Assembly: GCA_963674735.2 (NCBI GenBank)
Contig: CAXXQS010000002.1
Location: forward strand, 768,001 to 832,000
DNA length: 64,000 nucleotides
Origin: Myxococcota bacterium
Lineage (GTDB): Bacteria > Myxococcota_A > SURF-8
Direction of reading: 5' to 3'
Numbering within the stretch: the stretch's first letter is position 1; every line of letters begins with the position of its first letter. Shown in pieces: positions 1 to 64,000 of this stretch. Below the pieces are notes generated by a model, which saw nothing but the letters and a program-made list of their open reading frames with translations, had not been told where the DNA came from and did no database searches. The translations under genes and the position numbers were made by a program.

Positions 1-1814
1 GGCAATTCACGCTCGACCCCGCCATCGGAGACACGCCACAAGCGCACGCTACGATCGGCACCGGCCGTGGCAATCCGGGAACCATCCGGCGAAAAGGCCA
101 AATCGGTGATGCGCTGAGCGTGGCCGGTGAGTACGCGAATCAAGCCCCAGGTCGCGGTTTCCCAGATACGAACTTGTCCCCCGCCCACCGAAGCCAAAAG
201 CTTAGCATCGGAACTGTAGCGGATTTTCGTGGGGTCCATGCCCCCACCTTGCAGCGCGTACCCAGCCCGGCAAATCCCCATCTGCTCACCGGCATCTTTC
301 GCGCAATAAGCGTCTTGACAACACTCGTAAGCGCCTTCGCAGGCCACACCCAAACAATCGAGAGAAATTCCGGTACAGGTTTCGTCGAAACAATGGGTCG
401 CGTAGGTTGCAGGCAAATCATCGGCGCAACCCGTGAGATCGGACTGCCCGATGCAAGCGAGAGTCATGCCGACACAACTTCCGCTCAGACAGCGATCGTC
501 ACCGGTGGCTGCGTCCGAATCGTTGCAAGTCCCCCCCTCGTTGATGGGGACGCACCCGTCGCAACAAACCCCTGCTTCGTCGCAGCTGCAATCCGGCTGG
601 GCGACTTCGACGAATTCGGCGGACTCACTCTCGTCATCACCGTCGACATCTCCGTCGGCATAAACCGGCTCGTCGGAACAACAACGAAAACCCAGGTTGT
701 AATAGCGCGAATCGCGGTCGTAGATGTAGAAATCTTCGCAACGCAGGTTGCCGCCGTTGAAGTTGTCGGTAAACGATCCCCCACGAATAAGGCAATAGCC
801 CCCATCTCCGGCTCCCTCGCAAGCATCGGTCCACTCCCACACATTGCCGCTCAGGTCGTACAAACCGGAATATCCGCCCTGACACGCGGCCTGTTCACCC
901 ACCGACCAGGTCAGACGCAGACCGGTTTCCACCCCATTACAGGCGGAACCGGCAAAGGTATCGCCATATGGATAGGTCCGTTCACCCTGACGCGAACAGG
1001 CATTGTACCATTCGGATTCAGCGGCCTCATCGTGTAAGTCGTAAGACCCGTGACACAAGCGTTTGCCTTTTTCGGCGCAGTAAGCTTTGGCATCGCACCA
1101 GTCGATAGCCACAATAGGATGGTCGCCTTCAGTGCTGATGGGCCACGAATCGCGATAATCGGGGGTGGGATCTTCATTCCAGGCGCAATCGGGATCATCG
1201 GCCTGGCTGAAATCGGTCAACGCATCCAGATAGGCTTCATACTGCAAACGCGTCACCTCGGTGGCATCCATCAGGTAATATCCCCCGACCTCCGGCGGAT
1301 TGGGAACGCACACCTGTCCCTGCCCCGGAACAACCGACTCGCAGGGGTCGATAGGTTCCAGCTCTTCATCGAACTCGTTGTCGCCGTCCTCCTGTTCATC
1401 CTCCCAAATTTCTTCTTCACGTTCGATGAAGATGATGTCGCCGTCGGCAGGCTTTTCAAAATCCAATTCGCCATACTCGTCCGCATCCACCTCCTCATCG
1501 TCGAGTCGCTCTTCATCCCAATCTTCATCTCCATCGGGAAGATTATCGGGCACACAGGCATCGTTCGTGCAAACATACCCCTGCGGGCAATAGCCGCCAC
1601 AATCCGCATCGGTGTCGCGCTCGCAGCCATCGGGGCAGTCACCATCCACCGCAGGTAAATCCCCATCCTCCAACGGCAAACACCGGTCATCACTGCAGAT
1701 GTAGCCTGCCGGACAATACCCACCACACAGATCGAGGGTCGATCCCGACGTACATCCACTCACCAGCACCATTAGTAAGCCCAACAAGCCGATCCAATAA
1801 CGGTTCCGCATCAT
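1..1814 (-). CDS. Lipoprotein with Cys-rich repeats, acidic DGD linkers, an FGE-sulfatase (SUMF1/EgtB/PvdO, C-type-lectin-fold) domain and WD40 repeats; runs off the window start
   Basis: Absent from the ORF track because there is no stop in the window. Manual translation from ATG 1814: MMRNRYWIGLLGLLMVLVSGC (lipobox) ...YLMDATEVT...HPIVAIDWCDAKAYC...YDLSGNVWEW...IRGGSF...NLGFRCC (FGE motifs, ~678-1280), then LTGHAQRITDLAFSPDGSRIATAGADRSVRLW (WD40). No stop codon down to base 3. Confidence 0.9.
   Translation of the reverse strand, partial: MMRNRYWIGLLGLLMVLVSGCTSGSTLDLCGGYCPAGYICSDDRCLPLEDGDLPAVDGDCPDGCERDTDADCGGYCPQGYVCTNDACVPDNLPDGDEDWDEERLDDEEVDADEYGELDFEKPADGDIIFIEREEEIWEDEQEDGDNEFDEELEPIDPCESVVPGQGQVCVPNPPEVGGYYLMDATEVTRLQYEAYLDALTDFSQADDPDCAWNEDPTPDYRDSWPISTEGDHPIVAIDWCDAKAYCAEKGKRLCHGSYDLHDEAAESEWYNACSRQGERTYPYGDTFAGSACNGVETGLRLTWSVGEQAACQGGYSGLYDLSGNVWEWTDACEGAGDGGYCLIRGGSFTDNFNGGNLRCEDFYIYDRDSRYYNLGFRCCSDEPVYADGDVDGDDESESAEFVEVAQPDCSCDEAGVCCDGCVPINEGGTCNDSDAATGDDRCLSGSCVGMTLACIGQSDLTGCADDLPATYATHCFDETCTGISLDCLGVACEGAYECCQDAYCAKDAGEQMGICRAGYALQGGGMDPTKIRYSSDAKLLASVGGGQVRIWETATWGLIRVLTGHAQRITDLAFSPDGSRIATAGADRSVRLWRVSDGGVEREL
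1554..1727 (-). repeat. Two 48-nt intragenic repeats encoding CGGYCPxGYxCxxDxC
   Basis: 1680-1727 encodes CGGYCPAGYICSDDRC; 1554-1601 encodes CGGYCPQGYVCTNDAC. Confidence 0.85.
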
Positions 1815-1978
1815 CGTTTTCCCTGCCGTTTGTCGAGAGTTTCTTCCCGTCTTCCCATCCTAAAACGCAACACTGCACTCAAAGCTCGTATCCAAGACTT
1901 TCCAAAGAATAAGGATAGTTGTCGAAAAAAAGCTATTCCGACTATAAGCCTGACAATTTTAATTCCCTGCAAAAACGA

Positions 1979-3211
1979 TCAGGCGGAAAGAATCGAGAGG
2001 GTTGCCTCGACGACGGTGGGATCGAACTGCCTCCCGATCTGGCGTCTGAGCTCTTTAAGGGCCTGCTTCCAGTCGCGACGGCGTTGATAGGGACGCTGGC
2101 CGGTCATGGCGGTAAAGGCGTCGGCCACACGAACGATGCGGGCGGCAAGGGGAATGTCGGCTCCCGCCAGCGAATCGGGATAGCCGCTGCCATCCCAATT
2201 TTCGTGGTGGTGGCGAACGATCCGGGCCACCTCGCCCAGTCCGCTGACCCGCTCGATCAATTGTTCGCCCAAAACCGGATGGCGCCGCACCCGGAGACGT
2301 TCTTCTTCACCTAAGGGGCTGGATTTCGAGAGGATATCGCCACGAAGCGACACCTCTCCCATGTTCTGAAGATGGCTGACCCATTGGATCTCTTCGCGCT
2401 GCTTCTTTGTCAGATCAAGCCTTTCAGCCAGCGAGTCGGCCAATCGAGCCACTTGGGATGCATGGCCTTGCAGATAGCGACCATTGCGCGTATCGATCAG
2501 ATCCGAAATGGCCGGCAAGGCGCGCGCCCAAAGGTTATCGCGCTCCATCAACCGCACATCACGTAACTCCTGACAGATGCCTTCTATTTCCTGGCCGATC
2601 CGCTCGGGTTGTAAAAGCAAGCCGAATGGGAGCGATCCCGTTAGCATCTCTTCAAACAAGTGTAAAAGGCGAGGAGCGAAATCTTCCCCCGATAACGGCA
2701 GAAGACTGTTTAGAATATCCTGTTCAGACTCCGGCCGGTCGGCACGAATCACCAAATCGACCTGATCGGCAAAACGCAGAATCTGAGCCCCCAGTTCGAT
2801 CTCTTCCCCAGCCAATCCGTGTGGATAGCCGCTGCCGTTGATGCATTCATGATGTTGCAGGACCAGCATCGCCGCAGGCCGAACCCCGGGCAGACGACGA
2901 ATGAATTCATGCCCGAATATCGGGTGAAAAAACAACGGACTATGGGCTTTCTGATTGATGACGGCCGGGTGCGCAGCCAAAACATGAACGACATGCTGCC
3001 TGAAATGCAAGGCCCCGCTGTCGGCCAGCATGGCGGCGATAAACACCAAGGGAGCTTCGAACGCCGAAACCCGCTGTGCCATGCGATAAGCCACCAGAGC
3101 GACCCGCCAGGCATGATTGAGCTGTCCGTCACTCTCGATATCCAACATCAATCCCACCGACGCAAATAAATCGGCCGGGTTCACCTGAGATTGATCGAGC
3201 GCTTTTGCCAT
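1979..3211 (-). CDS. Tandem HD-GYP domain protein with both HD motifs degenerate
   Basis: HHECINGSGYPHGL and HHENWDGSGYPDSL GYP motifs; the LHDIG positions read LADSG and LQNMG; ATG 3211 with GGAGAG upstream. Confidence 0.85.
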   Translation of the reverse strand: MAKALDQSQVNPADLFASVGLMLDIESDGQLNHAWRVALVAYRMAQRVSAFEAPLVFIAAMLADSGALHFRQHVVHVLAAHPAVINQKAHSPLFFHPIFGHEFIRRLPGVRPAAMLVLQHHECINGSGYPHGLAGEEIELGAQILRFADQVDLVIRADRPESEQDILNSLLPLSGEDFAPRLLHLFEEMLTGSLPFGLLLQPERIGQEIEGICQELRDVRLMERDNLWARALPAISDLIDTRNGRYLQGHASQVARLADSLAERLDLTKKQREEIQWVSHLQNMGEVSLRGDILSKSSPLGEEERLRVRRHPVLGEQLIERVSGLGEVARIVRHHHENWDGSGYPDSLAGADIPLAARIVRVADAFTAMTGQRPYQRRRDWKQALKELRRQIGRQFDPTVVEATLSILSA

Positions 3212-3465
3212 CCGGACCACCTGACTCTCCCTCTGTCTGTCGATTGCACCGCAATCGTAGCCCAAGCGCGCCGCTAACGCAACGCTGAGCTGTAAAAGAT
3301 CGCAAATTCAATCCACCTGAAAAAGAAGAAGACCGAAGTCCCCAAAACAGGCAAAGCTGTCGCGCGTTAACAACCGCAAAATCCCATGATTTGACAAAAT
3401 CCTGTTGCAGGGTCAGTATGGAGGCATGATATGGAAACCCCAAAAGAATATGGAGTGCAAAACCC

Positions 3466-4347
3466 ATGATCAAATCAATGACTGGTTTCGGTTCAACCGA
3501 TCTGGCGGTGGGGGCCTTTCACCACCGCATCGAGCTACGTTCCGTCAACAGCAAGTTCTGCGACATTAAAGTCAAAACACCCCCCGACATGAACGGCCTT
3601 GAGCAGCGCATCATGGCCAAAATTCGGGAGAGACTGGCTCGCGGACGCGTGGATCTGCTGGTTTATCGTGAAGCGGCCGAAATGGACGTCCCACGCGCCG
3701 TGACGGTCAACTGGGATCTGCTCGACCAATATTTCAAAGCTTACCGGTCGATCCGCGAAAAATACGGCGTCAACCAGGATATCAACCTGAACAACATGAT
3801 CAACGCCCGCGAGGTCGTCACCTTGCAACGCCAGGCCGGAGATCTCGAAAGCATGTGGAAGAGTCTGGAGCCCGGTATCGATACCGTGTTGGATTCCCTG
3901 ATCGACATGCGTGAGAACGAAGGGCGCTTGCTGGCGGTAGACATGGCCGGACGCCTGGATATCATCAAGAAAATCGTCGGCAAACTCGCCGTTCTCGCTC
4001 CTGAAATGGTGGAAATCTACAAGAAGCGTTTGGAGGAAAGAATCGCGGCGCTTTTACCGCAAGGCGGAGTCGATGAGACGCGTCTGGCGCAAGAGGTTCT
4101 GTTTTTCGCCGACCGCACCGACATCACGGAAGAAATCATCCGCTTGAAAAGTCATATTCAACAGTTCCTGACTTTTCTCGACATCGTAGAGCCCGTTGGG
4201 CGCAAGCTGGACTTCCTCATCCAGGAAATGAACCGTGAAATCAACACCATCGGTTCAAAAAGCAGCAGTGCCGAAATCTCGCAGATGGTGGTGGAAGTGA
4301 AGAGCGAACTGGAAAAACTGCGCGAGCAGATTCAAAACGTCGAATAG
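3466..4347 (+). CDS. yicC: YicC/YloC family endoribonuclease
   Basis: MIKSMTGFG N-terminus; GRKLDFLIQEMNREINTIGSK; C-terminal EQIQNVE; lies upstream of gmk. Confidence 0.95.
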   Translation: MIKSMTGFGSTDLAVGAFHHRIELRSVNSKFCDIKVKTPPDMNGLEQRIMAKIRERLARGRVDLLVYREAAEMDVPRAVTVNWDLLDQYFKAYRSIREKYGVNQDINLNNMINAREVVTLQRQAGDLESMWKSLEPGIDTVLDSLIDMRENEGRLLAVDMAGRLDIIKKIVGKLAVLAPEMVEIYKKRLEERIAALLPQGGVDETRLAQEVLFFADRTDITEEIIRLKSHIQQFLTFLDIVEPVGRKLDFLIQEMNREINTIGSKSSSAEISQMVVEVKSELEKLREQIQNVE

Positions 4348-4371
4348 CCGGGGAATAGGAGATCGCAAGAC

Positions 4372-5010
4372 ATGAGCGAAGAGAGGGGAGAAAAGCTGTT
4401 TGTCGTCTCAGCGCCTTCAGGAGCCGGGAAATCCACCCTGACCCAGGCCGTGGCCCAAAAGCACCCGGAAATTCGACTATCCATCTCCTGTACCACCCGC
4501 ATGCGTCGTGGCGATGAGCAAGACGGGCGTGAATATTACTTCCTAAGCGAAGAAGAGTTTTCCGACCGCGTCAACCGTGGCGATTTTCTCGAATGGGCGC
4601 AAGTGCACGGAAACCGCTATGGAACCAGCCGCGAATTCGTCAACCGTCTGCTTCAGGATGGTTTGAAAGTCTTATTCGACATCGACGTTCAGGGGGCCGA
4701 CAAACTCAAGCAGGTTTACCCCGACGCCACCCTGATTTTTATCGCTCCGCCCAGTCGAGCCGAATTGAACCGGCGACTACGCGAACGTAAAACCGATGAT
4801 CCGGCAGAAATAGCCCGGCGGCTCAACAATGCTCTCGGTGAGATCGTTTTAGCGCGCCGCTATGACTTTGTTGTCATCAATGACGATCTAGCCACCGCCA
4901 CCGCCGAATTGGAATCGATTCTGCTCGGTCGTCCCGCGGTAAAAGCCGATCGGGACGCCGTGCTCGACCAACTGCTTCGGGAATTCAAGGATGCCGCAGC
5001 CACCGATTAA
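4372..5010 (+). CDS. gmk: Guanylate kinase
   Basis: SAPSGAGKST P-loop, SISCTTR, EWAQVHGNRYGT, DIDVQGA. Confidence 0.96.
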   Translation: MSEERGEKLFVVSAPSGAGKSTLTQAVAQKHPEIRLSISCTTRMRRGDEQDGREYYFLSEEEFSDRVNRGDFLEWAQVHGNRYGTSREFVNRLLQDGLKVLFDIDVQGADKLKQVYPDATLIFIAPPSRAELNRRLRERKTDDPAEIARRLNNALGEIVLARRYDFVVINDDLATATAELESILLGRPAVKADRDAVLDQLLREFKDAAATD

Positions 5011-7177
5011 AAAACGTTTTCGCGAGGTGCTGGCCAGCATCGTCGCGTATCTGCCAAACGCGGATGTGGAACGTCTGGAGCGGGCCTTCAACCAGGCCAT
5101 GCTTTGGCATGGAGCCCAGAAGCGGCAATCGGGCGAGCCGTTTATTCTCCATCCTCTTGAAGTCACTGCGATTCTGGCCCAATTGCGGCTCGATCAGGCA
5201 AGCCTGATCACGGGACTTCTACACGACAGCATCGAGGACACGGAAGCGACGCGCGAACTGGTCGAAAAGCAGTTCGGCAAAGAAGTCACCTTTCTGGTTG
5301 ATGGCGTTACCAAACTGACCCGACTGGATTTTCACACCAAGAAAGAACAGCAGGTTCAAAGCTTCCGCAAGATGTTTCTGGCCATGGCCAGCGATATCCG
5401 CGTCATCCTCGTCAAGCTGGCCGACCGTCTGCACAACGTCCGCACCCTGACCGGGCTGACCAGCGCGGATAAACAACTCGATCTGGCCCAGGAAACCCTC
5501 GATATCTATGCCCCGATCGCAGGCCGCTTGGGTATCCATTGGCTGCGCGTGGAGTTGGAAAACCGCGCCTTTGCCGCATTGATGCCCGAGCAGTACCGGG
5601 AAGTCGACGAATTCGTCACCCGTTATGTCAAAGAACAGGAAACATTTATTCATGGAACCGAGGAACGGTTGCGTGAATTGATGGCGGAACACGACATCCA
5701 GGCGAAAGTTTATGGTCGCACCAAGCATTATTTCTCGATTTTCCGCAAAATGCAGCGAAAGAATCTGCAACTCGACCAGATTTACGACATCATCGCCTTT
5801 CGCGTCATCATCCAGAATCTCGATCAGTGTTACCAGGCACTGGGGGCCGTCCACGCCGAATGGCGACCCATCCACGGCATGTTCGAAGATTACATCGCCA
5901 TGCCCAAACCCAACGGCTATCAGTCGCTGCACACCAACGTCATCAGTCATTACGGCGACCGCATGGAATTGCAGATCCGCACCGAAGCCATGCATGAGGT
6001 GGCCGAAAACGGAATCGCCGCCCACTGGCGTTACAAGGAAGGCCAGAAACAGGGATCCTTCGATGCCAACGAACAAGCCCAAATCAACTGGCTACGCCAA
6101 CTGATCGAAATTCACCAGGAAATGGACGACCCGGGCGAGTTGCTCGAATCCCTGAGGCTCAACCTTTTTTCCGGCTACGTGTTCGTTTTCACCCCTCAAG
6201 GCGAAGTCATCGAACTTCCGCGCGACAGCACTCCCATCGACTTTGCTTTCGCCGTCCACACCCAAGTGGGCCTCCACTGCGCCGGGGCGAAAGTCAATAG
6301 CCGCATCGTTCCCTTGCGTTACAAGTTGCACAACGGCGATGAAGTGGCGATCATCACCAACAAGAACCAGCGTCCCAAAAAAGAATGGCTGGATTTCTGT
6401 CAGACCAGCCGAGCCAAGAACAAAATTCGCCATTCCATTCGCGAAGAAGAACGCGAGCGTAGCCGTGAACTCGGACGTGAGCTGGCCGAACGGGAATTCA
6501 AACGTGTCGAGTTGAATTTCAACCGCCTGCTGAAATCGGGCGACCTCGACCGGGCTGCACAAGAGTTGAAAGCAAAGAATATCGAGGAGTTCCTCATCAC
6601 GCTGGGACGCGGCGGAAAACGCGTGTCCGACCTGTTGCGCATTATCGCACCCGAAAAAGTGGAACTGCCTCCCCCCGAGATTCCCGGATTATCGCGCGCG
6701 GCACAGAAATCCAAGCGTAGAAAATCACGTTCCGGCATCAAGATTTCCGGCATCGACGACCTGCTGGTGCATTTCGGAAAATGCTGTAATCCCATTCCCG
6801 GCGACGCCGTGGCGGGTTTCGTCACCCGCGGACACGGCATCACCATTCACCGCACGGATTGCTCCAAGATGCCGCGTGAAGAATCGGAGCGCATCCTGGA
6901 AGCTTACTGGGACGAAAAAGACGACATGGAGATGCCGGTCAGCATCAAAATAACCTCCCAGGATCGCCCCGGTATATTACAAGCTTTGACCGAAGTTTTT
7001 TCTAAAAATAACGTCAATATCAGTTCCGTCCAAGCCCAGACCGTAGACGGCATCGGCACCAGCCTGTTCCGTTTTCTGGTCAAAAACCTGGACCAGATGG
7101 ACACGATCCGCCGTAAACTCCGGCGGGTACGCGGCGTGCTGCGGGTAGAGCGCGTCGTGGATCATCGTCTACGTTAA
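4991..7177 (+). CDS. relA/spoT: Long RSH bifunctional (p)ppGpp synthetase/hydrolase (HD-SYNTH-TGS-ZFD-ACT)
   Basis: LLHDSIEDT hydrolase, KLADRLHN, KPNGYQSLHT, ELQIRT, VFTPQG...TPIDFAFAVHT (TGS), KCCNPIPGD, DRPGIL (ACT). Confidence 0.96.
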   Translation: MPQPPIKKRFREVLASIVAYLPNADVERLERAFNQAMLWHGAQKRQSGEPFILHPLEVTAILAQLRLDQASLITGLLHDSIEDTEATRELVEKQFGKEVTFLVDGVTKLTRLDFHTKKEQQVQSFRKMFLAMASDIRVILVKLADRLHNVRTLTGLTSADKQLDLAQETLDIYAPIAGRLGIHWLRVELENRAFAALMPEQYREVDEFVTRYVKEQETFIHGTEERLRELMAEHDIQAKVYGRTKHYFSIFRKMQRKNLQLDQIYDIIAFRVIIQNLDQCYQALGAVHAEWRPIHGMFEDYIAMPKPNGYQSLHTNVISHYGDRMELQIRTEAMHEVAENGIAAHWRYKEGQKQGSFDANEQAQINWLRQLIEIHQEMDDPGELLESLRLNLFSGYVFVFTPQGEVIELPRDSTPIDFAFAVHTQVGLHCAGAKVNSRIVPLRYKLHNGDEVAIITNKNQRPKKEWLDFCQTSRAKNKIRHSIREEERERSRELGRELAEREFKRVELNFNRLLKSGDLDRAAQELKAKNIEEFLITLGRGGKRVSDLLRIIAPEKVELPPPEIPGLSRAAQKSKRRKSRSGIKISGIDDLLVHFGKCCNPIPGDAVAGFVTRGHGITIHRTDCSKMPREESERILEAYWDEKDDMEMPVSIKITSQDRPGILQALTEVFSKNNVNISSVQAQTVDGIGTSLFRFLVKNLDQMDTIRRKLRRVRGVLRVERVVDHRLR

Positions 7178-7198
7178 TCCAAGCTACGGGAGTTTCAG

Positions 7199-7579
7199 AT
7201 GCCCCGAATTATCCTCCAAACCAAGAAAGCCCCGGCCGCCATCGGTCCGTATTCGCAAGCCGTTCAATACGGCGACCTGCTGTTTATCTCCGGTCAGATC
7301 CCCCTGGATCCCGGCACGATGAAACTCGTTGAGGGAGGAGTGGAAGAACAGACCCGGCGCGTGATGCTCAACCTCCAAGCCATTCTCGCCGAAGCGGGCA
7401 TGAGTTGGGATAACATTCTGAAAACAACCATTTACCTGGCTGACATGGCGGACTTCAAAACCGTCAATGAGATCTATGGCACATTCTTCCCAGAAAACGC
7501 TCCGGCACGCGCCACCGTGCAGGTCGGGCGTCTACCGCTCGACGTACGAGTGGAAATCGACGCCATTGCAGGCCGATAA
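7199..7579 (+). CDS. ridA: RidA/YjgF/UK114 reactive intermediate deaminase
   Basis: APAAIGPYSQA, SGQIPLDP, PARATVQV, VEIDAIA. Confidence 0.95.
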   Translation: MPRIILQTKKAPAAIGPYSQAVQYGDLLFISGQIPLDPGTMKLVEGGVEEQTRRVMLNLQAILAEAGMSWDNILKTTIYLADMADFKTVNEIYGTFFPENAPARATVQVGRLPLDVRVEIDAIAGR

Positions 7580-7594
7580 AGCGGAGAAATAGGG

Positions 7595-7822
7595 ATGGTT
7601 AAAAAGAAACAAGCCGCCCCCGGCGCAATGAAGGGATTGGCCGCGATCCTGCTGATGATCGAAGAAGAAGCCGATCCCACGAAAAGCGCAGCCCTGGAAT
7701 TTGTCTTGAAAGGAAGCGTGGAAAAATTGAGCGTCACTCGAAAAGACGTCGAGCGCTACCTCAAAGAAAACCGAGCGGCGGTCGCCGACGAGTTGAGCCG
7801 AAAGCAGCGGCCGACATCATGA
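7595..7822 (+). CDS. Small hypothetical protein (75 aa)
   Basis: Fills the ridA-mnmE gap; GGAG upstream; ATGA overlap with the mnmE start. Confidence 0.7.
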   Translation: MVKKKQAAPGAMKGLAAILLMIEEEADPTKSAALEFVLKGSVEKLSVTRKDVERYLKENRAAVADELSRKQRPTS

Positions 7823-9207
7823 CCCGCATCACCGACGACACCATCGCGGCGGTCACCACCCCGCCGGGCTCGGGTGGGGTGGGCATTATCCGCATTTCGG
7901 GAGAATCGGCCTTTGCGATCCTCGATGCGCTGTTCCATCCCGTCGCACGGAAAACCCAAGCCACCCACGGGCGCTCCGTACCCGGTACGATCGTCGATCC
8001 GACCGATGGACAACGGCTCGACTTCGTCCTGGCCCTACGTTTTTTTGCTCCCCATTCCTACACGGGGGAAAACGTAGCTGAAATACACGCCCACGGCGGC
8101 CGCCTGAACCTTGAACAGATTCTGTCATTGTGTCTGGCCCACGGTGCCCGCACGGCGCGTCCCGGTGAATTCACCCTGCGCGCCTTCCTAAATGGCAAGC
8201 TCGATCTGACTCGCGCCGAGGCGGTGCGGGAAGTGATCGAAAGTCAAACCGCCGCCGCCTTAAACGCTTCACGCCGCCATTTACAGGGCGATATCGCCAC
8301 CTTGTGTGAAACCGCGCGCGAATCCCTACTCGACATCCTGGCTCATATCGAGGCGCTGATCGATTTCCCCGAAGAAGATTTGCCGCCTTCCGCCGCCGCC
8401 GATTATAGCGAAACGATCCAAACCGTATCCCACACCCTGGGCCGTGCGGCCGACAGCTACGAGCGGGGACGACTCTTGCACGAAGGAGTGGAAGTCACCA
8501 TCGTCGGCGCACCCAACGTAGGAAAATCGTCGCTCCTCAATCGCTTGCTGCGTTCCGAACGCGCCATCGTCACCGACCAGCCGGGCACCACCCGCGACAT
8601 GGTCGATGGCATCATCGATCTGGCCGGGCTACCGGTACGTTTCGTCGATACGGCCGGACTGCGCGAAGCCGCCGCCGATCCGGTGGAAGCCATCGGCATG
8701 CAGCGTGCATGGAATCGTCTGGCGCAAGCCGATCTGGTGCTGTGGGTACTTGATGGCTCGCGCCCCCTGACAGACAACGAGCGCACACTGGCGACGCGCC
8801 TGGCTCCCCAGCGCGGCATCGCCATCCTGAACAAAGCCGACCGCCCGACCGCTTTGGATGTATCCGAACTGATACAGCTTGTCCCGGACTGGCCGACGGT
8901 TACGCTTTCCGCCAAAACCGGAGAGGGAATCGACGGACTCGAAACAGCGCTGAATCGTTTACTGGGCATGCCGTCGGTGGATTCCGATGAATTGTTGCTC
9001 ACCTCAGCTCGCCATCAACAGGGCTTTCGTCTGGCCGAACAGGCGTTAACTCGCACCCTGAATGCGCTGGAAAAAGGCGAAAACGCCTGGGAACTCATGG
9101 CCGCCGACCTTCATGAGGCACTCAACGCCCTGGAGGATCTGGTCGGCATCAGCACCCCCGATGACATCCTGCATCGCATTTTCTCGCGTTTCTGCATCGG
9201 CAAGTAA
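7819..9207 (+). CDS. mnmE: tRNA modification GTPase MnmE/TrmE
   Basis: DTIAAVTTP, SYTGENVAEIHAHGG, GAPNVGKSS, DTAG, NKAD, C-terminal FSRFCIGK. Confidence 0.97.
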   Translation: MTRITDDTIAAVTTPPGSGGVGIIRISGESAFAILDALFHPVARKTQATHGRSVPGTIVDPTDGQRLDFVLALRFFAPHSYTGENVAEIHAHGGRLNLEQILSLCLAHGARTARPGEFTLRAFLNGKLDLTRAEAVREVIESQTAAALNASRRHLQGDIATLCETARESLLDILAHIEALIDFPEEDLPPSAAADYSETIQTVSHTLGRAADSYERGRLLHEGVEVTIVGAPNVGKSSLLNRLLRSERAIVTDQPGTTRDMVDGIIDLAGLPVRFVDTAGLREAAADPVEAIGMQRAWNRLAQADLVLWVLDGSRPLTDNERTLATRLAPQRGIAILNKADRPTALDVSELIQLVPDWPTVTLSAKTGEGIDGLETALNRLLGMPSVDSDELLLTSARHQQGFRLAEQALTRTLNALEKGENAWELMAADLHEALNALEDLVGISTPDDILHRIFSRFCIGK

Positions 9208-9383
9208 TCTCCCATCCCACATGGGAATTGATTTCATTGGATAAACATGTCATCCTGAGAACGTTCAAACAGAGTTTTGGATCGGTAAGATGTTTCGTAT
9301 TATTACGGGAAGAGATCGTTCCACTATCGCGTCCACCCTGTAACCGATCATTTGCAACCGATCGGCCGATGAGGAGAAGCGTG

Positions 9384-10649
9384 ATGTCTGTCCGTTGGCT
9401 TGCACGATCGTTCATGCTTTTTGCCCTGTCGCTTGCCGTCTGGGCTTGCGCGGATGCCGGTCTGACCGTTACAGATGGCGACAACGGCACGTCGACTGAA
9501 ACCGATTACGACTTCACCGAGATTCCCGATGGCGATACCCCACCCGATGGCGACCCCGAGGCGTCCCTGCCCGATGGAGACATTCCGATCGACGGCGACC
9601 CGGACGTGCTTCCCGATGGCGATCTCGACGACGTCGAACCGGACCTCGACCCCGAGGTGGACGTGGAAGGCCCCGCCGAACACGACACCGATCTCGACGC
9701 CGAACCGGCTCCCGAAACCGATGGCGATGCGTTTGTCGATTACGAGCCCGATTTCGAGGCGGGTGGCCTTTATGTCGGCACCGAAAATCCTTACTCCTTA
9801 GCCCTCATGGATACCGCCATTTACGACGTGGCCAAGGACACACAAGGAGCCCCGGTCGCGATGAAAATTTTCACCCCGGCCGAGGAAGGTGAATACGCGG
9901 TTATCGTCTATCAGCACGGTTTTCTGATGGCCAACCACTACTACACCACCCTGCTCAATCACATCGCCTCACATGGCTTCATCGTCGTGGCTCCACAGAT
10001 GTATACCGCCGGTCCGATTCCAATCGGTCAACCCACGGCTTACGAAGAAGCGGCGCTGGCGCTTTCCCTGTATGAGTGGCTGCCGGATCATCTAAACGGC
10101 TATGCACGGGTGACGGCCCGCATGGACCGTCTGGGGTTGTCGGGGCATTCCCGCGGCGGCAAAGTGATCTGGATCGTTCTTAGCGAGCACCCCGAGCTCG
10201 CCGACGCGGTGGCGGGAGTGGATCCGGTAGACGGCCAGGGCGGACCGCTGGGTGGCGAGGAACGCATCATCGACGGCGCCTTCGACCTCGACTTTCCCAG
10301 TCTTATTTTGGGAACCGGGCTCGGTCCGCTTGCGGCAAGTATCTTTTCCCCGGCCTGTGCACCGGAAGGCGACAACCACGAACAGTTTTACGCCGCCAGT
10401 CCATCGCCCGCCTTCCACGTGATCGCACCGGAATACGGCCACAACGACATGCTGGAAGATGCCCCGATCGGCTGTACGGTGGAATGCACATCCTGCCTCG
10501 CCGGGCCGTCGCGCGCGCCGATGCGCACGCTGACCGCCGGACTGCTGGTGGCCTTTTTCCGCGCCACATTGCAAGGCGATGTCCAGGCATTCGACTATTT
10601 GACCGATACCCAATCCGCCCCCATATCGGTGACGGTGGAAACCAAGTAA
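9384..10649 (+). CDS. Lipoprotein with a DGD-repeat linker and a chlorophyllase-family alpha/beta hydrolase domain
   Basis: Lipobox LAVWAC; HGF, HIASHGFIVVAPQ, GHSRGG nucleophile, DPVDG, YGHNDML (chlorophyllase-like triad context); RBS GAGGAG at 9371. Confidence 0.82.
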   Translation: MSVRWLARSFMLFALSLAVWACADAGLTVTDGDNGTSTETDYDFTEIPDGDTPPDGDPEASLPDGDIPIDGDPDVLPDGDLDDVEPDLDPEVDVEGPAEHDTDLDAEPAPETDGDAFVDYEPDFEAGGLYVGTENPYSLALMDTAIYDVAKDTQGAPVAMKIFTPAEEGEYAVIVYQHGFLMANHYYTTLLNHIASHGFIVVAPQMYTAGPIPIGQPTAYEEAALALSLYEWLPDHLNGYARVTARMDRLGLSGHSRGGKVIWIVLSEHPELADAVAGVDPVDGQGGPLGGEERIIDGAFDLDFPSLILGTGLGPLAASIFSPACAPEGDNHEQFYAASPSPAFHVIAPEYGHNDMLEDAPIGCTVECTSCLAGPSRAPMRTLTAGLLVAFFRATLQGDVQAFDYLTDTQSAPISVTVETK

Positions 10650-10691
10650 TGGATTTTGCCAAGTTCGCATAACGCAACAGGCGAGGTGAGC

Positions 10692-11333
10692 ATGGAAATC
10701 AAGGATTTTCTCGTATCGCGGCGGTCCACCCGCTTTTTCGATCCCTCCCGCCGCATCGACGAAAGCACGCTTCGGCGCATCCTCGAACAAACCCTCAATG
10801 CACCCTCCAATTTCAACTTGCAACCCTGGCGCTACATCCTGGTCACCTCGCCCGAGGGAAAACGACGGCTTTTCGAAACGGCCGCTCGACAACAGAAGGT
10901 GCACGACGCCTCGGCCATCCTGATTGTATGCGGCGACACCACCTGCTGGCGCGAAGCAGAACGGATGGCCGACGACATGGTCGAAAAAGGTTACTTCCCG
11001 GCCGAAGCGCGCCAGGGCTATTTGAATCTGGTCCGCGCCCGCTATAAAGACGCACCGCAAGCCCGCGACACCGTCCTGCGCGACGTCATGATGGCGGCTA
11101 CCCTGGTGATTGCGGCAGCCGCCGATGAAGGGGTGGATGCAACACCGCTTTCCGGTTTCGATCCGGCCGGGTTGTCTAACAGCTTCGGGATTCCGGACGA
11201 GGTGTTGCCCGTCCTGCTGATCGCGCTCGGTTACGCCCGTAAAGCCGATCCGCCGCGTGCTCGACGCAAGGAACTGGCCGACGTGTTGTGTGTGGAGTCC
11301 TGGACGCTACCCGTTGCGGGAAAAAAGGCCTGA
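10692..11333 (+). CDS. Nitroreductase family protein
   Basis: RRSTRFFD, APSNFNLQPWRY, LSGFD, LIALGY. Confidence 0.92.
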   Translation: MEIKDFLVSRRSTRFFDPSRRIDESTLRRILEQTLNAPSNFNLQPWRYILVTSPEGKRRLFETAARQQKVHDASAILIVCGDTTCWREAERMADDMVEKGYFPAEARQGYLNLVRARYKDAPQARDTVLRDVMMAATLVIAAAADEGVDATPLSGFDPAGLSNSFGIPDEVLPVLLIALGYARKADPPRARRKELADVLCVESWTLPVAGKKA

Positions 11334-11359
11334 CTCGCCTTCCCGGCAAATCAGGCCTT
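11325..11359. terminator. Hairpin between convergent genes
   Basis: AAGGCCTGA...TCAGGCCTT inverted repeat. Confidence 0.45.
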
Positions 11360-11391
11360 CACATGCTGAAAAGAAACGGGACTCGAACTCC

Positions 11392-12846
11392 CTAAATCTG
11401 CACACCAACCACAAACCCGGGGGCGAGACGCACACTGGTGTCGGCGTAACTGCCCACCTTGAACTGCGGCAAAAAGCTTGCGTCTTTGTGTGACAAGCCA
11501 TCCGCTTCATACCACGAGACGTTCAGCGTCGGTCCGAAGATCAGCGCCACCCGCTCATCAACCTGCCACCCAGCCAACACGCGCCATTTGGACATATAGG
11601 CCGCTTCGCTGAAATCGTCGGTGGCATTGATACGCAGCGTCAGAATATCCGTATCGATGAACCAGCGTTCGTTAATGGGAATATGACCGCCCAAGCCCAT
11701 CCCGTATTGCAAGGTACGCTCGGCCACCAGCGGCTGCATACCGATCGTGTAGATGTTGTAAATATAGCGACTACCGAGCTTGAGTCCCATATTCACCACG
11801 GCGGTATCGCTACTCCAGAAATTGCCATGCAACATCCCTTTTTTGACGATGGACAAAAGCCCGATCGGCACGTCGACGTCGTCGGCGTAGTTTACCAAGC
11901 CCAGCTGCAAACCCCGATGGCGGCCGGTATCCACATTCACCAGACCGATTTGCGCCGCCCGTGCCTGTTCTACAGCCGCCACATTCACCAGACCAAGCTG
12001 TGCGCCGGTAAATCGGTCACCGCTGACCACATGCACCAAACCGAATTGCAAGCCTTTCAAATCGTGGGCATGGGTGACCAGACCGGTCTGCAAACCGCGG
12101 ACGTCTCCCAAGGTCAACGCCAGAAGACCACTCTGCCAACCGGTAGCATCGCCTTTCGCGGCAGCAAAAACGTAACCCCACTGCACACCGGTAACATCGC
12201 CCAAAGCCAAGCTGCCGAGCCCACTCAACTGAACGCCTTTCAGGTCGCCACCAGCGTGGGTGTAAAGCCAGCCCATCTGGAGACCCACCACATCCGCCGC
12301 AACATAGTCGACCAATCCGGAGGCCGAAAGGCCCGTTACATCGTCCAGCGTGACATTCACCAGGCTCGCCGTCACTCCTTTGCTATCCCGGTGGGTGACA
12401 TTGACGAACAACGACAAAGCCAGACCGCGTAAGGCATCCTGTTCGGTCGCGAAAAATCCCAAGCTGACATTGTTCAAAACGGGACCGTCAAAGGCCGAGT
12501 TGATCTGGGCGGGCGGGAAAAGCCCGAGATTGAAAGGAACGACGTTGTATTTCAATGGCTTGGGCGATTCTTTCGACTCTCCGAGGCGGGCGCGTTCCAG
12601 TTCGGCCCGCGCTTTTTCGGCCTCGGCTTGGGCCTTTTCGGCCTCGTATCCGGCTTTCTCCATTTCCGCTTGCAAGCGCTCCATTTCTCTCACTCGCGCA
12701 TCCGGCGGTTCCGCCTCGAAATGTTCAGATGCTTGGGCCCAAGCCGTGGAAACCATTGTAACTACAAACAAAAAAGATAAGAGCAGGAGATGCGGACCCT
12801 GCTTTGACCTGCGACTATCGGAGCGTAATCTAATTTGCGTATACAT
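11392..12846 (-). CDS. Exported protein with coiled coil, ~15-aa GxQxGLVN repeats (LA_2272-like) and a C-terminal beta-rich domain
   Basis: Signal peptide ...STAWA; repeats GLQTGLVT, GLQFGLVH, GAQLGLVN, GLQLGLVN. Confidence 0.75.
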   Translation of the reverse strand: MYTQIRLRSDSRRSKQGPHLLLLSFLFVVTMVSTAWAQASEHFEAEPPDARVREMERLQAEMEKAGYEAEKAQAEAEKARAELERARLGESKESPKPLKYNVVPFNLGLFPPAQINSAFDGPVLNNVSLGFFATEQDALRGLALSLFVNVTHRDSKGVTASLVNVTLDDVTGLSASGLVDYVAADVVGLQMGWLYTHAGGDLKGVQLSGLGSLALGDVTGVQWGYVFAAAKGDATGWQSGLLALTLGDVRGLQTGLVTHAHDLKGLQFGLVHVVSGDRFTGAQLGLVNVAAVEQARAAQIGLVNVDTGRHRGLQLGLVNYADDVDVPIGLLSIVKKGMLHGNFWSSDTAVVNMGLKLGSRYIYNIYTIGMQPLVAERTLQYGMGLGGHIPINERWFIDTDILTLRINATDDFSEAAYMSKWRVLAGWQVDERVALIFGPTLNVSWYEADGLSHKDASFLPQFKVGSYADTSVRLAPGFVVGVQI

Positions 12847-13152
12847 GATGCCTCCTTAAAAGCGGCCTCGGCCGCCTGTTTTGCCTTCGCCTGAATCAAC
12901 ACCGCTCGACGCCAGAGGTGTCACCGGTCAACTTGATTCGATGCAAACAAGCCGCGTCGTCTTTTACAACAGACACCAATCCGCTCCACGTCGCAGAATA
13001 ATCGACGCACCGCAAAATATTTCACTGGTTTTCGCGATTTTCTTGCCGTTTTTTGGCATCTGTGCTCTCATCAATTGCGGCTAATCGCTATGTTTGCCTA
13101 TTATCCGATGTCGATCCCGCGATTGCCCCGATTCAAACAGCAGGAGGAAGCG

Positions 13153-14577
13153 ATGCGTTACGAGGATGTCGTCGAGCTGTGCGAAACCCACAAAATCGAA
13201 AACCTGGATTTGAAGTACGTTGACCTGTTTGGTCGTTGGTACCACCTCACCCTCCCGGCTTCGCGGCTCAACCGCGAAATCTTCGAACAAGGCGAACCTT
13301 TCGACGCCTCCAGCGTCCCCGGCTACAAATCCGTTGAATCGGGCGACATGGTCATGATCCCGGATCTCGACACCATCGAACTCGATCCCTTCTGGGCGCG
13401 TCCGACCCTATCGATGATTTGCAGTATTTTCGAGGCGGACACCAAGCAGCCTTTCTCTCGCGACCCCCGAAATGTGGCGCGCCGCGCCGAAAGCCTGTTG
13501 GCGTCCGAATGTAAAGGAGCAAAGAGTTTATGGGGGCCGGAGTTCGAATTTTACATTTTCGACTCGGTCAACGTGAAAGAAGACGTGAATACCAGTTTTT
13601 ATATGATCGATTCACAAGAAGCCGACTGGAACAGCCAGATGGACGGCCAAAACCTGGGGCACAACATCCCCGCGCAGGGCGGCTACCACGCGATCTCACC
13701 CCAAGATACCATGCACGATCTGCGGGCCGAAATGGCCGCCACGCTTGAGGAAATGAACATCCCCGTTCGCTATCACCATCACGAAGTGGGCGGACCCGGC
13801 CAAAGCGAGATCGAAACCCTGCTGGATACGTTATCCCGCATGGGGGACAACACCATGCGGGCCAAGCACATCATCAAAAATACGGCTCAACGTCACGGAA
13901 AAACCGTCACGTTCATGCCCAAGCCACTGTTCAACGAAGCGGGTAGCGGCATGCACTTTCACCAATACCTGATCGGCCCCGACGGCCAAAACCTGTTTTT
14001 GGACGAAAGCGGCTACGCCGGACTCAGCGAATTGGCCCTGTATTATATCGGAGGTCTTTTACACCATGGGCGCGCGTTGCTGGCCTTTACGAACCCCAGC
14101 ACCAACAGCTACAAACGGCTCGTACCGGGTTTTGAAGCACCGACCAAGCTGTTTTTCGGGCAGGCCAACCGCTCGGCGGCGGTGCGCATTCCCAAATATG
14201 CACTGGGACAGAAAAAACGCATCGAATTTCGCTCTCCCGATGGCACCTGCAACCCCTACTTCGCCATGTCGGCCATGCTGCTGGCGGGACTCGACGGTAT
14301 CCGAAACAAGCTCGATCCGACAAAAATGGGGATGGGGCCCTACGATATGAACGTCAGCAAGATCGCGCCGGAAGAACTCGCCCACATCCGGTCGGTCCCG
14401 TCCTCGCTCATCGAGGCCTGCCACGCGCTGGAAGACGATCACGCGTTCCTGCTCGAAGGTAACGTTTTCACCGAAGAAATCATCGAAACCTGGGTGCGCT
14501 ACAAAATCGACAACGACTATTACGCCGTACGCAACCGCCCCCACCCGTACGAGATCAAACTCTATTTCGATTCTTAG
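13153..14577 (+). CDS. glnA: Glutamine synthetase type I
   Basis: FDASSVPG, GPEFEFYIF, HHHEVG, TFMPKP, GSGMHFH, NSYKRLVPGFEAP, NRSAAVRIP, RIEFRSPD; RBS AGGAGG. Confidence 0.97.
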   Translation: MRYEDVVELCETHKIENLDLKYVDLFGRWYHLTLPASRLNREIFEQGEPFDASSVPGYKSVESGDMVMIPDLDTIELDPFWARPTLSMICSIFEADTKQPFSRDPRNVARRAESLLASECKGAKSLWGPEFEFYIFDSVNVKEDVNTSFYMIDSQEADWNSQMDGQNLGHNIPAQGGYHAISPQDTMHDLRAEMAATLEEMNIPVRYHHHEVGGPGQSEIETLLDTLSRMGDNTMRAKHIIKNTAQRHGKTVTFMPKPLFNEAGSGMHFHQYLIGPDGQNLFLDESGYAGLSELALYYIGGLLHHGRALLAFTNPSTNSYKRLVPGFEAPTKLFFGQANRSAAVRIPKYALGQKKRIEFRSPDGTCNPYFAMSAMLLAGLDGIRNKLDPTKMGMGPYDMNVSKIAPEELAHIRSVPSSLIEACHALEDDHAFLLEGNVFTEEIIETWVRYKIDNDYYAVRNRPHPYEIKLYFDS

Positions 14578-14611
14578 AGGGAACAGACAAACATTCGGAA
14601 AGACAGGCAAA

Positions 14612-14977
14612 TCAAGCCGTCACATCTTTCAGAATACGCACCAACTCCTTCGGGTCGATGGGTTTGGGGAGAAAGCGTGTCGCCCCGATTTCCAACCCGC
14701 GCTTGCGATCGGCTTCCGCACTTTTCGCCGTCAGCATAACAATCGGCGTCTGTGCGTAAGCGGGCATGGCGCGCAGTTTCTCGCAAACTTCAAAACCCGA
14801 CATACCGGGCATAATGATATCAAGCAGAAACAGTTCAAACGATTCGGCTGCCGCTTTTTCCAACGCCTCCGGGCCGTTGGTGGCGGTCATGACATCAAAG
14901 CCCTCGCTCACAAGGAGTCCTTCCACGGCAATCAACACCAGCTCATCGTCATCCGTCACCAAAATTCTACAGCTCAT
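14612..14977 (-). CDS. Stand-alone receiver-domain response regulator
   Basis: ILVTDD, LLDIIMPGMSG, LTAK, LPKP; RBS AGGAGG. Confidence 0.92.
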   Translation of the reverse strand: MSCRILVTDDDELVLIAVEGLLVSEGFDVMTATNGPEALEKAAAESFELFLLDIIMPGMSGFEVCEKLRAMPAYAQTPIVMLTAKSAEADRKRGLEIGATRFLPKPIDPKELVRILKDVTA

Positions 14978-16982
14978 GTCCATCCTCCTGTTTCGCATCC
15001 CCATTAACGGACAGATCGGCCAAGGGCAGCCGGATCGTGAAGGTCGTCCCTTCCCCCGGAGAACTGTCCACATCGATACGCCCGCGATGCTCTTCGATTA
15101 TGCCATAACAGATCGACAACCCCAAGCCGGTGCCCTTACCCACATCCTTTGTGGTATAAAAGGGTTCGAAGATCTTGTCTTGTATCTCTTTCGGAATACC
15201 AGGCCCGCTGTCGCTGATACAAATACCCACCGCCGGTTGTCCATCCAGATCCGTCAAACCCGTCGCGGCCTTCAAACGCCGATCTCCGTCAACATTTTCC
15301 AGAGCATCGCGCGCATTGGCGATCAGGTCGAGAAAAACCTGTTCGAGTTGATTGGGATCGGCCAGAACAGCCGGTAGCCCTTCGGTCAATTCCTTCTCGA
15401 TCTGGATGCCGTTGTTCATCAACTGCTGCGCGCTGATCAGGAGGGCATTATCCACCGGCAAGTTTGGATCGATGACTTCCATTTCCATGATAGTTTGGCG
15501 CGAGAATTCACGTAAGTGGTTAACAATCTTGGTAATACGGTGATTACAGCGCCTGAGAATCTCCACCCGTGGTAAAAGACTCGGGCCTTGCTCTTGCAGT
15601 TCTTTATCCAAAACGTGCAGCATCGTGGTGGAGGCCATCAACGGATTGTTGATTTCATGCGCCACGCCCGCAACCAAATCACCCAGTGCCCGCAGTTTCA
15701 TCGACTGAATCAGGTGCGCCTGCGCCTTCTTCAAATCGCCTTCAAGCTGTTTGACCTTGGTAATGTCGGAAAAAATACCCAAGGTGCCCATTTCATGCCC
15801 CTCCGCATCACGCAAAATCGAGGCTGAGGTACGGATGGGAATGGCGCCGTCGGGCCCTAAAAGCTGCATCTCGTAGCTGGTAACATTGCCTTCCTTGCGC
15901 AAAACATGCATGATTTTACGAGCTTGGTCGATCCCTCCTTCGTAAATGCCCCAAATGGGCCGCCCGATGATCTTTTCACGCCCCACCCCCAACATGCCTT
16001 CCATTCCGCTATTGGCAAAGGTAATGACGCCCTTCAGATCGGCGGTTACGATACCATCGACGGTGTTCTCCACCAAATTGCGATACCGCTCCCGGGATTC
16101 TTTCAACGCACGAGTCCGCTCCTCGACCGCCGCCTCCAGATTTTCGGTTTTTTCGCGCACCTGGTCGGCCATCCAATTGAAACTACGGGATAAAACGGCA
16201 ATTTCATGTCCACCGACAGGCATCGAAACCTGGCTCAGCAGGTCTCCTTCGGCCATACGCTCAGCCGCCTGCGCAATATTCACAACCGGCCGCGCAATCA
16301 GACGGTTCATGGCGAGGGTAAACAGCACCACGAGTAAAACACTCGCGGCAAAGAACGCGGTCATGTAAAGCTCGATCCGATCGAGGACCCCATAGACTTC
16401 TTCCTCGTAAGCCCCCGCCGCAACGATCCAGTCCCACTTCTTGAAGTACATATACTTCAGAACTTTCATGCGCGGGATCTTTTCGCCTTCCTCGACATTA
16501 CGCCACGGATAGCGGATGGTGCCCACCTCACCGGCTTTGAGATTGCCAGCTCTAGCCGTGATGGCCCGAATGAAGGCAAAACCCTTGGAATCCAGGCTGT
16601 CGATAATGTTCTGTCCGGTTTTGGCTGGATGGATGATCAGCGTACCCTTGCTGTCGATGACGTAAGGGTAACCGGTTTTGCCGACACGAAAGCTTAGAAA
16701 CACTTCCGTAAGAAAATGTAAAACATCCTTGCCCGGCCTTTCCGGATCCGACGACGATGCCTCGTAAAACGGAAGCGGTCCATGCGCAACATTCTGCGAT
16801 TGCAACTCGACGGCGCGCAGTAAATGCCGCACGACGTTGGTCAGCTCACGTTCGGATGTCTCTTTCAGGCTGCGGCTGAAGTAACCGATGGTAATCGCTT
16901 CGGAAGCTAGAAACGGCAGCAGAACCAGGACGAACAAAATGGCCAGCTGGCTGCGAATGCGCAAATGTTTGAAACGAATCAC
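14967..16982 (-). CDS. Membrane sensor histidine kinase (Cache-HAMP-PAS-HisKA-HATPase)
   Basis: Two TM helices; GKTGYPYVIDSKGTLIIHP (Cache); AHEINNPL; QVFLDLIANARDA; DSGPG; GTGLGL. Confidence 0.93.
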   Translation of the reverse strand: MIRFKHLRIRSQLAILFVLVLLPFLASEAITIGYFSRSLKETSERELTNVVRHLLRAVELQSQNVAHGPLPFYEASSSDPERPGKDVLHFLTEVFLSFRVGKTGYPYVIDSKGTLIIHPAKTGQNIIDSLDSKGFAFIRAITARAGNLKAGEVGTIRYPWRNVEEGEKIPRMKVLKYMYFKKWDWIVAAGAYEEEVYGVLDRIELYMTAFFAASVLLVVLFTLAMNRLIARPVVNIAQAAERMAEGDLLSQVSMPVGGHEIAVLSRSFNWMADQVREKTENLEAAVEERTRALKESRERYRNLVENTVDGIVTADLKGVITFANSGMEGMLGVGREKIIGRPIWGIYEGGIDQARKIMHVLRKEGNVTSYEMQLLGPDGAIPIRTSASILRDAEGHEMGTLGIFSDITKVKQLEGDLKKAQAHLIQSMKLRALGDLVAGVAHEINNPLMASTTMLHVLDKELQEQGPSLLPRVEILRRCNHRITKIVNHLREFSRQTIMEMEVIDPNLPVDNALLISAQQLMNNGIQIEKELTEGLPAVLADPNQLEQVFLDLIANARDALENVDGDRRLKAATGLTDLDGQPAVGICISDSGPGIPKEIQDKIFEPFYTTKDVGKGTGLGLSICYGIIEEHRGRIDVDSSPGEGTTFTIRLPLADLSVNGDAKQEDGHEL

Positions 16983-18112
16983 GGCACGCGTGCTCCCAAA
17001 ATGGGGAAGACCGATTGATGGAGCGCCGCCACCACGCGGTCGGCCTGCTCGCGGGCATTGGTTTTGTCTTCACCTTTGGTTTGAACCGGCGTATCACGCA
17101 AGCCCCCGATCTCGGAGCCATACATCATACCGCCGACCAACCCGGCATATTCATCCTCCGGTTCGATGCCGCACATGGCCGCAAAAGCCAAGGTCCAACA
17201 GCGCGACGTCCGGTAGATATCGTAGCCACCCCCACCCGCCGCAAACAGCTTCGGCGACTGAGCCACCAACAACTTGACCACTTCCTCATAACCGTTGTTC
17301 GTCAAACGCAGGTTGGTCAAGGGATCGGAGATCATCGTATCGGCCCCGATTTCGGCAATCACCACATCGGGTTTGAAGGCGTCGAGCAGCGGCGGCACAA
17401 CACGTTTGAAAGCATGGAGGTAAATCTCGTCGTCGGTGCGTTTGAGAAGCGGCACATTGACCGTATAGCCACGCCCCTTGCCTTCACCGATCTCCGTTTC
17501 AAACCCGGTTTGCGGATAGAAGCCCTCGCCGGACTCGTGCAACGAGATCACCAAGACTTGATCACTGTCGTAGAAAGCGTCCTGCACGCCGTTTCCATGA
17601 TGGGCGTCGATGTCCACATAAGCCACCCGCAGCCCCTTCGCGAGACAATAAGCCGCCGCGATGCCCACATCATTGACGTAGCAAAACCCTTCGGCGTGAT
17701 CCCGTCCAGCATGATGTAGGCCGCCTACCAAGTTAAAAGCACACTTGGCTTCCCCCGCAAGAACGGTCTCGACACCAGTCAGCGTCGCGCCCACCGTTTC
17801 CAGGCAAAAGTCGTATATACCTTTGAGCACCGGACAATCGGACGTCCCGATACCCGCCTCCAGCATGGCCAGATCGTGCGAGCCCAGATTGGCACGAGCC
17901 AAAATATCCAGGTAAGCCGGATCGTGAAACAACTCCAGCTCGTCGCGGGTCGCACGCCGCGGTTCGGGTCGAATAACGCCGATGGCGTAGAGTAGTCCAT
18001 GCCGATTGCACAATTCCATGGTATTGCGCGCCCGCATCGGTTTGAAGGGATGATCATCCCCATAATCGAAAGAAGCTAGGGATTCCGAGTAAATGAAAGC
18101 GGCTTCAGCCAT
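16979..18112 (-). CDS. acuC: Zn-dependent lysine deacetylase, HDAC class I/AcuC-like
   Basis: HPFKPMRA, GGLHHA, GFCYVND, DIDAHHGNG, SLHE, GADTMISDPL, GGGGY. Confidence 0.9.
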   Translation of the reverse strand: MAEAAFIYSESLASFDYGDDHPFKPMRARNTMELCNRHGLLYAIGVIRPEPRRATRDELELFHDPAYLDILARANLGSHDLAMLEAGIGTSDCPVLKGIYDFCLETVGATLTGVETVLAGEAKCAFNLVGGLHHAGRDHAEGFCYVNDVGIAAAYCLAKGLRVAYVDIDAHHGNGVQDAFYDSDQVLVISLHESGEGFYPQTGFETEIGEGKGRGYTVNVPLLKRTDDEIYLHAFKRVVPPLLDAFKPDVVIAEIGADTMISDPLTNLRLTNNGYEEVVKLLVAQSPKLFAAGGGGYDIYRTSRCWTLAFAAMCGIEPEDEYAGLVGGMMYGSEIGGLRDTPVQTKGEDKTNAREQADRVVAALHQSVFPILGARVP

Positions 18113-18316
18113 ACTCGCCTCACATCTGCTGTCGAATTAAGGCGTTCGGTACGAGAATTCAGGCTCGCCCACGCCACAGTCGGTTTCGTCGTGCGCACTC
18201 AGAATACTTCAAATCGACAATTTCGCAACTGGAATATACAATGTCTCCGTTGCAAACAGAAAACGAAACCCGACAATCCCGAGCCGAACCCCCAAAAGAC
18301 GAGGAGACACGGCAGC

Positions 18317-19519
18317 ATGAACGCACACAACACGGTCTTACAGGCAATCGAACGCGGCACAATCGCGGCGCGCGACATGGCGCGCCTGGATGCCTGGCAA
18401 AAAGACGAAGCCTTATCAGCCCTGGCCGCAACCTTACGCCGTCATCGTGCATCCATCCTCGACGCAGCCGCATCCGACAACAGCGGCAAAACCGATGCCC
18501 CTTGGAGTCTGGATGCTGATGCCGTGGATCGTCTGGCCGACACGGCCGAACACCTGCTGCGATTGGCCGACCCCATCGGACAAGTCATCCCGCTTGATAG
18601 CAATGCCGATGACCCCGCTGCGAAAGGCTGGTCTGCGGCACGTTTACGCATGCCCATGGGACTTGTGGCCGTGGTCACCGAGGCCGCTCCCGGCTACGCC
18701 CTCCAATGCCTGATGGCCTGTATCAAATGCGGCAATGCCTGCCTCCTGCGCAGCGGTCCACGCGCCTTGCACACACTCGCGGCGCTGGATGCGGCCATAG
18801 GCGAAGCCCTCAAAGCCGTCAACCTACCCCGCCCGGCCTTCCAACTTTTATCCGACACCGGTCCCGAGGCCTTGACGGCCCTGCTTGCCGAGAGCGACCG
18901 CCTTCCGCTGGCTCTCGCCTGGGGTAATGGGGAGACTTTCGCCGCCACATTAAGAAAGTCCCAGATTCCCATTCTTTGGCCGGGAACGGGGACTCCGATT
19001 TTATACATACATCGCTCGGCCACTCTCGAACAGGTCGAGCACCTGTTGCAGACACCGGTGGCGGCGCATTTGCGCTGGTTGATCGACGCCGAGGTTCTAC
19101 CGAAAGTCGCCCCTTCCATCATCGATATCGCCGAGCGCTCGACATTCACGCTCACCGGCGATTCGGGCTGGCGTGCGACCGTCGGCCAAACCGAGCCCGT
19201 CACTCACCCAACCCAGCCAACCATCTCAATCGAGACGGCGGATGGACTTGACATGGCGCTCGACCTCATCAACCGTGAGGGTCGCGGACAACCGCTGGTG
19301 CTGGCGATCGGAGACTACGACGCCCAGAGTCAGCTGCTACGTGAAGCCGAGAGCGGTCTGATTCACATCAACACCCTGCCCTTGAACGATCTGTACACGT
19401 TATTCGATCCGGCGGCGGAGGATCCGGTGATTGGCTACAACGCACAGCGCCGCTTCGTGTTCGGTCCGGTGCGCCTCAGCGACCTGACCTTGCATAAAAC
19501 GATCCACCGCGCATTTTAA
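18317..19519 (+). CDS. Divergent ProA (gamma-glutamyl phosphate reductase)/aldehyde dehydrogenase-fold protein
   Basis: LADPIG, RMPMGLVAVVTEA, CIKCGNACLLRSG, C-terminal FGPVRLSDLTLHK resemble ProA; the catalytic xCNA motif is not found. Confidence 0.75.
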   Translation: MNAHNTVLQAIERGTIAARDMARLDAWQKDEALSALAATLRRHRASILDAAASDNSGKTDAPWSLDADAVDRLADTAEHLLRLADPIGQVIPLDSNADDPAAKGWSAARLRMPMGLVAVVTEAAPGYALQCLMACIKCGNACLLRSGPRALHTLAALDAAIGEALKAVNLPRPAFQLLSDTGPEALTALLAESDRLPLALAWGNGETFAATLRKSQIPILWPGTGTPILYIHRSATLEQVEHLLQTPVAAHLRWLIDAEVLPKVAPSIIDIAERSTFTLTGDSGWRATVGQTEPVTHPTQPTISIETADGLDMALDLINREGRGQPLVLAIGDYDAQSQLLREAESGLIHINTLPLNDLYTLFDPAAEDPVIGYNAQRRFVFGPVRLSDLTLHKTIHRAF

Positions 19520-19557
19520 GTAGAAAGAGAAAAGTTCGGTCGGATTCCGGGCTTACG

Positions 19558-20976
19558 TCAACGCTTGCCGTCCGGCTCGACCTCGGCCGACTTGGCTTCT
19601 TCCAGGTGATTGGGAAATGCCAGGGGATACTCGCCGGAGAAGCAGGCATGACAGAAGTTCTTGCCGCTTTTTTCCGTCGCCTCGACCATCCCACCCAGTG
19701 ACAGATAGCGTAAGCTGGTGGCCGTCAGTTGCTTGCGGATTTCTTCCACCGTGTGGGTCGCGGCAACCAGCTCTTGCCGGTTCGGAGTATCGATTCCATA
19801 GAAGCAGGGCGAAATGGTGGGAGGGGAACTGACACGCATATGCACTTCGGTGGCCCCGGCTTCCCATACCATTTTCACGATCTTGCGCGCCGTCGTACTG
19901 CGCACGATGGAGTCGTCGATCACCACCACCCGCTTGCCGCGAATGACAGCGCTGACCGGTAACAGTTTCAGTTTGACCCCGAAATGCCGGATCGACTGAG
20001 TCGGTTCGATGAACGTACGCCCCACGTAATGGCTTCGGATCAATCCCATTTCGAAGGGAATGCCCGCTTCCTGGCTGTAGCCGATAGCGGCCGGGACCCC
20101 CGAATCGGGCACCGGAATCACCACATCGGCCTCCACGGGATTCTCACGGGCCAAGGCGCATCCCATACGCTTGCGCACATCATAGACGCTACGATTGAAC
20201 AGCAACGTGTCGGGACGAGCGAAATAAACATATTCGAATATGCACTGGCGGTGCGGTTTAGCCTTCTCGAATGCCTGAATCGAACGCAGTTTGTTGTCGC
20301 CTTCGATCACGATCATCTCGCCCGGCTCGACTTCACGCACGTAAGTGCCGTCGATCAGCGATAAAGCCGTGGTTTCACTTGCGACCACCCAACTGCCTTC
20401 CAATTTACCCAAGACCAACGGGCGGAATCCCATCGGATCACGTACGGCAATCATTTTGCCCGGCTCTAAAAACACAACCGAATACGCACCGCTCACCTGA
20501 CTCAACGCATCGACGATCGCCTCTTCGGTGGTCTCTTTCCTCGAACGGGCAATGAGATGTACGATCGCCTCGGTATCCATCGTAGACTGGAAGATGGACC
20601 CTTCACTTTCGAGTTGGCGTTTCAAGAGGGCGGCGTTGACCAGGTTTCCGTTATGAGCGACAGCGAGTTGCCCGCGCGCGTAGTTCACCTGGAAAGGCTG
20701 CGCATTTTTCACATGCGAGGCACCGGCGGTGGAATAGCGGACATGCCCGATACCCGTACGGCCCGGCAATTTCTGGAGCACCGGCTCGCTGAACTGCTCC
20801 GAAACCAAACCCATCACCCGCTGAATATGCAGGCGGTGGTTGTCGTCGGTACAAATCCCCGCACTCTCCTGACCACGATGCTGTAAGGCGTGTAGGCCCA
20901 GGTAAATGAACCGCGCCGCCTCTTCGTGGTTGAAAATACCGAAGATGCCGCATTCCTCGCGAAACTTATCAAACAT
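19558..20976 (-). CDS. purF: Amidophosphoribosyltransferase
   Basis: EE|CGIFG, LQHRGQESAG, GHVRYST, HNGNL, VIDDSIVRSTT, CFYGID, CHACF. Confidence 0.98.
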   Translation of the reverse strand: MFDKFREECGIFGIFNHEEAARFIYLGLHALQHRGQESAGICTDDNHRLHIQRVMGLVSEQFSEPVLQKLPGRTGIGHVRYSTAGASHVKNAQPFQVNYARGQLAVAHNGNLVNAALLKRQLESEGSIFQSTMDTEAIVHLIARSRKETTEEAIVDALSQVSGAYSVVFLEPGKMIAVRDPMGFRPLVLGKLEGSWVVASETTALSLIDGTYVREVEPGEMIVIEGDNKLRSIQAFEKAKPHRQCIFEYVYFARPDTLLFNRSVYDVRKRMGCALARENPVEADVVIPVPDSGVPAAIGYSQEAGIPFEMGLIRSHYVGRTFIEPTQSIRHFGVKLKLLPVSAVIRGKRVVVIDDSIVRSTTARKIVKMVWEAGATEVHMRVSSPPTISPCFYGIDTPNRQELVAATHTVEEIRKQLTATSLRYLSLGGMVEATEKSGKNFCHACFSGEYPLAFPNHLEEAKSAEVEPDGKR

Positions 20977-21122
20977 CTCAGCTTCCTTGTCGTGGTGGAA
21001 ATAATTCCCTCAGCCGATGCCGCGCAACCGCAACCGGCAAAGCTTCGGTCGGATGGCGACCCGCGTCCGGTTTTCATCGCCACCGCCACACCCAATGAAA
21101 GCCGGACCTGCAAGAAGGGGGG

Positions 21123-21151
21123 ACTATGTCACGAAAGCCCGGCAAGGTCAA
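21123..21151 (-). promoter_or_regulatory. Candidate sigma70 promoter for purF
   Basis: TTGACC-17-CATAGT on the minus strand. Confidence 0.5.
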
Positions 21152-21170
21152 TAGCAATACGGCCGGATTT

Positions 21171-22436
21171 TCAGGCTGGAGCCGCTTCAGTCCAGCGTTG
21201 AACCAGATTCAGCAAGGTACAAACGGCCTGTGCCATCACTCGTGTCGAAACCCATTCGCGCGGACCGTGGATCTGCATGGCCCCGGAGAAAATGTTGGGG
21301 GTGGGCAATCCCTTGGCGGTCAAGCCTGAGCCATCCGTTCCACCACGGATCGGCTTGAGTACGGGCTCAATACCGGCATCATGCACGGCCTGCACCAGAC
21401 GATCGGCCACGTCGGGCCTTTTTGCCAACCAGATCGACATGTTACGATAGGTTTCCGTAATCTCGACATGGGTCTTCAAACGCGGCTCCTCCTCCTCGAT
21501 CGCTTCGACCAGACGCCGTAGCCGGTGGCCACGCATCTTGAGCTCCTTCTCATCGAAGTCGCGAATGATCAGTTTCAAGGTGGCTTCGGACGCATTGCCG
21601 CTTATGTTGGTGGGATGTATAAATCCCTCGCGTCCGTCGGTGGCTTCGGGACTTTCGTCAGCTGGCAACCGGTCGAGCAGACGTCCCAGAGAGCGCAAGG
21701 CGTTGATCAATTTGCCCTTGGCGTAACCGGGATGCACGGCAACCCCGGTAAAGGTGATTTTGGCGGCATCGGCACAGAACGTTTCGGCATTGACTTCACC
21801 CGCAAACCCGCCATCGACCGTATAGGCGGCATCCGCCCCGAAGCGTGCGACATCGAAACGTTCGGCTCCCCGTCCAACCTCCTCATCGGGGGTGAAACCC
21901 ACTCGGATGGTCGGACGCGGCAGATCGGGATTCGCAACAAGAACCGTCAGAGCCGCCAATATTTCCGCCGCTCCGGCTTTGTCATCCGCTCCCAAAAGCG
22001 TCGAACCGTCGGAGGTGATGATCGTATCGCCCACGCAATCGAGAATCTCCGGCGATTGACGCGACGTAATCAGCACTCCGTTGGGCAACTCAATCGATCC
22101 ACCTCGATAGGGATCGTGAAAAATAGGATTGACATTTTTACCGGAAAAGTCGGGAGCCGTATCCACATGGGCCAGAAGTCCCACCGTCGGCGCATCCGGG
22201 ACGTTTCCGGGAAGGGTGGCGAATAAATACCCGTTCTCATCGCGTTCCGCATCGGCTAACCCGATTGCCTTCAGTCGTTCTTCAAGCCATTCCAGCGCCA
22301 CAAGCTGGCCGGGCGTAGAGGGCCAACTGTCGCTGCCTTCGTCGGCCGTGGTTTCCATACGCGCCAAGGCTAAAAAGTCCTCGACCAACGCGGTATCGGT
22401 CAAGATCGGGGCCGCATCGTTGAACGCTCGCTTCAT
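21171..22436 (-). CDS. pepT: Peptidase T (M20B tripeptide aminopeptidase)
   Basis: LAHVDTA, LGADDKAG, FTPDEEVG, IRGGTDG, PTPNIF; RBS GGAGGT. Confidence 0.96.
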   Translation of the reverse strand: MKRAFNDAAPILTDTALVEDFLALARMETTADEGSDSWPSTPGQLVALEWLEERLKAIGLADAERDENGYLFATLPGNVPDAPTVGLLAHVDTAPDFSGKNVNPIFHDPYRGGSIELPNGVLITSRQSPEILDCVGDTIITSDGSTLLGADDKAGAAEILAALTVLVANPDLPRPTIRVGFTPDEEVGRGAERFDVARFGADAAYTVDGGFAGEVNAETFCADAAKITFTGVAVHPGYAKGKLINALRSLGRLLDRLPADESPEATDGREGFIHPTNISGNASEATLKLIIRDFDEKELKMRGHRLRRLVEAIEEEEPRLKTHVEITETYRNMSIWLAKRPDVADRLVQAVHDAGIEPVLKPIRGGTDGSGLTAKGLPTPNIFSGAMQIHGPREWVSTRVMAQAVCTLLNLVQRWTEAAPA

Positions 22437-22470
22437 CCTTACCTCCGGTATCAATCAATGACAGTCCCTG

Positions 22471-22498
22471 AAACAAAAAAACGGGACCGTCGGTCCCG
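22471..22498 (-). terminator. Intrinsic terminator after the ArsR gene
   Basis: CGGGACC-GAC-GGTCCCG followed by a T-run on the minus strand. Confidence 0.7.
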
Positions 22499-22525
22499 CG
22501 ATCATAGCACAGCCCGCTCACGCCG

Positions 22526-22828
22526 TCACCCCCGACGGCGCGATCCGATCCATTTGGCCAGCCGCGCGGCCAGAGCGTGGTTGATGGAATAAACCACCGC
22601 ACTACCGCTCCGCACTCCCTTGACCACGCCGCGGCTCTTGAGCTTGGCCAGATGTTGACTGACAGCCGATTGATTCAACTCAAGCCGCGTCCACAAACTC
22701 TTGACATTCGCGGGCTGTTCAGCCAGTAATACCAGCAGTTTAAGCCGCACGGGGTGTCCCAGTACGCGCAGCAACTCAGCTTCCTGCAAATAATCCCCAT
22801 CAGGGCTGTTTCTCGGTTTATCGACCAT
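22526..22828 (-). CDS. ArsR/SmtB family transcriptional regulator
   Basis: LGHPVRLKLL, QSAVSQHLAKLK, VYSI. Confidence 0.9.
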   Translation of the reverse strand: MVDKPRNSPDGDYLQEAELLRVLGHPVRLKLLVLLAEQPANVKSLWTRLELNQSAVSQHLAKLKSRGVVKGVRSGSAVVYSINHALAARLAKWIGSRRRG

Positions 22829-22964
22829 TCTTCCTCCGGCACCAGACTCCAATCACTGTTATACTCATTATATACATTGGGAACAACGATACAACTGAAA
22901 ACGTCGATCGCGTGGTGCGTATTCGAAAAGCAACAGACCGGAAGAAGAAAGAGGAAAACCCAGT

Positions 22965-25900
22965 TTAAACGTTATACGATCTTTCCGTATCAACCAAATC
23001 ACGCAAAACGGCAGGAAGAAGGGCCATGATATTCTGCACCAGCTTGCGCTCCAACACCGGTTTGGAAAGAAAGCCATCCGCTCCGGCCGTCAATGCGCGC
23101 TGGTGATGCTTGGCGCCACCGCGCGAGGTCAAAACGAGAAGCGGCAAATGCGCGGTTTCGGGATTCTCGCGCACCCGTTCCATCAATTCGTAGCCGTTCA
23201 GATTGGGCATCTCGAGATCCACGATCACCAGATCGGGCTTTAAGGTCTGCACCTTCTGCAACGCCACCAGCCCGTCTTTGGCCGTCGTAACGCGCATCCC
23301 GTGCTTGGCAAGCATATATGCCAATGTTTTTCTAACCGAGAGGGAATCATCGGCCACCAGAACTTCCACCTTACGCGGAGGACCGGGATCCGAGACAACC
23401 ATGGCGGGCAAATCGTCGTCCAATTCAAACAGGAAAGGAACATTCAGAACGGGTCGCACGTCCCCTTGCACCGTCACGGCCGTTCCCAGAAAATGGGAAC
23501 TGGCATCCAGAAGATTCGGAAGCTGCCGAACGATCACATCATCACGCCCGGTCACCGCGTTCACCACCAACGCCATACGACGATCCCCCGCCTTGAGGAT
23601 AATCACCGGCAGTCGTTGAAAGTTGCGTTCGTGGTCGAGCCGAAAAAAGCCCGCCAACCAGTTAACCGGCAAGATTTCGCCGTTCACTGACAAAGATTCC
23701 TCATCGGCGGCATCGAGGTCAACCATCCCGGGTTCCACAATGGTTTCGACATAGTTCATCGGCAAACTGAAATGAAACCGTTCGGCCGTCACGAAAAGGA
23801 TGGGCTGTACCGCGATCGTCATGGGCAATTTGATGGTAACCCGCGTTCCGGCTTCCGGCTCCGATTCCAGGGAAATCGAACCGTACAATTCGGCAATGGC
23901 GTGACGTACCGCATCCATTCCCACCCCGCGCCCCGACACCGTTCCGGCTTTGGGCCGCGTGCTGATCTGTGGGTGGAAAACCAAGTTCAGGAGTTCTTCG
24001 CGACTTTTGTTTTTCAGATCCTCTTCGTTCATCAGGCCGGCCTGCAAAGCCACCTCGGCAATGGCGTTCACATCGATTCCCGCACCGTCGTCGTCGATAC
24101 GCAAGACCACCGAACGTTCCTCGGTACTGGCCGACAAACGCAAAACGCCCGTCGCAGATTTACCGAGTCGCTCTCGTTCTTCCGGCAGTTCGATCCCGTG
24201 ATCGAGGCAATTGCGAATGACGTGCAGAAGCGAATCGGCAATGGTATCGATGACGCTTTTGTCGATTTCGGTCTGCCCGCCATACGTGAAGACACGCAGC
24301 TTTTTCCCCAGCGAGCGAGCAATATTCATACTTTGATAAGTGAGTGTGCGGAAGAACGTATCCATGGGAACCATACGGATCTGGATCATTTCGTCCTGAA
24401 TCTTACTCACGAGCGTATTGAACTCATAGCCCTGTTCGGTAAAATTGACCAGAAGGCTTTCGAGAATCTTGAAAACCGAACTGATTCGGTGGTCGAGATC
24501 TTCCAAATTCCGCGCGAATACGGCGAGGTCGGAATAGTGATCGAATTCCAGGTCACTGAAACCGGAACTATTGGGCTCCATCATGCCCGGCAACGGCATC
24601 GACCACTGGTGCTTCCGTTGAAAATCGCCAACCAATTTGGAAAGATTTTTACGTTCCCACTTGAGCTTTTTCGATAACCCGGAGAAAAGGCCGGTCAGAT
24701 CATCCAGGCGCGTGCGATAGGAGCTAAGCTCGCTCACCAGATTGATCATCTGATCCATGCGCGCCATCGAAACACGAAAGGTACGCGGATCGAGAACGGA
24801 TTCAACGGGCCGTTCGGAGGACGCCGGAACCGTTTGAGAATTCGCGGCCTCGTCGAACATCGATTCCGCCGCCGGATCTCCACCCGTCTGTCCGGCCGGT
24901 AAGATCTGAGCCACCAACCGATAAAGATCGCCAACCAGCCGATCCCCTTCTTCCGATTTCTCCGTCCCGATCTCGATCAATCGGCGTAAAATGCTTTCCG
25001 AACGATACAAAACGTCCAGCAGCACTTCGTCCAATGGCTGTTCCTTCTCGCGCCATAAATCGAACAGGTCTTCAAGGCGATGCGCCGCACGGGCCACCCG
25101 CTCGTTCCCGACCGTCGCCGCAGCACCTTTCAACGTATGTACGACACGATAAACCTGCTGCACCCGCTCGGACGAACGATCCCCGTTTTCAGCCTCCAGG
25201 ATATGCTGGCCAAGGGCCGCAAGATGCTCCTGGCTCTCCTGCATGAAGGCTTCTTCCAAATGGCGACGCATGGCCATATCGTCCAAGATGGGAGGAGCAT
25301 CGTAATCGAGCGATTCATCCTCCGTATCCTGGGGAATAAGCCTCGGCAGAATCAATTCGATATCATGCCGAAAGGCCTCCATAATCTCGACGTGCCGCCG
25401 TTCTCCTCGGGTCAGGTTCCGTAGAATGCCTTCCAAAGCCGCAAGAGCCGACTCGAAAAAACCCGAGACGGCATTGTCGATCGTCAAGCGACCGACTTCG
25501 ATATCTTCGAAAACGGCGACCATCACCGAGAGAACATCGAACAGTTCCTCCTGTTCGACCATCGCCGCGGACCCTTTGATATTCATCAGATAACGGAACA
25601 GGCGATTGCGCTCGATGGCACTTTCCGGTTCGCGACTCAGTTCGGCAACGCTACGGCGCATGCCTTTGAGAATCTCTCCCGCTTCTTCAACAAACAATTC
25701 GCGCAACTCATCGGATACGCTGTCGGGCAATCCCCCGGTTTGCAGGCCTGATTCGCTGACATGCGCGACATTCTTCCAGATGCCCACACAATCATCGCTG
25801 CGACCTTCACGAACCGCTTCGAGCATATCCACCAAAGCCAGACGAATCGTCCGGCTTTCTTCTTCGAGATCGGAAACCGTCGCCCCTCCACGAGCTTCCA

Positions 25901-26120
25901 TCTCTCCCAGTTTTTTGGAGAACGCGGCGGCAGCCTGAGCGATGGGATCCAATTGTACCGTGCTCGCGGCACCCTTGAAATTGTGCAACACATCATGCAG
26001 AGACGCGCGCACACCCAGAGGCTCGTCGGTATGTTGCGACAAGATTTGTGCGATGCGGCGCAGGTAGCCTTCCGCTTCGTCGAGGAAAGTGGCAAGCAAC
26101 TCCTGACGGTCGGGGGTCAT
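22965..26120 (-). CDS. cheA: CheA-like hybrid kinase of ChpA/PilL type (3 Hpt-like, dimerisation, HATPase, CheW, receiver)
   Basis: HNFKGAA, MNIKGSA, HTLKGAA; RNCLDHGIE; DDGAG; SGRGVGMD; C-terminal VADDS...DLEMP...KP. Confidence 0.93.
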   Translation of the reverse strand: MTPDRQELLATFLDEAEGYLRRIAQILSQHTDEPLGVRASLHDVLHNFKGAASTVQLDPIAQAAAAFSKKLGEMEARGGATVSDLEEESRTIRLALVDMLEAVREGRSDDCVGIWKNVAHVSESGLQTGGLPDSVSDELRELFVEEAGEILKGMRRSVAELSREPESAIERNRLFRYLMNIKGSAAMVEQEELFDVLSVMVAVFEDIEVGRLTIDNAVSGFFESALAALEGILRNLTRGERRHVEIMEAFRHDIELILPRLIPQDTEDESLDYDAPPILDDMAMRRHLEEAFMQESQEHLAALGQHILEAENGDRSSERVQQVYRVVHTLKGAAATVGNERVARAAHRLEDLFDLWREKEQPLDEVLLDVLYRSESILRRLIEIGTEKSEEGDRLVGDLYRLVAQILPAGQTGGDPAAESMFDEAANSQTVPASSERPVESVLDPRTFRVSMARMDQMINLVSELSSYRTRLDDLTGLFSGLSKKLKWERKNLSKLVGDFQRKHQWSMPLPGMMEPNSSGFSDLEFDHYSDLAVFARNLEDLDHRISSVFKILESLLVNFTEQGYEFNTLVSKIQDEMIQIRMVPMDTFFRTLTYQSMNIARSLGKKLRVFTYGGQTEIDKSVIDTIADSLLHVIRNCLDHGIELPEERERLGKSATGVLRLSASTEERSVVLRIDDDGAGIDVNAIAEVALQAGLMNEEDLKNKSREELLNLVFHPQISTRPKAGTVSGRGVGMDAVRHAIAELYGSISLESEPEAGTRVTIKLPMTIAVQPILFVTAERFHFSLPMNYVETIVEPGMVDLDAADEESLSVNGEILPVNWLAGFFRLDHERNFQRLPVIILKAGDRRMALVVNAVTGRDDVIVRQLPNLLDASSHFLGTAVTVQGDVRPVLNVPFLFELDDDLPAMVVSDPGPPRKVEVLVADDSLSVRKTLAYMLAKHGMRVTTAKDGLVALQKVQTLKPDLVIVDLEMPNLNGYELMERVRENPETAHLPLLVLTSRGGAKHHQRALTAGADGFLSKPVLERKLVQNIMALLPAVLRDLVDTERSYNV

Positions 26121-26129
26121 CGGAACTCC

Positions 26130-28370
26130 CTAATCCGTCACGGGTTCAAAAGAGTCGTCATCCGATTCGGCATCGGATGATGGCGAAACACCCTCTGCGG
26201 CCGCAAGCTCCACCTGCGGGTCGAAGTCGGACTCGCCGAGCAGATTAGCCAGACCGGTCGTATCCTGATCTTTCAGGGCGGGCAACATCCAGGTCGCCTT
26301 CAACCCTCGATCGAAATCCGGCTGCAGGCGATATGAATGAATAAGGCTGTTGAGAATCAACAGGGGATCGTATAGATTTTTGGTCTCTTTGGTGCTGCGA
26401 TAAATCCCTTCGGTGGTTTCACGCGACACCTGATAAATCGATTTGATCTGTTCGCCGATTTCGTCGGTCTGGTTCACCATTTGACGTGAGACGTTGGAAA
26501 TCTCCATGATTTTTTCGGCGGCCGCACCGATCACCTGATCGATCTGGCGCAGAGTCGACCCCGCCTGGTCGGCCTGTTTCCAGCCTTGCTCCACTTCGCG
26601 AGTCACCTCTTCCATGGCCAAAACGGCATCGTTGGTTTCGATCTGGATATCTTCGATGAACGAGGAAATTTCTTTGGTGGCGTTGGAGGTGCGTTCGGCC
26701 AGTTTGCGAATTTCGTCGGCAACCACCGCAAAGCCCTTGCCCTGTTCACCGGCCTTGCTGGCTTCGATGGTGGCGTTGAGCGAGAGAATGTTGGTCCGCG
26801 CCGAAATGTCGTTGATCAACTCGACGATGGCATTGATCTCCAGAGAACGGTCGCCCAAGGTCTTGATGGTTTTGGCGGTAGACTGCACGTTGGAGCGCAT
26901 ACGCTGCATGCTTTGGATGGTGGCATTGACGGTTCCCGCCCCTTCTTTGGCGGCGATGGTAGCTTTTTGCGCTTCTTCGTTGGCCATATCCGCCGAAAAC
27001 GAGACCCGTTGCATACTGCGCGCGGCCTGCTGCACCATGCTGGTGACATAGTGGATTTCCCGGCCTTGGCGCTTGGCGTCCAACGCGATCTTCCGCGAAG
27101 CATCCATGATGGAATTCGCACCCATGGAAATAAGCATACCCGCTTCGCGCACTTTGGCCACCAGGTTGGACATGTGATCGAGCATCATGTTGAAGGCATC
27201 CATCACCGACCCCAGCACATCCTCCGACACCTGCCCACGTTCAGTCAAGTCGCCATCGGAGGCGCGGCTGACCAATTCCAGCAAGCTGATGATATTTTCC
27301 TGAATGCGCTTTTTGTCTTCTTCACTCTGAATCAGTTCGGTGGTAGTATCCAGCATCCGATTGAGCGCCTGACCCAACTCCAGAAATTCCTCCCGCATGC
27401 CATCCAATCGAACGCGGCGGTCCAAATCTCCGCGCCGAATCGCTTCGGCCGTGTCGGTCAATTCGCGCACCGGATTGATCACACGTAAACGGGTGCTTCG
27501 GAATAGCAGGATAACGATTATTCCCCCGACCAAAGCTCCGGCGATCAGCAACGCCAAACTGGTACTGCGAATTTTACGCGATTTTTGATCGATGGCCATC
27601 AAGGTTTGATTGATCTGATTGAGCGATCCTTCCATCTCACCCACCACCTGGCGGGTCAACCCGCCGATGGAAGCGACGACAGACAGCGAATAAGGCGTGT
27701 CTTTAATGGGGCGCACAATAACGAATTTGGCGGACTCCGACTCGGGGCCGGTTTCGCTATTTGTTGCCATATCACGTGGGCGATAAACGGCCGAGATCGT
27801 TCCGATATTGTCCTGCAAGGACGGATTTGTTCGCAGGTCTTTGAGGATTTTCAAATAGCCCTTCTCGCGCATCAGGCGACTGACCAGGGGTAGATTCTGG
27901 TCGATACTGCCACCGGGCTCCACGTATTTGTCGAGAATTATTTTATCGAAAAACGGATTGAGAATGGATACTTGGCTTTCTTCGCCGATACGAGCCGTCT
28001 GAACCATCTCCAACATGTAACGATCGTTGGGCAATTCGCTTTCAATCAGGTTACGCATCGAAACAATCAGCGCCGATTCGTTGGATAAGGTCTCGGAGCG
28101 ACGCAATGCCGACAGTTTGAACAAGGTCTCGGTGTTGTTCATGGCCTTGCGCAACGATTCGTTGGCCTGAACGTAAGAAGCCGTGGTTTTTTCCTTGATA
28201 TCACTGACATCCAGGTTCACGACCAACGTCAGAACGGTCACGCACAGGTAAGGAAAAGCCACCGCAATCAGAATGACGGCGATCAGCTGTTTTCGTAATC
28301 CGATGCGGGTGTTGGACATCAATCGCTCCCGTAAACTGTCAGATTCTATCCGGTTCGCCTGGTTCGTCAA
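26130..28370 (-). CDS. Methyl-accepting chemotaxis protein (PilJ-like)
   Basis: Two TMs, HAMP, RTNILSLNATIEASKAGEQGKGFAVVADEIRKLAERT; start could be 28319. Confidence 0.94.
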   Translation of the reverse strand: MTNQANRIESDSLRERLMSNTRIGLRKQLIAVILIAVAFPYLCVTVLTLVVNLDVSDIKEKTTASYVQANESLRKAMNNTETLFKLSALRRSETLSNESALIVSMRNLIESELPNDRYMLEMVQTARIGEESQVSILNPFFDKIILDKYVEPGGSIDQNLPLVSRLMREKGYLKILKDLRTNPSLQDNIGTISAVYRPRDMATNSETGPESESAKFVIVRPIKDTPYSLSVVASIGGLTRQVVGEMEGSLNQINQTLMAIDQKSRKIRSTSLALLIAGALVGGIIVILLFRSTRLRVINPVRELTDTAEAIRRGDLDRRVRLDGMREEFLELGQALNRMLDTTTELIQSEEDKKRIQENIISLLELVSRASDGDLTERGQVSEDVLGSVMDAFNMMLDHMSNLVAKVREAGMLISMGANSIMDASRKIALDAKRQGREIHYVTSMVQQAARSMQRVSFSADMANEEAQKATIAAKEGAGTVNATIQSMQRMRSNVQSTAKTIKTLGDRSLEINAIVELINDISARTNILSLNATIEASKAGEQGKGFAVVADEIRKLAERTSNATKEISSFIEDIQIETNDAVLAMEEVTREVEQGWKQADQAGSTLRQIDQVIGAAAEKIMEISNVSRQMVNQTDEIGEQIKSIYQVSRETTEGIYRSTKETKNLYDPLLILNSLIHSYRLQPDFDRGLKATWMLPALKDQDTTGLANLLGESDFDPQVELAAAEGVSPSSDAESDDDSFEPVTD

Positions 28371-28821
28371 CCCTCACACCGGCATGACGCATTTCCCGTC
28401 GGATCTGCCCTTCCGTCAACCTGAGCAGTTGATCCACATCCACCACCGTGACCGTCGGTCCCGGCTGAGATAACGTGAAACGCGAGATCGGCGTAACGCA
28501 AGGTTGCAGGTCGTCCACATCGGCGGTTACGATTTTATGTATTTCGCTGGCCGCAATGCTGAAACGCTGCCCGGCCGCCTCCACCAGGATTGCCTGCAGG
28601 TGGCGAAAATAGGGCATCCCCGTATCAGGCAGATTTAACGCCGCCAAATCCAGGACCACCAGCGCTTCCCCGTGGTAATTCGTCAGCCCCATCAGGATTG
28701 AAGGTGTCAACGGTAAAGTGGTCAGATTGTCCAGATCGAAAACACGTTCCACTAGTTTGGTTGGAAGCGCCCAACGTCCCGCCGCATCCTGAAAGAGTAA
28801 AAATTCCGACTTCGCCAGCAT
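28339..28821 (-). CDS. cheW: CheW-like adaptor
   Basis: LTTLPLTPSILMGLTNYHGEALVVLDL; position within the che operon. Confidence 0.85.
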   Translation of the reverse strand: MLAKSEFLLFQDAAGRWALPTKLVERVFDLDNLTTLPLTPSILMGLTNYHGEALVVLDLAALNLPDTGMPYFRHLQAILVEAAGQRFSIAASEIHKIVTADVDDLQPCVTPISRFTLSQPGPTVTVVDVDQLLRLTEGQIRREMRHAGVRVDEPGEPDRI

Positions 28822-28875
28822 AAGGTTGCCTCGCACGACCGCACAGGTGCCTGGACAGACCGCAAGGTCGCTTGG

Positions 28876-29238
28876 TTATGCCAGATACCGCTTGACTTTA
28901 TCAAGAAGCACGCCGACTTGAAAGGGTTTACTCAAATACTCCGTCGCGCCCTGCTTCAATCCCCAATAAACATCACTGGTTAGACTCTTCGCGGAAATCA
29001 TGATGATTGGAACACGTCGGTTTTCTTTTCGGGATTTTAGGCTTCGACAAACTTGATATCCGTCTTTTTTGGGCATCACCACATCCAGAATCATCAAGTC
29101 CGGATGCGTTTCATTGAACCGTCGCTCGGCTTCCTCACCATTCTCCGCCTCAACCAATTCATGGCCGAGTTCACGCAAAGCTTCGGCATAAACCTGCCGT
29201 TCAGTCGGTGAATCATCCGCGATCAGAATGCGTGCCAC
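28876..29238 (-). CDS. PilH/CheY-like single-domain response regulator
   Basis: ILIADDSPTE, LDVVMPKKDGYQVCR, DVYWGLKQGA, SKPF; GTG start with RBS GGGAGG. Confidence 0.9.
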   Translation of the reverse strand: MARILIADDSPTERQVYAEALRELGHELVEAENGEEAERRFNETHPDLMILDVVMPKKDGYQVCRSLKSRKENRRVPIIMISAKSLTSDVYWGLKQGATEYLSKPFQVGVLLDKVKRYLA

Positions 29239-29506
29239 ACGAACCTCCCTGTACAAGACCGCTAAGCCGCACCTTGCTTCAAACAGGACATCAAGCCTTG
29301 ATAGTTTGGCATAAAACACCGAAAATATCAAGTATTTCTGCAACCATACCCAATTCGAGACAAGACATGACCCATAGGCCAAGTTCACCTAATGCCGGGT
29401 TTTCCCTTGCAATTAAATCGGCCACTGGCTAATAATCTTGAATCTACTTGGCAGGGTACGCCGAACGAATCGTGCAGGGCCTGTACCGCCCGGGAAATGA
29501 AAAAAC

Positions 29507-30382
29507 ATGATCAAAGCGTTATTGGTGTCTGTTCGACCCAAACAATGGGTTAAAAACCTGATTATTTTCGCTCCGTTGGTCTTTTCGCAAAGTCTATTCG
29601 ACCTGGATCGAACCGCGTTGTCGGCGGCGGCTTTCGCTGTTTTCTGCCTCCTGGCGGGATCGGTTTATCTGCTTAACGACCTGTTCGACATTGAAAAAGA
29701 CCGTCAGCATCCCATCAAATGCAAGCGTCCATTGCCGTCGGGCCAACTCAAACCCGCCATCGCCGTATTGGCGCTGCTCGCGTTCAGCCTGGGATCACTG
29801 GCCACCGCGTTTATTCTCGACCTGGAATTCGGGGCCATGGCGCTGCTTTACTTCGTCAACAACCTGGCCTATTCCACTTTCATCAAACACGTGGTGATCA
29901 TGGACGTGATGTCCATCGCCTTCGGCTTCGTTCTGCGCGTCCTCGCCGGGGCGGCGGTGATTGATGTTCCCGCCACACCCTGGCTGCTGATGTGTACGGT
30001 TTTATTGGCACTATTCCTGGGATTCGCCAAACGACGCCATGAGCTGGTGCTGCTCAACGACAGCGCCGATTCGCATCGCCGGGTTCTGGAGCATTACACC
30101 CCGTATTTCCTCGATCAGATGATCCTGATCGTCACCGCCAGCACGGTGATGTCCTATGCGCTTTACACCATGTCGCCGGAAACCGTGGCCAATTTCGGCA
30201 CCCAGCATCTGATCTATACGATTCCCTTCGTTCTCTACGGAATCTTCCGCTATCTGTATCTGGTGCACCTGAAAGAAGGGGGCGGCAGTCCAACACGCGT
30301 CCTGCTGACCGACAAGCCGCTGGTGATCAACATTGTCTTGTGGTTGGGTAGCTGCATTCTGATTATCGAGGGTATTTTATGA
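29507..30382 (+). CDS. UbiA-family decaprenyl-phosphate phosphoribosyltransferase-like protein
   Basis: RPKQWVKN, YLLNDLFDIEKDRQHPIKCKRP, KRRHE, YGIFRYLYL. Confidence 0.88.
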   Translation: MIKALLVSVRPKQWVKNLIIFAPLVFSQSLFDLDRTALSAAAFAVFCLLAGSVYLLNDLFDIEKDRQHPIKCKRPLPSGQLKPAIAVLALLAFSLGSLATAFILDLEFGAMALLYFVNNLAYSTFIKHVVIMDVMSIAFGFVLRVLAGAAVIDVPATPWLLMCTVLLALFLGFAKRRHELVLLNDSADSHRRVLEHYTPYFLDQMILIVTASTVMSYALYTMSPETVANFGTQHLIYTIPFVLYGIFRYLYLVHLKEGGGSPTRVLLTDKPLVINIVLWLGSCILIIEGIL

Positions 30383-30747
30383 AAACCGTTCACTTCGTCC
30401 TGATTTTCGCCCTGGTCGCCAATGCCGTGGCCAATATCCTGATCAAAGAGGGCATGAAAGCCAAAGCACTCGACCTGGGCAACCTGCTGGGAGTGTTCAA
30501 GGCCATGGCCTTCAATCCGGTCGTGATTGCCGGGTTGTTCTTTTTCGGCTTGGCGCTGGCCGCCTATTCCTTCGTGCTGTCGCAGATCAAACTCTCGGTC
30601 GCCTATCCGATCATGACATCAGCTGGCTTTCTGATCGTGGTCACCTACTCCATGATAAAGCTGCAAGAACAGATTACGCTCATTCAGTGGGGTGGTCTGG
30701 CCCTGATCCTCACCGGAGTCTGGATGGTGGCCACCAACCTCGGCTAA
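30379..30747 (+). CDS. SMR/EamA-type 4-TM transporter (ArnE/ArnF-like)
   Basis: LSVAYPIM, WGGLALILTGV; ATGA overlap with the UbiA gene. Confidence 0.8.
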   Translation: MKTVHFVLIFALVANAVANILIKEGMKAKALDLGNLLGVFKAMAFNPVVIAGLFFFGLALAAYSFVLSQIKLSVAYPIMTSAGFLIVVTYSMIKLQEQITLIQWGGLALILTGVWMVATNLG

Positions 30748-30886
30748 CCTCAGCCAGTCCATCCGATGGTTCCGTCAATCTGCAAGGCGATGATTCCATT
30801 CCGAAATGAGATTGTAGCGCTGTGACCAAGCGCGGTGCCGCAAGCGATAGCTCAGCATTGAGAACATGATATCTATTTGAAATAAC

Positions 30887-30916
30887 AAAAAAAAGCGGGA
30901 CCGCAGTCCCGCTTTG
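30887..30916. terminator. Bidirectional terminator
   Basis: A-run AAAGCGGGAC-CGCA-GTCCCGCTTT between convergent genes. Confidence 0.75.
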
Positions 30917-30938
30917 CAGAGTCTCTTCTAACCGATGA

Positions 30939-31904
30939 TCAGAATGTGAACGCGACATCGGCATTGACGCCCCAGTTCTGACGCCGTTCACGCTGCGTGA
31001 GGGCCATGAAACCACCCACACCGCCCTCGAAAACGCCCAGATTGACGCGATAACCGCCCCCGACGTTTAGCTGGTGATTGGCGAAGTAGGCCATATCCAG
31101 TTTTTCGGAGTTCGTGTCGGCTTCCGCCCCGGCGCGGTAGCTGAGAATGTTGAGGACATTCTGTTCGCGTGCGGCCGACAAATCGCGGAACCAGGCCGTA
31201 TCTTCCACTTGGAGACCGATGAAATGCTGGCCGAGAATTTTCAGCAAGAAGTTCACCCGCGCATAAACGCCGCCGATGAATTCCTCGTCGTCTTCCGGGA
31301 TCACGGTGGTGCCCGGAATCAATTCGGCCTCTTCCGGATCGGAAATGTTCATCAGGAAGGATGCATCCACTTCCACGGCGAACCAATCGCCGGTGTTGAA
31401 GTAGAATTGTACGCCCGGATCCACCTCGTAAACACGCAATTCGTCGGGTTTGGTGGCAATCGGGAAATACGCCTGAATCGCGGCCGAACCCCACACCCAA
31501 TCGAGGTTGAGAAAACGGTATTTCGGCGTCAGTCCGATCGTGACGCTGTTGTTCCCGTAATTTTCCACCACTTCCTGGCATTCGGCGACCGACCCACTGC
31601 AGCGGCTCAACGTGACCTCTTCGACAGAATTGCGCCAGATAGTTTGCAGCGCGAAGCCGAAGCTGTCTTCGAACGCCAGTTGGAGGTCGAAGATGCCGCC
31701 GTGGGTCCCTTTGTTGACGCCTTTAACCGTGCCCTGCTCCGTGAAATAGCCGAATTTAACCGCGTTTTCAACCCTGGCATCGGTCCTGAAACCGAAGGGA
31801 GCCGAATACTGGTTGTTGAAATCGGCCGCGCCAAGCTCACCGGCGCTCAGAACGAGCAGGACGACGGCGAGGATAACAGCGTTTCGCCCAGACGGTGTCG
31901 TCAT
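30939..31904 (-). CDS. Putative outer-membrane beta-barrel protein
   Basis: Signal peptide, alternating beta-strand pattern, C-terminal VAFTF; RBS GAGGGAG. Confidence 0.75.
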   Translation of the reverse strand: MTTPSGRNAVILAVVLLVLSAGELGAADFNNQYSAPFGFRTDARVENAVKFGYFTEQGTVKGVNKGTHGGIFDLQLAFEDSFGFALQTIWRNSVEEVTLSRCSGSVAECQEVVENYGNNSVTIGLTPKYRFLNLDWVWGSAAIQAYFPIATKPDELRVYEVDPGVQFYFNTGDWFAVEVDASFLMNISDPEEAELIPGTTVIPEDDEEFIGGVYARVNFLLKILGQHFIGLQVEDTAWFRDLSAAREQNVLNILSYRAGAEADTNSEKLDMAYFANHQLNVGGGYRVNLGVFEGGVGGFMALTQRERRQNWGVNADVAFTF

Positions 31905-31958
31905 CGCTTCACTCCCTCTAAGTATCTTGGTCAAAATGGGTGACTACTTTGGTGATCC

Positions 31959-32068
31959 GGTCTACCGTATTTCGGGACGAGTGTCAAGATTTTTCTTGAA
32001 AGACAAGGGGTTATGCGATTTCTGACCCGAGAAAAACCTTGACAGGGCAAGGTTGGACATGCTATGAA
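31959..32068. promoter_or_regulatory. Back-to-back sigma70-like promoters
   Basis: Minus: TTGACA(31987-31982)-17-TAGACC; plus: TTGACA(32039)-18-TATGAA with extended TG. Confidence 0.55.
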
Positions 32069-32136
32069 ACCGACTCAAATTTATGCATGCGTCTCACACC
32101 GAAAAGGATCCGGAATTCGCAGACAGGGGAGGCGAT

Positions 32137-34221
32137 ATGAAATCGACTGTCAGAAGATGCGCGGCGGCCATCATTGTTGTGTGGTTAGCCTGCTTGCCTA
32201 TGGCTGTTTTAGCTCAAGATGCCGAGGGAACCGCGCCGACGCCGGCTCCCGCAGCAGAAGCTCCTGCGGCTGAAACCGCCCCGGAAGGGGCCGCGCCGCC
32301 TGACACGGCAGCCGCCGAGCCGCCCGCTTTTCCTTCGCCGGTTGAGCCTGTCCCGACCGATACGGCGGTCGAACCGGTGCCGACGGATGAGCAACCGGCA
32401 GAAAATGTTGAGGAAGTCGGCGATATCGACATCGACAGCCTCGACGATCTGGAAGACCTCGAACAGCTTGAGGAACTCGAAGATCTCGAAGGCGCACAGC
32501 TGGCCGAGCGGGAGCAATTGAAGTTCTTCGAACTCAATGGTTATCTGCGCTTGCGCGCCGATCTTTTCCATCAGCTCGACTTGGGCGTCTACAACTCCTT
32601 GCGTCCGTTGGGCGATTTGGGTACCGCCGACCACACCTCGGAAGACAAGCGCAAAGACAACACCATCGGCACCGCCAACATGCGGCTGCGCCTCAACCCG
32701 ACGTTGAATGTCAGCGAAGACATCAAAATCATGATGCAGGCCGACATCCTCGACAACGTCGTACTCGGCACCACCCCCGACACCTATCTGCGCGGCGGTC
32801 CCGGCGGTCTCGGACCGGGTATCTCGGGCTTCGCCACCTCACAGGTCGCCCAGCAGGCCGGACGCAACAGCGATGTCGATTCCATCCAGATCAAACGCGT
32901 ATGGGCCGAAGTCCGCACGCCCGTCGGTCTGCTCAAATTCGGTCGTCAGCCCTCCCATTGGGGCACCGGCATGTACATCAACGACGGCAATTGCGTCGAC
33001 TGCGATTACGGCGATACGGTCGATCGCATCCTGTTCGGCACCAAGATCTTCGAACACATCCTGTTCCTCGGCATGGACTTCGTCAACGAAGGCATCACCG
33101 ACGACACCCAGTTCGAATACGGCGGCCAGGATAAAGACGCCACCCAGCTCGACGATGTCCAGCAGATCGTTTTCGGTTTCGCGCGCAAACACACCGACGC
33201 CGAAGCGGAAGAGTTGATCGAAAACAACGACTTCGTCATCGATTACGGTTTCTACAATGTCCTGCGCTGGCAGTCCTACAGCCTGGAACAATCCGTCATC
33301 GGCGATCCCAGCAACCAAGCGGGCGATTTCGCCTCGCGCCAGAACCTGCGCGCCCAGCTCATCGAGCGTGACCTGAAGCTCTATGTCGGCGATATCTGGT
33401 TTAAATTCCTGTGGAAACGTCTCCATATCGAGCTGGAAGCCATCTGGATCACCGGATCGTTGGGCGATGCCGCCAAAGACGCCGCCGAGCAGACCTCGCT
33501 GCGCCAGAAGGGCATCACCGACAACAGCATCGACATCAACCAATATGGCGTCGTCTTCCAGATCGACTACAAATTCCTCGACGACGCCTTGTTCGTCGGC
33601 GCGGAATGGGGCCTCGCTTCGGGCGACCCCTACAACGGTCCCTACGGCAACGGTTACGACACCGGCTTCGGCGTTTATCCCTACCAGGATCGCCAGTTCG
33701 CCGACGCCAAATACCAGCGCACCAAAAACGGCCCCATGATCGAAGACCGGGCGGTCAACAACTTCCGCTTCGATCCCGATTACCACGTCGATTTGATCCT
33801 GTTCCGCGAGATCATCGGCACCGTGACCGACGCCACCTACGTCAAACCGTCCATCCAGTACAACATCACGCCGTCGATCGGTGCGCGCCTCGATGCCATC
33901 ATCAGCTTCGCGATGGAAGCCGACAGCACGCCGTCGTACTACCACATGAAATATGAAACCGTCGACGACGTCGTCGCGGGTGAATTGCCGTTGGAACGTA
34001 AAACCAATAACTATCTGGGCTCCGAGCTCGATCTGACCGTGTTTTACAAATCCTTCGACGGCTTCGGCATGCAGCTGCAATACGGCGTGTTCTTCCCCGG
34101 CGAAGCCTTCGGTTACTGGGACGGCGAATACATCAATGACAGCGGCGAACGCGAACCGACCTGGTTCTACGCCCCCAACATCGCCCAGACCGTCCAGGCC
34201 AACCTGACCGTCGAATTCTAA
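32137..34221 (+). CDS. TIGR04551-like myxobacterial outer-membrane protein
   Basis: ELNGYLRLR, RLNPTLNVSED, DILDNVVLG, IKRVWAEV, GRQPSHWG, DCDYGDTVDR, NFRFDPDYHVDLILFREIIG; terminal F; family recognised from memory. Confidence 0.8.
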   Translation: MKSTVRRCAAAIIVVWLACLPMAVLAQDAEGTAPTPAPAAEAPAAETAPEGAAPPDTAAAEPPAFPSPVEPVPTDTAVEPVPTDEQPAENVEEVGDIDIDSLDDLEDLEQLEELEDLEGAQLAEREQLKFFELNGYLRLRADLFHQLDLGVYNSLRPLGDLGTADHTSEDKRKDNTIGTANMRLRLNPTLNVSEDIKIMMQADILDNVVLGTTPDTYLRGGPGGLGPGISGFATSQVAQQAGRNSDVDSIQIKRVWAEVRTPVGLLKFGRQPSHWGTGMYINDGNCVDCDYGDTVDRILFGTKIFEHILFLGMDFVNEGITDDTQFEYGGQDKDATQLDDVQQIVFGFARKHTDAEAEELIENNDFVIDYGFYNVLRWQSYSLEQSVIGDPSNQAGDFASRQNLRAQLIERDLKLYVGDIWFKFLWKRLHIELEAIWITGSLGDAAKDAAEQTSLRQKGITDNSIDINQYGVVFQIDYKFLDDALFVGAEWGLASGDPYNGPYGNGYDTGFGVYPYQDRQFADAKYQRTKNGPMIEDRAVNNFRFDPDYHVDLILFREIIGTVTDATYVKPSIQYNITPSIGARLDAIISFAMEADSTPSYYHMKYETVDDVVAGELPLERKTNNYLGSELDLTVFYKSFDGFGMQLQYGVFFPGEAFGYWDGEYINDSGEREPTWFYAPNIAQTVQANLTVEF

Positions 34222-34243
34222 ACCGCCTTTCCAAACACCTTCT

Positions 34244-34267
34244 AACCGCCCTTCGGGGCGGTTTTTT
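34244..34267 (+). terminator. Intrinsic terminator
   Basis: AACCGCCC-TTCG-GGGCGGTT-TTTT. Confidence 0.9.
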
Positions 34268-34412
34268 CATGAGCCGAGCAAACAGCAGCAAATAAAATAC
34301 CCAATAAAGTCAATGCTCTTCATCCAAGAGGCCGCGTCTCTCCACAGCAGCCCCCCACCCCGGAAACCGAAGCAAAAAGGCGATCGTCGCATGAATTTTG
34401 TTGTGATTTTTC

Positions 34413-34441
34413 TTGACAGAAATCGAAGCTTAGGGTATTCA
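34413..34441 (+). promoter_or_regulatory. Promoter for the tRNA-Gly/Cys pair
   Basis: TTGACA-17-TATTCA with AT-rich upstream sequence. Confidence 0.55.
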
Positions 34442-34475
34442 TTATGTCCGTCTTTGGCGATTTGACAACTTGAAT

Positions 34476-34550
34476 GCGGGAATGACTCAGTGGTAGAGTG
34501 CGACCTTGCCAAGGTCGAAGTCGCGGGTTCAAATCCCGTTTCCCGCTCCA
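34476..34550 (+). tRNA. tRNA-Gly (GCC)
   Basis: GCGGGAA acceptor, CGACC-TTGCCAA-GGTCG anticodon arm, GGTTCAAATC, encoded CCA. Confidence 0.97.
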
Positions 34551-34606
34551 TTCAAAATCAAGCCGACCCGACGCATCACCATCGACGCGAAGGTTGGCTT
34601 TTTTTT

Positions 34607-34680
34607 GGCGCCGTGGCCAAGTGGTAAGGCAGAGGTCTGCAAAATCTTGATCACCGGTTCGACTCCGGTCGGCGCCTCCA
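34607..34680 (+). tRNA. tRNA-Cys (GCA)
   Basis: GGCGCCG acceptor, CTGCAAA loop, GGTTCGACTCC, U73-CCA. Confidence 0.96.
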
Positions 34681-34692
34681 AATCGTTCATTT

Positions 34693-34724
34693 CAGCGGCT
34701 GCTTCGGCGGCCGCTGTCGTTTTA
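34693..34724 (+). terminator. Terminator after the tRNAs
   Basis: CAGCGGCTGC-TTCG-GCGGCCGCTG then T-rich sequence. Confidence 0.65.
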
Positions 34725-34857
34725 TGCGCCTTCTTGCCATCCTGCCGCTTTCACTATTTTCCGCCCTCGCCCTTGCCCCTTTATCGAATCGTGATACAAT
34801 GAATGAAAACGCCAGCCGATCCGACAGGTTGCGCGGCATCACCAAACAGGATCGCCC

Positions 34858-35835
34858 ATGCCCGTACCATATCCAGATCAGGACGCCATCAAAGAGCGCG
34901 TCTATGCGCTGACCGGCCAAAAAGTTTACAGCAAGGTTGAAGTGGTGGAAGACACCACCCAGTTCATGAATATTACGCGTGGAAACGTACTGCGTCTGGG
35001 CGCACGCGAATTTTTCGTGTTGGGAGACATGCGCGAACCGCGCTTCGGTATGAACGATCAGCCCAAATACTGGGTCAAGCGCGTCCTCGATCTCGACGAT
35101 GACATCATTCGCTTGATCAAGCTGGTCTTCCACGAAGAATTCACCGCGCATATCGGTCCGATTCGCATGCGGTGCTGGCGTAGTCCGGAAAAAGAGGCCC
35201 GCGTTTTGGACCTCACCCAAAACGACGACCGCTTCATGCACGGCGTTTCCATGCCCGATGCCAACGGAAACGTGGTGCGCATCATCGATTTCATCGAAGG
35301 CCCCACCCTTTACGACGTCATCATGGACCTGGAGATCGATCACGAAACCTACTTTCAAACGATGTTCCCGACCGTTTTACGCAATCTGGTGCACACTATG
35401 GAGGCGATTCGCCTGCTGCATCAGCACGGGTTATGCCACGGCGATATCCGCAACGACCACATCATGATCGAGAGCGGCACCCGGCGTTATCGCTGGATCG
35501 ACTTCGATCTGACCCAACGTTTCTCCGATTTCGACGTATGGAGCTTCGGCAATGTCCTGCAATTCACCACCGGCATGGGCATGATGAGCTTCCATGAAGT
35601 GCGCGAATCCGAGCGCTTCAGCCCCGAGATCGGACGAAGCCTGTCCAGCGGCGATGCCGCCGCCTTTTACAAATACCGCATCATGAATCTGCGTAAAATT
35701 TACGGGTATATCCCGGAGCGCCTCAACCGCATTCTGATGCGCTTTTCGCTCAACACCAAAACGTATTACGAAACCATGCAACAAGTGCTGACCGACGTCG
35801 GGGAAGTCCTGGACGCCGATTTTCCTGCGACCTAA
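34858..35835 (+). CDS. Cytoplasmic protein-kinase-like protein (Ser/Thr kinase family)
   Basis: LIKLVF (Lys), SPEKE, IDFIEGPTL hinge, HGDIRNDH catalytic loop, WIDFD, DVWSFG. Confidence 0.82.
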   Translation: MPVPYPDQDAIKERVYALTGQKVYSKVEVVEDTTQFMNITRGNVLRLGAREFFVLGDMREPRFGMNDQPKYWVKRVLDLDDDIIRLIKLVFHEEFTAHIGPIRMRCWRSPEKEARVLDLTQNDDRFMHGVSMPDANGNVVRIIDFIEGPTLYDVIMDLEIDHETYFQTMFPTVLRNLVHTMEAIRLLHQHGLCHGDIRNDHIMIESGTRRYRWIDFDLTQRFSDFDVWSFGNVLQFTTGMGMMSFHEVRESERFSPEIGRSLSSGDAAAFYKYRIMNLRKIYGYIPERLNRILMRFSLNTKTYYETMQQVLTDVGEVLDADFPAT

Positions 35836-35859
35836 GCGGATCAACGTCAAAGGAGCGCC

Positions 35860-37359
35860 ATGCCTTTCAAGATCGGCACGAAACTCGTTATCGCGGTGGT
35901 TTTTTTCGCCATCATGGGTATCGGTATCACGGCCGGTTTCGCCTTCGATTTCTATCGCACCGCCATCATCGAAGAAATGATCCAGGCCGGGCGTCAGCTT
36001 TCGGGGGCGGTCAAAGGCGCGCTGCGCGAAGACATGATGCATAATCGCACGGAAGGAATGCGCCAGATCATTTCCAGCGTCGGCAATCAGGCGGAGGTCA
36101 CCCGCGTACGCATGTTCAATAAAGCGGGCATTATCCGCTACAGTTCCGACGCCGAAGAAGAAAACACCAAGGTGGACAAGCGCGCGGAAGCCTGTTTGCT
36201 CTGCCACGCCAACGATGCCAGCCAGCCCCCCAAAGCCACCTTGCAACATCGTTTGTTCAACGGCGATGACAACGTTTTGTATCTGGGCATCTCCGATCCG
36301 GTTTACAACGACCGCAGTTGCTGGACCGCTCCCTGCCACGCTCACAAATCCAACGAAAGCGTGCTCGGCTTTTTGGAGGTGGATATCCCTCTCACTCAGA
36401 TGGAAAAGAAAATCCAAACAGGCCGCCTGCATACCGTTCTGTTCGCTCTGGCGGCGGTGATCGCCATTTCGTTCATCACCCTGATTTTGGTGCGTCAACT
36501 CATTCTGGTTCCGGTGGCCAAAGTGGTGGACGCCACCAACCGCGTGGGCGGCGGCGAGTGGACCAACCCCATCTACGGTGCCCGTCAGGATGAAATGGGC
36601 CAGCTTATTCATGCCTTCAACCGCATGCAGGAAAAGATGCAGGTAAGCCAGCGCCAGCTCATCATGTCCGGCAAGCTGGCCTCGGTGGGTAAGCTGGCGG
36701 CCGGTGTGGCGCACGAAATCAACAATCCCCTAACCGGGATTCTCACCTTCGCCGAAGATCTGATCGACGAATCCGATACCGACGACCCGCGCATGGAGGA
36801 TTATCAGGTGATCCGGCGCGAAACCATGCGCTGCCGTGAAATCGTGCGCAACCTACTCGACTTCGCCCGTCCCGAGAAACCCGCCATCACCTCCGTGGAC
36901 ATCCGCGACGTCATCATGAAAAGCGTCAAGTTGGTGGAACGTCTGGCACAATTCCAGAACTGCCGAATCAACGCCGACTTACAGCTGGACCTGCCGCTGG
37001 TGCGGGGCGATGAAGGCCAGCTGCAGCAGGTCTTTTTGAATCTGATCGTCAATGCCTCCGAAGCGATGCCGGACGGCGGCGAGATCCGCATCGCCTCGCG
37101 TCACGAACCCGGCGACCCGCTGATCGAGGTGATCATCAGCGATGAGGGTCTCGGTATGACCTCCGATCAGAAACAGCACATTTTCGAGCCCTTCTTCTCC
37201 ACCAAAGGAGGACGCACACAAGGCTTGGGTCTTTCGGTAAGTTGGGGTATCATTGAGCAGCACGGCGGCAGTATCGATGTGGTAACCGCCCCGGATGCGG
37301 GCACCACCTTCACGGTGCGCTTGCCGGTCGACCGTAGCGGGATGCGTTGGAAGTCTTAA
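35860..37359 (+). CDS. Membrane histidine kinase with periplasmic heme c motifs
   Basis: TM, CLLCH and CWTAPCH, TM, HAMP, AHEINNPL, QVFLNLIVNA, GLGLS. Confidence 0.92.
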   Translation: MPFKIGTKLVIAVVFFAIMGIGITAGFAFDFYRTAIIEEMIQAGRQLSGAVKGALREDMMHNRTEGMRQIISSVGNQAEVTRVRMFNKAGIIRYSSDAEEENTKVDKRAEACLLCHANDASQPPKATLQHRLFNGDDNVLYLGISDPVYNDRSCWTAPCHAHKSNESVLGFLEVDIPLTQMEKKIQTGRLHTVLFALAAVIAISFITLILVRQLILVPVAKVVDATNRVGGGEWTNPIYGARQDEMGQLIHAFNRMQEKMQVSQRQLIMSGKLASVGKLAAGVAHEINNPLTGILTFAEDLIDESDTDDPRMEDYQVIRRETMRCREIVRNLLDFARPEKPAITSVDIRDVIMKSVKLVERLAQFQNCRINADLQLDLPLVRGDEGQLQQVFLNLIVNASEAMPDGGEIRIASRHEPGDPLIEVIISDEGLGMTSDQKQHIFEPFFSTKGGRTQGLGLSVSWGIIEQHGGSIDVVTAPDAGTTFTVRLPVDRSGMRWKS

Positions 37360-37385
37360 ACGACGACCCTAGAGGAGCGAAGACA

Positions 37386-38165
37386 ATGGCGGAACGAGCC
37401 AAGATTCTGGTGGTGGACGACGAAGATGTCGTGTTGCTTAGCATTCGAAAAGTTTTTAAAAGCGATGCCTTCGAACTGGATACCGTTCAATCGCCCCAAC
37501 TCGGCCTGGCTATGGTGGAGTCACGCAATTACGACGTGGTCATTACCGATCTGATGATGCCGGGCATGAACGGGCTGGAATTTCTCGACAAAGTCCGCGC
37601 CATGGACCCCGGCGTGCGCGTCATCATGATCACCGGTTATGCGACGATGCGCACCGCCCTGCAATCCATGCGACGCGGCGCGTTCGATTTTCTGGCCAAA
37701 CCCTTCACCAAGGAAGAACTGAGCAACGTCGTGCATCGCGCCATGCAGCGCGGCTCCATGACCGAAGAACCGGCCGACGCCTCACTTGCGGGAGCTTCGG
37801 AGAGCGCCGGGGCTCTGGAACCCGGACGCACCTATACCCTGCGGAATCACAGTTGGGCACGCATCGAACCCGATATGCGCGTGGTTATCGGTGTGGAACC
37901 GCATTATCTGTCCACCGTGGGCGACGTATCCGACCTCGAATTGCCCAAACCGGGCGAGGGTGTTTCGCAAGGGGGCGGCTGCGCCAAGTTGTTCACCGCC
38001 GACGGGCGCACCTACAGCCTGTGGTGCCCGCTTTCCGGGCGCGTGCTGACACTCAATACGGAGGTCATGGAAAACCCGGCGCGGCTGACGGAAAAATCGC
38101 GCGACCTGTGGTTGATCAAGATCGATCCCACCGCCATCGAACACGAAATCGAAAACCTGCTCTGA
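37386..38165 (+). CDS. Response regulator with a C-terminal GcvH (glycine cleavage H)-like domain
   Basis: LVVDDE...TDLMMPGMNG...ITGY...KPF, then HSWARIE...VGDVSDLELPKPG...CPLSGRVLTLN...WLIKI; no ESVKA lipoyl motif. Confidence 0.85.
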   Translation: MAERAKILVVDDEDVVLLSIRKVFKSDAFELDTVQSPQLGLAMVESRNYDVVITDLMMPGMNGLEFLDKVRAMDPGVRVIMITGYATMRTALQSMRRGAFDFLAKPFTKEELSNVVHRAMQRGSMTEEPADASLAGASESAGALEPGRTYTLRNHSWARIEPDMRVVIGVEPHYLSTVGDVSDLELPKPGEGVSQGGGCAKLFTADGRTYSLWCPLSGRVLTLNTEVMENPARLTEKSRDLWLIKIDPTAIEHEIENLL

Positions 38166-38242
38166 TCCTCTTCCTTGCCCGAATATCCCGGATGGGGCAT
38201 CCTGGCAGGGTAGGGACCGTTACGCGACGGAGAGCGCCATCT

Positions 38243-39517
38243 ATGACCTCACAGCGCATTATTTTACCCGCCTCGACAACCGCAGAAAGCTTCCGACACG
38301 CGGAAAATGTCATCAAAGAGGCCTGCCGGAATCCCGGCGCATCCCTGCGTTTTGCCTGCGCAACACCCGAGCAGGCCGGAGCGCTGGTAAGGCTCGTTCG
38401 GCTGGCCCACTCGCTGGGCGCAGCGTCGATCGAGGTCGAGCGCTCCGACTGGCTTGAAAACACAGCGAAAGTAACCCGCGCGCTCGAATTGGCCGGACTG
38501 ACCGACTGGCTCCCGTCCGACACGCCGAACACAACTGCGGCTGACCTCGAAGCCGAGCGGGCCGCCTGGTTCCGTCGTCATCCCGAACTTTTACCCCAGG
38601 ATTTCGTGCAAACCGCCAGTCGCTTGTCGAAAAACGAACAAGTGCGAGAGGCCATCATCCGGCCGGTCTACCGCTGCAACGAAAAATGCCATTTCTGCTG
38701 GATCTATCAGGAACAAGACGACCCGCCCGCCGCCACATCGGCCGAGGCGGTGGCGCGTCTGGCACGGCAAGGCTTCGATCTCCTCACGATTTCCGGTGGC
38801 GAACCCACCCTCTTTCACGGCTTGCCTGAGTTGATTCGACAAGCGAAAACCGAGGGATTCCGTTGGGTAACCTTGCAAACCAATGGGTTGCTGCTGGCAC
38901 AAGCCACCCGCGTGAAGGCTTTGGTCGAAGCGGGCTTGGATGAAGTTTTCCTGGCCCTGCATGCCGCCGATCCGGCTATCCACGACACCATCACCCAGCA
39001 TCCGGGCGCTCATGCCAAGACCTTGCAGGCCTTCGACCATCTATTGGACGCGCCACTGAAAGTCTGCATCAACGTGGTGCTGTGCCGTCCGAACCTAGCC
39101 GATTTGCCCGCTTTGGCGCAGCTTCTGGCCGAACGGGCCGAGCGGATCGGGCGTGACCTCACCCTCAATCTAGCTGTAGCGGCGCCCATGGGTCGCTACG
39201 CCGAACACTACGCCGCCTACACACCGCGCCTGACCGAGCTACAGGTGCCGTTGACCGAAGCCCTGGATATTCTGCGAAAAAGCCGGGTGCGTTACGACGG
39301 TTTTTCCTCGGCCTGCGGCGCGCCTTTATGTGCCGTCGGAAACCGACCCGACCTGTTGGCGGGAATCGCCCCGCTGCCGGATTCCGAACGCGGAGCGGAA
39401 TTCGTTCAGCCCGCCGCCTGCGAAAGCTGCCGCCTGCGCGCCGCCTGCCACGGCGTGCGCCGCGTCTATATCGAGGTTTTCGGTCCCGACGACCTGCAGC
39501 CTTTCCGTGAGTCGTAG
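38243..39517 (+). CDS. Radical SAM protein with a C-terminal Cys cluster (SPASM/twitch-like)
   Basis: CNEKCHFC, SGGEPTL, LQTNG, CGAPLC, CESCRLRAACHG. Confidence 0.9.
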   Translation: MTSQRIILPASTTAESFRHAENVIKEACRNPGASLRFACATPEQAGALVRLVRLAHSLGAASIEVERSDWLENTAKVTRALELAGLTDWLPSDTPNTTAADLEAERAAWFRRHPELLPQDFVQTASRLSKNEQVREAIIRPVYRCNEKCHFCWIYQEQDDPPAATSAEAVARLARQGFDLLTISGGEPTLFHGLPELIRQAKTEGFRWVTLQTNGLLLAQATRVKALVEAGLDEVFLALHAADPAIHDTITQHPGAHAKTLQAFDHLLDAPLKVCINVVLCRPNLADLPALAQLLAERAERIGRDLTLNLAVAAPMGRYAEHYAAYTPRLTELQVPLTEALDILRKSRVRYDGFSSACGAPLCAVGNRPDLLAGIAPLPDSERGAEFVQPAACESCRLRAACHGVRRVYIEVFGPDDLQPFRES

Positions 39518-39670
39518 CAGAAAACGAGCGGACCGGAAGATCGTTGTTTGTCCACCCAAAAACCTAGCCAAGCCTCTGCAATCGTGCTAGGCTGAGCCTT
39601 GGATCGCTGAATCGCGGAAAGGAGCCGACACATGCCAATCTATCCCACATCGCAACCGATCATGAAGGCG

Positions 39671-39913
39671 ATGTTCGGGCTTGGCCATTGGGAACTGATC
39701 ATTATCCTGGTGATTATCCTGGTGGTATTCGGAGCCGGAAAGCTGCCGGGCGTGGGGTCTGCATTGGGCGAAGGCATTCGCAATTTCAAGGGCGGCCTCA
39801 AAGGCGAAAAGAAAAGTGACGATCCGCCCAAACAAATCGATGCACCCAAAACGGAAGCCGCCGAACCGCTTGAAAAGAAAGTGGAAAAAGAATCCGAAAA
39901 GGTGGAACGCTAG
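39671..39913 (+). CDS. tatA: Twin-arginine translocase TatA/TatE
   Basis: [26 protein letters not shown]...LGEGIRNFK. Confidence 0.95.
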
Positions 39914-40111
39914 AGGAAACGGATCCGCCTTGGCCGATCGGCCGGATTTGCAGCTTTGACTCGCTCAACCCGACCCTGCCCGATTCCGATCCAACCCGTG
40001 ACAACATCACATTTGGGGGAAGAAACGCCACCGCGTTCCACTCGACTATCACGACCACAGCGGCCGGTTCCTCAGGCTCGGCCGATTAAACGCTATCGGG
40101 AGAATATACGC

Positions 40112-41788
40112 ATGACGGATTTCAAACTTGCGCCGCATCCGCAGTTCAAAGGCATCGACGGACCGCTTCTGCTCGTCATCCTCGACGGCGTGGGCCTGTA
40201 CAAAGGCCGCGCGGAGGGTTATGAAGGCAACGCGGTCGACCAGGCCAAAACCCCCAACCTCGATCGCCTGATCGAAGAAGCCCCCGTTTTCATGAAGCTC
40301 AAGGCGCACGGCACCGCCGTCGGGCTCCCTTCGGACGGCGATATGGGTAATTCCGAGGTCGGTCACAACGCCTTCGGAGCGGGCCGCGTCTTCGCCCAGG
40401 GAGCCAAGCTGGTAAGCGAAGCCATCGCCACGGGCGAGCTGTTCACCGGAGAAGCCTGGCGCGAATTGACCGGACACGTCAAAGAAAGCGGCGGCGCCTC
40501 CCACCTGCTCGGGCTGCTGTCCGACGGCAACGTGCATAGTCATATCGACCACTTGCTGGCGCTGCTCGACCGTCTGGCCGCCGACGGCGTCCCGCGCGTG
40601 CGAGTCCATCCGCTGGCCGATGGCCGTGATGTCGACCCGGTTTCGTTTCACGTCTACATCGAACGCCTCGAAGCAGCTCTGGCGAAGCTGCGTGCCAAAG
40701 GCTGCGACGCCGTCATCGCCAGCGGTGGCGGACGTATGGCCATCACCATGGACCGCTACAACGCCAACTGGGATATGGTGCGCAAGGGCTGGGAAACACA
40801 TGTTTTAGGACGCGGGCGAACCTTCAAATCGGCGGCCGAAGCCATCGAGACGCTGCGTGCTGAAAACCCGGAGGTCATCGACCAGGACTTGCCGCCCTTT
40901 ATCATCGCCGACGTTTCCGGAGAACCGCTGGGGACGGTCGAAGACGGCGACGCGCTGGTGTTCTTCAACTTCCGTGGCGACCGCGCCATCGAAATTTCAC
41001 GCGCCTTCACCGAAACGGACTTCAACGAATTCGACCGCGAGCGCGTCCCGGATATTCAGTACGCCGGTATGATGCAGTACGACGGCGATCTGCACATCCC
41101 GCCCCGTTTTCTGGTCAACCCGCCGGCTCTGTCGCGTACCGTATCGGAATACCTGGCGAAAAACGGCGTGGCTCAGTTCGCCACCGCCGAAACGCAGAAA
41201 TTCGGGCACGTCACCTACTTCTGGAACGGAAACAATTCCGAGAAGTTCAGCAGCGACCTCGAAACCTGGGTGGAAGTCACCTCCGACGTCATTCCCTTCG
41301 AACAGAAGCCCGAAATGAAGGCGCGCGAAGTGTGTCAAACCCTGCTCGACGCCTTAAAGAGCGGAGACTATCCTTTCCTACGCGTCAATTTCGCCAATGG
41401 CGACATGGTGGGTCACACCGGCGTGCTGTCCGCCGCCATTACCGCCATGGAAGTGGTGGATGAATGCGTGGGCAAACTGGAAGCCGCCATCAAGCAAGTC
41501 GGGGGCACGCTGGTCATCACCGCCGATCACGGCAACTCGGACCAGATGCTGGAAATCGACAAGAAAACCGGCAAGCTCAAGCTCGATAAGGGCGGAAAAC
41601 CCATCGTGAAAACCAGCCACACGCTGTCGCCGGTGCCCTGGATTTTAACCGGAGCCAAGGCCGACGCTTTCACCGCAAACTCCGCAGTCGCCGTTCCCGG
41701 ACTGGCCAACCAAGCCGCCACCGTGCTCCTGTTGCTCGGTTTCACTCCGCCCGACGACTACGAGCCGCCGTTGATTGTGTTGAAGTAG
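40112..41788 (+). CDS. gpmI: 2,3-bisphosphoglycerate-independent phosphoglycerate mutase
   Basis: ILDGVG, MGNSEVGHN, SDGNVHSH, NFRGDRA, NGDMVGHTG, TADHGN. Confidence 0.96.
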   Translation: MTDFKLAPHPQFKGIDGPLLLVILDGVGLYKGRAEGYEGNAVDQAKTPNLDRLIEEAPVFMKLKAHGTAVGLPSDGDMGNSEVGHNAFGAGRVFAQGAKLVSEAIATGELFTGEAWRELTGHVKESGGASHLLGLLSDGNVHSHIDHLLALLDRLAADGVPRVRVHPLADGRDVDPVSFHVYIERLEAALAKLRAKGCDAVIASGGGRMAITMDRYNANWDMVRKGWETHVLGRGRTFKSAAEAIETLRAENPEVIDQDLPPFIIADVSGEPLGTVEDGDALVFFNFRGDRAIEISRAFTETDFNEFDRERVPDIQYAGMMQYDGDLHIPPRFLVNPPALSRTVSEYLAKNGVAQFATAETQKFGHVTYFWNGNNSEKFSSDLETWVEVTSDVIPFEQKPEMKAREVCQTLLDALKSGDYPFLRVNFANGDMVGHTGVLSAAITAMEVVDECVGKLEAAIKQVGGTLVITADHGNSDQMLEIDKKTGKLKLDKGGKPIVKTSHTLSPVPWILTGAKADAFTANSAVAVPGLANQAATVLLLLGFTPPDDYEPPLIVLK

Positions 41789-41807
41789 CCGTCTGCCTGA
41801 AACAAAC

Positions 41808-41842
41808 AAACGCCCCGATCCATCGATCGAGGCGTTTTTTTT
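41808..41842. terminator. Bidirectional terminator
   Basis: AAACGCCCCGATC-CATC-GATCGAGGCGTTT-TTTTT. Confidence 0.75.
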
Positions 41843-41861
41843 ATTAATCCGCAAGCATTCG

Positions 41862-42260
41862 TCAGCGCACATCCAGCCGGATCCAACGGGTGGTCTCGCG
41901 TTCGGCTACCTTGAGCAAGGCGCGAATATCCGCACCGTCGAAGGCCCACAGACGCAAGGCGTCGTCTCCCCAAGCCACCAGCACCCCGTTTTCAAGACTC
42001 CCGTTTTCCCTGCCCTTGACGATGCTCACCGTCACGCCGTCCGGCACCGTTTCGGCCTTCAAGGCTTCTTCGCCATATTGCTCGGCCGCAATTCGGGCCA
42101 GGGCGAAGGCGGTATGCTTACCCGACGAGCCCGCACCGTGCGTGATCGGTCGGACATAGGACTGCGTTTCGAGCGCCGCCTCGGGAATCAGCAAGACTCC
42201 CTTGTCCGCAAGGAAATCCAGCTCGCCGATGCTGACTATGATGTGTGTATCGTCATTCAT
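41862..42260 (-). CDS. Hypothetical protein (132 aa)
   Basis: Clean ORF with ATG, protein-like composition, co-directional with rdgC. Confidence 0.7.
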   Translation of the reverse strand: MNDDTHIIVSIGELDFLADKGVLLIPEAALETQSYVRPITHGAGSSGKHTAFALARIAAEQYGEEALKAETVPDGVTVSIVKGRENGSLENGVLVAWGDDALRLWAFDGADIRALLKVAERETTRWIRLDVR

Positions 42261-42376
42261 GAGCGATTACCCCAAAACCGGTAATTTCATCGGGAGATTA
42301 CCACGGCCAACCCGCTTGCGCCCAGCGTCCGATGCGCCACCTGCGCTCGTTGGTCGGTTTGCCGCACTCCGCATTG

Positions 42377-43543
42377 CTACTTGCTGCGACACCATTTCTG
42401 AATGGCCTCGGCGGTCTCCTTCCATTCCGTATCCAGACGCGCACGAAGGAAATGGGACAGGAGTGAATCGAACATCTGCAAACCCGATTCGACCAGATGC
42501 ATGCGTTCATAAAAAACCGCATCGCGTTCATCGCGCTCATCGGTCAGTTCGTCTTTTTCAACATGCACCTTGGGCGTCTTGTAAGATGTGAAGTGGAAGG
42601 TCTCGCCCTTGAGCGTCATTGCCCACACATCCTCGCCCTTCTCCATGTAAAGCGTCGCCTCCCCGATCGCGTGCCCCAAGCGCAAGGCGGCCCGCAACTC
42701 CTTGAATTTCTCCATCGGACCTACGTAGGTGATGCGTCGTTCGCCTTCGCCCACCGCACCGGCGGCCACCACGCGGCTGTCGGCATGTGCCACGAAACCT
42801 TCGCCTTCGAGCGCCGGACCCTCCTGGTTGATGCTGTACACCCCATCCTCTTCTTCGCTGCGGTAAATCATCCAAAGCAGAAATTCCTGCCCCAGCCAGC
42901 GGTTATCCTTGATGAGATCCACCACGTGGTCGGACGCCGCCTGGTTGTGCTGCGCCAACGCTCGATGCCGTTTGGCGGGCAGCACCCGTTGAGCTCGATA
43001 GAAGGGATACACACTCAGCAGGGACAAGCCATCGAAGGTCGAGGAAAACAGCTTCTCCACCGCATCGATCCGGTTGGTGGCCAAAGTGGACATAAAGACG
43101 GTCTTCTGCTCGACATTCCACACCACATCGAGCATCTGCGGCGTCGGCAAGGTTTTCGATAACAGCGCCTGGTGCAGCATCTCGCGCATCTCCAGCTTGC
43201 GTTCGCGCGGCACCCAATTCAGATTCGGATGCTCGGCCAGCCAGCGGCGACATTCGAGGTCGAGACGATTTTTCAGTAGCACCCGAGGCACTTTGCGTTC
43301 GTCGTGACGGAAACTCAAACACACGTAAGGCGGCCGCCAGAATCCCCGGAAATCGTCGAAATCGATGGCGTTCATGTCGTCCAGACCGGTAAAACCCTCC
43401 GATTTTTCCGCTGAAACGTCATCGATGGGACGAAAAGCCCCGCGCTTGAGTCGCGACGCCAACCAGGACTCCAGCCCGTCCTCCGGAATCTGCCCAATGA
43501 CCTGAAATTCGGCCAGGCTGACCGTATTTCCCATGATGCCCAT
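42377..43543 (-). CDS. rdgC: RdgC-like recombination-associated protein (deltaproteobacterial long form)
   Basis: AFRPID...EKSEGF, FRHDERKVP, LLSKTLPTP, LGQEFLLW; RBS GAGGAG. Confidence 0.8.
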   Translation of the reverse strand: MGIMGNTVSLAEFQVIGQIPEDGLESWLASRLKRGAFRPIDDVSAEKSEGFTGLDDMNAIDFDDFRGFWRPPYVCLSFRHDERKVPRVLLKNRLDLECRRWLAEHPNLNWVPRERKLEMREMLHQALLSKTLPTPQMLDVVWNVEQKTVFMSTLATNRIDAVEKLFSSTFDGLSLLSVYPFYRAQRVLPAKRHRALAQHNQAASDHVVDLIKDNRWLGQEFLLWMIYRSEEEDGVYSINQEGPALEGEGFVAHADSRVVAAGAVGEGERRITYVGPMEKFKELRAALRLGHAIGEATLYMEKGEDVWAMTLKGETFHFTSYKTPKVHVEKDELTDERDERDAVFYERMHLVESGLQMFDSLLSHFLRARLDTEWKETAEAIQKWCRSK

Positions 43544-43569
43544 AGGTGCTGCTCCTCTTGCGTAATCCG

Positions 43570-45912
43570 CTAACGGCGCTTGAGCGCCGCAAAGGGGTTG
43601 TTCGAAAATCCGTCACCGCCACCCTGCGTCTTCTTGGACGACGATCGCTTAGCCGCCTTGCCCGCTTTGGCCGATCCTCGACCGGGCTCGGGGGAAGAAG
43701 CCGCAGTCGGTCGAGCCTGAGCATCGGAGCGCGGAGCGCTTTCTTTACGCGCCGACAAACCGATGCGCTTACGAGCCAGGTCCACATCGAGCACCCGCAC
43801 CTTGATGCGGTCGCCCACGGCCACCACCTCGCGCGGGTCTTTCACGAAGCGGTCGGCCAGCTCCGAAATATGCACCAAGCCGTCCTGATGGACGCCCACA
43901 TCCACAAAGGCCCCGAAAACCGTCACGTTGGTCACCACTCCTTCCAGTTCCATGCCTGCCTTCAAGTCGCCGATTTCGGTGACATCTTCCCGGAAGGCGG
44001 GCAATTCGAAGGCCTTGCGCGGATCGCGACCGGGCTTTTTCAGCTCGTCCACGATATCGCGCAACGTGGGCTCTCCCACGTCGTCCCCGACGTAACGATG
44101 GACGTCGATGCGCTCGACCAAAGCGGTATCGCCCATGAGTTCATGCAGCTTGACTCCCAGGTCCAGGGCCATGCGCTCCACCAAAGGGTAGCGTTCGGGG
44201 TGAACCGCCGAGGCGTCCAGCGGATGATCGCCGCCACGCACGCGCAGAAAACCGGCGGCCTGTTCGAAGGCGCGCGGCCCCAAGCCCGTGACCTTCAGTA
44301 GAGCTTTACGCCCGTTAAACGCGCCATTCGCATCGCGATAGGCAATGATATTTTTCGCAACCGATGGCCGCAAGCCGGCCACGCGCGCCAATAACGGCGA
44401 GCTGGCGGTATTGAGTTCGACACCCACCCGGTTAACGCAACTTTCCACCACATCATCCAACTTGCGCGCCAGAAGCGGCTGGTAGACGTCGTGCTGGTAC
44501 TGCCCGACACCGATCGCTTTGGGATCGATCTTCACCAGTTCCGCCAGCGGATCTTGCAAGCGCCGCGCAATCGATACGGCGCCGCGCACCGAGACATCCA
44601 GTTCCGGGAATTCTTCGCGTGCGATATCCGAAGCCGAATACACGCTGGCCCCCGACTCGTTGACCGGCAGCACGGCGACATCCGTAATCCCCACACTTTT
44701 CAGCGTCTCCCGCACCAGGGCTTCGGTCTCGCGCCCGGCCGTTCCGTTTCCCACCCCGATCACCTGCGAGCCATGGCGTGCCAGCGCAGCGAGTATGGCT
44801 TGGCGGGCCGACTCACGTTCGCAGGCTCCACGCGCCGGATAAATGGTGAAATGCTCCAGCAGTTTTCCGGTGGCGTCGAGCACAACGCATTTGCAGCCGG
44901 TGCGAATGCCCGGGTCGACCCCCAGAACCGGCTTTTCGCCGAGCGGAGGCGCCAAGAGCAGATCGCGCATGTTATCGGCGAACACCTCCACCGCCGCATC
45001 GTCGGAACGCATCTTGAGCTCGACGCGCACATCGCTGTCGATACTGGGAGCCACCAGCCGTTTATAGCCATCGGCGATGGCTTCGCGCATCGGCCCGGCA
45101 AAAGGCGAGCGTTCGTTCAAACCCATGATTTGCTCGATAGCGGACAAAAGCGGTTCGACAGTGAGTTCGATACGTACCCGCAGCACGTTTTCGCTTTCTC
45201 CGCGCCGAATCGCCAGATAGCGATGCGAAGGGATGCTTTGCACCGGCTCACGAAAATCGTAATACTGCTCGAATTTGGTCACCGCCTCGCGTTGATCGGG
45301 GACGACTTCCGACACCAGCATGCCTTGTCGAACGAACGCCCGGCGCACCAGACTGCGCACTTCGGCATTTTCCGCCATCGCCTCGGCCACCACGTCGCGG
45401 GCCCCGGCCAAGGCCGCCGTACTGTCGGGTACATCCAGCTCGGCATTTACAAAGGCCTCCGCCTCGCTCAGCGGATCGCCGGTATCGGGCTGTTCCAGCA
45501 CACGATCGGCCAAGGCTTGCAGGCCGCGCTCGCGGGCAATGGCGGCCCGCGTACGACGTTTGGGCTTGTAGGGCAGGTAAAGATCTTCCAAGACGGTTTT
45601 GCTGGTACAGGCGACAATCCGCGCCCGCAGGTCGTCGGTCAACTTGCCCTGATCGTCGATGGTGCCGAGAATCGTTTGACGACGATTTTCGAGATCCGTG
45701 AAATAGGCGTGACGCTCTTCGATGCTGCGAATCTGCACCTCATCGAGTCCGCCCGTGGCTTCCTTGCGATAGCGGGCGATAAACGGCACGGTATTGCCAT
45801 CGGTCAAAAGGGCAATAACCGACGCGATGGAACGCGCCGTCAGTTTCAGCTCCGCCTCTAACAGTTTAACCGCATCGAACGCGGTTTCATATCCCTTGGC
45901 GTTTCCGCTCAT
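43570..45912 (-). CDS. tex: Tex family RNA-binding transcription accessory protein
   Basis: GNTVPFIARYRKEATGGLDE, LEDLYLPYK, GVDPGIRTGCK, SIARRLQDPLAELVKIDPK, S1 domain; real start ATG 45912. Confidence 0.95.
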   Translation of the reverse strand: MSGNAKGYETAFDAVKLLEAELKLTARSIASVIALLTDGNTVPFIARYRKEATGGLDEVQIRSIEERHAYFTDLENRRQTILGTIDDQGKLTDDLRARIVACTSKTVLEDLYLPYKPKRRTRAAIARERGLQALADRVLEQPDTGDPLSEAEAFVNAELDVPDSTAALAGARDVVAEAMAENAEVRSLVRRAFVRQGMLVSEVVPDQREAVTKFEQYYDFREPVQSIPSHRYLAIRRGESENVLRVRIELTVEPLLSAIEQIMGLNERSPFAGPMREAIADGYKRLVAPSIDSDVRVELKMRSDDAAVEVFADNMRDLLLAPPLGEKPVLGVDPGIRTGCKCVVLDATGKLLEHFTIYPARGACERESARQAILAALARHGSQVIGVGNGTAGRETEALVRETLKSVGITDVAVLPVNESGASVYSASDIAREEFPELDVSVRGAVSIARRLQDPLAELVKIDPKAIGVGQYQHDVYQPLLARKLDDVVESCVNRVGVELNTASSPLLARVAGLRPSVAKNIIAYRDANGAFNGRKALLKVTGLGPRAFEQAAGFLRVRGGDHPLDASAVHPERYPLVERMALDLGVKLHELMGDTALVERIDVHRYVGDDVGEPTLRDIVDELKKPGRDPRKAFELPAFREDVTEIGDLKAGMELEGVVTNVTVFGAFVDVGVHQDGLVHISELADRFVKDPREVVAVGDRIKVRVLDVDLARKRIGLSARKESAPRSDAQARPTAASSPEPGRGSAKAGKAAKRSSSKKTQGGGDGFSNNPFAALKRR

Positions 45913-46079
45913 CTTCAAACTCCTCAACCCCGTTGCAACGGATCCAATTCCGGAACGGCCTACTTTGCCATACTTGTTTGCGGAAGGAAAGCTTTCAATG
46001 TTAGGCTGCAGGCTCCGGCAGACGGGCGAAAAGCCCTCTGTCACGCAAGCGATTGGAATTATTCTTTTTCGAGGTTTCA

Positions 46080-46748
46080 TTGGCGAAGAACGATCTGAAA
46101 CAACTTTACGACGACGCCTTTTTCGAGCTTTGGGGCGCCCACAATCGCGACTACGTCCGCTCGGCTCGCACCGTGGCGGATTGTCTTTTCGAGCAATACC
46201 GGCCTGCGACCGTGCTGGACCTGGGTTGCGGCGCCGGCTTCCATTGCGCCCGGCTGATCGAACACGGCGTACAGGTGGTGGCCGCCGACTGGAGCGCCTG
46301 CCCGCTTGAAACCCGCGCCCCCGGCCTCGATCACATCGAAACCGTGGACCTCGGCCGCCCTTTGCCGGACGACCGTTTTCCGCAAGTCGATCTGGTTTTG
46401 TGCCTGGATGTGGCCGAGCACCTGCCACCGGAGCAATCCCAAGCCATCGTGGACAACTGCACCCGTTTTTCAGACCTGGTGGCGTTCTCGGCCGCTCCGC
46501 CGGGCCAGGGAGGCGTGGGACATGTCAACGAACAGCCGCGCCGCTACTGGTTTGAACGCTTCAACAAAGCCCGTTTTCGTCACTGTCGAAAAGAATCGGG
46601 GTGGCTGGACGTTCGTGGACTGGCTCTGCGCGACGTCATCACCCTACGCTGGATGATCACCCAGGTCGCCATTTTCCGCCGTGGACCGCGTTGGCCCTAT
46701 CCTCCCATGCGTTGTCCGGGACACCCGCCCACAGAGCTACTGGGCTGA
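46080..46748 (+). CDS. Class I SAM-dependent methyltransferase (possibly acting on glycans)
   Basis: VLDLGCGAG, LCLDVAEHL, FSAAPPGQGGVGHVNEQ; TTG start with GAGG. Confidence 0.85.
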   Translation: MAKNDLKQLYDDAFFELWGAHNRDYVRSARTVADCLFEQYRPATVLDLGCGAGFHCARLIEHGVQVVAADWSACPLETRAPGLDHIETVDLGRPLPDDRFPQVDLVLCLDVAEHLPPEQSQAIVDNCTRFSDLVAFSAAPPGQGGVGHVNEQPRRYWFERFNKARFRHCRKESGWLDVRGLALRDVITLRWMITQVAIFRRGPRWPYPPMRCPGHPPTELLG

Positions 46749-46790
46749 TTTCCGGCAATCTTGGCCCAAAAATACCTGATTCCACACAGA

Positions 46791-46817
46791 AAAACGGGAG
46801 ACCTTTCGATCTCCCGT
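46791..46817. terminator. Terminator between convergent genes
   Basis: AAAACGGGAGA-CCTTTCGA-TCTCCCGT. Confidence 0.65.
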
Positions 46818-46849
46818 GGTAGACGGATTCAGGCTCAAACCCATATGGA

Positions 46850-48052
46850 TTACAAAGCCAATTCCCCTTCGATGGCGTCCACGAGACCGCTCGGCAAACA
46901 GGCTTTGTGATCGCCGAAGAAGCTGTCCTTCACATCCTGCTCCATCAGGCCGCGATCCACCCAACTCTGCGGATCGAGGCACAATTGGCCGTCGGCCGGG
47001 CGGCAATCGCCGGTAACCTCGCACTCACGCAGACAAAGATCGACGACTTCGTAACCTTCGCCCACAAAGCCTGCATTGACGCAAAATCCCTTGATATCTT
47101 CCGTGCAAGGTGCGCAGCTCATGGCCGAACAATAACCGTTCGCCACATCGATCGTCGTTCCGCCCCCCAACAGGCTGGAGATCAGGCTGGTTGTGAGACA
47201 GAAATTGGTGGCACACTCATCGGCCTCGACACAGGCCGCTCCCGCTTCGCCATCTTCGGGCGGTGTGCCGTCTCCCACGGCCGGAGTCAGCTGAATCGTG
47301 TAGCTGTAATCACCCGACGCATCGGCGGCGAAGCTGTCCATCACGATGTAATAATCCCCGTCGGAAAGGGCGCTGAACGCCAAAATCTCCTGTTCGCCGG
47401 TCGGTTTATCGTTGACGAACTTGGAGCAGGTGACCGTGTCATCGCAACCGTTCTCCAACACATAAATCAAGGCGTCGAAGTCCGCACCGCCAAAGGCCAC
47501 CTGCAGAGTATCACCCACAACCATGGGAATCGACACCACCACTTCGGGGCCTGCACCGGACTGTAAAACCGGAGCAATTTCGCCATCGTCGTCCTGATCG
47601 CCATCCACCGTTGCATCGGTATCGCCATCGCTGGCGTCAGTCTCCAATTCCGCATCGCTATCCGCGTCCTCTACGGTTTCGGCAGACTCGGCAACCTCGG
47701 AATCTTCCACGCTTTCAGTATCTTCCGCATCGCCATCCAGACGCCAGCGCGCCGTCGGTTCGACGACGGGCACGGCACAGGCCACACCGGTTACGACGGA
47801 AGCATCACTCAACTCGCCCTCGCCTTCCATCTCCAGCGCCCGGCCGTCCGCTCCGTGAATGAACGGTTCGTCACAGCCACCGGAGCCCGTGACCGGAACA
47901 TCTCCGTCCACCGGAGCATCGCCGTCGGCACTTTCTCCGTCGCCATCCACCATGTCGGCAAATTGGCCATAGCCCTGGTAATCGCAACCACTCACCATGA
48001 ACGCCATCAGCAGCGCTACTCCGATCAACAATGTCCATTGGGCCGATTTCAT
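46850..48052 (-). CDS. Lipoprotein with DGD-rich linkers, a PPC-like beta-sandwich and a Cys-rich C-terminus
   Basis: Lipobox MVSGC; DFDALIYVL...GDYYIVMDSF...GDYSYTI (PPC-like); multiple Cys. Confidence 0.75.
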   Translation of the reverse strand: MKSAQWTLLIGVALLMAFMVSGCDYQGYGQFADMVDGDGESADGDAPVDGDVPVTGSGGCDEPFIHGADGRALEMEGEGELSDASVVTGVACAVPVVEPTARWRLDGDAEDTESVEDSEVAESAETVEDADSDAELETDASDGDTDATVDGDQDDDGEIAPVLQSGAGPEVVVSIPMVVGDTLQVAFGGADFDALIYVLENGCDDTVTCSKFVNDKPTGEQEILAFSALSDGDYYIVMDSFAADASGDYSYTIQLTPAVGDGTPPEDGEAGAACVEADECATNFCLTTSLISSLLGGGTTIDVANGYCSAMSCAPCTEDIKGFCVNAGFVGEGYEVVDLCLRECEVTGDCRPADGQLCLDPQSWVDRGLMEQDVKDSFFGDHKACLPSGLVDAIEGELAL

Positions 48053-48374
48053 CCTTTTCCCCTCCTCGCCGATTCCGAACCTCCCTATTTACCGCTCGTG
48101 TTCGCGCAGAATGGCTCGGCTGTCATTTTGATTTGACGGTGCAGATCAAACGGAACGCAAGATTGCGCAACTCCGTCATGCTCGCGAGTATAGCCAAACC
48201 CGATACCCGGTGGCAAGATTTTCACGTGGTTTTTTTAATAAAATCAAAATTCTTGCAACCTTATGCCTCTCTCCCTTTCGACAGCCCAGATCTGACACGC
48301 GGTTAAAAAAGAGTGGCGAGAGTCGCTTTCACTAGGTATAATGAACCACTGTGTAGTGAGGACTGGAGAGGCGC

Positions 48375-50393
48375 ATGGCCGTAGGTTCGCAATTGGGACA
48401 AGTTCTGGTGGATGCGGGTGTCCTCGATGAGGCACAGCATGAAGGATATACTGCCCGTGCGCGACGCGAACAGAAATCACTCCCAATCCTACTGATGGAA
48501 GATGGTTTATGCTCGGATGAAGAAATTGCCAAAACCTTGAGTATCCACTTGGGCTTGCCATTCGTCCAACTCGACCAGATTCGTATCCCCGGTTACGTAG
48601 CCAAAATTCTAACGCGTGAACAATCCGAGAAATACTGGGCGATTCCGGTTTCCTTCAAACGCGAGGGCGGCCAGGATGTTTTATACGTCGCCTTCCTCGA
48701 TCCAACCAGTGACGAAATCCTGCAAGAGATTCAGCAAAGTACCCATCGCACCATCCGTCCGGTCGTCTCCACTTACGCACACATCCGTGCCGCGATCGAT
48801 CGCTATCAGGTACCGCTTAAAGGACGTAAAAGCGTGCTGCGGGCTCGGCGACAAGCCCGAGAGCTGGAAGAAGACAACCAGGCGCGTCAGCTTACCGGTC
48901 ACGGCAAACCGGTTTCCACCGAATATGGAAGCAGCGAAGAAATCGCCGCACCGCCCGTCCAGGATATCGAGGTCTATGAAGATCTGGGGTTGCCTGAAGT
49001 TCCCGGCGATCAAGCGCCACCTTCGCCGCCCCCTTCTCCGATTTCGGAAACACCCGAAATCGAGGTCGAGGCCGTCGACGAAATACCCGATGGAGCCGAT
49101 GTGGTTCCGGTGGACGCTCCTCGCACCACTCCGACCACCGGTATCGAAGTGGCGGATCCGACACAAGATGATGACGAATCGGTCGAAGCTGAAATCGATC
49201 TGGAACTCGATTTTTCCGAGGAAGATCTCGGTCTCGATGCCACTTCCGCTACCAGTGAGCCCGACACCCAGCCGGTCCCCGAGGCCAAAGCGGATATCGA
49301 CCCGATGGACGATTTCGAGCTGGAGGCCGAACTGGAAATGGATAGCCCTCCCGCTACGCAAACCGACTCCACCGAAAACAGCGGGATGATGGAGTTTTTA
49401 AGCCTCGACCTGGACAAACTCGGCGCTGAAGATAACGACATCTTGCGTCGTCAGTCCGAGGCCAAGAGTGTCCGACAACGAGTTGCGTTCGGAGTGGAGA
49501 ACCCGGATAAAAAGGAACAAGCATCCGAAAAAAGCAACGACGCGCGAGCGCAAGACGAAACGGATGCCTTCGACAATTTCGACCTGGATCTGGATTCCTC
49601 AAACGAAAAGCCCACCGACAAAGCCGATTCATGGACCGATGACATGGATCTCGACTTCGAACTCGGCGATGAAAACGACAGCAAGGTGGACCTCCACGAT
49701 TCGGGCATCACACTCGCTTCCAGCGACAAAGAAGGCTCGGAAGGCGTACACCTCGATGAGGATGAAGAAGACTTCGATGCCTTCGATTTCGATATCCCCG
49801 AAGCCCCCGAATTCGATGGAGGCTCCAGTAGTGGCAGTTTCGCCTCCGTCCAATCCGATGAACAAGAATCCGCTCCGAACTCATCCGATCAACTTGAATC
49901 CTATTCCATCGAGTTGGAAGACAGCAGCCCATCTATCCCGGCCGTAAACGGCAACAATGAAACGGATGACTGGAGCCTGGACATCGATGCCTTGATCGAA
50001 AGTCGCACGGATACCCCAATCGTCCAGGAAGAACCGGTTTCCGACTTCGAAGATGCCGCCCGTAAACTGGATTCATTGCTGTCCGATATGGACGAAGCAC
50101 CCTCTTCGGAAGTTGAGCGCGAAGAAACCCAGGTCGATCCGGCGATTATCGAACAGCTATTGAAGCTGGCACAGACTGAAACCAAGGAAGAGGGCGGTTC
50201 CGACGAAGACGTGGAATTTATCTATTCTTTTTTGAACGGGAAACTAAGCGGCGAAAGCATCGATGACCCGCGCATGCAGAAACTGCAAACCATTCTTTCC
50301 GCCATGACTCAAGCCCTGATCGAAAAGGGCGTCATCGAAGAGCCTGATTTCCTAAAGGCTTTTTTCGAAAAACAGCTGAACATCAAAGACTGA
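48375..50393 (+). CDS. GspE-N/MshEN-domain protein with a long acidic disordered region and no ATPase domain
   Basis: QLGQVLVDAGVL...LMEDGLCSDEEIAKTLS...AIPV...VAFLDP; D/E-rich centre; C-terminal ALIEKGVI. Confidence 0.82.
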   Translation: MAVGSQLGQVLVDAGVLDEAQHEGYTARARREQKSLPILLMEDGLCSDEEIAKTLSIHLGLPFVQLDQIRIPGYVAKILTREQSEKYWAIPVSFKREGGQDVLYVAFLDPTSDEILQEIQQSTHRTIRPVVSTYAHIRAAIDRYQVPLKGRKSVLRARRQARELEEDNQARQLTGHGKPVSTEYGSSEEIAAPPVQDIEVYEDLGLPEVPGDQAPPSPPPSPISETPEIEVEAVDEIPDGADVVPVDAPRTTPTTGIEVADPTQDDDESVEAEIDLELDFSEEDLGLDATSATSEPDTQPVPEAKADIDPMDDFELEAELEMDSPPATQTDSTENSGMMEFLSLDLDKLGAEDNDILRRQSEAKSVRQRVAFGVENPDKKEQASEKSNDARAQDETDAFDNFDLDLDSSNEKPTDKADSWTDDMDLDFELGDENDSKVDLHDSGITLASSDKEGSEGVHLDEDEEDFDAFDFDIPEAPEFDGGSSSGSFASVQSDEQESAPNSSDQLESYSIELEDSSPSIPAVNGNNETDDWSLDIDALIESRTDTPIVQEEPVSDFEDAARKLDSLLSDMDEAPSSEVEREETQVDPAIIEQLLKLAQTETKEEGGSDEDVEFIYSFLNGKLSGESIDDPRMQKLQTILSAMTQALIEKGVIEEPDFLKAFFEKQLNIKD

Positions 50394-50497
50394 TCTGACG
50401 CAATCCGGTTTCCCATAGGACTTTCGCCATGCTTCAAGCAAGAATCGCTTGAAGGTGCGTAACGAAGGCGGATACGGAGAATCAATCGTTTAATCGT

Positions 50498-50728
50498 TTA
50501 GTCCAACGAAACGATTTCGTGCACGGAGCCCGGACAAGCGTTTTCAAGGGTACGATGAATATCGGCGGTAAGACGTTCCAATTGGCGCGGGCAACCCTGA
50601 CAACGATTTTCCACACGCACGGCCAACACGCCGTCGGTGAAATCGACCACCTGGATACGGGCAGCCGGTTGATCCAGGTGGGTAACCCAATCACTCAGTA
50701 ATTTCTCGATGTGTTCCTGCGTTGTCAT
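50498..50728 (-). CDS. NifU C-terminal-like small protein
   Basis: IQVVDFTDGVLAVRVENRCQGCP; RBS AGGAG. Confidence 0.7.
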   Translation of the reverse strand: MTTQEHIEKLLSDWVTHLDQPAARIQVVDFTDGVLAVRVENRCQGCPRQLERLTADIHRTLENACPGSVHEIVSLD

Positions 50729-50813
50729 TCTCGCTCCTCCTGATCCCGTTGTGGCGCGCTCACTCTACCCGCTCGCGTTTCAACATCCAATGATTTGAAT
50801 CATCCGGAGGAAC

Positions 50814-50845
50814 AAAAAAAACAGGCCCAACAGACCTGTTTTATT
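50814..50845 (-). terminator. Intrinsic terminator
   Basis: AAAACAGG...CCTGTTTT with a long T-run on the minus strand. Confidence 0.6.
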
Positions 50846-50891
50846 TGTAATTACTTTAATTTGCAGGGGCCGGATCGTCACCCGAACGGAA

Positions 50892-52013
50892 TCAGTTGCC
50901 CCCCTCCGTCTCGGCAACGGCCGGAAGCAACGAAATATAATCGGCGCCGATCACATAGCCATTCGATTCGGCGGCATCGCGACCGAAAACACGCATCCGC
51001 AGCCAATGAACGCCTGCCAGAGGGTCTTCGGAGTCAAGGTCGCTGCCACTCAAGCAAACGGGCTCATACACCACTTGCGCTTCCAGGGCGGCATCGTACC
51101 CGCCGGACGGACTGCAATGCAAACTCAGCTTGGTATCGCCCCCGGTCGTTTTGAGCGGTGTGGTCTCGTCATCCAAAAACAGGGCGACCTCGCCCCAATT
51201 GGGTCCGCAGGCATAGTTGATGTAGAAGTTGTAGAGATGCGTGATGTTGATATCGACCAGAAAAGCCAGCTCTTGAAGATCGCCATTGAGGAACCCGTCT
51301 TCCGTCGCATTGAGGCGGACATAGGTATCATCTTCGAAATCGGGGTTATCGCTCGTGACAATCGCCGCCGCATCGGTGGGAGTGCTTTGTGTTTCACGGA
51401 AGAGATCTTCGGCCCGCCGCAGGATCGGCGCAATCAAGTCATCGGGATTGCCACACTGGTTGCCATCGATATCGCCGTCCGAATCATCGCCATCGGTCGT
51501 ATCGCCGTCCACATACCGGCAGTCGCCCTCGACACAGGTTTCCGAGGCATTGCAGGTTGCGTATTCCTCCCAGGAGGAGCCCAGGCGATCGCATACCATC
51601 ACGACGTTGCCCTCGCAGCGGCGTTGATCAGGCTCGCAAACCACCTCGATATCAATTTCAGGCAGGAAATCCGCATCGCCCATGCCGCAATCGGAAGGCA
51701 AAGCACAAATATTCTGGCCCAATATGCGCAGACAGCAGGAGCCTTGCAGCAGGTCGGAGCACTCGCCATCGGACGAGCATAACGTGGAGCAGAAAGCGCC
51801 GCGGTCGTCCGGCCAACAAAGTTCCGAACAGCAGTCGCCATTATCCGCACAAGTCTGGCCCACCCCCAGGCATAAGCTATCTTCGCCATCGGCATCCGAA
51901 GCTTCCTGGTCGCCATCCGTCGAGGCTTCACCATCTCCCGAACCGCAGGCCGGAATTCCGGCTATGATCAACAAGAAACCAAAGGTCAGAAGGCACACTA
52001 TCCGCATCGTCAT
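50892..52013 (-). CDS. Cys-rich lipoprotein with DGD linkers and a C-terminal CBM-like beta-sandwich
   Basis: Lipobox IPAC; CC-containing modules; C-terminal YVIGADYISL; RBS GAGGAG. Confidence 0.75.
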   Translation of the reverse strand: MTMRIVCLLTFGFLLIIAGIPACGSGDGEASTDGDQEASDADGEDSLCLGVGQTCADNGDCCSELCWPDDRGAFCSTLCSSDGECSDLLQGSCCLRILGQNICALPSDCGMGDADFLPEIDIEVVCEPDQRRCEGNVVMVCDRLGSSWEEYATCNASETCVEGDCRYVDGDTTDGDDSDGDIDGNQCGNPDDLIAPILRRAEDLFRETQSTPTDAAAIVTSDNPDFEDDTYVRLNATEDGFLNGDLQELAFLVDINITHLYNFYINYACGPNWGEVALFLDDETTPLKTTGGDTKLSLHCSPSGGYDAALEAQVVYEPVCLSGSDLDSEDPLAGVHWLRMRVFGRDAAESNGYVIGADYISLLPAVAETEGGN

Positions 52014-52348
52014 ACTCCTCGTCAAACAGCACTCAGCTATTCGAGACCTCAGCAAGAAATCGTTTCGAAATATTAGGATACTCTAAAGTTTCCCCGGATG
52101 CAACAACCCTGCAACCGTTTGCATCTTCTAGATAAAAAAACAAAAGGCCAGCTTGATTCGAGGCCACCAAACTGAACCCGTCTGCCTGCATCATGGGGTT
52201 GACATTGACGTTAGGACTGTTAAACTTGAAAGTAATGCAACTTAAGCGGAGCAAGGTGCTGAGTCGTTTGTTTTGCAGAATGTAGTGAGGATGGTTGTAA
52301 AAAGCAGGTCGCCGTTTTCGCGCAACGGCGTTACCAGAGAGGCATTCA

Positions 52349-53002
52349 ATGTCGAGCCACCCGCAAGCATTCGCTCAACTACGGGTCCGTTTGCAAGCCA
52401 AGCTGACCACTGATGGCCGTGACTACAACGTCATTCTCTCTCGAATCGGAGAAGAATCCGCTCAGATAACAACCAATTACAACTTTTCGGCCGGTAAGTC
52501 CTTTCTCCTCTCCTGTGAAATGCTGCCTGGCCATGCATTCCGGGCCGAAGGGGTGATCGGCGTCAACCACAAAGCGCCGGGTGATGTCAAGCAACAGATC
52601 ATCGATCTGCGTTTCACACGCGTACGCGCCATGGCGAAAGTGGTGCTACATGAATATTTCGGCCATACGCATAATCGCCGCAGGGAGCCCCGTCACAAAG
52701 CCGATTTCCCCATCAGGATGCTTCATCCAACCGGACTTGCCAACCTTGAGGCAGCCAATCTTTCCATGACCGGGCTGTTCGTCGTGACCGACATACCCGT
52801 TCCGGCCGAGACATTCATCCGCCTGGAACTGACCCTGGATAAGCGCTTGACCGTGATATTGGACGCACGAGTGGTGTACCTGATCGATCGCGTCATGGCA
52901 CAGAAAATCAACCGCCCGGCCGGATTCGGAGTGGAAATTCTGCACATGCAGACGATCGACAGGCAGAACCTGCAACAGCATCTCCATTCACTCGATCATT
53001 AA
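52349..53002 (+). CDS. Tandem PilZ-domain protein
   Basis: Second domain has RREPR and NLSMTG; first domain is degenerate. Confidence 0.82.
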   Translation: MSSHPQAFAQLRVRLQAKLTTDGRDYNVILSRIGEESAQITTNYNFSAGKSFLLSCEMLPGHAFRAEGVIGVNHKAPGDVKQQIIDLRFTRVRAMAKVVLHEYFGHTHNRRREPRHKADFPIRMLHPTGLANLEAANLSMTGLFVVTDIPVPAETFIRLELTLDKRLTVILDARVVYLIDRVMAQKINRPAGFGVEILHMQTIDRQNLQQHLHSLDH

Positions 53003-53027
53003 AATTGGAACGCCTCCCATAAACGAT

Positions 53028-53056
53028 GTTACGGGCGGGACTTGCCCACCCGTAAC
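53028..53056. terminator. Hairpin between convergent PilZ and hsp20 genes
   Basis: GTTACGGGCGGG-ACTTG-CCCACCCGTAAC. Confidence 0.65.
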
Positions 53057-53077
53057 ACTCACACGGACAGAGTCTGT

Positions 53078-53515
53078 TTATCCTTCAACCGCGATTTCGC
53101 GCGGCTTGACTTCTTCCTTCTTGGGAAGGCCCACTTCCAAAACACCGTTATGGAGGTTGGCGGAAATCTGGTCGGCATTGATCCCGTCACCAACCCGGAA
53201 GGAGCGCTTGAAGCTGCCGAAATAACGTTCGCTGCAATGACATTTTCCTTCGGATTCCACCGTCTTTCCTTTGCGCTCGCCGCTGATGGTCAAGACGCCT
53301 TTGTCGAGAGAAATGGAAATATCCTTTTTCTCGACACCCGGCAGATCGATGGACAGTTCGTAAGCAGACTCGGTTTCCTGGATGTCGACGGGAGCCAACC
53401 AGTTGACCGCGCGGCTGGTACCACCGTTGAAGAAGTCCGTGAACAAGCGGTCAATGTTGTTTTCACGAAGGGAAGGCCACAATGTTTTAGGTGTGTAGTG
53501 AACCAAGCGTGTCAT
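53078..53515 (-). CDS. Small heat shock protein Hsp20/alpha-crystallin
   Basis: PVDIQET, DLPGV, LTISGER, ERYFGSFKRSF, NGVLEVGLPK; RBS AGGAGG. Confidence 0.95.
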   Translation of the reverse strand: MTRLVHYTPKTLWPSLRENNIDRLFTDFFNGGTSRAVNWLAPVDIQETESAYELSIDLPGVEKKDISISLDKGVLTISGERKGKTVESEGKCHCSERYFGSFKRSFRVGDGINADQISANLHNGVLEVGLPKKEEVKPREIAVEG

Positions 53516-53635
53516 AGCATACCTCCTTGAACGAAACCGCATAGCGCGGAATATGAACGATTCAAAGTTGAGCTTGTGTTGGCCAACACGCTTTCTTCAG
53601 TTGTGCGGCGAATCCGTTTTGTCGCCGTCAAAAGA

Positions 53636-53664
53636 AAAATAAGATCGCTTTTCCGCCTGTCAAG
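53636..53664 (-). promoter_or_regulatory. Candidate RpoH-type promoter of hsp20
   Basis: CTTGAC...ATCTTATTT on the minus strand, loosely resembling CTTGAA-N13-16-CCCCATnT. Confidence 0.35.
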
Positions 53665-53707
53665 ACCACCCGTCGTATTTTTAAGCATTTCATTTTAACG
53701 TTGCGAA

Positions 53708-53737
53708 CAAAAAAACGGACCCACGCAAGGGTCCGGA
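53708..53737 (-). terminator. Terminator after the HDOD gene
   Basis: CGGACCC-TTGCGT-GGGTCCG then a T-run. Confidence 0.7.
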
Positions 53738-53763
53738 TGTGTAGACGGTATAAGAAAAAACAA

Positions 53764-54672
53764 TCAGGCGAAGAGTTGGTTTTCTTCGAAGAAGGCAAGT
53801 TTGACTTCATCGGCGATTTCCAGGATACGCTCGGGGCTGATTTTCATGAATTCGATTTCCGGGCAGTTGACCAGATCGACGGACGGATCGGCCGCATTCC
53901 ATCCGATCCCCAACTGACGGCACAGCCGCTTCGCATAGGATACGATTGCAATGGTAACCTTGATGTCCATATCGATGTCGGTCCACAACACTTCGGGCAG
54001 GTGGCTGTGGTAGCGCACCGCCGCTTCCAGCGAAGGCGCCAGGTTCCAGTTGCGAATCAACGTACCGCCCGCATGGGTGTAAGCGAAATGGAAGGCCTCT
54101 TTTTCCAGTTCCAGCTCGTTGGCGGCAGGATCTTTTTGCTGCCGATCGTAAATGCTTTTCACGGCATCACCATCGGCGCGCAGCATGAGCGTTTTGCCCA
54201 GGTTGTGTAACAAGCCAGCGACAAAAGCCTCGTCGGTATCGGTATCCTGAAACTCCAACGAAAGAATCCGGCAGGCGATTCCCACACCGATGGCCTGCTC
54301 CCATAGCTTGATGCTGTGCGGATCGCTGGACCGATACATGCTCAGAATGGCGGTCGAGACGGCGATGTCTTTGATGGTTTTGAAACCCACCACTAAAATC
54401 GCGCGCTGAAGGGTGTTGACCTTGCGCAGCAGGCCGTAGAAACTGGAGTTGGAAATCTTGAGCAGTTTCGCCGTCAATGACTGATCGGACTGAATAACCC
54501 GTTCCAGATCGTAGGCCGTCGATTTCGGGTTTTCGATCACCTGCATGATTTTGCGAGCGATCAAGGGTAGCTGTTTCAAATCGGAGGTCTTGTTGATCAA
54601 GAGCTCCAATTCTTTCTGCCCGGTCTCGTCCAGGCTATCGATCTCGGCTAGGAAATCGTATATTTCATTCAT
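53764..54672 (-). CDS. HDOD domain protein
   Basis: LPLIARKI, DQSLTAKLLKISNSSFYG, AGLLHNLGK, WNLAP...AVRYH. Confidence 0.92.
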   Translation of the reverse strand: MNEIYDFLAEIDSLDETGQKELELLINKTSDLKQLPLIARKIMQVIENPKSTAYDLERVIQSDQSLTAKLLKISNSSFYGLLRKVNTLQRAILVVGFKTIKDIAVSTAILSMYRSSDPHSIKLWEQAIGVGIACRILSLEFQDTDTDEAFVAGLLHNLGKTLMLRADGDAVKSIYDRQQKDPAANELELEKEAFHFAYTHAGGTLIRNWNLAPSLEAAVRYHSHLPEVLWTDIDMDIKVTIAIVSYAKRLCRQLGIGWNAADPSVDLVNCPEIEFMKISPERILEIADEVKLAFFEENQLFA

Positions 54673-54796
54673 GGATCGACCCTCACCCGGCGGATGTTAT
54701 AAACACATACGATTTGAGATGGCACAACCCCACCAATCCCTAATCAGAATTGGAATTATAGCATGTTACAGTGGGTGATGACAATCAAAATGTGTT

Positions 54797-55288
54797 TCAG
54801 ACGGGGTCCTTCAGCACGCCGGTCAACTCGGGCACATCGTTGAAATGCTTCGTTTTAACGAACGCCAGATAAATCGCGATGTCCTCCAAGGCGTGGCCTT
54901 GATTCTTCAATAAGGCGGTCAATTCGATCAGTTTTTCGGCCGAGGCTTCCTCGACGGCTGTCAACTCCTGCTCGGTGATGCCGTCATCGTTTTCGATACC
55001 GAAAAAATCCAGAGCGGCTTTAAGCAGGGGACGCTGCCCGTACAGCCAAGTTTTCAGAACTTCCTCCGCCATCTGCGATTCGTTGGCGGCCGCCAGCCCA
55101 TTTCGCACGGCCAGAGCCTGAATGGCGCGGTCTTTGCCGCTTTTCAGCGAAACACGTTTGCCCTTTTTTATTTTCTTGCCGTAACTGCCTTCGAGCATGT
55201 TGCGAATCTTGCGCGAACAGGTCGAATAGATTGCGATCCATTTATCATCGTCGATACGGGTGATCAGTTCCGGGTAATCCCACGCCAT
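54797..55288 (-). CDS. Hypothetical protein (163 aa)
   Basis: RBS GGAGGA, clean ORF, FFGIENDDG segment. Confidence 0.8.
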   Translation of the reverse strand: MAWDYPELITRIDDDKWIAIYSTCSRKIRNMLEGSYGKKIKKGKRVSLKSGKDRAIQALAVRNGLAAANESQMAEEVLKTWLYGQRPLLKAALDFFGIENDDGITEQELTAVEEASAEKLIELTALLKNQGHALEDIAIYLAFVKTKHFNDVPELTGVLKDPV

Positions 55289-55454
55289 GCTTGTCCTCCT
55301 GCTCAGTCGACTTCAGCGTCCGAGTCTACTGTCGGCTCCGGTCGCAGGCAAGATTTATTTTGCCCCTAGCCGCCTTTTACCGGAGGATCATTGCAGCTTA
55401 CCCGATCATGGAGTAGACTTCAAACACACGAACCGTGTCTTCGAGAGAGTTGAT

Positions 55455-57209
55455 ATGCTCCGCCTGCTGGCCCCACTGATCCTGTTTTTTCTCTTCTTCA
55501 TCGCTCCGGCGTGGGCGATCGGCCCCACCGAATCCGACACCCTCTGCGTGCTTTCCGCCGATGCCGCCGGATTTTCCGTGGAGGCCTGCAAAACCATCTC
55601 ACGCGACCGGCCCAGACGACCGGGGCCGACCCGACGAAGCATGGATCTTTCCTTCCAGTTGCACCGGTCCGGCGATCCATCCGTCACGCAGGGTTGGCTT
55701 TCCGACCCCTTCACCTTGCGCGCCGCTTTCGTTGCGGCGGATGCCGCCACCCGGCATGTCCACACAACCCGAGCCGACGGTGCCGTTCTCATCCGCCTGC
55801 CCGGCCTCTACGATCCAAAGCGGTTTGTTCTTGAAATCGACGGACGCCCGGCAACGGCCGCCGCTTTTACGAAAACCGACCGCGTTCGCCCAGCCGCCGC
55901 CGCTCAGCCGGTCGAAACCCTCATCGACAACGGACCGGTGGACAACCGCCTCGACCTGGTGGTTCTCGGCGACGGCTACACGGCCGGCGAACAAGGCGCT
56001 TTTCGCCAAGACGCCCTGGCCTTGCTCGACTACTGGCTGGCGCAGGAGCCGTTTCAACGTTACGCCATCCACTACAACGTCCATCTGCTTTTTATCGAAT
56101 CCGCCGAATCGGGAGCCGATCACCCCTCGCAAGGCATACAACGCGACACCGCCTTCGATGCGTCCTTCGACTATGCCGATATCCCGCAGTTACTGGTTGT
56201 GGATGAAGCCAAGGTCTTGAGAGCGGCCTTGGCCGCCCCCGACGTCGATCAGGTGGTTGTGATCGTGAACGACGACATGTATGGCGGGTCGGGCGGATCG
56301 GTGGCGGTCGTTTCACGCCATCTGGAAGCCCCCGAAGTCATGACACACGAACTCGGTCACAGCCTGGCGAATCTGGCCGATGAATACGAAGATCCGCTGC
56401 CCGGCTATGAACCGGGCGATAGCGAGCCGAACGTCACCTTCGAAACGGAACGCGACGCGATTCCCTGGGTGGATTGGATCGAGCCCGCGATGCCGCTTCC
56501 ATCACCCGAAGAAGACGCTTACGCCGGGCAAGTGGGCCTGTTCGAAGGAGCGCGTTACCGCGAAAGCGGCATCTACCGACCCGAGCTCACCTGTCGCATG
56601 CGCGAACTCGGACGCGACTTCTGCACGATCTGCCGCGAAGCGCTGGTGGCGGCACACTATCGCCATCTCGCCCCTTCCGACGCCCTGGGCGGGGATGTCG
56701 TCGCCGATGTCGGGGAAACCCTCTTTTTCGACGCCGCCCCGGTGCAACCCGAATCGGAAACGGTGTCCGTCGTCTGGACGGTAGACGGGCTGGAACAGGA
56801 GGCGCGTGTCGAAATCCTGGAGAAAACCTTCGAAAAGGGCCTCCATACGGTTACCGCACAGGTAGTTGACAGCTCCGATTGGCTGCGTTTGCCTGCGGCT
56901 CGCGATACCGCCCACGCCGACATCACCTGGACCGTCCACGCGGGGATTGAATCGTCCGATGGCGATTCGGATGCGGAAACGGATGAAGAGTTGGAGCAAG
57001 AAAGGGACGCCGAGGCGTCAAACGAGGGGGGCGACACCGACTTGCCCGCCGAAGATGGAGATACGGAAATCAACGAAAAGGAGGGGAATAACGGCGGCGG
57101 CTGCCGATCTTTCCCGCTTCCTTCTTCCGGCTGGATTTTATTGATTTTCGCTGTCTGCGCCTATGGTCGCCGCAGGAAAAACCGACCGGCTACTCCACCC
57201 GATCGGTGA
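55455..57209 (+). CDS. Secreted M64 (IgA peptidase-like) metallopeptidase with a DGD linker and MYXO-CTERM-like tail
   Basis: Signal peptide; DNRLDLVVLGDGYT, YGGSG, HELGHSLANLADEY, GLFEGA, CRMR...FCTICRE; C-terminal GGGC-hydrophobic-RRRK. Confidence 0.88.
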   Translation: MLRLLAPLILFFLFFIAPAWAIGPTESDTLCVLSADAAGFSVEACKTISRDRPRRPGPTRRSMDLSFQLHRSGDPSVTQGWLSDPFTLRAAFVAADAATRHVHTTRADGAVLIRLPGLYDPKRFVLEIDGRPATAAAFTKTDRVRPAAAAQPVETLIDNGPVDNRLDLVVLGDGYTAGEQGAFRQDALALLDYWLAQEPFQRYAIHYNVHLLFIESAESGADHPSQGIQRDTAFDASFDYADIPQLLVVDEAKVLRAALAAPDVDQVVVIVNDDMYGGSGGSVAVVSRHLEAPEVMTHELGHSLANLADEYEDPLPGYEPGDSEPNVTFETERDAIPWVDWIEPAMPLPSPEEDAYAGQVGLFEGARYRESGIYRPELTCRMRELGRDFCTICREALVAAHYRHLAPSDALGGDVVADVGETLFFDAAPVQPESETVSVVWTVDGLEQEARVEILEKTFEKGLHTVTAQVVDSSDWLRLPAARDTAHADITWTVHAGIESSDGDSDAETDEELEQERDAEASNEGGDTDLPAEDGDTEINEKEGNNGGGCRSFPLPSSGWILLIFAVCAYGRRRKNRPATPPDR

Positions 57210-57882
57210 TAAGCTGACAAATTCCGCCTTCCAGACAATCGAGCCACGCGGTGTCGTCGCAGGCCAACTCGGCGCAAGCGGCGTAATACAGGAATGTCTC
57301 ATCGGTGTAAAGAGCCGCATGAATGTTGCTGCACGCGGTTCGATTGGTCTCGGCCACGTCGGGATCGCAATCGCGCAAAAGATCGCCGACCTGGTCGCAC
57401 ACGCTGTAACGCGGTGGATCGACCGATTCGCTTTCCAGCGCTTTACGACGGCAGTAGACCTCCAGGTCGGGCGAGGTGTCGCCCAAGTCCCGGGCTTGCT
57501 CGAAATTGCTGCAACTCGTGTTGATGATACAGTTTTCCCAGCGATCCAGAATTTCCGGAATCACCTCGTAACTGCGGGCATGGCAGTCGCGGCGGCACTC
57601 TTCGATGCTGTCGAAAAGACCGCCGCAGGTATCGACCTTGTTGCACCAGGCGGAGCAGGCCACGCTGCTTTGGGGGTTGGCTTCGGCACGACGCGCATGG
57701 CAGTCCACGGGCGGCAACGTTTCTTCTTCGATATCGCTATCGCCATCCGGTGAAAGCGTATCATCATCACCGCCGCAGGCCGCCAGGCAGAACATCAAGC
57801 AAACCAGCAGACACAACCACACCCAAACGCGAGGGTCACCTGCTTTGCCGGTCATCCGTTCGCCGTTTTTCGTCGCCGCCAT
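57190..57882 (-). CDS. Cys-rich lipoprotein
   Basis: Lipobox LAAC, GGDDD..PDGD, repeated Cys modules; RBS GGAGG; 20-nt 3' overlap with the M64 gene. Confidence 0.75.
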   Translation of the reverse strand: MAATKNGERMTGKAGDPRVWVWLCLLVCLMFCLAACGGDDDTLSPDGDSDIEEETLPPVDCHARRAEANPQSSVACSAWCNKVDTCGGLFDSIEECRRDCHARSYEVIPEILDRWENCIINTSCSNFEQARDLGDTSPDLEVYCRRKALESESVDPPRYSVCDQVGDLLRDCDPDVAETNRTACSNIHAALYTDETFLYYAACAELACDDTAWLDCLEGGICQLITDRVE

Positions 57883-57940
57883 CGCCACCTCCTGAATACG
57901 GGAAGCCGGGCTCCGGTCGACAGGCCGCAAGACACGCCGT

Positions 57941-59302
57941 TTATTCGGCGCTCTCGGGTTCGTCGTCCGTATCACTTTCGGGCGCGTTCGCCGGTTGGAT
58001 CGGCTTCGGGTCCACCTCTTTGATCGCCACCTTCTCGGCCAGCATTTCATTCAGACGATCCTGGCGCAAGACGTAGGTGAGGGTGTCCATTTTCTCGGGA
58101 TCCGCGTAATACTTCATGAGCTGGTCGAGGGGAAGCTGCATTTTCTCGGCCATATCGGTCATGTAGGCTTCGCGGTCTTCGTCGCTGACCGTAATGTCGA
58201 AGTCCTTGGCCAGGCGTTCCTGCAGCCACACCGATTTCAGGCTGTGCTCGGCCTCTTCCTGGGCGCGCTCGCGCATGGCGGCTTCATCCATGCCCATGCT
58301 CGCCGGATCGAGCCCGTATTGCGCCATCTGGTTGGCCTGCTCTTTCATCATTTCTTCGGTCTGCTTGGCCAAAACGGAAGGCGGCAGCGGCATCGGGTTG
58401 GCCGCGACGATCTTCTTCCACATATCGCGTTGGAACTGGCGTTTGACGCGTTCCACCTGCGCGTTTTCGAGATCCTTTTTCAGATCGGCCTTGAGTTCGT
58501 CGAGGTTCGCATACTCGCCCAGATCCTTGGCCAGCTCGTCGTCCAGCTCGGGCAACTCGCGTTCGAGGATTTCGTGCACGAAGCATTTGAACGTGATTTC
58601 CGCACCTTTGAGATGCTCAACGCGAAAATCCTCGGGGAAGGCGACGGAGAATTCCAGCGGTTCACCGATTTTCTGACCGATAATGTGCTCTTCAAAGCCC
58701 GGAATGAAGCGATCTTCACCCAGCTGGATTTCCTGTTTTTCGGCCTTGGCGTCGGGAAGCGGCTCACCCTGGATGAACCCTTCGTAATCCATGCGCACCC
58801 AGTCGTCTTTCTCGATCGTATCGCGGCCTTCGACGGTCTTCATGACGGCGGCCGACTGGCGACGACCTTCCAGGGCCTGTTCCATGGCTTCATCGCTGAC
58901 CACGACACGTTCGCGTTCGACCTCGAAACCGTCGAGCACCACGTCTTTGACGACGGGCTTGAGTTCCATGGTGAAGCTGAACACGTAATCGCCCTCGCCT
59001 TTGTAGTCGGGGCGGTTAACCTTCGGCAGCGCCAAAGGAGCCAGATCGTAACGGTTGGTGGCCTGACTGAAGCCCTCCTGGACCAGGTCGGCTTCGACGT
59101 CTTTGAGAGCCTGTTTGAAATACATCTTGCGGACCACCGACATGGGCACCTTGCCCTTGCGAAAGCCCTTGATGCTGGCGGTCTGGGCGACGTTCTTCAA
59201 AACCGCCTCCAGGCGCTCTTCCACTGCGGCTTGGGGAATCACGACCTTGATATCGCGTTCCACTTCGCTGACTTCGGTGACCTCGATTTTGTAATCCGTC
59301 AC
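57941..59302 (-). CDS. tig: Trigger factor
   Basis: IKGFRKGKVP ribosome-binding motif; FKBP domain FIPGFEEHIIG; GTG start 59302 with GAGGA. Confidence 0.96.
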   Translation of the reverse strand: MTDYKIEVTEVSEVERDIKVVIPQAAVEERLEAVLKNVAQTASIKGFRKGKVPMSVVRKMYFKQALKDVEADLVQEGFSQATNRYDLAPLALPKVNRPDYKGEGDYVFSFTMELKPVVKDVVLDGFEVERERVVVSDEAMEQALEGRRQSAAVMKTVEGRDTIEKDDWVRMDYEGFIQGEPLPDAKAEKQEIQLGEDRFIPGFEEHIIGQKIGEPLEFSVAFPEDFRVEHLKGAEITFKCFVHEILERELPELDDELAKDLGEYANLDELKADLKKDLENAQVERVKRQFQRDMWKKIVAANPMPLPPSVLAKQTEEMMKEQANQMAQYGLDPASMGMDEAAMRERAQEEAEHSLKSVWLQERLAKDFDITVSDEDREAYMTDMAEKMQLPLDQLMKYYADPEKMDTLTYVLRQDRLNEMLAEKVAIKEVDPKPIQPANAPESDTDDEPESAE

Positions 59303-59335
59303 GATATTCCTCACTGCCTTAAGGGGGTCAAAAGA

Positions 59336-59420
59336 TGGTGCGAGAAGTGGGACTCGAACCCACACGGGTCGCCCCACTGGATCCTAAGTCCAGCGCGTCT
59401 GCCAATTCCGCCATTCTCGC
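59336..59420 (-). tRNA. tRNA-Leu (TAG)
   Basis: GCGAGAA acceptor, CTGGA-CTTAGGA-TCCAG, long variable arm, GGTTCGAGTCC, CCA. Confidence 0.97.
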
Positions 59421-59472
59421 TTAAAACAGCTTACACAAAACTGCCGCCCAAGCGGGCGGCAGCTTATTGTAA

Positions 59473-59548
59473 TGGTAGGCCTGGAGGGAATCGAACCCTC
59501 AACCTTCGGATTAAGAGTCCGCTGCTCTGCCAATTGAGCTACAAGCCT
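59473..59548 (-). tRNA. tRNA-Lys (CTT)
   Basis: AGGCTTG acceptor, CGGA-CTCTTAA-TCCG, GGTTCGATTCC, CCA. Confidence 0.96.
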
Positions 59549-59593
59549 GGACTACCATTCCTCAGACCGACGCCAGCGCGCCGTTCGGAGGGC

Positions 59594-59624
59594 ATCATAT
59601 ACAGCTAATCGGCCTGATTGTCAA
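59594..59624 (-). promoter_or_regulatory. Promoter for tRNA-Lys/Leu-tig
   Basis: TTGACA-17-TATATG(AT) with TG extension. Confidence 0.6.
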
Positions 59625-59727
59625 GAAAAACCGGTAAGATCGCCAATATTTTGCACCGCTTAGGCAAGACCCACCTCAACTAAAGCTAAGCCGTCGAAAT
59701 AACGCCGAATTTTCGATATTTTTCAGA

Positions 59728-62700
59728 TCAAATACGACCTCGGATAAACAGGCTGACGCGCGTGGGAATGGTCTCGCCGCCCATACTTTGACCAAACAGT
59801 AGCTGACGCGGATACTGCGAGTAGCGCGGAGAGGCGATACCCGAGGCTTCCCGGTAGATGACCGAGCCGTTGTGGACCTTTTGATCGCTGAGCGAAAAGC
59901 CGTTGTTGCCGACATCCTGCCACAGGCTGGGCAGGTGCAATAAGTCCAGCAGGGCCACTCCCACTTCCATGCGTCCATCGAACAGGGTGTAGCTGGCGTT
60001 GAGATTCAGGATGAAGTAAGGATCGATGCTTTCGATGCCGTAGGTGGTGGTAGTTCCATCGGCGGATTTGGAATAAACCGCCACTGGACCCATTCCTTCG
60101 TAGCGCACCCAGTTGCCGGTCCGATCGGGATCGTAACCGAAGGTCAGAAATCGCGCCCTTGACAAGCGCGTGAGGAAATTCTTGCGAGTGGTCTCGCTGA
60201 CGAAGTGCCCGAAAATATTGGCGGAAAAACCCTTGTAATGCGTATTGAAGCCGATGTTGGCTTTGTGGGACGGGTTCTCCTTGTGTACGGTGGTGATGTC
60301 TTCCAGGCTCACGTTTTCGGTCAGGGCGTCCAGATAGGCATCTTTCGAATACTCCCCCGAGTCATCGAAGATACGGTTCGGCGTGCTTACACCGGCCGCC
60401 TCGAAATTGATTGAATCGGGCAGCGCATCGACGAAAGCTTCCTTGCGATCCACGTAATCCGACTTGAGCTGGTTGGCATTCGTCACCCAGATATGCTGGA
60501 AACTGTAGTTGACAAAGCCCCTCAGCCAGCTGGTGATGCGAAAGCGCGCCTCCACCTCGAACCCGACATTGTTGGCATCCACATCGTTGTTGAAGTTGAA
60601 GGGATCGAGGACTTCCGGATCGATGGCACCGGCGCTGAAGGGATTGAGCGCCCAGTACAACTTATCGGTATCGCCCTCGAACAGGATCAGATCGCGCACC
60701 CAGTTGAAGAAAAAATCGGCCGAAACTTCAACCCGGCGAGCGATGCGGCCGTTATAACCGAATTCGGCGGAGACCATCTTCTCCGGCTTGAGATTGGGGT
60801 TGCTTTCGAAGGCAAGCGGCGCGCGGGTATCGAGATCGGGTAGGGTGGCGTTCGGATCGAGCGCCGTGAGGATGCTCGGCGGCGTAAGCTTCGACAGCGG
60901 GGCCGAAACCGTCATGTCGGCCAACTTGACTTTCATGTTGGATTCGAAAAAGGCCGGGTTACGAAAGGAGACACCGCCCGAGACGCGCAGCGTGTGGTCT
61001 TTATGGGGGATGAACACCAGCGCCCCGCGCGGTGAAATCGAATGAATGTTGTCCACCTCGCGCCCGGGATGGTCGGGATTTTCCTCATCCACGTCCATCA
61101 GATCGTAGCGCAGTCCGGCATTGAACAAAAACCAGTCCCAAGGATACAACTCGTTCTGCAAGAAGGCCGAGTAACTGTTGCGCTGACTGCTGGAATCCAC
61201 CAGATCGGGGGAGTCGAGTAACACGAAGCGCAGATTGCCGCCGGCGGTAATGCGGTCCATCTCGGCCAGCTCGATGCTGTAGGTCAAATCCAGATCGAAG
61301 GTGTGGCCGCTCGAACGCACGCGCGGGGGATCCTGCTGGTCGATCTGCAAGGTGATGATCTCCCGGTCGCGCTCCTCGGCCCATTGTTCCGTTCCCAAAC
61401 GCCGCGAGTCGTACCACATCGGATCGGCGGCCACGAAGCCGGGGATCGGCACGTCGAAGCTGAGATCGGCCGCCAGATAGGTATAGAAAAACTGCGCCTT
61501 CAATCCCTTCCATTGACCGTTGAGCTTGGTATAGGCTTGGGTGGTGTTCACGCTGACCGGTCCGATCAGACTGAAAATCGACCCGACCTTGTCTTTTTCG
61601 GCCCCACCGGTCAACGAAAAGGAGAAATCCTTGGCAATGGAGTATTCGGCGAACAGATTGCCTTTGACCGATTCCAAGGCCAGTTCGTCCATGTCGTCAT
61701 AGGACAACAAGCGACGGTAGCTGGCCGACACCTTGTAACCCAGGTTATCCTTGACGTCGCCGAAAACCGCCGAGCCGGTGAAACCGCCGGTCCCGCCGTC
61801 GAAGGAGTAGATCAGGCCCTTGATGTCTTCGGGCTTGCGCGTGTAAATATTGACCACCCCGGAAAAGGCGTTGGCGCCGTACAGCGTGGAACCGGGCCCG
61901 CGAATCACCTCCATGCGATCGATGTCCTCGACCGGTACCGGCAGCGCCTCCCAGAAGGTGATGCCGAAGAGATCGACATACACCGAACGGCCGTCGATCA
62001 ACACCAGCATTTTGTTGGCCCCCTCGCGATTGAAGCCGCGGGTGGTCAGATTCTTGTCGGCGGAACTGATTTCCAGAAAGTCCATCCCCGGCACCGTCCG
62101 CAGAACGTCGGCGATGGAGGAGGAACCGTAATTGCGAATATCTTCGCCCGTAATAACGGTAATGGCGGAGGGCGAGTGCGAAATATCCTGCTCGACTTTG
62201 GACGCCGAAACGACCTTGGCTTCGGTCTCGAACGTGAACAAGGCGAATTCATCGGCCAGGTTCAAACTGTCGCTTTCCGTCTCCGCCTCGGGGGTTTCGT
62301 CGAGGCCCGTCTCGGACTCGCTGGCCAGGGTTCGCGGTTCCGGCAAACGAACACTTTCTTCTGGCCCGCCGGGAGTGAGGCTGTCCGAGCCCTGTTCGGG
62401 GTCCACTTCCATGGCCAGCGGCGGCGCAGGCGGCGGCGTGAAACTCGTCACCACGCGCACCATGGCCGGACTTTCTTCGTCGCGAAAGATCATCCGTTTT
62501 TTTCCGCGCTGATCGAACGCCACGGCATACAACTCGATTCCCGGATTGGAAACGTGGCGGCCCGGAATCGTGGCCGTCCAGCGTTCGCCGCTGCGTTTCT
62601 TGATGAAGACGGTTTTCCAACTGGAGCGAAGGAGGTTGCGATAGTACACCAGGGCATAGTCGATCGATGTGCCACTGGGCCGAAGTGTGAATTCCAGGGT

Positions 62701-62826
62701 CAGGGGTTTATCCACCAGCGTCTCTTCGGGCGGCTGACAATCGCAATAGATTCGCGCGGCCTGTGCACCGAAAGTCCATAGCAGGAGCCATCCGATCAGC
62801 GCCAATGTCCCTACCCGACGCGCCAT
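59728..62826 (-). CDS. TonB-dependent receptor with an N-terminal Ig-like extension
   Basis: Signal peptide; VVSASK...SPSAITVIT plug, LVLIDGR, IDRMEVIRGPGSTLYGANAFSGVVNI, NPNLKPEK; ATG 62826 with GGAGG. Confidence 0.92.
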   Translation of the reverse strand: MARRVGTLALIGWLLLWTFGAQAARIYCDCQPPEETLVDKPLTLEFTLRPSGTSIDYALVYYRNLLRSSWKTVFIKKRSGERWTATIPGRHVSNPGIELYAVAFDQRGKKRMIFRDEESPAMVRVVTSFTPPPAPPLAMEVDPEQGSDSLTPGGPEESVRLPEPRTLASESETGLDETPEAETESDSLNLADEFALFTFETEAKVVSASKVEQDISHSPSAITVITGEDIRNYGSSSIADVLRTVPGMDFLEISSADKNLTTRGFNREGANKMLVLIDGRSVYVDLFGITFWEALPVPVEDIDRMEVIRGPGSTLYGANAFSGVVNIYTRKPEDIKGLIYSFDGGTGGFTGSAVFGDVKDNLGYKVSASYRRLLSYDDMDELALESVKGNLFAEYSIAKDFSFSLTGGAEKDKVGSIFSLIGPVSVNTTQAYTKLNGQWKGLKAQFFYTYLAADLSFDVPIPGFVAADPMWYDSRRLGTEQWAEERDREIITLQIDQQDPPRVRSSGHTFDLDLTYSIELAEMDRITAGGNLRFVLLDSPDLVDSSSQRNSYSAFLQNELYPWDWFLFNAGLRYDLMDVDEENPDHPGREVDNIHSISPRGALVFIPHKDHTLRVSGGVSFRNPAFFESNMKVKLADMTVSAPLSKLTPPSILTALDPNATLPDLDTRAPLAFESNPNLKPEKMVSAEFGYNGRIARRVEVSADFFFNWVRDLILFEGDTDKLYWALNPFSAGAIDPEVLDPFNFNNDVDANNVGFEVEARFRITSWLRGFVNYSFQHIWVTNANQLKSDYVDRKEAFVDALPDSINFEAAGVSTPNRIFDDSGEYSKDAYLDALTENVSLEDITTVHKENPSHKANIGFNTHYKGFSANIFGHFVSETTRKNFLTRLSRARFLTFGYDPDRTGNWVRYEGMGPVAVYSKSADGTTTTYGIESIDPYFILNLNASYTLFDGRMEVGVALLDLLHLPSLWQDVGNNGFSLSDQKVHNGSVIYREASGIASPRYSQYPRQLLFGQSMGGETIPTRVSLFIRGRI

Positions 62827-63045
62827 GCGACCACCTCCCCAAAGCCAATCGTTTTCGACGGGATCGGCAACGATGATGAGTGATGACAAATTTCCATATC
62901 CATCAATTTCTGCACCAGTATAACATTTAGAGCACGAAAAGGCAAAGTCGCGAAAGTGTGAAAATGGGTGCCGGACACCACTTTTTGCCTTGCGTCGCCC
63001 CCGCACCTTCCTTATGCTGAAGCGATAAAAATGCGAGGTGGTGCG

Positions 63046-64000
63046 ATGTCCGAACATGGATATCTATTGGCCGACAACCCGCGCAACCGGGCTTTCGAAC
63101 GCGCGATTCAGGCTCAGATCGAGCCCGGCCAGGTGGTGTGCGATTTGGGCTGTGGAACGGGAATTCTGGGGTTTATGGCCCTGCGCGCCGGAGCCGGACG
63201 CGTGATCGGCATCGAACAGGATCGCGTGATCGACGAAGCCCGCCAGTTGGCCGCCGCAAACATGTGGAGCGAGCGCACGGTCTATTTGCAGGGCCGCTCG
63301 GATGAGCTCAGCCCCCCCGAACCCGCCGACTGGATCGTGGTGGAATGGCTCAGCAGTCTGGGAGCCGACGAATGGCCCCCCTGGATTCTGGCGGATGCGC
63401 TTCAGCGCTACCTCAAGCCGGGCGGGCGCATCATTCCGGCCGCCGTCCAACACTACCTGGTTCCGGTATGCGCCCCCGAAACATGGACGGCCGCCCTGGG
63501 ACACGCGAGCGGCACGCGCTATGGAGTCGACTGGCGACCCTTGCTCGACTCCGCCTCCAAGCGCTTGTACGCATTCGACATCCCCGCCGAGAGCGCCCTC
63601 GACACGCCGCGCTGTTGGCTGGATGTGTCGCTGAGCGACGCGGAACGGCTGCGCAGCCTCAATCCCTTCGAAGGCGGCCCGCTCGCGTTCACCGTTCAAC
63701 GCGACGGGGATTGCCATGGGCTGGCGGGTTGGTTCGCCGCCGACTTAGGGTCGGGCATCACGTTGACCAATGCGCCCGAAGCCGCCCCGACGCATTGGCG
63801 ACAGACGTTTCTGCCCCTGGCCGAAACCGCTGAACGTCAAAAAGGGCGACACCCTGACGGCCCGCGTGGCCAAACGCTGGGTGGGAAACAACAGCCATCA
63901 TAGCTGGCAGGTCGAGCAGCGGCGGAACGAGACAGTCATCGCCTGCGGCGGCTCCGGCGAGACATGGGCCGACGCCCTGACTCCCGCCGAAATGGCCCGT
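63046..64000 (+). CDS. PRMT-like (protein arginine methyltransferase fold) SAM methyltransferase; apparent +1 frameshift at 63824-63826 (frame 0 stops at 63903, shifted frame runs off the window)
   Basis: VCDLGCGTGIL, VIGIE, EWLSSLGADE, YLKPGGRIIP, HGLAGWF, PTHWRQT; RBS GAGGTG. Confidence 0.85.

Follow-up and report, generated by a model that had tools for sequence, protein, structure and literature searches.

Among response regulators of understood mechanism, the majority bind DNA or contain a known enzyme domain, and CheY, RssB, PhyR, and RomR are response regulators with protein-binding, non-DNA outputs. A CxxCH motif in a periplasmic domain of PAS/PDC-like fold occurs in the Geobacter chemoreceptors GSU0935 and GSU0582 (3b42, 3b47) and in Tll0287 (5b82), a haem protein, and the sensor described here is predicted to share this arrangement. 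Outside glycine cleavage, the GcvH-like, lipoylated LbpA lipoate-binding proteins are described as working with the Hdr-like Fe-S complexes of the sHdr system, which oxidizes sulfur (PMC6067878). The locus analyzed here lies in a window of 64,000 nucleotides, which is the whole stretch of DNA that was examined (C2:768001-832000). It joins an atypical kinase (PK), a sensor histidine kinase (HK), and a response regulator (RR) with a GcvH-like output, and PK-HK-RR is a conserved, as yet unstudied signalling module of bacteria. The literature covered, which was that outside subscription journals, gave no account of REC-GcvH regulators or of the PK-HK-RR trio.

The three ORFs are all on the plus strand, with intergenic gaps of 24 nt between PK and HK and 26 nt between HK and RR, and the coordinates given for this co-directional trio in the preliminary description were found again. 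The features of the locus are as follows.

34773 to 34800, plus strand: candidate sigma-70-like promoter ahead of PK, TTGCCC-16-TACAAT with TG (consensus scan only)
34858 to 35835, plus strand: PK, soluble atypical Hanks-type kinase, 325 aa (ORF, profile, alignment, and model)
35860 to 37359, plus strand: HK, sensor histidine kinase, 499 aa, with TM1, periplasmic domain, TM2, HAMP, HisKA, and HATPase_c (ORF and Pfam)
35953 to 36429, plus strand: periplasmic sensor domain of HK, residues 32-190, predicted PDC/sCache-like fold with two putative c-haem attachment motifs (alignment and predicted structure)
36193 to 36207, plus strand: CxxCH motif, CLLCH, HK residues 112-116 (sequence)
36319 to 36339, plus strand: Cx4CH motif, CWTAPCH, HK residues 154-160 (sequence)
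37386 to 38165, plus strand: RR, 259 aa, with REC, a linker (variable, about 25 aa), and the GcvH-like domain (Pfam and alignment)
37830 to 38162, plus strand: GcvH-like output domain of RR, lysine-less, with the Asp206 codon at 38001-38003 (alignment)
38192 to 39517, plus strand: radical SAM protein extended at its N-terminus by about 150 aa, co-directional, 27 nt after RR (profile and homology search)

RR has an alternative TTG start at 37347. The promoter candidate, which comes after the terminator of tRNA-Cys (34693-34716), is weak, since the scan gave 2 promoter-like sites where 2.5 were expected. The radical SAM gene was considered as a fourth member of the module and rejected. A homologue followed RR only in locus L083 (E 4.5e-74); none was found in its near-duplicate L084, and none in L001-L080 by blastp. 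The gene is a lineage-specific addition outside the conserved module. One weak, non-adjacent radical SAM match was seen in L055, and an unrelated radical SAM gene follows RR in L103.

HK scored 55.9 bits for HisKA, 82.7 bits for HATPase_c, and 44.3 bits for HAMP in Pfam, each above the cut-off, and its assignment as a membrane sensor histidine kinase is strongly supported. The motifs CLLCH and CWTAPCH sit between two hydrophobic segments of HK (about residues 9-29 and 192-214), which confirmed the earlier placing of a CxxCH and a Cx4CH motif in a periplasmic loop. Both motifs were kept in all 14 homologous sensors, although these were just 21-36% identical to that of the window. The C, C, and H of both motifs were invariant, and the two motifs supplied 6 of the 11 invariant columns of the sensor alignment. 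It could be supposed that the three genes are unrelated neighbours and that the Cys/His motifs arose by chance or form a non-haem metal site, for which nothing speaks beyond the shortness of the CxxCH motif. The persistence of both motifs at such low identity stands against this supposition, as does the recurrence of the trio across phyla, and we regard it as far-fetched.

The model of the sensor domain (pLDDT 78.9) matched WalK (Z 14.7) and CitA (Z 11.9). It also matched Tll0287 (VIA-align Z 8.7) and GSU0935, the latter with a Foldseek E of 8.4e-6 and a poor rmsd (13.9). The periplasmic domain of HK is well supported as a putative haem-c sensor, because the motifs are conserved in 14/14 sensors and the predicted structure is PDC/PAS-like and matches GSU0935. 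Haem biogenesis is possible, since the genome carries a Cytochrom_C_asm gene. The preliminary description's claim of a haem-c sensor thus stood as to motifs and fold, but not as a fixed trait of the system: the majority of PK-linked histidine kinases have PAS sensors in place of the haem sensor, which is one interchangeable input to the module.

The occurrence of the trio was examined in 80 PK loci from metagenomes, which include several near-duplicates. The PK-HK-RR order was present in 39 loci, 6 informative loci were without it, and 35 were too short, which means that RR was absent nearby in 6 of the 45 informative PK loci. No fourth conserved gene was found beside the trio in the 80 loci. 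Among 401 genomes of the same phylum, PK was found in 8 and RR in 10, and RR was present in all 8 PK genomes. The expectation that the trio would co-occur in other genomes was therefore borne out across phyla, and the trio is not a chance neighbourhood.

The association of PK with RR was also found where the two genes are apart. PK adjoined RR in 7 of the 16 full-length RR loci in the species genomes, and it was located elsewhere in the genome in 4/4 genomes whose RR does not adjoin PK. PK was not found in any of the five genomes of a separate, HEAT/WD40-linked RR clade, which forms the starred branch in the tree (99/97). The PK profile across RR genomes was thus 11/11 versus 0/5 in that clade. 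A kinase domain hidden in the HEAT/WD40 neighbours was considered for the other clade and rejected, as the PK profile gave only negative scores there. These data strongly support the co-evolution of PK with the PK-linked RR clade, adjacent and unlinked alike, and PK tracked RR through no fewer than seven phyla and candidate phyla that have names. Where the gene order was altered, PK stayed beside RR in a convergent arrangement (L014, L021, G381, G211, and G236). PK genes unlinked to RR had no consistent neighbour. The gene after PK was of the Cytidylate_kin2 type in L104 and L135 and of the HGSNAT/acyltransferase type in L106 and L172. An apparent PK-HK fusion in L124 was not counted, because its reading frame, which runs from stop to stop, has an X at the junction, where the position is either ambiguous or a stop.

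RR was analyzed with respect to both of its domains. The Response_reg match (PF00072) was 101.9 bits against a cut-off of 30.2, and D11, D12, D55, T83, and K105 were invariant in 25/25 sequences. The residue pattern strongly supports a complete phospho-acceptor receiver, whose closest resemblance is to receivers of the NtrC/AtoC/NosR type. The Pfam/NCBIfam profile searches reported no DNA-binding family in RR, in agreement with the earlier statement that RR is without a DNA-binding domain. The GCV_H match (PF01597) was 39.8 bits against a cut-off of 22.2, and the C-terminal 117 residues of RR matched the solved H proteins of pea (1dxm, E 3.2e-11 over 107 residues) and E. coli (3a7a, E 2.9e-10). 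The column of the lipoyl-Lys in H proteins is occupied in RR by Asp206 (FTADGRT), and by eye this position holds Asp or some other residue that is not Lys in most of the 25 aligned RR homologues. A GcvH-fold output that has lost the lipoyl-Lys, as first proposed from the sequence, was thus recovered, and it is strongly supported that this output cannot be lipoylated. Among the homologues there is no constant residue 8 positions ahead of the PLSG proline. Of longer fused forms of the GcvH-like part, none gave a score, which is weak evidence by the tool's own rating. The RR family comprises 613 clusters at 90% identity.

RR was not found in genomic association with GcvT. The preliminary description had reported gcvT, gcvP, and gcvL as absent nearby; this held for GCV_T, which lies at C2:2298346 on the same contig, about 1.47 Mb from the window, and the canonical GcvH of the genome is on another contig (C1 versus C2 for the window).

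The GcvH-like domain keeps Arg208, QG, the core motifs PLSGxV..N and GWL, and a hairpin D-x-R-x-H/Q. The use of barrel-sandwich hybrid domains as structural modules is widespread, and the retention of the GcvH core motifs would agree with a dimerisation or structural role, or with the binding of a small molecule in the former cleft of the lipoyl arm, in which case PK and RR would share a regulon without contact. However, the hairpin D-x-R-x-H/Q and QG are conserved at the surface position that carries the swinging arm in H proteins, and PK and RR co-occur even when unlinked, which makes this explanation improbable.

A second explanation treats the lysine-less domain as a carrier-protein mimic, which would tune respiration directly by docking on an enzyme that is Hdr-like, Fe-S, quinone-linked, or lipoyl-dependent, and PK would be only an accessory. 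Related GcvH-like domains, also lysine-less, were joined to other redox domains in two proteins: P0265 contains REC, a GcvH-like domain, and Fer4_8, and P0241 contains three GcvH-like domains, a GlcD-type FAD oxidase, Fer4_8, and two CCG domains. Genes for Fer4_8, Fer4_11, and NrfD lie directly upstream of the trio in L001 and L002. The close relative G036, which is on one contig at 93% completeness, keeps the haem HK and RR (63% identity) without PK, for which there was no match at E<=1e-30 and no remnant at the locus. Therefore, the HK-RR pair can persist without PK. The partnership of lipoylated GcvH-like LbpA proteins with sHdr complexes, as described (PMC6067878), would also fit such docking. 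The two rare fusions and the two loci beside the NrfD/FeS module are only suggestive of docking on a lipoyl-dependent or respiratory complex. However, the fusions are 2 of 25 Pfam-scanned proteins, taken from the best 150 of 9262 matches, and no such redox gene was conserved beside the trio in the 80 metagenome loci or present in the window. Likewise, no Hdr/CCG or shdr genes were found in the 64-kb window, and the 15 CCG matches of the genome were all outside it. The carrier mimic would also leave the strict PK profile (11/11 versus 0/5) unexplained, and we consider it quite unlikely.

PK was investigated by alignment, profile searches, and structure prediction. The atypical motifs reported earlier, HGDIRNDH (residues 194-201) and DFD (residues 215-217), were present and were invariant in 24/24 aligned homologues, as were K88, E113, and DxWS (226-229), at a mean column identity of 59% over the 24 sequences. 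The predicted structure (pLDDT 91.1) is a full two-lobe kinase fold; it matched PknB with Z 17.3 and 17.1, the former over 228 aligned residues at an rmsd of 4.5, and Foldseek gave a probability of 1.0. Just 8 residues separate DFD from DxWS in 24/24 sequences, helix alphaF begins at residue 224 in the model, and by alignment and model PK is without an activation loop, an APE motif, and a P+1 segment. D196 and D215 align with the Asp residues of HRD and DFG in solved kinases, and from the profile coordinates we infer that K88 and E113 are the beta3 Lys and the alphaC Glu. His201 aligns with the catalytic-loop Asn of solved kinases, and because this Asn is replaced, the protein may be an ATPase or a pseudokinase. 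The Pfam Pkinase score (PF00069) of PK was 23.7 bits against a cut-off of 31.7, the homologue in L004 scored 36.6 bits, and many family members bear a precomputed PF00069 label. Assignment of PK as a RIO/Bud32/Kdo-type minimal kinase was rejected: NCBIfam scores were 15-20 bits against cut-offs of 125-199, and the structural matches listed were full-length Hanks kinases, which does not by itself rule out families that are not listed. PK has no sensor, PASTA, TM, or regulatory domain, and its N-lobe has extra strands. The family comprises 776 clusters, and the nearest clusters of PK in the ESM Atlas are all named 'hypothetical protein'.

The preliminary description had PK as an upstream second input, which would phosphorylate RR (in the receiver or the GcvH-like domain) or HK on Ser/Thr, while the target of the GcvH-like domain would lie elsewhere. 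The same co-occurrence data apply to this proposal, it is well known that Hanks kinases can phosphorylate response regulators, and the start or stop codons of PK overlap the HK gene by 1-4 nt in L001, L002, and L010. However, PK has no sensor or regulatory domain to receive a second signal and no activation and P+1 segment of the kind that normally holds peptide substrates. No Ser/Thr of the hairpin of the GcvH-like domain was invariant among the aligned RR homologues, which weakened the suggestion that the hairpin Thr is a target of PK. A role of PK as second input is, on this evidence, unlikely. The sensor type changes between haem and PAS while PK stays about 50% identical, and PK is therefore tied to the output side and not to the input.

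The reading that we prefer, to which we give an about even chance, is that the module is a two-component system that does not work through transcription. Its GcvH-like output would act through contact with a protein, and PK, which co-evolves with it, would probably be its effector. The haems would report a periplasmic redox or gas signal, and HK would phosphorylate Asp55 of RR. Phosphorylation would free or re-orient the tethered GcvH-like barrel for a protein-protein contact, and the likeliest partner of the barrel would be PK. Because PK is without a regulatory domain or an activation segment of its own, RR would switch its activity or substrate access, and the outcome would be the coupling of His-Asp signalling to a Ser/Thr phosphorylation or ATPase output. 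Against this reading stand the survival of HK-RR without PK in G036, the 6 of 45 informative PK loci with no RR nearby, and the His201 replacement. The PK-HK gene overlaps would fit a partnership between PK and HK equally well, and the rare fusions of GcvH-like domains to Fe-S/Hdr-like domains point to other partners. Complex prediction with PK and the GcvH-like domain (RR residues 148-259) gave a score of 0.00 and a mark of 0.32, which speaks neither for nor against binding. A more specific form of this reading, tentative and in our judgment rather doubtful, is that the phosphorylated receiver brings the tethered, lysine-less H-protein barrel, a mimic of a carrier protein, to PK, for which RR would supply the missing regulatory and substrate-positioning element. 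The module would then be a dedicated and widespread His-Asp to Ser/Thr relay of uncultured anaerobic phyla, with interchangeable haem and PAS inputs.

The RR family is large and has taken its output fold from a carrier protein of metabolism, and a specific partner candidate, the activation-loop-less kinase PK, can now be named for it. If the PK-RR partnership is true, it would reveal a new principle by which the two main phosphorylation systems of bacteria are wired together, and it would give a first function to a conserved hypothetical-protein family often found in bacteria of sediments and the subsurface. For the sensing of redox state or gases in the periplasm, the di-haem Cache-like sensor would offer a compact model.

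In comparison with known systems, RR resembles CheY, RssB, PhyR, and RomR in having a full receiver without a DNA-binding domain and, presumably, a phosphorylation-gated protein contact, whereas an H-protein barrel is not among the response-regulator outputs met in the literature covered. The output domain has whole-domain homology to GcvH (PF01597; 1dxm, 3a7a; E 3e-11 to 3e-10) and common core motifs (G-[IV]-x, LELP, PLSGxV..VN, and GW[LI]). It differs from GcvH in having Asp206 for the lipoyl-Lys, a one-residue insertion, and a conserved Arg two residues on, and in lying behind a receiver and not beside gcvT, in a genome with a separate canonical GcvH. LbpA proteins, as described, are stand-alone and lipoylated on a conserved lysine, whereas the RR domain has no such lysine and is fused to REC; the likeness is that relatives of the RR domain are now and then fused to Fer4_8/CCG domains. 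PK shares the two-lobe fold, HxD, DFx, and DxWSxG with Hanks-type Ser/Thr kinases such as PknB (1mru), Stk1/PknB (4eqm), PknG, and YabT, and it also has candidates for the beta3 Lys and the alphaC Glu. However, it is without their activation loop, APE, P+1, and catalytic-loop Asn, and its Pfam score is below the cut-off. Finally, GSU0935, GSU0582, and Tll0287 have one haem motif, whereas the HK sensor has two (CxxCH and Cx4CH), and its closest overall folds are the non-haem sCache/PDC domains of WalK (Z 14.7), CitA, and DcuS. The HK sensor is joined to a HAMP-HisKA kinase, while those of GSU0935 and GSU0582 are joined to MCP.

The genes for the soluble atypical Hanks-type kinase (PK), the sensor histidine kinase (HK) and the response regulator (RR) lie together and are co-directional, with gaps of 24 nt between PK and HK and 26 nt between HK and RR.

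34693-34716: terminator-like hairpin, between the tRNA genes and PK
34773-34800: weak promoter-like site, ahead of PK
34858-35835, + strand: PK, ORF of 325 aa
35860-37359, + strand: HK, ORF of 499 aa
37386-38165, + strand: RR, ORF of 259 aa

Genes for tRNA-Gly and tRNA-Cys are located upstream of the trio, and no strong-stem terminator-like site was found between the PK, HK and RR genes. A radical SAM gene (38192-39517, + strand) lies 27 nt 3' of RR. Its product contains CxxxCxxC in ..YRCNEKCHFCW.. and an N-terminal extension of about 150 aa without family assignment, and its best family matches, of the HxsC/MoaA type, were far under their cut-offs. The gene was considered a local addition, because a homologue recurs 3' of RR in locus L083 but gave no match in L084, a near-duplicate of L083. 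A TIGR04551-family protein (32083-34221, + strand; 477.5 bits) is encoded just 5' of the tRNA genes; its N-terminus is acidic and of low complexity, and its C-terminal part is Alginate_exp-like. The window also holds a chemosensory cluster (22965-29388, - strand), which encodes a CheA-like hybrid kinase of 1051 aa with two Hpt domains, CheW and a receiver, together with MCP, CheW and a receiver protein.

Pfam assigned to RR a Response_reg domain (101.9 bits) and, after it, a GCV_H domain (39.8 bits, cut-off 22.2), and no DNA-binding domain was found in RR. The C-terminal 117 residues aligned full-length with the solved H proteins of pea (1dxm, E 3.2e-11) and E. coli (3a7a, E 2.9e-10), and the lipoyl-lysine column was occupied by Asp206 of RR (..FTADGRT..), with a one-residue insertion. 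The preliminary description, which had proposed a GcvH fold lacking the lipoyl-Lys and an output without a DNA-binding domain, agreed with these data. Among 25 homologues, the receiver residues D11, D12, D55, T83 and K105 were invariant and the H-protein core motifs LELP, QG, PLSGxV..N and GWL were also kept, while the linker of about 25 residues varied in sequence and length. The hairpin read D-x-R-x-H/Y, without a lysine at the lipoyl position, in most homologues. Judged from sequence, the RR output is an H-protein fold, and it is predicted to be unable to serve as a lipoyl carrier because it has no lysine at the lipoyl position. The canonical GcvH is separate, on another contig of the genome (150.9 bits), and GCV_T is about 1.47 Mb away from the window.

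HK contains HAMP, HisKA and HATPase_c domains (Pfam) and a loop of about 160 residues bounded by two hydrophobic segments. Two motifs in this loop were found exactly where they had been placed earlier.

36193-36207, + strand: CLLCH (CxxCH), in the HK loop
36319-36339, + strand: CWTAPCH (Cx4CH), in the HK loop

In cytochromes c3, Cx4CH serves as a haem motif. All 14 distinct homologous sensors of other loci (12 from metagenome loci, the others from L001 and L002) have a single CxxCH and a single Cx4CH, spaced by about 41 residues. When 12 sensors with 21-36% identity to that of the window were aligned, six of the 11 invariant columns were the motif Cys, Cys and His, and M28 (Met) was nearly invariant. 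The sensor model, built from 12 sequences only (pLDDT 78.9), showed a PDC/sCache-type extracytoplasmic PAS-like fold, with the best match to WalK (Z 14.7), then Mlp24, CitA and DcuS. The presence of a Cytochrom_C_asm gene in the genome (139.7 bits) makes attachment of c-haem to this sensor plausible. The input domain of PK-linked HKs is interchangeable: a di-haem Cache-like sensor was found beyond the window in the 14 distinct HKs and in genome G036, and two PAS domains in the other five PK-linked kinases of species-genome loci.

The Pkinase match of PK was below threshold (23.7 bits, cut-off 31.7). The family to which PK belongs has 776 clusters; its proteins are about 320 aa long, with about 50% identity across phyla, and nearly all are annotated as hypothetical. 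In 24 aligned members K88, E113, C-H-G-D-I-R-N-D-H (193-201), W-I-D-F-D-L (213-218) and D-x-W-S (226-229) were invariant, so the atypical HGDIRNDH and DFD motifs noted earlier are features of all 24. The AlphaFold model built with this alignment (pLDDT 91.1) was nearest to bacterial Hanks kinases (PknB 1mru, Z 17.3, rmsd 4.5, 228 aligned residues; S. aureus PknB 4eqm, Z 17.1), and Foldseek gave a probability of 1.0 to Stk1, PknB, BRAF and CK1. A profile search against PDB sequences placed D196 at the HRD Asp, D215 at the DFG Asp, His201 at the catalytic-loop Asn and DxWS at the alphaF motif; by the same coordinates, K88 and E113 would be the beta3 Lys and the alphaC Glu. With only 8 residues between DFD and DxWS, the whole family lacks an activation loop, an APE motif and a P+1 loop. 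Neither a sensor nor a regulatory domain is present in PK.

A neighbourhood survey of the kind proposed in the preliminary description found the trio together in species genomes, in metagenomes and in the sample of the window's phylum. When species genomes were scanned starting from RR, a full-length REC-GcvH-like gene was present at 16 loci. A PK homologue adjoined RR in seven of them (42-50% identity, E 1e-88 to 1e-121); five keep the order of the window, and in the other two PK is downstream and encoded on the opposite strand. Four genomes with RR not beside PK (L005, L007, L013, L019) each encode PK elsewhere (E about 1e-142), and no PK was found in L003, L006, L008, L011 and L012, five genomes whose RRs fall in a distinct clade. 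This PK-less clade is a starred branch of the RR tree (99/97), and every other clade has PK-associated members. A PK-led survey of 80 metagenome loci showed PK, then HK, then a REC-GcvH-like gene in 39, which are not 39 independent events since they include near-duplicates; six lacked HK-RR despite at least 3.2 kb downstream, and 35 were too short to judge. Clustering of all ORFs in the 80 loci revealed no further conserved gene. In the window's phylum, the 401 genomes sampled included eight with PK and ten with RR, and all eight PK genomes had RR; in one family the two are adjacent but convergent. Indirectly, 15 pairs across the RR and PK homologue lists share an equal size of longest contig. 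No PK was found in G258, which has two overlapping, very divergent tandem REC-GcvH-like genes (L169, 186-935 and 907-2163).

Other neighbours were also recorded. A dCache or sCache kinase is 5' of RR in the PK-less clade, and in four of its five loci RR occurs with a dCache kinase and with a HEAT/WD40 protein (about 1050 aa).

L003 8793-11918: HEAT + WD40 protein, 3' of RR
L006 7559-10270: HEAT + WD40 protein, 3' of RR
L008 9069-12233: HEAT + WD40 protein, 3' of RR
L012 9043-12231: HEAT + WD40 protein, 3' of RR

Rrf2 and phosphate-transport or PhoU genes are near RR in L003, L006 and L012. In PK loci without HK-RR, a Cytidylate_kin2-family gene, confirmed by Pfam, is 3' of PK in L104 (7056-7871) and L135 (4153-5004); a further candidate of this family in L107 (2875-3690) is likewise 3' of PK, its ORF cluster spanning six loci, and L106 and L172 have an HGSNAT/Acyl_transf_3 gene instead.

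The trio thus comprises a complete HK, a complete receiver with a lysine-less H-protein-fold output and no DNA-binding domain, and a PK that co-evolves with RR, conserves catalytic-type residues and lacks the activation segment. HK may use its putative haems to detect a redox or gas signal in the periplasm, HK would phosphorylate Asp55 of RR, and a flexible linker, about 25 residues long, would let the GcvH-like barrel engage a partner. A rival to the favoured partner, PK, would be an Hdr-like or respiratory Fe-S enzyme on which the barrel docks. Two of 25 Pfam-scanned proteins, drawn from the best 150 of 9262 matches, fit this idea: P0265 (445 aa) is a REC, GcvH-like and Fer4_8 fusion, and P0241 (1391 aa) joins three lysine-less GcvH-like domains to a GlcD-type FAD oxidase and an HdrD-like module (Fer4_8 and two CCG). 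Genes for Fer4_8 (about 540 aa), Fer4_11 and NrfD, a quinone-linked Fe-S membrane module, are also directly 5' of the trio in L001 (1289-5240) and L002 (1274-5207), from two candidate-phylum genomes. However, the window has no gene of these kinds. In the favoured reading, PK would be the barrel's partner and be switched by it. PK is favoured as effector rather than input, because it follows the RR clade and not the sensor type, remains beside RR when gene order shifts, and has no domain of its own able to receive a signal. Against this putative PK-RR contact, three loci have PK and HK genes that overlap by 1-4 nt. Against this role, too, no PK was found in G036, the nearest relative of the window in the tree, though its di-haem HK (54% identity) and RR (63%) are kept (L164, 6422-8770); a 651-aa polytopic membrane protein is at the expected PK place there.

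Public annotations of RR and PK homologues read only 'response regulator' or 'hypothetical protein'. In the full-text literature as far as it was accessible, including parts of the LbpA paper (PMC6067878), no description was found of a lysine-less H-protein barrel as receiver output, and none, in the literature accessible, of its partnership with an activation-loop-less kinase. The HK sensor model matched the haem protein Tll0287 (Z 8.7) and, by Foldseek, the GSU0935 c-haem sensor domain (E 8.4e-6), but the latter with an rmsd of 13.9. The combination of parts in the trio is not a known one in the literature accessible; the parts themselves are of known kinds, since two-component systems, H-protein folds, Hanks kinase folds and PAS-like sensors with haem c are all familiar.

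Follow-up and report, generated by a model that had tools for sequence, protein, structure and literature searches.

The closest described relatives of the enzyme reported here are the eukaryotic type I protein arginine methyltransferases (PRMT6, PRMT1, PRMT2, PRMT3, PRMT8 and CARM1), which combine a Rossmann domain with a beta-barrel, carry motif I, the double-E loop and the THW loop, and act on RGG proteins or histones. N-methylation of the guanidino group of arginine is also described in a bacterial small-molecule pathway, the biosynthesis of streptozotocin, in which SznE/StzE acts on free arginine according to two reports (PMC11705231, PMC12637814). Among peptide-modifying systems, PqqD-PqqE, the MftB-MftC pair of mycofactocin and the ScmC/D/E genes of the SynChlorMet cassette have a PqqD-like element encoded immediately before a SPASM enzyme. 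The clusters for linear polyphosphorylated peptides (lpp) and paeninodin have a core set consisting of a signal-peptidase-I-like protein, a stand-alone RRE, a kinase resembling HprK, an NTP-transferase-like protein and an ABC exporter, as given by Popov et al. 2026 (PMC13381572).

The window analysed here is a stretch of 64,000 nucleotides from the genome designated G000, and the gene under study lies at its 3’ end. The encoded protein shares with the eukaryotic type I PRMTs the Rossmann and beta-barrel fold, motif I, the double-E loop and the THW loop, but it is only ~27% identical to them and has an extra helical C-terminal tail of ~80 aa, and its gene is bacterial and translationally coupled to a radical SAM/SPASM gene. 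Its substrate is likely a small ribosomal peptide, in contrast to the RGG proteins or histones of the eukaryotic enzymes. The likeness to SznE/StzE, which is a comparison of descriptions and not of sequences, is that of bacterial arginine-guanidino N-methylation; the difference is that SznE/StzE – presumably an enzyme that may itself have the PRMT fold – uses free arginine.

The arrangement of the locus also resembles the known peptide systems. As in the PqqD-PqqE, MftB-MftC and ScmC/D/E systems, a PqqD-like element is encoded immediately before the SPASM enzyme, but in contrast to PqqD-PqqE and other RRE/rSAM pairs, this element is the helical half only and is fused to a methyltransferase. 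Orthologs of the G000 radical SAM (rSAM) protein adjoin a precursor peptide gene and an ScmC/HprK-like gene, which is the likeness to the SynChlorMet cassette. A cluster in the related genome G272 has the lpp/paeninodin core set as described in PMC13381572, with the difference that the peptides of the G272/G000 family contain Cys and are accompanied by a SPASM maturase. The NCBIfam equivalog cut-offs of the SynChlorMet, HPr-rel-A and lpp-type curated families are not reached, and the discrete PqqD is the only component to exceed its cut-off in Pfam. The G000 system would work like the SynChlorMet, HPr-rel-A and lpp-type systems and is a member of no curated family. The reading preferred here, with a probability of about 0.5, is that the PRMT-tail enzyme and its SPASM partner are an accessory RiPP-tailoring pair for a ribosomal peptide family, in which the PRMT-tail enzyme N-methylates a core arginine.

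A PRMT-fold enzyme with a C-terminal tail

The PRMT-like gene starts at position 63046 on the forward strand, with a Shine-Dalgarno-like GAGGTGG (63035..63041, +), read from the sequence, 4 nt 5’ of the ATG. As assembled it is an ORF of 285 aa (63046..63903, +). The gene is real and intact, and it encodes a class I methyltransferase of ~390 aa with a canonical PRMT fold, in which a SAM-binding Rossmann domain is followed by the PRMT beta-barrel, carrying the double-E and THW loops, and by a helical tail of ~80 aa. The Rossmann methyltransferase domain and most of the beta-barrel are encoded by codons 1–260 (63046..63825, +). The rest of the gene continues in the +1 frame (63827..64000, +) with the last barrel strands and the onset of the helical PqqD-like tail, and its stop is at window-equivalent 64219 (L002 3220), 219 bases past the end of the window.

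Motif I, VCDLGCGTG (63136..63162, +), the SAM-binding motif, aligns with VLDVGAGTG of PRMT6. The double-E loop EWLSSLGADE (63343..63372, +) has its two glutamates, E100 and E109 (E-x8-E), opposite the two of PRMT6, and T249-H250-W251 of the THW loop (63790..63798, +) is aligned with the PRMT6 THW. A phmmer search against all PDB sequences gave 73 matches at E<=1e-3, with PRMT6 as the top match (E 8.6e-22, residues 2–257); the named molecules among the best 60 of these 73 matches were PRMTs. In the PRMT6 alignment the H/D/R pre-motif, motif I, the post-I Glu (VIGIE), both glutamates and THW are all in register, so the motifs are not chance look-alikes: judged by these alignments, the likeness to PRMTs is well beyond chance, and the arginine-binding Glu/Glu/His-Trp residues are intact. 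The sequence-only reading had proposed a full PRMT motif set for 63046..63903, and every motif that it listed was found.

The NCBIfam matches were weak, generic methyltransferase matches, each far under its cut-off, and a Pfam scan of the assembled 285-aa reading gave PrmA (34.8 bits) and Methyltransf_25 (33.6 bits). The beta-barrel was matched by Pfam PRMT_C at residues 159–267 of the assembled reading (32.8 bits, with a cut-off of 27), and the same family matched the intact ortholog in genome G004 with 52.3 bits. A profile of the family aligned with PRMT6 at E 3.9e-62 over profile positions 5–278.

The G000 gene was analysed as two frame pieces together with the intact G004 ortholog, whose identity to G000 is 45% in the core and 41% in the C-terminal part. 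The fold model was built on this ortholog, not on the G000 protein itself, with the 30-row alignment A1 as input, and the AlphaFold model had a mean pLDDT of 88.7 and a pTM of 0.81. Foldseek found at least 500 matches to the G004 model in the PDB; the 39 that were listed are PRMT6, PRMT1, PRMT2, PRMT3 and CARM1, with PRMT6 and PRMT1 at the head, and 4y2h_A was matched at E 9.1e-29. PRMT1 (1orh_A) overlays on the model with a TM of 0.85 (normalised to the target) and an rmsd of 2.6 over 310 columns, and matches to PRMT1/6 span 310–325 columns. The model has helices at 146–172, where the PRMT dimerisation arm would sit. The absence of a PRMT beta-barrel had been named beforehand as the result that would count against a PRMT, and a structural overlay on PRMTs as a check; the barrel is present, both in the PRMT_C match and in the G004 model, and the overlay on 1orh_A agrees with the assignment.

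PRMT-like genes are frequent in the phylum. A search with the profile of the family found them in 77 of the 301 sampled genomes (E<=1e-20), and the view of PRMTs as mostly eukaryotic and rare in bacteria, from which the sequence-only reading had started, is not supported here. At E<=1e-3 the protein database contained 62 relatives, which fall into two length classes, ~290–320 aa and ~372–393 aa. A pattern search of the genome contigs based on a single protein gave 130 pattern matches, of which none was confirmed.

An automated alignment of 125 rows combined 61 database proteins with ORFs from 30 loci in genomes and 41 in metagenomes; in it G004 is counted twice, G000 is split in two, and the scan patterns used for the metagenomes favour the first Glu. 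Glu/Glu/His-Trp was present without the tail in 37 rows (one of them G000’s own N-terminal piece), the tail was present without Glu/Glu/His-Trp in 42 rows, and neither was present in 41. The remaining five rows had both and represent four distinct genes – those of G004 (twice), G008, G272 and the metagenome locus L057. With G000, which is in split rows, five distinct genes among those examined have the canonical residues and the tail. The PRMT-like fold is ordinary in the phylum, and the combination of a full arginine pocket, a PqqD-like tail and a SPASM partner is unusual.

Most of the tail-bearing relatives in this alignment have non-canonical loops, and for this reason arginine is not necessarily the target throughout the tail-bearing family. 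In two genomes, G207 and G067, tailed PRMT-fold genes have HprK-like and nucleotidyltransferase-like neighbours, to which lasso B2/C-like genes are added in G207. The tailed methyltransferases of such lasso/HprK-kinase clusters have the same architecture as the G000 protein and a homologous tail (alignment A1), but their first Glu, second Glu and THW are replaced (e.g. D...E/D shifted by one, I-x-R), whereas G000 keeps all of them and has a SPASM maturase as its partner. To judge by these alignments, the G000 clade is an exception among the tailed family in keeping the arginine residues. A further group, from the metagenome loci L059–L067, L071 and L072, consists of tail-less PRMT-like proteins of ~312 aa with both glutamates and T-E-W or T-Q-W in place of THW, and may form a separate bacterial PRMT subgroup.

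The tail was modelled as four helices with no strands, both in the G004 model (residues ~312–392) and in the last 80 residues of G000 folded separately (7-row alignment, pLDDT 82.2). Its consensus across the long-form relatives is L..xGxARxxVLxxCDGxRTxxEIE......HPxLFPS......FVAxVL, which we take to resemble the PqqD signature. Pfam PqqD (PF05402) had no match to the G000 C-terminal part at E<=0.01, and matched 4 of 30 family members, with a best E of 0.0017. An hhalign comparison of the tail with two true PqqD proteins gave a probability of 27% over 26 columns (the L..LDG.R motif), and the tail profile matched PqqD 5sxy in the PDB at E 0.92, on the columns of the same motif. When the tail model was compared with 48,161 chains, the top match was Xanthomonas PqqD, 3g2b_A (Z 5.7, rmsd 3.0, 53 residues, chain 36–88). 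Seven chains had Z>=5, and ordinary winged-helix domains tied with the top within ~1 Z unit; the RRE region of MibB had a Z of 4.6 and the lasso B1 protein 6jx3_B a Z of 4.5. The winged helix-turn-helix of an RRE, three strands then three helices, was not found in the tail models, which contain helices only and are without the beta-strands by which known RREs bind leaders. Because the PqqD tests are weak though all point the same way, the tail is described, on its models, as a possible PqqD-like helical half-domain that resembles half an RRE, and it is not classed as an RRE. The mycobacterial lysine methyltransferase Rv2067c (PDB 8hkr) was considered as a relative of the tail (E 0.34; Z 4.3, 23% identity at residues ~338–397, in its C-terminal domain) and rejected – its middle domain is described as different and its C-terminal domain as alpha+beta, and the likeness is probably that of a shared helical arrangement.

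The coupled radical SAM/SPASM gene and a candidate precursor peptide family

Inspection of the downstream genes, which the sequence-only reading had suggested, revealed a radical SAM/SPASM gene (L002 3217–4299, 360 aa) whose ATG overlaps the TGA of the PRMT-like gene (ATGA, L002 3217–3220). The protein has a CX3CX2C radical SAM core, read in the sequence as CSLNCVHC, and a Cys-rich SPASM domain (Pfam Radical_SAM 81.4 bits, SPASM 36 bits). NCBIfam matched it best with NirJ2, TIGR04053, AhbD, the maturase of mycofactocin, PqqE and ScmE, and each of these scores falls far short of its cut-off (ScmE 96.5 against 400, PqqE 106 against 381). A hairpin lies 3’ of the gene. The flanks of the pair are unrelated to it: a divergent TonB-dependent receptor gene upstream and F0 ATP synthase genes downstream. 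The longest reading of the receptor ORF (59728–63057, −) overlaps the start of the PRMT-like gene, and its true start is probably MARRVGTLALIG...; its best NCBIfam match is the TOL_0244 family (165.9 bits, with a cut-off of 645), and its plug domain is preceded by an insert of ~200 aa that is acidic and rich in Pro.

The same pair of genes is found in three other places. The rSAM of G004 is 47% identical to that of G000, and its start overlaps the gene before it; in L057 it is 45% identical, with a 1-base gap between the genes and a terminator behind them; and in G272 it is 27% identical and the pair is inside a larger cluster. No neighbours of the pair are shared among G000, G004 and L057, and no conserved small ORF that could be a precursor gene was found on either side of it in these three. 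Since no precursor adjoins the pair there, the link of the pair to a peptide is indirect. Orthologs of the rSAM without a PRMT-like gene before them were found in G003 (44% identical) and G002 (40%). The G003 locus is syntenic with L057, with an Rrf2-like regulator upstream and a Cys-rich secreted protein downstream.

The G272 cluster (L055, G272:C1:20000–36000, about 3300–13300) has nine genes on one strand, in the order: a 60-aa ORF, a B12-radical SAM protein, an HprK-like protein, a signal-peptidase-I-like protein, the PRMT-tail enzyme, the rSAM/SPASM protein, PqqD, an ABC exporter and a nucleotidyltransferase-like protein. The signal-peptidase-I-like protein matched TIGR02228 with 35.5 bits, below the cut-off, and PqqD scored 39.2 bits; the best NCBIfam match of the B12-radical SAM protein was ApyD-like, with 109 bits against a cut-off of 750. 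This is an elaborated lpp-type cluster.

A peptide family was found by searching with the 60-aa ORF of G272 and then with its G000 relative. The G000 candidate precursor gene (C2:1693644–1693799; L106 8645–8800) is on the same contig as the PRMT-like gene, 862 kb from it, and a motif scan of G000 found only this one such peptide, which had no Pfam match. The G004 peptide is 62% identical to it (E 5.4e-15), and the G008 peptide matched at E 1.2e-5. An HprK/ScmC-like P-loop gene directly follows the peptide gene in G000 and G004, with weak NCBIfam matches (ScmC 30.1 against 125, HprK_rel_A 17 against 200). In G008 the peptide, the HprK-like gene and the PRMT-tail gene are in one operon, with the peptide gene immediately upstream. 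The only Pfam PqqD gene of G000 (59.7, with a cut-off of 23.4) lies 8 kb upstream of its peptide gene. Directly upstream of the peptide gene, in a synteny conserved between G000 and G004, is a gene for a giant secreted repeat protein of 2500 aa (L106 974–8476, G000 C2:~1685973–1693475; in G004, L108 1–1353). A G000 nucleotidyltransferase (PF14907) at C2:1.288 Mb was considered as a member of the system and rejected; its neighbours are sugar-metabolism-like genes, and its likeness to the nucleotidyltransferases of the clusters is weak.

The peptides have a leader with a basic N-terminus and the sequence ..KKP-Y-x-K-P-x-V-x-S-x-K-I-[YF]-E-R-L-x-L-x-C (in the family, Y-x-K-P-x-V...[FY]-E-R-x-L-x-C), followed by a short core with 1–3 further Cys and often a Ser at the end. 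The Y-x-x-P-x-V of the leader resembles the YxxPxL motif bound by lasso RREs. One core arginine is present in each of the G000 (GKATQPPCRTPLKSA, ending ..PPCRTPLKSA), G004 (GLATVPPCRPPAKSG), G008 (...PQCSTRSGLQS) and G272 (...SGRISACTTCK...) peptides. A complex prediction that combined the PRMT-tail protein of G004, the peptide of the same genome and SAM had a score of 0.00 and a mark of 0.32, and it counts neither for nor against the pairing.

A profile of six peptides found the family in 23 of the 301 genomes, including all four genomes that have a canonical PRMT with a tail; the genomes compared are relatives, and these counts are not independent. An HprK-like gene adjoins the peptide gene at 17 of the 20 best loci, and at half of them (10/20) the order is peptide, HprK-like gene, rSAM-SPASM, with rSAMs 30–42% identical to those of G000 and G004. 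When these ten rSAM fragments were searched by tblastn against the whole G000 genome, the best match of every one (10/10) was the gene after the PRMT-like gene, with bit scores of 78–117 against at most 80 for the runner-up, two of the margins being small. This identifies the G000 rSAM as the counterpart of the peptide-associated maturase. The peptide/HprK pair is also present in genomes without a PRMT-like gene, which makes the PRMT-tail gene an optional add-on to the peptide/rSAM system. A core Arg is present in 4/4 peptides from genomes with a canonical PRMT-tail gene and in 6/15 of the others – a hint, given how few and how related the genomes are; G001 is an example of a genome that has a core Arg but no PRMT-tail gene.

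Possible substrates of the enzyme

The sequence-only reading had left two options for the substrate, bacterial proteins or peptides, and the context points to a peptide. The analysis shows the fold, the catalytic residues, the coupling of the genes and the links between neighbourhoods; what is inferred is the substrate, which of its atoms is modified and in what order the steps occur. The PRMT-like and rSAM/SPASM proteins would be translated together and act as a tailoring pair. The leader of the peptide would be held by PqqD and/or by the tail, and the SPASM enzyme would modify the core, with its two Cys as the probable sites. A C-terminal Ser may be phosphorylated by the HprK-like protein, by analogy with the lpp and paeninodin systems. 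Next, the PRMT domain would take a methyl group from SAM and place it on the guanidino group of the one arginine in the core.

Within the same peptide family, the methyl group could be placed on something other than an Arg side chain – a Lys, the N-terminus, a Cys thiol or a carboxylate – as may be the case for the larger tailed family of the lasso/HprK clusters. The cores also contain Lys, Ser, Thr and Cys, and in 42 alignment rows a tail occurs without Glu/Glu/His-Trp, so that the tailed scaffold evidently serves other active sites as well. A non-arginine target is given a minor chance, since G000, G004, G008, G272 and L057 keep both glutamates and THW in the PRMT6 register, which is hard to explain unless arginine is bound.

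The enzyme might also be a general protein arginine methyltransferase of cellular proteins, with the adjacent rSAM gene incidental. Canonical PRMT-like proteins without a tail are frequent in the alignment, PRMT-like genes are widespread in the sampled genomes, and the G000 pair has no precursor gene next to it; but the rSAM gene is coupled in each case – by the ATGA overlap in G000, and tightly in G004 and L057 – the short forms are without the tail, and the gene lies inside peptide clusters in G008 and G272. A role on cellular proteins is considered unlikely. Methylation of free L-arginine or another small guanidine would have a precedent in SznE/StzE, a bacterial arginine-guanidino methyltransferase of free arginine (PMC11705231, PMC12637814), and would fit a cassette with no adjacent peptide gene. 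This is quite improbable for G000: the receptor and ATP synthase genes that flank the cassette are not those of a small-molecule pathway, and the partner belongs with the SPASM-type peptide maturases and has orthologs beside precursor peptides.

A full-text literature search, with most subscription journals outside its scope, found no RiPP, lasso or SPASM context for a PRMT-type enzyme, and the RiPP tailoring reactions in the literature searched do not include the N-methylation of an arginine side chain by an enzyme of the PRMT fold; the word ‘methyltransferase’ has 0 occurrences in the main text of PMC13381572. This could be, though we put it forward tentatively and at less than even odds, the first recognised PRMT-type RiPP arginine N-methyltransferase, belonging to a small clade with a full eukaryote-style pocket, a chaperone-like tail and a hard-wired SPASM maturase, whose product would be a methyl-arginine peptide of an undescribed class, crosslinked by thioether or otherwise at Cys and possibly phosphorylated. 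The clade could then mark the bacterial stock of the eukaryotic PRMTs and of the divergent methyltransferases of lasso clusters. The system bears on whether bacteria have canonical PRMT catalysis outside eukaryote-like contexts, and with a candidate enzyme, a partner maturase and a candidate substrate peptide all identified, new peptide chemistry is open to a co-expression test.

The apparent frameshift

In the deposited assembly, the frame of the PRMT-like gene after ...THWRQTFLPLAE turns to unrelated sequence and stops at 63903, where the sequence-only reading had placed the end of the gene. That end is false. The +1 frame from about 63827 carries on with PLNVKKGDTLTARV..., the sequence expected of PRMTs and of the orthologs (PLNVKKGD...), and the shift is located in a GAAAC run (window 63823–63827) whose run of A (63824..63826, +) has one extra A in the assembly. 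The Logan contigs of 3/3 public runs omit one A at L002 2825, which is window 63824, and are otherwise identical here. Two of these runs (X1 and X2) are from one sample and the third (X3) is from a second sample of the same study, a sample that may be the source of the assembly itself, and the check rests on assembled contigs, not on raw reads.

With one A removed the gene reads through, with 260 + 130 = 390 codons, a length in line with its intact relatives (392 aa in G004, 380 aa in G008 and 390 aa in the metagenome locus L057). The stop at 63903 is an assembly error, a one-base homopolymer insertion. A frameshifted pseudogene without function, which the +1 shift at 63824–63826 and the stop in the deposited assembly would suggest, is very improbable, because the gene reads through without the extra A to the length of its intact relatives; that A is missing from the contigs of all three runs, albeit from two samples of one study and possibly the assembly’s own source, and each half shows in-frame conservation with intact orthologs. 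What looked like a pseudogene, in a long assembly that is nearly complete, was a homopolymer error of one base. Other apparent frameshifts in the same genome, which is assembled in three contigs, may be homopolymer errors too.
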